64,000 bases of DNA from Prorocentrum cordatum (Eukaryota): assembly GCA_963575745.1 (NCBI GenBank), contig CAUYUJ010000001.1, positions 1,798,001 to 1,862,000 on the forward strand, in the 5' to 3' direction. This document shows, in pieces, positions 1 to 64,000 of the stretch. How positions within the stretch are numbered: position 1 is the first letter of the stretch; each line of letters begins with the position of its first letter. The notes below the pieces were generated by a model, which had not been told where the DNA came from, did not search any database, and was given only the letters and a program-made list of their open reading frames with translations. A program made the translations under genes and the position numbers.

Positions 1-1443
1 TGCGTCGCAACCATCGACTACAAGACCTTCCAACCTCCTACCCGAGATCACTTTCGGCAGATACGCCGAGATCAGGACCGCGGAGGACTGCAAAGACTTG
101 ACCGCAAAGAACTCATATCGAGCACAGCGCCTCCAACTGAACTGCATGGAAGACGCGACATCGCCCCGAGCTCGGCCGCCGAATTCCAGCCGGAGGACCA
201 GTCGAGGGCATTGCATGGACAAAACATCCGACCCGGCATAGAAATCTTCGACTACGGACCGCTCGACGAGACGACAAACGATTCGACCCACACTTTGCAA
301 CAGCGGCCGCGCGAACGCCAGACCGAGCACAAGAGGAACTACAGTCGAATACATTCTCCAAGGAGCACACCTACGCGGCTCTGGAGGCCGCGCAGGTTAT
401 CATCCAGACCAACGCGCCCAGAGGATGGATGAAGTCGTCGTTGTGCCCGCACCGCTACACACTTGCCTGCTTGGCCTGCTTGGCCGCTACCCACCAAGCC
501 CGGCAGTGGGTTGCCGCCGAGAAGGCCAACGACGCAAGGCTTCCTCGACGGGCACTTCGCAACCACCAGCATCGGCGCCACGGGACGTCACAGCGCAGTA
601 AGACCGACCCGAGCACCCCACTATAGGACGCCGCTTTGGGTCATACCCAATGGCGACGGCTCCACGAAGGACGCCGGCCGCCGAGCACTCATCGGCGCAC
701 TGCCTTGGAAACGGGTCGAGGAGATGGCGGAGAAGAACCGATGTGCCTAGTGCCTCCACAAACGGGCCCACGTGGAACGGAGATGTCCAACGTCGACCAG
801 ATCCACGAGGTCATGACTTGACTACGCAGGAGCACACATAAGCAGGCCTACAAGACGCAGAACGCAAGGCCCCCCACTCGAATACCCACAACGTACAGGA
901 CCCGAGCGAGGCCATGCCCCTCCCCCTCTACCTGACCAGCACTTCGGCAAAGAGGGGCGCCAAGGCCCCGCAAACTCGAGCAGGGCTCCACGCCGAAGAG
1001 GGAGACCCCGACGGGGACGTGGTGCCATTGGTAGAAGTCACCGACGACGAGCATTGACTCCTCAGCGACTTAGAGACCGAGCATAGAGCCACCAGGAACC
1101 ATTTCAACGGGGTGGACCAGAAGCGCGGGCTCCAGCTCGGGCCGCCGTCCAACGGCAACCCACAATGGCCGACGATCTCATGGTCCCACTTCCATCTGCC
1201 AGCCAGCGTCATCTACGGGGCGCGCACTGATGACCGCCGCGTCAACGCCGACATGCCCCCCATCATTCGAGGCTGTCACGATAGCGCGACCACCTCGTCC
1301 TGACCCGCCACCATGGAGTCCGCCAGACTCCATCTTGGCACGAGGCATCGCGCAGACCTTGGTCGCCAACGCAATCGACCATCGACCGCGCGTCGCACAT
1401 TTCGCCTGACAGACGAGCAGGAGCCGAGAAGCAGCTGACCAGC

Positions 1444-2310
1444 ATGGAGACCTCCCACGACGGTGGCATCGAAGACGAGTACCAAGCGGAGCTCGAGCTA
1501 AAGGGTTTCGCCACACGAAGACCGACTAGCGACAGAATCCTGGCCGCGCACAACGCGCAGGCCGGCAATATTTTGAACGACCGAGACCACGGCAAGCAAA
1601 GACTACCCACGCTAAACCGACTCACTGGGGCATCGCAGTCAACTTTACCCAGACGACACCCAACCAAGGCGACGCACCACCACCAATTTGCCCAGCACCA
1701 CCACCAACTTGCCCTGACTACGCGACAGGGGACGCGCGCGCTATAGCGAGCCCTTCAGCGAGCGGACTGCCCGAGCGGGCTGCCAATGTCGCCGAACCAC
1801 CAGTTGCGTTTGCCACGTGTATGGATTGCCTGCGCGCACCAAACCACACGGGACGCATGGGCGGCCCAGGTGTATTACTTTAATTGGGACGCCAGAGAAT
1901 CTACATGGGACGACCCAGGCAACGCGCTAGTATGTCCAGGATCGAAGAGAGCGTTATTAGCCGACAACGTCGAATAAGTCTGCGACCGCGACGGGAACAT
2001 CATGAACGACCCAGCCATTGCCACATACGATCCTGCGCAACCGCCACCAGCGCCAGCTCCGCAGAGACCACGATCGTTATCGCCACAAGCTCGCTCCTAC
2101 TACGTCGACGTATCCGCCCTCGAGACGCCTGTCGGGAGGTGCCAGGGCGGCAGCGAGTTCTGGGGCGAGATGAACAACCTCAAGGAGAACATCAGCATCC
2201 TCACCAACGACGAGGTTGCAGAACTGGCCTGCTCCGATAGCCCTGATGGACGCCCGGTGAGCTCATTGCTGAACGACCAAGCGGACAACCTAGTCAGCCA
2301 CAGCACGTGA
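1444..2310 (+). pseudogene. Decayed reading frame containing a WW domain (1810-1917)
   Basis: ORFs 1444-1746, 1786-1977 and 2002-2310 share one frame, separated by stops. LPRVW...VYYFN...ESTWDDP fits the WW consensus LPxxW...YYxN...TW.xP. Confidence 0.5.
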
Positions 2311-2559
2311 CAACACGTCGACTAAGCGACCACCTCTTCAAGAGAACGACCGACCCACCGACAGCTACTTGCGCCCAGCCACCAGGGGACATCAAGCAGC
2401 AGCGATGGGCCAGGCACGTACCCCCGACAGGACGTAAAGGCCGCGACGCCAGTTGCCGCAATGCCAGTACCGAGTGCCAGCGGGTAGACACTTGCTCCCA
2501 CGCGGTGGACACGATGCAAGACCCAACTGGCTACGTGCCCACTCTGCCCCTCCCACCGT

Positions 2560-3605
2560 CCGGGAAATCCGGCGAGGAATTCCAAGCCGGCGCCCTCGCG
2601 TGGGACATCCTCAGAAAACCGGCCCCTGGAGGCTCCCCAAGGAAGGCTTCAGAGCTCCGTTTCCGGCGAGATCCAGGAAATCCGCCGACGAATTCCAAAC
2701 CGGCGCCCTCGTTCTGGATTCCGGCGAGATCCAGGAAGTCCAGCGACGAATGCCACATTGGCGCCATCGCGTCGGACATCTTCAGAAAACCTTCCGCGGA
2801 GCATCCCCAAGGAGGAAGCCTTCAGAATTCCCTTGTTCCGTTTCCGGCGAGGACGAATTCCAAACCGGCGCCATCGCGTGGGACATCCTCAAAAAATTTG
2901 CCCCCGAGCATGAGCTTTCAGAGGCCCTCCGTGTTCTGTTTGTGGCGAGATCCGGGAAATCCGGCGAAAAATTCCAAACCGGCGCCCTCGCGTGGGACAT
3001 CCTCAGAAAACCAGCCCCTGGAGGCTCTCGAGGCCTGTAGGCCCCCAAATTCCATTTCCAGCGAGATCCAGGAAATTCGGAGACGAATGCCGAACTGGCG
3101 CCCCCACGTGGGGCATCCTCAGAAAACCGGCCCCCGGAGCTTGCACAAGGGACATTTGCCGACGAATTCCAACCGGCGCCCTCGCGTGGAACACCCAGAG
3201 GCTTCCCAAGGATGCCCTCAGAGGCCCTCCAAAATAGTTCCGTTTCTGCCGAGATCTGGTAAATCTGGTGAGGAATTCCAAACCGACTCCCTCGCGTGGG
3301 ACATCCTCAGAAAACCGGTTCCTTTTGCGGCGCGATCCGGGGAATCCGGCGACGAATTCCAAACCGGCGCCCTCGCGTGGGACATCCTCAGAAAATCGGC
3401 CCCCGGAGGCTCCCCAAGGAGTCCTTCAGAGGCCAGCCGACGCCCTCGCGTTGGACGTCCTCCCTCAGAAAGCCAGCCCCCGGAGGCAGAGGCCCCCCTG
3501 TTCCGTTTCCGGCGAGCCCAGAGAAGCCGTCGGCGATTACCAAGCCGGCGCCCTAGTGCCCAACAGCCGGCCCCCGGAGCATCCCCAAGGAGGCCTTCAG
3601 AAGTC
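2560..3605. repeat. Degenerate tandem satellite, ~120-bp unit
   Basis: Recurring GCGAGATCCGGGAAATCCGGCGACGAATTCCAAACCGGCGCCCTCGCGTGGGACATCCTCAGAAAACCGGCCCC, with partial units. Confidence 0.9.
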
Positions 3606-3747
3606 CTCCTGCTCCGCACGGTCGCCTGATCCTCGCCCGTGTGACCTTCGCTCTCCTGATCCTCCCCCTCCTCATCCTCAGCCGCCGCACCACCGCCTCC
3701 CGGTCATTTTTCTTCCGCCCACAAGCGCACGCCCCTTCTTCTATATA

Positions 3748-3935
3748 CGGTAGGTTAGTGTCGTGTCGACCAGCGGCGACCCCAGCGCGGGCGTTCAAGG
3801 TTGAACGCCGCCGGCGACCCAGAATCGATCGATGTTGAACGATCGGACGTTGCGGCAGCGGCCGATCGTTCAAGATTGAACGATCCCTGCGGTGTCAAAA
3901 ACCAACGCTGGGGTCGGCACGACACGAACCTGCCG
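3748..3935. mobile_element. MITE with ~28-bp TIRs and TA target duplication
   Basis: Left end CGGTAGGTTAGTGTCGTGTCGACC; reverse complement of right end CGGCAGGTTCGTGTCGTGCCGACC. TA at 3746-47 and 3936-37. Confidence 0.85.
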
Positions 3936-5029
3936 TACAGAAACTCCCGTTCCATCGCAGAGCGGCCGGCTAGTATACCTGTGGAGGCCAGACGGACGCT
4001 CGAGGGAATTCCCCGAGGAGAAGTTGCGTATCGTTCTGGCCGTTAGCCCAGGCAGTTTGGGATTCCGCAAGGCCTGATCATTTGCCTGCTGGCAATCATC
4101 ATCGGTGTCCACGCGATACCCTGGATCTCGGGGGACAAATGGGTACCGACACCGCTACTCGCAGGATCTCTCCTTGGGTGCGTTCTGACCCGGATTTCCA
4201 GGAGAATCCAGCCATGGCGACGAGAGCTCTCCAGGACGAGCGGGGGCATCACCAGTTCTTTCCTACTCTGAGGATCACCGCGGGGCCTGGGTTCATCCAC
4301 GGCGCGTACTCGAGCCGCGGGGAGCCCATGGAGCAGTCGCGGGACGTCTGGAAGCGTTCCGCGCCGACGTGATGCCGCCGCACTGAGCCGTCGGCGCCTC
4401 GAGAGCGGAGGCTGCGCTGCCTGAACGCGGGGCTCGCGAGGCGAGGGCCACTTGGGACCTCTTCGCGCGCCTTGCCTCTCGCGCACTCTTCTTGAAGACT
4501 TCGCACGCAGGGGATCCAGGCCACCCCAAGTTCAGAGGAGGGCGAGCTGGGACAACGGCAGTTGGCCTTCGGGGAGGGCCCTCGTCGCCAGGGCTGGGTG
4601 CAGCTCTGAAAGTTGGTACGTCTGGGCCCCGGGAGGGGTCCGGGGATTGGCTTTGAGCTGCAGTTGTCTTAACTCGCCCTGCTCCGAAATGTCGCCGGAG
4701 CGTGGATGGGATCGGCTCGGAGGTTCGCGCTACATCGCCGGTCCCTGCACAGCAGCGAGCCTGCGACGCCGCCGGCATTGCTGGAAGTCCATCGCCGATG
4801 CGTCGCGATCGGAAGCCTTTCCCTCTCCACGCCGACATCGCCGATGCAATGGCGATGCGGCGCGATCATCCGAAACTTCGTCTGCTCTGACCTCATAAGG
4901 GTGGCCTCCAGGGGAGGGACAGGAGGGGAGGGGAGCGAGGTGGAATGGGAGGGGCAGGACAGGGGTAGAGCTGCGGAGCAGGAAGTCCCTGCCCCGTCTG
5001 CCAGAGAGGAAGAGGAATGAAAAGGGATC

Positions 5030-5830
5030 AGGAAGAGGAGGAGGAGCAGGAGGAGGAGGAGAGGAAAAGGAGGAGGACGATGATGAGGAGGAGGACGATG
5101 AAGCGGGAGGAAGAGCAATCCAGAGGGATGAAGAAGAGGAGGAGGAGGAGGAGGAGGAGGAGGAGGAGGAATAGGAGGAGGAGGAGGAGGAGGAGGAGTG
5201 GAGTGGACTTCATCACAATTTGATCCAGCAAGAAACTACCTCCTCGCCCCCTTAGCTGCCTGTTGGTGGCGAACCAGAGCCTCTGGTCAAAGCCCCTGAC
5301 CAATACTTCGAAGATATTCCTTCGGAGCTGCAGTGGTCTGTCGTTAACAAGTCCCCTTCATCTCACAATTCAACATCTCACTACTGAAATAACCGCAACT
5401 GCTGTGGAATCAAAAACAGAGAGATAGTCATGTTAAGCCAGTAAGTGAGAGTGGCGCATCCGTCCCTCATAAATGTGTAAGCGATGGCTGAACTCCTGCA
5501 GACCGAACAATACTTGCCATTCTCGCCCCACGTGTGGGCCGAACGAAGAGCAGAGATGGAGAATGGGGTAGAGGGGGAGGGGGGGGGGAGGGGGAGGGGG
5601 CGGAGGGAGGAGGGAGGAGGAGGAGGAGGAGGAGGAGGAGGAGGAGGAGGAGGAGGAGGAGGAGGAGGAGGAGGAGGAGGAGGAGGAGGAGGAGGGAGGA
5701 GGAGGAGGAGGAGGGGGAGGGGGAGGAGGAGGAGGAGGAGGAGGAGGAGGAGGAGGAGGAGGAGGAGGAGGAGAGGAGGAGGAGGAGGAGGAGGAGGAGG
5801 AGGAGGAGGAGGGGGAGGGGGAGGGGGGTG
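5030..5830. repeat. (GGA)n microsatellite blocks (5030-5200, 5570-5830)
   Basis: Direct reading. Confidence 0.95.
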
Positions 5831-6344
5831 AAGAGGCGGCCCCCGCCTGTGTAGAACTCTTGGATGGGTTGATCGCAGCCTGGCTGAAGGCCATCCTACT
5901 GGCGCGGAGGGAGGCGGCGTCGGACGAGCAACGCATCTTTTTCCACCTGCCAAATTCAGGCGATCGCAAACACGGATCTAGGGGGCGTCGATTAGCGACG
6001 GGTCCCGTTTGCATGGGAAATCGCGGATTTCCACCGCCGAACGATGCGGCATTGGCCGCATTCTGGGGAGGGCACCTCCCCCGATCCATGGATTTGGCGA
6101 CCGCGCGCCAAATCCATGGACCGCTAATCCATGTTTGCGCGCCCCCGATGTTTCCACCTGCCAGATGAGGGACCGATCGGGGAGAGTCAGGAGGGAAAGA
6201 ACCACACAAACACAATTAGTCAACGATTCCCCTGAACATATGGGAAATATGGGAAGTGGGGGGGGGAAGACAAACAACCCCGAACATATGGGACAATAGT
6301 GGGAATCCTGTCATGTGTGTGTGTGTATTTGTTTGTGTGTCCCA

Positions 6345-7620
6345 TGGGCCCCTTGAGAGAGGCATCCTGGCCCGAAGGGCCGCTGCGCCTGCTAACTCAT
6401 CTGCTCAGGCACCTCCGAGAGCGAGAGATGCGTTTGCCTTCTTGCGCATGACGTCCTCGGCCTCCAGGTGCGTCTCTCTTCTGAGAACAACGATCTGTCA
6501 CGTACCACGGCGGGTATCCTGAGAAGCTGAACGCGAATGAGGTCCTAGGTTTTTTTGTTGTCACCTGGGGGCCGATGGTACGATCAGGAAGACCAGCCGT
6601 CGGCGGCGGCGGCGGCGTTGTCGGTACAGTCGGGCCGAGGTGTAAGAGCGAGGTCGGTTCGGGGAGGGTGCCTTCGTGTTCTTCGTGTTTGTTGGATATC
6701 CTGGGGAGGGTACCCTTTGATGTTTTGTATGATTTGGCTGACGAAGGGCCCCATGTCCTTGAATGCTGTTATTCTGGCCTAGGTCCGATGTAGCATACAC
6801 AAGCGGGCCCGCGGTATGAGAAATATCAAAGTGAGTTCATGGAGTTCGCCACGAGGAAACGTGTGACGACGTCCAGGGACAGGCCACAAACAATTAAGTG
6901 CGCCAGCAGTCGGGGATTGTACGAGCCCATCGTCTTAACTGAGACTGCAATCCTCCGGAACCTGAGTTCACGAGCATCTGGTCCCCAACTGGCATCTTCA
7001 ACAACCACCACGGGTGCTCGGGTCGACCGTGCCCTAGTGCGCTACTATCGGGAACGTGGGAACCATCGCGCGCCAGAAACTTCCAGCTTCATCACTCGGA
7101 TTGGGGAAAGCTGCCCATTGCCGAGGAATGCGGCCGCGACGCCAGAAGCTTTTTTCCGCGTGCCTCATGAGAGCATTCGGCACGAGGGCATATGAGTCTT
7201 GAAAAGTTGTCGTTCCACGATTGCATGGACAAAGCCAGGATCGGTGCAATGGGGCCCCTGGGCACCGTAGCCGCAACGCTTGCACTTGCGATCGAGCGTA
7301 GTCCTGGCCTCGCCCAAAGCTCTTTGCCGCGGCCCACCCACCCCTGCCGCGATATTGGCAATGACCTCCACACATTGATGACCGCGAGGGCCAGGGCAAA
7401 TGTCGGCGCGGAATGTCCTACAGTTGTGGTGCCACTTCCTGCGCTCATGCCTGCGCCGCAGGTTGTGGGTGGAGGCCGCAGACCAAGCCAGCTCCTGGAA
7501 CACATCTTGGAAATCATCTAAAAGAGGGGTGGTTATGCTCGCTCCTCACTGGGACGATCCGCTTAGTTTGCGCCCCCACACAAGGTAGTTTATCGACTTT
7601 GAGCGCGTCCCGCCTTAGGT
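6345..7620 (-). mobile_element. Decayed non-LTR retrotransposon 3' fragment (CxxC + RNase H)
   Basis: Ordered minus-strand motifs across frameshifts: RKCKRCG; FWRRGRIPRQW (~7115-7147); VVVEDASWGP..RFRR (~6950-7010); VPGRRHTFPRGEL (~6842-6880); ADELAGAAA (~6378-6404). These are RNase H-type D/E/D motifs. Confidence 0.65.
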
Positions 7621-7671
7621 GAATTTGGCCCGCTGATTGCAGCCCATCGGCGCGCTGGAGATTAACGTGTC

Positions 7672-8573
7672 CGTGTGTGTGTGTGTGTGTGTGTGTTCGT
7701 GTGTGCGTGTGTGTGTTGTGTGTGTGTGTTGTGTGATGTGTGTTGTGTGTTGTGTTAGTGTGTGTGTGTATATGTGTGCGTGTGTGTGTTGTGTGGTGTG
7801 TGCGTGTGTGTGCGTGTGTGTGTGTGTGTGTGTATGTGTGTGTGTGTGCGGGGTGTGCGTGTGTGTGTGTGTGTGTGCGTGTGTGCGTGTGTGCGTGTGT
7901 GCGTGTGTGTGTGTGTTGTGTGTTGTGTGTTGTGTGTTGTGTGTTGTGTGTTGCGTGTTGTGTAGTGTGTGATGTGTTAGTGCGTGTGTTGTGTGTTGTG
8001 TGTTGTGTGTGCGTGTGTGTGTGTGTGCGTGTGTGTGTGGTGTGCGTGTGTGTGTGTGTGCGTGCGTGCGTACGTGCGTGCGTGCGTGCGTGTGTGCGCG
8101 TGTGTGCGTGTGTGCGTGTGTGCGTGTGTGCGTGCGTGTGTGCGTGTGTGCGTGTGTGCGTGTGTGCGTGTGTGGGTGGGTGCGTGTATGTGTGTGTGTG
8201 TGTGCGTGTATATGTGTGCGTGTGTGTGCGTGTGTGTGTGTGTGTGTGCGTGTGTGTGTGCGTGCGTGTGTGGTGTGCGTGTGTGTGTGTGTGTGTGTGC
8301 GTGCGTACGTACGTGCGTGCGTGTGTGCGCGTGTGTGCGTGTGTGCGTGTGTGCGTGTGTGCGTGTGTTCGTGTGTGCGGTGTGCGTGTGTGGGTGGGTG
8401 CGTGTGTGCGTGTGTGTGCGTGTGTGCGTGTGTGCGTGGTGGGTGGGTGCGTGTATGTGTGTGTGTGTGTGCGTGTGTGTGTGTGTGTGTGTGTGCGTGT
8501 ATATGTGTGCGTGTATATGTGTGTGTGTGCGTGTGTGTGTGTGCGTGTGTGTGTGTGTGTGTGCGTGTATATG

Positions 8574-8612
<39 letters not shown>
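7672..8612. repeat. (GT)n/(GTGC)n microsatellite
   Basis: Direct reading. Confidence 0.97.
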
Positions 8613-8615
<3 letters not shown>

Positions 8616-9238
8616 GCTTTCGGTCGTGGGAGTGACGTGTGAGCCGTGTGAGGGTGTGGCGCGTTTGGCCTCCTCTCTTCCTCCGTCTCTTCCTCCGCTC
8701 ACAGGGCTTACTTGAACCTCCGAAGATTCCGCAAGGCCCACCGACGCGCGCGGTGGCGGTGTTGCCCCAACGTGTAGGGCCGCCGGCTCCTCAGCCGTCA
8801 GCCTCGTCTTTGCCCTCTTCGCCCATGAGGTTTTTTTGGGAGGGGCTCGAGCAGCCGTCAGCCCGCCGCGTCTGCTGCGGGGCGTCTTGGCCTTGGCGGC
8901 AGGGCGTATCCGAGGAGGGTGAATTGAAACGATGTCGGGCGACTGAAATAGGCACGGAAACAACGCGCACGATGACCATCAGCAGATCTTGCCCGTTTTG
9001 AACAGGATTCGTTGTCGGCGTCGGCGCGGGCGCTGTCCATTTGAAACGAAGGTAACCTTCCCAACAGCGGCCGCTGTCGGTGTGACGCCCTTTTTGTCCG
9101 TACCCATGGCGGTCGCACCAAGAAATCGGTAGTCGGTCTTCGGGGGGGGGCCCTCGCCGCCACGGCCGGAAGCAGCTCGGAAGACTGGTGCGTTTGCCTC
9201 TGAGCTGCCCTTGCCTCCGTTCGCCCTGCCCCGAGCGT

Positions 9239-49712
<40,474 letters not shown>

Positions 49713-50824
49713 CATTATCGCAGACGCCTGCGGCGAATCACAGCCGCCCCTTGCCTCTTGGAAAAGCCCACGCGGCCAAACGTTGAGCCGAAATCTGGCC
49801 AAGTGTGTGTTTCCCAGGCCGTTGCGGCAAGGAGGAACATGTGGGGACGGATCAGAAAGGAGGAGAAGGACGAGGATGAGAAGGGAGAACGAGGAGGAGG
49901 AAGAGGAGGAGGAGGAAGAAGAAGACTAATGAGGCCCTCTTGGGGCCTTCTGGGGGCTTCCTGGAAGCCTCTTGGGGGCCCCTGAGGGGCCTCCTGACGC
50001 CTCCTGGGGGCCTCCTGGGGCCCCTTTTCGGGCCTCTGAGGACCTTTGGAGGCCGTCTTGTGGCCCCCTCTGGGCAGTCGCAGGTGGTTGTTTGGGGGTT
50101 CAGGGACGTCTTGGTTGTCTATAGGGCCGTCTTGGCGGCCGCCTGGGCCGTCTTGGGGCCCTCTTGGTCTATATTGTGGGCCTCGTGAGAGCCTCTTGGG
50201 CCGTCATGGGGACATCTTGGAGATCTCTTGGGGGCCGTCTTGGAGTGTCGGAAGCCCGAAAAGGTGAGGACGAAATATTTTCTAGGAAGATCGATCATTT
50301 CTGCCTGCTGGAGGTCTCTTTGGAGCTCTCTTGGGGCGTCTGAGGGGCCCATTGGGCCGTCTGGGGGCAATATTGGGCTGTCTTCGGGCCATCTTGGCTG
50401 TCTTGGAGGCGTCTTGGGACCGTCTTGAAGGCCATATTCTGCAGTCTTGGCCGTCGTGGAGGCCTCTGTGAGGCCATCTTTGGCCGTGTTGGCCGATTCG
50501 TGCCCTGTGGGTCCTTCGGGGTGGCCGGCACATTAGACCGGGGCCCCCCGGGGTACATCTTGAAAAACCAGGGCCAGTCAGACAGTCGGCACGCAGCGCA
50601 CCCTGGTGGCAATCCACAGGGGGCGGCGGATCGAAGGAAGGCGCCGACCGCGAATCAACGCCTCCCCCTGCCGTCTAGGAAGAGTCTATGTGGCCGAACG
50701 CTGTGGCCAGGGCTCGGCCGCTCGGCCGTGCTAGCGGAGCGTGTGTCCCCCAAGCCGCTGTAGAAACCCTTCTTGGAACACATGGGGGAGAAAGAAGATG
50801 AGGAGGAGAGGGAGGAAAGAGTAT

Positions 50825-52075
<1,251 letters not shown>

Positions 52076-52444
52076 TCTCGGGGCGGGCCTCTTGGGACAC
52101 TCCTGGGGCCTCCTGGGAGCTTCCCAGGGGGGGCATCTTGGAGGCCTATCGGGGGCCTCCGTGGGCCTGTTTAGGGGTCCTGCAGGCTTCTCGGAGGCTT
52201 TTTCGGCCGTCTTGCGGCGCTCCTGGCCTTTCTGACTCCGTCGGAAACCGTCTTGGAGGCCTCTCTGGGCGACTGGGCGCATTTTTGTGGCACCAGAACA
52301 AATTCGCATGTTGGCATGTTGGCATGTTGGCATGTTGTTGTTTTTTGTGGCATGTTGGCGTCTTGATCTTTCTCTCTGCTCACGCACCGTCTGGTGCAAA
52401 TATTGTTCGTTCGCAGAAGAAAACGACTCCCCAGCGTTGTGGTG

Positions 52445-53706
52445 TCGGGGAATCGCGAGGTCGGGGAGTCGGGCCCGTCGGGCCCGTCGGGGAGTCGGGG
52501 AGTCGGGGAGTGGAGGAGTCGGCCAGTCGGGGAGTCGGGGAGTCGGCCAATCGGGGATTCGGGGAGTCGTCCGCCAATCGGGGAGTCGGAGAGTCGGGAG
52601 TCGACGGGTCGGGGAATCGTGGAGTCGGCGAGCTGGCGAGTCGGGGAGTCGATCGGAGAATCAGGGAGTGGGGAAATCCGGGAGTCGAGGAGTCGGCCAG
52701 TCGGGGAGTCGGCCAGTCGGCCAGTCGGCCAGTCGGGGAGTCGGAGAGTCGGCCGGTCGGGGAGTCCGTAATCGGGGAGTCGGGGAGTCGCCTTGCGGAG
52801 ACTCGGGGGAGTCGGGGAGTCGGCCAGCCAGACAGTCGGCCAGTCGGAGAATCGGCCAGTAGGCCAGCCAGCTAGTCGGCCAATCGGCCAGTCGGCCACT
52901 CGGTCAGTCGGCCACTCGGGGAGCGGGGGAGTCGGGGAGCTGGGGAGCCGGGGAGACGGCCAGTCTGTGAGTCGTGGAGTCGAAGAGTCGAGTCGGGGAG
53001 TCGGGGGATCGGGCAGTCGCCAGTCGGAGACTTGGGGAGTCGGGGAGTTCGGGGAGTTCGCGGAGTCGGGGCGTTCGGGGAGTCGGGGAGTCGGAGAGTC
53101 GGGGAGTCCGCCAGTCGAGGAGTCTGGGAGTCGGGTAGCCTGGTCGGTCGAAGAGTCAGGGAGTCGGCCAGTCGGAGAGTCTGGGAGTCGGGGAGCTGAG
53201 GAACCGAGGAGCTGGAGAGTCAGCCAGTCGGGTAGCAGGCCAGCCGGGGAGTCGGTCAGTCGGGAGTCGGGGAGTTGGGGGTCAGGTGTCGGGGAGTCGG
53301 GGGGTCGGAGAGTCGGGGGGTCGGCCACTCGGGGAGTCGGGGAGTCAGGGAGCCGGGGAGTGGAGGAGACGGCCAGTCGGGGAGTCGGGGGGTCGAGGAG
53401 TCAAGGAGTCGGGAGGTTGTGGAGTCGGGGAGTCCGGTGGGCAGGGAGTTGAGGAGTTGGTCAGTTGGGAGCTCGGGGAGTCGGATAGTCGAGGAGTCGG
53501 GGAGTCGGAGGGTTGGCGAATCGAGGAGTCGGAGTCGGGCAATCGGGAAGTCGGCCAGTTGGGGAGTCGGGGAGTCGGGGAATCGGGGAGTCGAGGAGTC
53601 GGGGAGTCGGACAGTCGGAGAGTCGGGGAGTCTGGGGGCCGGGGAACCTGGGAGTCGGCCAGTCGGGGAATCGCGGAGTCGAGGAGTCGGGGAGTCGGGG
53701 AGTCGG
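52445..53706. repeat. (GGGGAGTC)n 8-mer degenerate minisatellite; also at 55140-55660 and 63030-63465
   Basis: Direct reading. Confidence 0.93.
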
Positions 53707-53802
53707 CGGCAGGAGGCTGCGGAAAGAGAGGGCCCCCGAGAAGGCCCCGAGAAGACCACTGGAGGTCCCGACAGACAGTCTCGGGGGGGCCCTGATCCGC
53801 TA

Positions 53803-54148
53803 CGGTGGGGGCGTTGGTTAAGGACTCCGCCCAGGAGGCTGCAGATCCTGGAGGATTCCTTAACTGATTACAGTCGGGGCGTTGACCTAAGGAACCCTGA
53901 ATCAGGAACGAGGCCCCCTTTTTTCCATATGTTAAACTTGATTTCCGATCGAAAACATAAGGACTACCTGAGGCAAGCTGTGAAACACTTAAGGAACGCG
54001 GAGCCTCTCCCCAACGAAAAGGGTTCCTTCTTCAGGGCCCCGACTGTACGGCGTCGGCGATATCCATGGCCGATCCGCGATTGGAATCCCACTAGCCTCC
54101 AGACCCTGGGTTCCTTATCGAAGGTATCCTTGTCTAAAACCTCCACCG
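53803..54148. mobile_element. Outer MITE (TA TSD, degenerate ~26-bp TIR)
   Basis: Left end CGGTGGGGGCGTTGGTTAAGGACTCC; reverse complement of right end CGGTGGAGGTTTTAGACAAGGATACC; TA flanks; interrupts a satellite unit. Confidence 0.7.
53871..54046. mobile_element. Inner MITE (CAGT termini, TA TSD; Tc1/mariner/pogo-type)
   Basis: Left end CAGTCGGGGCGTTGACCTAAGGAACCCT; reverse complement of right end CAGTCGGGGCCCTGAAGAAGGAACCCT; TA at 53869-70 and 54047-48. Confidence 0.85.
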
Positions 54149-54504
54149 TAAGGCCTCCAGCTTCGGTTGGGGGAGACCGTGTCTCCTGGGAGCTCTCCTG
54201 CCCTACAGCCCCTGGGGGCTGGCTGATGGGCGGGAGCACGACAGCTTTTCGGGTTTCTGCGGAGGCTCCGAGGGAGAGCGAGAGAGAGCGAGAGGGGGAG
54301 AGCGAGAGAGATGGTGCCCGAGAAAGCCCCAAGGACGCCGCAAGGCCCCGACGGGACCTCTCAGGGGGCCTTGGACCTCTCAGGAGCCCTGGTCCGCCAC
54401 GATCTTCGACCTCAGTTGGGAGATCGTGGTTTCGAGAGGCTCTCCTGGAGCCCCTGAGGGCTCCTGGGCGGAATTCGAACACCGTTTCGGGCCTCCCTTG
54501 ATGC

Positions 54505-54553
<49 letters not shown>

Positions 54554-55858
54554 GAGAGAGAGAGAGGGAGAGAGAGAACAAACAGAGAGAGAGAGAGAGC
54601 TCCCGAGAAAGCCCCAAAGAAGGCCACAGGAGGCCCTGGCTTGACCTCTCAGTGACTTCCTATCCGCCACGATCTCAGCCTTACTAGGGAGATCGTAGCT
54701 TCATGGAGCTCTCGTGGAGCCCCTGGGATCTGCTGGACGGGGTTCTGCCAGCGTTTCGGGCCTCGCTGGAAACTCCGAGAGAGAGAGGGAGGAAACAAAC
54801 AATAATAAAGAAATAAGGCCCCCGAGAAAGCCCCAGGGCAGTTTCGTTGGGGCTTTATCGGGGTCCTTCTCTCTCTCTCTCTGTCTCCGTCTCTGTTTCT
54901 GTCACTCTCTCTCTCTCTCTCGGGATCTCCAGCCTCAGTTGGAAGATCGTGGCTCCATGACGCCTTCCTGGAGCCCCTGGAACCTGCTGGACTGGATTCG
55001 GACAGCTTTCCGAGCCTCGCTGGGGACTCCAAGAGGAAGAGAGAGAGAGAGAGACGGCTCCCGAGAAAGTTCCAAGAAGACGACAGGAGGCCCTAGCAGA
55101 GCCTTCCAGGGGGCCCTCATCGGCTCGGGGGGACAGGCAGGTTGGGAGGTCGGGTCGGTCGGGAGGTCGGAGAATCGGGGGGTCGGTCGGAGAGCTGGGG
55201 GGTCGGGGAATCGAGGAGTCTGGGAGTCGGGGCGTCGGGGAGTCGGGGGGGCCAAAACCGAGGAGTCGCGGAGTCGCGGAGTCGGGGGGTCGGGGGAGGG
55301 GCGTCGGGGAGTCGGGGAGTCGGGAAGTCGGCGGGTCGGGGAGTCGTGGAGTCGGGGAGCCTCGGGCGGCCGGGGGGTCGGCCAGTCGGCCAGTCGGGGA
55401 GCCAGGTGGTCGGTGGTTCTTGGGAATCGGGGAGCCAGAACATCGGGGAGTCGAGGAGTCGGGGAGTCGAGGAAATTTGGAGTCGGGGAGGTCGGGGAAT
55501 CGGTTATTCGGAGGTTCGGGGAGTAGGGGAGTCGAGGAGTCGAGGAGTCGGGGGGCAGGGGGTCTGGGAGTCGGGGTGTCGGGGACTCGAGGAGTCGGGG
55601 AGTCGGGCAGTCGGGGGCAGTGGATCGGGGAGTCGGGTCAAGGAGTCGGGAAGTCGGTGCGGGGAGCCGGTGGGCGGGATTCGAATAGGTTTTTGCGCCG
55701 CCTTGGAGGCTTCGAAACAAATAGAGGGCGCTCCCGAGAGAACCATGAGAAGATCACAGGGAGACCGTGGCTTCTTTGGGCTCTCCTGCAGCCCTTCGGG
55801 GCTGCTGAGTGGGATTCTGACAGCTTCTCGGGCCTCTTCCGAGACTCCGAGAGAGGGG

Positions 55859-55890
<32 letters not shown>

Positions 55891-56558
55891 CCAAAAAACA
55901 AAACAGAGAAAGAGAACGAGACTGAGAAGGAGCGGGATAGATATATAAATATATATATATATATACAGATATATATATATATATATATATATATATTGAT
56001 AGAGAGAGGGGGTCCCGAGAAAGCTCCTGATGAGGCCCCGACGGGGCCTCTCGGGGGGCCCTGACTTGCCACGGTCTCCAGCATCGTAGCTTCTTGAAAC
56101 TATCCTGGAGCCCCTGGGAGCTGGTGGGCGGGATTATGGTAGATGTTCGGGCCTCCCTGGAAGCTCTTCGACAGACAGAGTTCCCAAGAACGCCCCAGAT
56201 GAATGCCACTGGAGGCCCTGGGAAGGCTTCTCAGGGGGCCCTGATCCGCCGCGATCTCCAGCTTCGGTTGGGAGATCTTGGCCATTTGGGGCTCTCCTGG
56301 AGCCCATGAGGGCTCCTAGGCGGGAGTCGGACAGCTTTGCGGGCTTCCCTGGAAGCTCCGAGAGAGGGAAAGCGAAGGCTCCCGAGAAAGCCCCAATAAG
56401 AGCCCAGGAGGCCCCAGAGGGGCCTCCCGAGGGGTCCTCGTCCAGCACGGCCTCCAGCCTCGGTTGGGAGATTGTGGGTTCTGGGGGCTCTCCTGTAGCC
56501 CCTGGGAGCTGCTGGGCAGGATGCGGACAGCTTTTCGGGTCTCTCTGGAGGCTCCGTT

Positions 56559-56593
<35 letters not shown>

Positions 56594-56777
56594 AAGAGAG
56601 AGAGAGAGAGAGTCACTGTCTGCGATGATGTTCAATCCAGGCTATGGCGACCACCGTTCTTGCTGTGAGCGTCGCGTGGGCAAGCACGGTCCCTGATATC
56701 GCTCAAGCACGAAATGGCAGCAAGTAAAGCACGGGGACACAGAGAGAGATGGGGGTGACGGATGGTCATGTGTGGGC

Positions 56778-56814
<37 letters not shown>

Positions 56815-57756
56815 CCTCCTCATCAAGATCAAAAAAAACGCGGGCGACTGCGGGGAGCATGGTTAGGCCCAGGTGTCACCACCAGGGGAACAGCCTGTGT
56901 GGGTACAAGCTGGGCATTGGGACCCCATAGGGAAGGATGGAGACGGGGGAGGAATAATATGTTTGGGAGAGGGGAGGAGGGGAGACATTGGGCGGGCGGT
57001 GGGATCGCGTCCGCCGCCTGATGTGGCCCAGGGTTCACCGCCAGGGGAACAGCCTGCGAGGTATACTGGCTGAGTCTCACACGACAGCTGAAGGGTCTGG
57101 ACAGTCGGGCCCAGTGTTCGCCACCTGGGATACAGCCTGCCTGGCATACTAGCTGGGTCACTCGACCACCTGGATCAGAAAAAACGGCAGGGCTCTATGG
57201 AAGCGGTGAGGGAGAGGGAGCGATGATCGATAGGAGGGAGGATCGATAGGATGCGGAGGGAAGGAGGAAGAGAAAGAGGAATGCCCCGAATGAGGTTCCA
57301 CCTTTCAGCACCTGGGATCATCTAATGCCCAGCACTTCACGGCGGTGGGTCCTCCGAGGGGGGTTGGAGGGAACGGCGGTTGGCACAGTGGGGGACCTTG
57401 GGGCTCCACCTGCATATCTAAGGGCACTACTGAGAGCCATCCCCATGGCTCCCGAAACGGCGCTCTGGACCAGGGCCCTTTCCCCCGAACTGAAAACCGT
57501 AAAAGGCAACTCATACGCATTCAGAATCATCTGAATGCCTGAGGCTTCGCGGGCATGGGACCAGTTCAGTACCCAGTAAGACCTGAGAACCTCTAGGTAG
57601 CGGACACCTCCAGCTGGGAGAACAATACACAGGAAGAGGCGTACCAAAACTCCGAAGGCAAACGAGATAAAACACCTATGGACATTTGGCTCCTGCTGCT
57701 GCTCTAACGCTGGGCTGGGGGTTCAGGCAACTCAGGGATCCCATGACGGACTTAAC

Positions 57757-60700
57757 TCAGCCTAGCTTCCCAAGAGCTATATCCATAAGAAGGGAGGCCT
57801 TGTCCTTGTGGTTGCCTGGGAGCTGCTTGCGGGGCACGTGCGAGAGGATGATCTTGTTGGCTACCCCCGTCGCGTGCTTGTCGCTGGCCAGGGACTTCGC
57901 CAACAGGGCGCAGATCTCCTCACGGTTGCCCTTGGCTGGGAGCTTCGTCTTCGCTCCATCCACGGTCTGGATCCACCCGAGCTCCGAGCGCGAGAGGGGC
58001 TTGGACACATCTCCTGGTGACGACGAGCGGGCCCGAGGAGTAGGGGGGCAGCCGTCTGGCGCGAGTGCCTTGCGAAGCTCCTCCGTCTGGCTTGTGAATG
58101 ACGATTTGAGCGCCGCTGCAACATACTCACCCTGCTTGCGGAGCTCGAGCTCCCTCTCGCGGCACGCATTGTCATGGAGGAAGGCAGCATACTCCTTATC
58201 CTTGGACTCTAGCTGCTTGCGGAGGATCTCGATATCCTGCCTGTCGTGGTGGCTGGTCGAGCTCTTGGCTCGGTGGGACTTGTCCCTGCTGTTGCTCCGA
58301 CGGTCCCGTTCACGGTCCCGATCACGGTCACGGTCCGAGCTGGAATCCCTGCGGTCCCGCCGATCACGTCGGCCGCGGTCTCCATCACGGCGGCCATCAC
58401 GCCGATCACGGCGATCCCGATCACGGTCTCGATCACGGTCCTGGTCATAGCCCTTGTCGTAGCCCCGACTGCCAGCCCACTGCTCTGTGCCCCAGCGGGT
58501 GTTGTAGCCTTTGCCCATGGCGCAAACTGGATGAGACGAAGAAGAAAGCCGAAGGTGTTGCCGCCAGACTCGCAGGACTGCTCGGACTCTTTGAGCAAAA
58601 ACACTCCACGGAGCAGCATGGGCAGCGGCAGTGATGACGTCGATGGGGCACCCCAGTAGGAACAACTCGAGGGCCAACTCAAGGACCCACCCCGTCGTGA
58701 CACCGATGCTCAGCTGAAGATACTGGGCTCTCGCGAACCTTCCAGTGAACAGAGAGACGACCATCGCAAACTTACGGGGGGGTCGACCTGGCCACTCGAT
58801 AATGTTAGCACGCGGGCGGGCATCCACATCCCCCGACAGCCAGGGCCGATTGAGGTTCTTAGGGAGTATGACGACCTCGGGACCCACGGCTCGAATCTCC
58901 AAATCCACCCAAATCACGGTTCCGCGTTGCCCTCGATAGTTGAGGCAGGGCTGAGGCGTATGGGATATACTTCACGAAGATAGGCATAAGTACACGTGCG
59001 GCAGTAATGCGTGCTCATACCGATTATGTCATCCACGTAGCGACGTTGGCCGACTGGGGCCGTAGTGTGTCCAGGAAACCGTTGAAAGCCTGCTGTGCCC
59101 AGCCGGGCCTCATCATGTTGAGCCTGGAACTCGAACCAGCACATGAGCACGGATAGGGCCACTCCTGAAAGCACTCCCCCTATGGAGAGTCCCCTCATTT
59201 CATACATGGTGCCACCCAGGGAGACCAGGGATATCCAAGAGAACGAAACCAACGCCTTGTGGATGTCAAACACCGATACTTTAAACCATCCAGGTGGGGT
59301 TGAGCCCAACCAGGGCCTAGTTCGAGGTATGCGAGACTGCTTGACAAGAGTAGCATCAGCACCAAGCCGACGCACCGCCTCTGACGCAATAGCCGTCCAC
59401 GCTTTCGATACTGCGGATGCACTGCGCTGCTCAAATGCCTGGTCCGCATCGGCAACCACAACTCTGATATCCGAGATGGGCTGCGAGCAACGGACACAAT
59501 GTGACGCTATTGCGGACGGGAGGGAGCACCGAAGACGGCGGATCTCGCTTGCGGCATCATTGGTGCTGAAGACCTCCGAGCTGAGCCCGCTCCGCGACAG
59601 GATATCTCGAACTGCCCGACCAATTATCTGGAAACCATACGGTCTTGGTGCTTGGGAACAATTGATGACGCGACGAAGGCAACTGTGGAAAGGTTTGTGA
59701 CACGTGCGCTCCCCCTGGGGTGAGAAACATTTTCCTTTGACCGCAGGGAAAACGCACGGCGGTTTTGTGTCGGCTGATAGCGGAGGCAGGAAGCGCGGCG
59801 TGCACAGCCACGGTGGCAGTGCGGCCACAGCTCGTCCCCACATCCAGACTGCTGCGCCCCTCGGGGAGATGCCCAGCCTTGGCGTCCAGTCGGGGTCGGC
59901 CATCGCCAGCTGGTGGAGGTAACGCATCATGTCGCAGCCGTCACACGCCCACACCTTGTCACACTCCTTGTCGTCCGCGGTGATCACGCACTCGTTGGAT
60001 TCTTCGAGGCTGTTGGCCATGCCTGCCTCCACCTCACGCCACGCTGGGGGCGCTTCAGGTGGCCTGACCCAGCGATTTGACAGCCGCGCGCTGAGGTGTC
60101 GAAAGCCTCGTCGGAGAACGCGGTAGGGGATGCGTGCCTTGGCTGCCCACAAGCTGAGAGCTGCACGTGCCTCTCGCAACGCCCGCCGAGGGCGCGGCCG
60201 CACGGGCAGGCGCCAAGGCCCCTCCAGGCGCCGAAGGCGCCATGGGGCTGACGGTGGCCCGTCTGGCGGGTGCGGTGGCGCCTGCGACGAGAACTCAGCA
60301 CAAAAACGACTGGCAGAGACATGGTCCTTCCATGACGGGGCCTTCGCATAGGTTGCCCTCGGTGGTCTGATGTACACCTCTCGAGCTGGGGCAAACTTCA
60401 TTGACCGTGCCATGGCCGTGATAGCCGAACTAAGCCAACGGCGGTACTCAACCCCCTGAAAGGCGGCAGGAAGCTGATTGGGTGGGCATCTCGCTCGGGG
60501 GAGTCGTAGACGCCGTAGGTGCAAGTCAATGTGATGCATGGCCATCCGCTGCCGATGGAACGACCGTAGAAAGAACTGTGCCTGCGATGCCGCGAGGTAC
60601 AGGTGGGCACCAACCTCCAAACGGCTCCTGAACGTGAACACGGGTAGATCTCTCCACTTGGCTGCGAGGCAGGCAAGGAGGAGCCCGAGCCTCTTGCCTT

Positions 60701-61819
60701 CGAATATCACAGTGGTCCAGCTTCCCCCGTAAGGTGGTAGTGCTCCTCGATCTGGAGTCGGTACAAGATTCCGTACGGCGCTGCCTCTGCAAGTGCCCCT
60801 GGGTATAGGGCCTCCAGACCAGGTCCTTCAGCTCGGGGTGCATGCTCTGCTACAGCCGAGAGGATTGTGGCTGTCCACGCGGGGGCGCTGATGGTCGCCC
60901 GCGGCCCGCGCCTCCACGACGGGGGACGGCGGCGGCGAGCGCTGCGGGTCTTCGCCATCGCGTGGAGTTGCCCCGCTCCGCGTCGCCTGCTGACTGCCTC
61001 GGACTCCATAGCGTCGCACTGGTTGCACTTCGGGTTGAAGCGTCTGATAGCCAATGCTTCAAAGTGAAAACTCGCCTTCTCTGTTCGTAGTAGCAGCACA
61101 GGTAAGAAGAACAAGGACCCTAGGCTCCGCCTGAGGACGCGGTAGCGGGGTCGCCGCCCAGGGCCCACTCGCGGATGGAGTACAGCCCGTACATGTTCAG
61201 CCACTCGGCCAAGCAGCCCTGGAAGGGCGGACTCACGTAGCGCTGCCTTGCCAATGTACAATCCACTAGGACTGCCAAGCACATGCACCACAGCACGGGT
61301 ATCCCCCCGCGGTGGTCCTAGAAAGCACTCGAAGATCCGAAAGGGAAGTGGATGATCCCAGTCGTTGATGGCAGCACGCAAGTCGGGGGCGATCATGACC
61401 AGAATTTGTCTCGCCCACGACGGTAACCTGCGCTGTGCCTGCGCCCGTCGAAGTCGGAGAATGGCGAGCATGACTAGTGCGAAACTGACAACACTCCATA
61501 GATAAACCCCTCGGAGGGGGCGGTAAGCCGGCCTCGTCGGGCCCGCAACGTACTCGAGTAAGAAGGATAACAGGCTCGCCAGCCTGGGGACTGCATGTCT
61601 GTGAAACCTATGGGCCCAGATCCATAGCCGTAGTTGGCTGGACGCTGACTCCTGGGGAACGTGGGACGAACGAAAAAGAGTATCTTGAATTACTGCAAAC
61701 ACGATATTGTGGTCATTGATGTGGCGGATGGGGAGCGGCCAGCGGACCATGAGGCGCTCCTTGGCCTCCTCTGAGGCTATGAGGCCATTGACCAGCGATC
61801 GTTGGAGGACATCGACCAT
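57757..61819 (-). pseudogene. GIY-YIG-RT polyprotein with two 1-nt frameshifts (~60708 and ~58917-58970)
   Basis: GIY-YIG ~61020-61295: VVHVL..GLYIGKA..GLLGRVAEH..FEALAIRRFNPKCN. RT: VITADDK, VFPAVK, LRRVIN, VVADADQAF, RGLSIGGVLS, RRYVDDII, WVDLEI. Thumb: GRFARA..LELFLLGCP. Confidence 0.85.
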
Positions 61820-62153
61820 TCTTGATCTGTGTCGACCTGGCCGTAGTCCCTCCTCAACATTCGCAGGGCCTCCTCCTCTGTGATGTCCGCGTCCGAGTCC
61901 ATCATGACCACATCCATGATCTCCTCGTGTGGTTCTCTCTGGGTTCGCCATGCCCATGTCTGGTTGTTCCTGATCCTCTCCTCCTTCTCTGCCCGCTGGT
62001 GCGTCAACTGCAGGGAGTCCGAGAGGCCTTGGAGGATGTCGCAGTAGTATGTCGACACCTGGCGAAACTGGCCTATCCAGTGGGCCCTGGGCCGCATTGT
62101 CTGATGCGCTCTGCTGTGTCGCCCTGCTCAAAGACCCTCTGGAACGCGGCCAT
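61777..62153 (-). pseudogene. Small upstream ORF (~125 aa, one frameshift near 62085) of the Penelope-like element
   Basis: MAAFQRVFEQGDTAERIRQCGP / RAHWIGQFRQVSTYYCDILQGLSDSLQL...; preceded by a T-tract and AG; overlaps the main ORF start. Confidence 0.45.
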
Positions 62154-62319
62154 GCCAACCTGCGCTGGAGATGAAGAAGAAGGGGATGCGACCCGCTGCT
62201 GCCGACTATGTGCACGAAGAAAAAAAACTATATATGGAAGCGCCCCGTCGGTTGGGACGGCACTCGAACTCTGGATACCCGTCGCCGTATGTGGCCGTGC
62301 TAATCCAGAAGGTGAGAGA

Positions 62320-62386
62320 GTCACTGTTTGCGATGATGTTCCATCCAGGCTATGGCGACCACCGTTCTTGCTGTGAGCGTCGCGTG
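62320..62386 (-). repeat. 5' pseudo-LTR (copy of the 3' terminus 56612-56678)
   Basis: 67 bp, 2 mismatches. Confidence 0.92.
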
Positions 62387-62608
62387 AGAGAGAGAGAGAG
62401 AGAGAGACAAAAAACAACAAAACGAGGGCTCCCGAGAGAGCCCCAAGGAGACCACTGGAGTTCGCGGCAGGGCCTGTCGGGGGGCCTTGACCCGCCACGA
62501 TCTCCAGCCTCGGTTGGGAGATTGCAGCTTCTGGGTCTCTCCTGGAGCCCCTGGGGGCTGTTGGGCAGGATTATGCCAGCTGTTCCAGCCTCCCTGGAGG
62601 CTTCGAGG

Positions 62609-62644
<36 letters not shown>

Positions 62645-62822
62645 GCTCTCGAGAAAGTCCCCAAAGAAGCTCTAGGAGGCCCCAGCAGGGCCACTCAGGC
62701 ACTTCCTACCCGCCACGATCTCCAGCCTCAGTTGGGAGATCGTAGCTTCTTCAATCCCTCCTGGAGCCCCAGGGAACTGGTGGGCGGGATTCTACACGCA
62801 GTTCGGGCCTCGCTGGGGGCTC

Positions 62823-62861
<39 letters not shown>

Positions 62862-62890
62862 CCAAAACAAGAAAAAAATAACTAAGAGAG

Positions 62891-62925
<35 letters not shown>

Positions 62926-64000
62926 AAAAAAATATAACATGGGAGAGGGGAGGGAACATGCTCCGGAGAAAGCCCCAAGGAGACCACAGGAGGTCCCAGC
63001 GGAGCCTCTCAGGGGGCCCTAATCGGCTCAGGGGGTCGGCCTGGTTGGGGAGTCGGGCCGCGTCGGGGGGTCGGAGAGTCGGGGAGTCGGTCGGAGAGCC
63101 CGGAGGTCGGAGAGTCAGGGATTCGGGTACGGGGATTCGGGGACTCGGACAGTCGGGGAGTCGGGGAGGTCGGGGGTCGGTGAGGCGGGGCGTCGGGGCG
63201 TCGGAGAGTCGGGGGAGTCGGGGGAGTCGCGGCTCCGGGGGAGTCAGGGAGTCGGGGAGGTCGGGGAATCGGAGATCCGGGGAGTCGGGGAGTCGGGGGG
63301 TCGGGGCGTCGGGGAGTCGGGGGAGTCGGGGCATCGGGCAGTCGGGGAATGGGGAAGTTGGGGAGCGGGGGGGTCGGGGAATCGGGAAAGCTGGGAGTCG
63401 GGGAGTCGGGGAATCGAGACGTCGGGGGATCGAGAAGTCGGGGAGTCGGGATGTCGGGGACTTGGGGACGCCATCTTGGGCTGTCTTGGGGGCCTCCTGG
63501 GCCGTCTTTGAGGCATCTTTGGGCCTTGTGGGGACATTTTGATGCAATATTGTTCGTATCTGAGGCCGTCTTGGCAGTCTTGGAGCCATCTGGAGCAGAA
63601 ACACACTACCTCCCACCTATCCCAGGTGGCTGGCGCATCAGGCCAAGCGCCAGTGGGCAGTGCGGTCGTCTTACATAGCCCAAGCAAACAAACATCCAGC
63701 ACGCCGTGCACCCCTGTGGCGAGCCCACAGGTGGCGGCGGATCTAGCGTCCTTCCCACCCCGCCACTGTGCTTGTGTCGTGGACCAGAGGTTGCTTCTGA
63801 GACTTCTCGGTGACCTTTTGGAGACTCTGGGACGTCTCAGGGGCATGATGGGATATCTTGAAGCCTCTGAGGGGGCGTCTCGGCGGCCTCTTGAAGCTCG
63901 TGGGGGGCTCTTGAGGACATCGTGTATCGGAGGGCTCCACATTTCAGTTTGAGTTCCCCCTCTAGGGGTCGTTTTAGGGGCCTCTTGGGCCCATCTTGGA

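Follow-up and report, generated by a model that had tools for sequence, protein, structure and literature searches.

Penelope-like elements (PLEs) have been defined by features that include a DK motif, an Arg-rich block, IFD-type spacing, and terminal repeats (Craig et al., 2021, PMC8557442). In two of their groups, Naiad and Chlamys, the GIY-YIG nuclease is N-terminal; the original prediction for the locus described here had wrongly placed the Naiad nuclease at the C-terminus. A CxC motif is given in the same source as unique to, and diagnostic of, Naiad/Chlamys, and the Chlamys hosts named there are green algae, streptophyte algae, Selaginella, and Physarum, with no alveolate in the main text or in one supplement. 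In Fig. S1 of that study, 61 residues separate motifs A and B′ in Penelope and 84 in Naiad_Amil by our count, and position +6 of motif A is T or P in all PLE rows and acidic in 9/9 telomerase reverse transcriptase (TERT) rows.

The window, i.e., the whole 64,000-nt stretch of Prorocentrum cordatum DNA that was analyzed, contains a 5.8-kb retroelement on the minus strand at 62386-56613 (5,774 nt with the short upstream repeat counted). It had been predicted as apparently complete at 56612..62386; it is nearly complete, and those coordinates agree with a terminal direct repeat. The dinoflagellate origin guessed from the letters was likewise supported, by tandem relict spliced-leader copies at 32648-32683, where none are expected by chance. 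A scaffold gap of 100 N lies at 30405-30504, far from the element.

The terminal direct repeat (56599-56678 vs. 62307-62386) is 94% identical over 80 nt (repeat family D20), or 97% over 73 nt by blastn, and has a 66-nt core, R. By repeat comparison, the downstream R (minus strand, 56613..56678) is the 3′ end of the element; in the upstream copy (minus strand, 62307..62386), R occupies 62321-62386 and a degenerate TC stretch occupies 62307-62320. No similarity was found upstream of R in this 5′ copy, which we take for a short pseudo-LTR left by a 5′-truncated tandem copy; a single weak joint between contigs of the public run X1, from 62356 to 56646 with a shorter side of 40 nt, hints at such tandem copies. 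Summed X1 contig depth, which is not equivalent to copy number, was 17.7 in the bin with the downstream R and 1.9 in the flank bin. Both junctions lie in (GA)n, and perfect GA/TC tracts of at least 12 nt make up just 0.65% of the window. At the 5′ end, a (GA)n/(TC)n microsatellite adjoins the element (62387..62407; (GA)11 at 62386-62407 by TRF), and a (GA)25 tract, also found by TRF, adjoins the 3′ end (56562..56612). The latter is the target tract within one copy of a local repeat unit roughly 200-260 bp long; two homologous flank units, at 56369-56612 and 62419-62661, lie 6,050 nt apart (repeat families D7, D11, D13, and D14). In the 5′ untranslated region (minus strand, 61958..62306), a TATA-like box lies near 62235, while a short upstream open reading frame starts at 62153; the region may, on sequence grounds, function as a promoter. 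The 3′ untranslated region (minus strand, 56679..57756) contains three direct repeats of 52 nt each, along with an internal (TC)16 at 56780-56812; its RNA fold is unremarkable (z = +1.35), and neither a hammerhead ribozyme nor any Rfam family was matched in it or in the element. The 66-nt terminal repeat, the (GA)n junctions, and the lack of a hammerhead fit PLEs with an N-terminal endonuclease, the terminal repeat and microsatellite target being known from this single copy.

Three consecutive stop-free minus-strand frames with short overlaps (62227-60707, 506 aa; 60827-58914, 637 aa; and 58971-57757, 404 aa) together contain every motif named in the original prediction (LYIG, R..EH, E...I....PKCN, ADDK, ADADQAF, GLSIGGVLS, YVDD, WVDLEI, and LGCP). 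Read through from the first ATG at 61957 to the stop at 57759-57757, they yield 416 + 597 + 385 residues plus two break positions; the proposed single polyprotein was thus borne out, at about 1,400 rather than ~1350 codons, and intact copies probably encode one polyprotein of about 1,400 aa. The two 1-nt frameshifts were also confirmed. Each break (60707..60709 and 58914..58916, minus strand) is a TGA arising from the loss of exactly one base, as judged from sequence context, from X1 contigs, and from relatives. One X1 contig has an extra base right behind 60707 (depth 8.05/8.05) and one right behind 58914 (depth 22.6/22.6), each insertion removing the TGA and joining the frames, while relative P0001 crosses the first break in one frame and relative P0002 crosses the second. 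This copy is dead: the two deletions each create a TGA, and a His replaces the first catalytic Tyr of the nuclease.

Part 1 of the polyprotein (416 aa, minus strand, 60710..61957) comprises an N-terminal helical domain (~aa 45-215), the nuclease, and an Arg-rich linker; part 2 (597 aa, minus strand, 58917..60707) comprises a helical region resembling the telomerase RNA-binding domain (TRBD), the DK motif, and the fingers and palm of the reverse transcriptase (RT). Part 3 (385 aa and stop, minus strand, 57757..58914) carries motif E together with the thumb (about nt 58546-58914; the thumb profile matches 54 of 152 stored relatives), an Arg/Asp/Ser-rich low-complexity stretch (about 58270-58470), and, at 57760-58236, a coiled-coil-like region that includes a conserved C-terminal module, recognized from the tail alignment and a tail profile matching 14/152 proteins. 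Part 3 also contains 12-nt coding repeats. The extra domain content that had been anticipated is real, conserved, and carried by the family; it takes the form of extensions at both termini of this one polyprotein, N and C, with no separate extra open reading frame.

The nuclease was delimited by alignment and structure modeling (part 1 aa 221-317, nt 61007-61297). Every GIY-YIG catalytic position is present in the family alignment (A2, 21 sequences), in which Y234, G236, G247, R251, E254, H255, E300, and N312 never vary, Y225 and R242 reach at least 90% conservation, and the first GIY tyrosine, a His in this copy, is kept in at least 90% of sequences. The structure model (pLDDT about 90 over aa 100-330) has a strand-strand-helix-helix-strand-helix order at aa 221-325, and its best two matches among 48,161 PDB representatives were GIY-YIG nucleases, namely T4 EndoII (Z 6.7) and, above it, I-TevI (rmsd 2.3, 86/92 residues), at a Z of 7.0 that a common structural arrangement alone can give; the UvrC GIY-YIG domain ranked 16th (Z 5.1). 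A GIY-YIG profile match, one of the checks set beforehand, was absent from Pfam searches of the window frames and 14 relatives. The predicted N-terminal GIY-YIG domain upstream of the RT was accepted despite this, because all catalytic positions are conserved and the fold matches. The Arg-rich linker follows at about aa 330-352, with R342, R344, and R350 near-invariant in the 21 sequences. In these sequences, the stretch from the nuclease to the DK motif contains no conserved Cys; the CxC motif is absent, and the family consensus shows no visible GxKF/Y motif either. The predicted likeness to Chlamys thus stands for architecture and is limited to it because CxC is missing.

The RT model (pLDDT 90.4, pTM 0.87) matched telomerase RTs first in three structure searches. 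They were the best 17 Foldseek matches (E 8e-8 to 7e-4), the top 13 in the VIA second look (Z 11.7-14.5, 287-363 residues aligned), and ranks 1-3 in a Foldseek-independent search (Z 13.7, 13.5, and 11.8). R2 (Z 11.5-11.7), LINE-1 (11.0), and group II (10.3) RTs followed in the VIA second look, the margin over R2/LINE-1 being only about 2 Z units, and no PLE structure was among the matches. At E ≤ 1, none of the three window frames had a Pfam match, and PDB sequence and profile searches gave none for either domain, including TERT at the sequence level; only RVT_1 recurred among Pfam families at a permissive threshold (5/47 members, best E 3.4e-4). The RT alignment (A3) places the DK motif upstream of RT1 at nt 59967-59975 (D246 and W253 near-invariant), the start of fingers and palm at part 2 aa 324 (nt 59738), the motif A Asp at nt 59448-59450, and YVDD at nt 59028-59039, and contains three family-invariant Cys/His clusters. 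Motif A, in which the Asp is followed by an aromatic residue at +5 and an acidic one at +6 (E in 74/74 sequences), lies 81-90 residues (median 86, 74 sequences) from motif B′. Structural superposition also aligns a stretch some 120-140 residues ahead of the fingers (part 2, about aa 120-260) with the TRBD; in 12 of the 13 best TERT rows, the model range starts at 115-156.

From the observed domain identities, nuclease-RT fusion, multicopy state, terminal repeat, and microsatellite junctions, the locus is best explained, with a probability of about three in four, as one dead genomic copy of an autonomous retrotransposon with the N-terminal-endonuclease architecture of PLEs, in the broad sense of that term. 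It is rather unlikely that the family instead represents a new class of GIY-YIG retroelements outside the strict PLEs, a lineage that branches next to telomerase or in between it and PLEs and that retained telomerase-like RT features or gained its nuclease independently. The telomerase pattern in motif A (shared with 9/9 TERT rows and 0 PLE rows in Fig. S1 of PMC8557442), the TRBD co-alignment, the missing CxC, the failure of RVT_1 to detect the family, and the Cys/His clusters, which are absent from the PLE descriptions consulted in that source, all point in this direction. However, telomerase likeness at the motif level may be convergent, and a best match to telomerase is expected for any PLE, because the RTs of PLEs collectively form the sister group of TERT. 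Furthermore, the DK motif, the Arg-rich block, the N-terminal nuclease without CCHH, and the combination of a terminal repeat, microsatellite junctions, and no hammerhead are Naiad/Chlamys traits, and Physarum_Pp1, which groups with Chlamys, likewise lacks CxC (PMC8557442).

The RT frame retrieved 447 database representatives at E ≤ 1e-3, which speaks against a chance reading; their median RT identity is 28%, in line with the divergence originally proposed. Linkage of endonuclease and RT in other copies had been set beforehand as a check: both domains occur in 24 of 152 stored relatives, most of which are 5′-truncated fragments, and the nuclease never occurs in these proteins without the RT. 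When the RT tree is rooted at its midpoint, proteins that carry the nuclease are found in both halves. In X1, 259 contigs map to the element, 57 at ≥99% identity, 95 at 95-99%, 68 at 90-95%, and 39 at <90%. The contig spread, the number of representatives, and the tree positions of the nuclease-bearing proteins all favor mobility. The family is large, old, and passed over by Pfam and standard annotation libraries; placed by motifs and architecture described for PLEs, it is possibly a new clade. Dinoflagellate genes are often multicopy and retroposed, and the relict spliced leader elsewhere in the window indicates that retroposition occurs here, which would suit a cellular RT-nuclease gene, domesticated or host-derived, that was amplified in the same manner. 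This is nonetheless very improbable, given copies that range from >99% to <90% identity, the frameshifts and lost catalytic Tyr in this copy, the mostly 5′-truncated relatives, and a local repeat unit interrupted exactly inside its (GA)n tract by a sequence with its own terminal repeat. Least probable of all is an accidental joint reading of two unrelated neighboring genes or an assembly chimera, for which the different frames of the nuclease and RT parts and the distant scaffold gap could be cited, but against which stand the 24 independent database proteins with both domains, P0001 (1,033 aa, 66% identical), which spans the junction with nuclease and RT in one frame, and the X1 contig that restores the frame with one base.

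As a PLE in the broad sense, an intact copy would encode, in order, the helical N-terminal domain, a putative GIY-YIG nickase without a CCHH zinc finger, the Arg-rich linker, the helical domain superposing on the TRBD, the RT, the thumb, and the Arg/Asp/Ser-rich coiled-coil tail. After transcription, which is presumed, the nuclease would nick chromosomal DNA, here probably within a (GA)n/(TC)n microsatellite, and the RT would copy the element RNA from the freed 3′-OH by target-primed reverse transcription. A second, heavily 5′-truncated copy laid in tandem could then account for the 66-nt pseudo-LTR at the 5′ end.

The nuclease shares its fold and catalytic residue set with the homing and repair nucleases I-TevI, T4 EndoII, and the UvrC N-terminal domain, which stand alone or with DNA-binding domains, whereas here it is fused to an RT and its sequence similarity to them is below the reach of Pfam. 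With TERT, the top structural match, the RT shares the acidic residue after the motif A aromatic, the motif B′ G-x-P-x-G-x-x-x-S, and the co-aligning upstream helical domain; unlike TERT, the element is multicopy and dispersed, has a nuclease and terminal repeats, and shows nothing that suggests a separate RNA template. In canonical Penelope/Poseidon, Neptune, and Nematis elements, GIY-YIG is likewise fused to a TERT-related RT; they have a DK(G) motif and form pseudo-LTRs as well, but their nuclease is C-terminal with CCHH, their pseudo-LTRs contain hammerheads, and they have no IFD.

The remaining comparisons follow descriptions in PMC8557442. Physarum_Pp1/Pp2 resemble the element in lacking CxC while grouping with Chlamys, in the IFD, and in a protist host, but their nuclease is a remnant without the R, H, E, and N that the element family conserves. 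Naiad, from animals, shares the N-terminal nuclease, a basic linker, the lack of a canonical hammerhead, an IFD-sized insertion (84 residues in Naiad_Amil vs. the family median of 86), pseudo-LTRs, and microsatellite targets; its CCHH and CX2-5CxxC fingers, CxC motif, DKA, 3.4-4.4 kb length, (TA)n target, and animal hosts are its own. In BLAST searches, the RTs of Chlamys and Naiad are said to recover canonical PLEs; the RT of this element, by contrast, retrieves nothing known. The element further differs from Chlamys in lacking CxC, in its (GA)n rather than (CA)n or (C)n target, in a telomerase-like motif A rather than the ...LYTN... type, in the three invariant Cys/His clusters (compared by description), in the conserved helical N-terminal domain and Arg/Asp/Ser-rich coiled-coil tail, and in its dinoflagellate host. 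With Chlamys it has in common the N-terminal GIY-YIG without CCHH and CX2-5CxxC fingers and with R, H, E, and N kept, the Arg-rich block after the nuclease, a DK motif without a fixed third residue, added motif A-B′ length at the IFD position, no canonical hammerhead, a size within the 3.3-8.2 kb range, accessory domains, tandem repeats near the 3′ end, a short terminal repeat, and insertion into microsatellites.

The coding region of the element (62386–56613 on the minus strand) is divided among three stop-free minus-strand frames with short overlaps, 62227–60707 (506 aa), 60827–58914 (637 aa), and 58971–57757 (404 aa), and all of the motifs quoted in the original prediction were found within them. 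Read from the first ATG (61957), the polyprotein spans about 1,400 codons in three pieces of 416, 597, and 385 residues, which carry the nuclease, the reverse transcriptase (RT), and the thumb and tail, respectively. The two 1-nt frameshifts that had been called from the sequence are borne out by contigs from X1, a public DNA run, compared over window positions 56400–62600: one contig has an extra base directly behind 60707 (break 1; depth 8.05/8.05, n = 1 contig), another has an extra base directly behind 58914 (break 2; depth 22.6/22.6, n = 1 contig), and with these bases the frames rejoin. The window reads TGA at both breaks; in each case the extra base abolishes the TGA and the downstream frame goes on. 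Two related database proteins also cross these positions in one frame, P0001 (1,033 aa, 66% identical) from the nuclease into the RT across break 1, and P0002 (932 aa, 28% identical) from YVDD into the next motif across break 2. Selenocysteine TGAs occur in some Naiads, a clade of Penelope-like elements (PLEs), but that reading was rejected for both TGAs here, since a shift by one base is needed before the homologous frame is regained.

At 58920 and 58944, too, the X1 contig that restores 58914 does not agree with the window; it therefore derives from another copy, and the two one-base losses in the window could be either real mutations or assembly errors. Both breaks (60707–60709 and 58914–58916) lie in the same short context, G-T-G, the lost base, then A-T, in which each loss creates a TGA; this common context may be coincidental, may mark a hotspot of mutation, or may reflect a systematic error of the assembly. 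Additionally, the window copy has a His codon (61283–61285, minus strand) at the position of the first Tyr of the GIY motif, which is Tyr in 20/20 aligned relatives. Judged by its sequence as read, the window copy is thus unable to transpose, given its two frameshifts and the loss of a catalytic Tyr. No second copy of the element was found within the 64-kb window by blastn or tblastn. Upstream of the polyprotein, the 5′ UTR contains a short open reading frame of 26 codons in a different frame (62073–62153, minus strand, from ATG 62153), and a TATA-like box is located near 62235 (minus strand) in the 5′ UTR region.

For the nuclease, the 416 N-terminal residues of the window polyprotein were aligned with 20 relatives; conservation of the nuclease motifs, like that of the DK motif and of motifs C and E of the RT, was taken from alignment summaries. 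Eight residues were invariant in the 21 sequences (Y234, G236, G247, R251, E254, H255, E300, and N312) and five more were conserved in at least 90% (Y225, R242, R271, Y272, and R276). The alignment therefore holds the GIY...YIG pair, with the two tyrosines about 10 residues apart, together with the superfamily Arg, His, Glu, and Asn, and R251, H255, E300, N312, and R242 are all kept in the window copy. Neither the GIY-YIG core nor the region ahead of it has a conserved Cys in the same 21 sequences, and therefore there is no CCHH finger. The AlphaFold model of the 416-aa part had a mean pLDDT of 72, rising to about 90 over residues 100–330, and residues 221–325 (pLDDT about 90) were predicted to form a strand-strand-helix-helix-strand-helix arrangement. 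Among 48,161 PDB representatives, the I-TevI catalytic domain ranked first (Z 7.0, rmsd 2.3, 86/92 residues, model residues 221–317), T4 EndoII second (Z 6.7, rmsd 2.7, 99 residues aligned), and the UvrC GIY-YIG domain 16th (Z 5.1), all of them modest scores, since Z values below 8 can reflect a common arrangement. The N-terminal domain was nonetheless accepted as a predicted GIY-YIG nuclease fold because the match spans the domain in full and superposes the catalytic residues, and the GIY-YIG domain that the original prediction placed ahead of the RT is upheld by the two top-ranked folds, both GIY-YIG nucleases, and by the conservation of the catalytic positions in the family.

Other searches with the nuclease were negative. 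The lack of a GIY-YIG profile hit had been named in the original prediction as refuting it, and Pfam indeed returned none for the window frames (E ≤ 1) or for 14 long relatives (E ≤ 0.1); the one weak Pfam match was to RE_Eco29kI, at E 0.2 in 1/47 members. Foldseek with the whole 416-aa model gave no match at E ≤ 0.001, the list being dominated by the helical N-terminal domain, and nothing was found with the nuclease part in a word-indexed search of proteins of 228–728 aa.

The RT was similarly elusive at the sequence level. Pfam found no family in the three window frames at E ≤ 1 and, in the 14 long relatives, only RVT_1 in P0002 (E 0.069), below the cut-off; at a permissive threshold RVT_1 was the only family that recurred, in 5/47 members (best E 3.4e-4). 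Neither the RT frame (phmmer) nor a 27-sequence RT profile matched any PDB sequence, and a word-indexed protein search with the RT frame and its alignment of 47 sequences recovered only P0001 and P0002. The family is thus invisible to Pfam and PDB sequence searches, and therefore it is probably filed as unknown repeat or hypothetical genes in dinoflagellate genome annotations. Such annotations are notoriously rich in unclassified repeats.

The structure of the middle piece was more informative. Its model (597 residues, built on the 47 sequences) had a pLDDT of 90.4 and a pTM of 0.87, and Foldseek against the PDB gave telomerase RTs of human, Candida, yeast, Tetrahymena, and Tribolium for each of its first 17 matches (E 8e-8 to 7e-4), followed by calicivirus RdRp (9.3e-4), DRT9 (3.4e-3), group II intron RT (4.4e-3), and LINE-1 ORF2p (7.7e-3). 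The VIA structure search likewise placed telomerase RTs in the top 13 positions (Z 11.7–14.5, 287–363 residues aligned), compared with R2 (Z 11.7 and 11.5, 236–247 residues aligned), LINE-1 (11.0), and group II (10.3), and in a search independent of Foldseek telomerase RTs took ranks 1–3 (Z 13.7, 13.5, and 11.8) ahead of R2 (11.5) and LINE-1 (11.0). The longer telomerase alignments start at model residues 115–156, compared with 257–261 for R2, and the extra stretch is a helical region that falls over the telomerase RNA-binding domain (TRBD) with an rmsd above 5 Å. Because this superposition is loose, the region upstream of the RT is only tentatively regarded as TRBD-like in the model. No PLE structures were among the structural matches; a telomerase top match to the model would be expected of a PLE-type RT, but would fit other telomerase relatives equally.

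Conserved motifs in the RT include a DK motif with the consensus DDK.....W, in which D246 and W253 are near-invariant in the 47 sequences and which lies between strands 240–245 and 252–256 of the model. In a larger set of 74 sequences, motif A has D in 74/74, Q in 71/74, F or Y in 74/74, and then E in 74/74, and the distance from the motif A Asp to the motif B′ Gly is 81–90 residues (median 86). An insertion that, judged by length only, is of the size of an insertion-in-fingers domain (IFD) is present between RT3(A) and RT4(B). Three Cys/His clusters, C327/C336/H341/C343, C404/C407, and C569/C572, are invariant or nearly so in the family and may be zinc sites; the RT fingers and palm are encoded at 59738–58990 (minus strand).

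To assess the extent of the family, 1.84 billion protein representatives (clustered at 50%) were searched with HMMER. At E ≤ 1e-3 there were 447 matching proteins; 218 remained at E ≤ 1e-10 and 30 at E ≤ 1e-30. The best 150 of the 447 were taken for further analysis. Among the relatives collected, the RT-core profile matched 144/152 relatives and the nuclease profile 24/152; all 24 also had the RT, and the nuclease alone was present in 0/152. The linkage of nuclease and RT that had been predicted for other copies is thus found in 24 relatives, and P0001 and X1 contigs bridge the break between the two domains. The listed relatives that lack a nuclease match are shorter, as expected of 5′-truncated copies or partial gene models. 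Profiles of two further regions had fewer matches among those listed, 17/152 for a conserved helical N-terminal domain and 14/152 for an Arg/Asp/Ser-rich coiled-coil C-terminal tail.

Motif counts and the tree were based on 74 of 145 RT matches that covered at least 80% of the profile, the window's read-through protein included. Pairwise RT identity in these 74 sequences was low (median 28%, 5th–95th percentile 22.5–39.8%), and in a FastTree phylogeny of the RT cores (245 columns, midpoint root) nuclease-bearing proteins fell on both sides of the root, and therefore the nuclease-RT fusion is, on this tree, probably ancestral to the family. In X1, 259 contigs matched the element, 57 at ≥99% identity, 95 at 95–99%, 68 at 90–95%, and 39 below 90%, and the subfamily is therefore multicopy, with both old and young copies; more distant copies were present in a metagenome run, X2. 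Scanning of metagenome, viral, and prokaryote contig collections revealed no relatives. A GIY-YIG-fold nuclease fused upstream of a telomerase-like RT, in a multicopy and diverged family, can thus be considered established.

The termini of the element form a direct repeat, 56599–56678 and 62307–62386, with 80 nt at 94% identity (73 nt at 97% by blastn), whose unique core, R, is 66 nt long (56613–56678 and 62321–62386). On the minus strand, the upstream R directly follows a (TC)n tract, 14 nt of degenerate TC lie between it and the 5′ UTR, and the downstream R is the end of the element and leads into (TC)n; the repeat copies share no similarity upstream of R. The flanks at 56369–56612 and 62419–62661 are homologous, lie 6,050 nt apart (repeat families D7, D11, D13, and D14), and are units of a local repeat of roughly 200–260 bp; the element therefore splits one unit inside its (GA)n tract and is bordered by (GA)25 and, at its opposite end, by (GA)11. 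It is thus also established that this copy has a terminal repeat of its own and interrupts a unit of a local repeat within a microsatellite. Perfect GA/TC tracts of at least 12 nt make up 416/64,000 nt (0.65%) of the window and 14 of the 19 tracts lie within 54–63 kb, and this one copy in (GA)n is too few for a bias in insertion. The surroundings (54200–56612 and 62387–63470) consist of repeat units of roughly 200–260 bp, each with a (GA)n tract, and long arrays with a G-rich 8-nt period are present at 55151–55640 and 63109–63470.

The upstream R is read as a very short pseudo-LTR from a 5′-truncated tandem copy, a reading that rests on one copy. A contig joint from 62356 to 56646 has a shorter side of 40 nt (n = 1) and is too weak to count for tandem copies, and the pseudo-LTR and 5′ truncation traits of PLEs are accordingly represented here by one 66–80-nt terminal repeat, one weak joint, and the N-terminal truncation of most relatives. 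The element's 3′ UTR contains three 52-nt direct repeats that are 65–79% alike (56866–56917, 57025–57076, and 57108–57159, minus strand) and an internal (TC)16 tract (56780–56812, minus strand). RNA folding of the last 588 nt showed nothing out of the ordinary (z = +1.35; 89/100 shuffles fold as well). In 56300–62700, Rfam gave no credible family of any kind at E ≤ 10, and no hammerhead ribozyme was among the seven weak matches; hammerheads would be expected in canonical PLE clades but are likewise absent in Naiads and most Chlamys elements (Craig et al., 2021; PMC8557442, available text).

By analogy with known elements, the GIY-YIG nuclease of an intact copy would nick (GA)n/(TC)n DNA, after which target-primed reverse transcription would follow, with the polyprotein binding its own RNA and priming cDNA synthesis from the nick. 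Reverse transcription would begin inside the element RNA, which is the reason for the PLE "tail" in the available text of Frangieh et al. (2024; PMC11167929). Partial tandem copies would form pseudo-LTRs, as in the available description of PLEs (Craig et al., 2021; PMC8557442), and a truncated tandem copy may have left the upstream R.

Elsewhere in the window, a search with the dinoflagellate spliced-leader core identified two overlapping tandem matches at 32648–32683 (plus strand; 1 and 3 mismatches, 0.00 expected by chance), directly preceded by a (CCT)n run. Tandem relict leaders are a mark of retroposed dinoflagellate genes, and these therefore support the original label of a dinoflagellate-like genome. 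Three successive long open frames (608, 739, and 934 aa) at 40357–47066 (plus strand), the middle one with matches to Exo_endo_phos (E 5e-6) and RVT_1 (E 8e-7), probably represent a LINE-like retrotransposon that is also frameshifted. A run of 100 N at 30405–30504 is a scaffold gap, and the window is therefore from a scaffolded assembly.

Endonuclease-bearing PLEs were long thought to be restricted to animals, until the description of Naiad and Chlamys (Craig et al., 2021; PMC8557442, available text) added a slime mould as well as the green lineage. The main text and one supplement file of that study contain no dinoflagellate or alveolate terms, and a full-text literature search, judged by titles and the starts of abstracts, found no description of such an element in dinoflagellates. 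A large, old dinoflagellate family that shares this permuted architecture would extend the group to alveolates, and such a spread of PLEs would favor the view that nuclease and RT were fused close to the eukaryote root.

The element is regarded as PLE-type in its architecture, its nuclease being N-terminal; the host group is new and the motif set distinct. In the available text and figures of Craig et al. (2021; PMC8557442), PLEs combine a GIY-YIG nuclease and an RT in one ORF, as does this family, and have a DK(G) motif before RT1, whose context in the element (DDK.....W) resembles rows of Fig. S4. In Naiad and Chlamys the nuclease is N-terminal of the RT, as in the element, and the C-terminal nuclease that the original prediction assigned to Naiad was therefore an error. 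Both clades also have a basic block past the nuclease, comparable to the near-invariant R342, R344, and R350 just after the nuclease of the element; both have an IFD between RT3(A) and RT4(B), and by our counts from Fig. S1 the A-to-B′ spacing is 84 in Naiad_Amil and 105 in Chlamys-1_cRei, against 61 in Penelope, 118 in human TERT, and a median of 86 in the element family; both have pseudo-LTRs and a bias for insertion in microsatellites, to which the terminal repeat and (GA)n junctions of this single copy may correspond; and Naiads and most Chlamys lack a hammerhead, as the element does at Rfam E ≤ 10. Chlamys elements are 3.3–8.2 kb long, a range that includes the 5.7 kb of the element, and their nuclease lacks both the CCHH and the CX2-5CxxC fingers, as does that of the element. 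The proposal that the element is Chlamys-like thus holds for its architecture (N-terminal nuclease and no CCHH), but not for the CxC motif (zf-CDGSH-like), which lies between the nuclease and GxKF/Y, is described in the Fig. S4 legend as exclusive to Chlamys and Naiads, and is missing from the element; the stretch from N312 to the DK motif has no conserved Cys in the 21 sequences, and in the available text the absence of CxC is reported only for Physarum_Pp1 and Pp2. No GxKF/Y motif stands out between the nuclease and DK in the consensus of the 21 family sequences.

Other features separate the family from the described PLE clades, and it may be a new deep clade, a placement that hinges on RT phylogeny. 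The Cys/His clusters of the RT, the helical N-terminal domain, and the RS/RD-rich coiled-coil tail are not described for PLEs in the available text of Craig et al. (2021; PMC8557442), and point to biology not described there. The acidic residue after the motif A aromatic is shared by the element and 9/9 TERT rows of Fig. S1, whereas the PLE rows have T or P. These telomerase-like traits (the structural matches, motif A, the TRBD-like domain, and the IFD-sized insertion) bear on the relation between telomerase and retrotransposons. We give a chance of roughly one in four that the family forms a separate, deeply branching clade of mobile telomerase relatives armed with a nuclease, abundant in dinoflagellates and placed either beside TERT or closer to it than are the PLE clades described so far, which kept a TRBD-like domain, an IFD, and a telomerase-type motif A; if so, no known mobile element would be more closely related to telomerase, and the family would give direct access to the divergence of telomerase and retrotransposons. 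TERT itself is a single-copy gene without a nuclease that uses a separate RNA template at chromosome ends, whereas the element is multicopy, diverged, nuclease-fused, flanked by terminal repeats, and interstitial.
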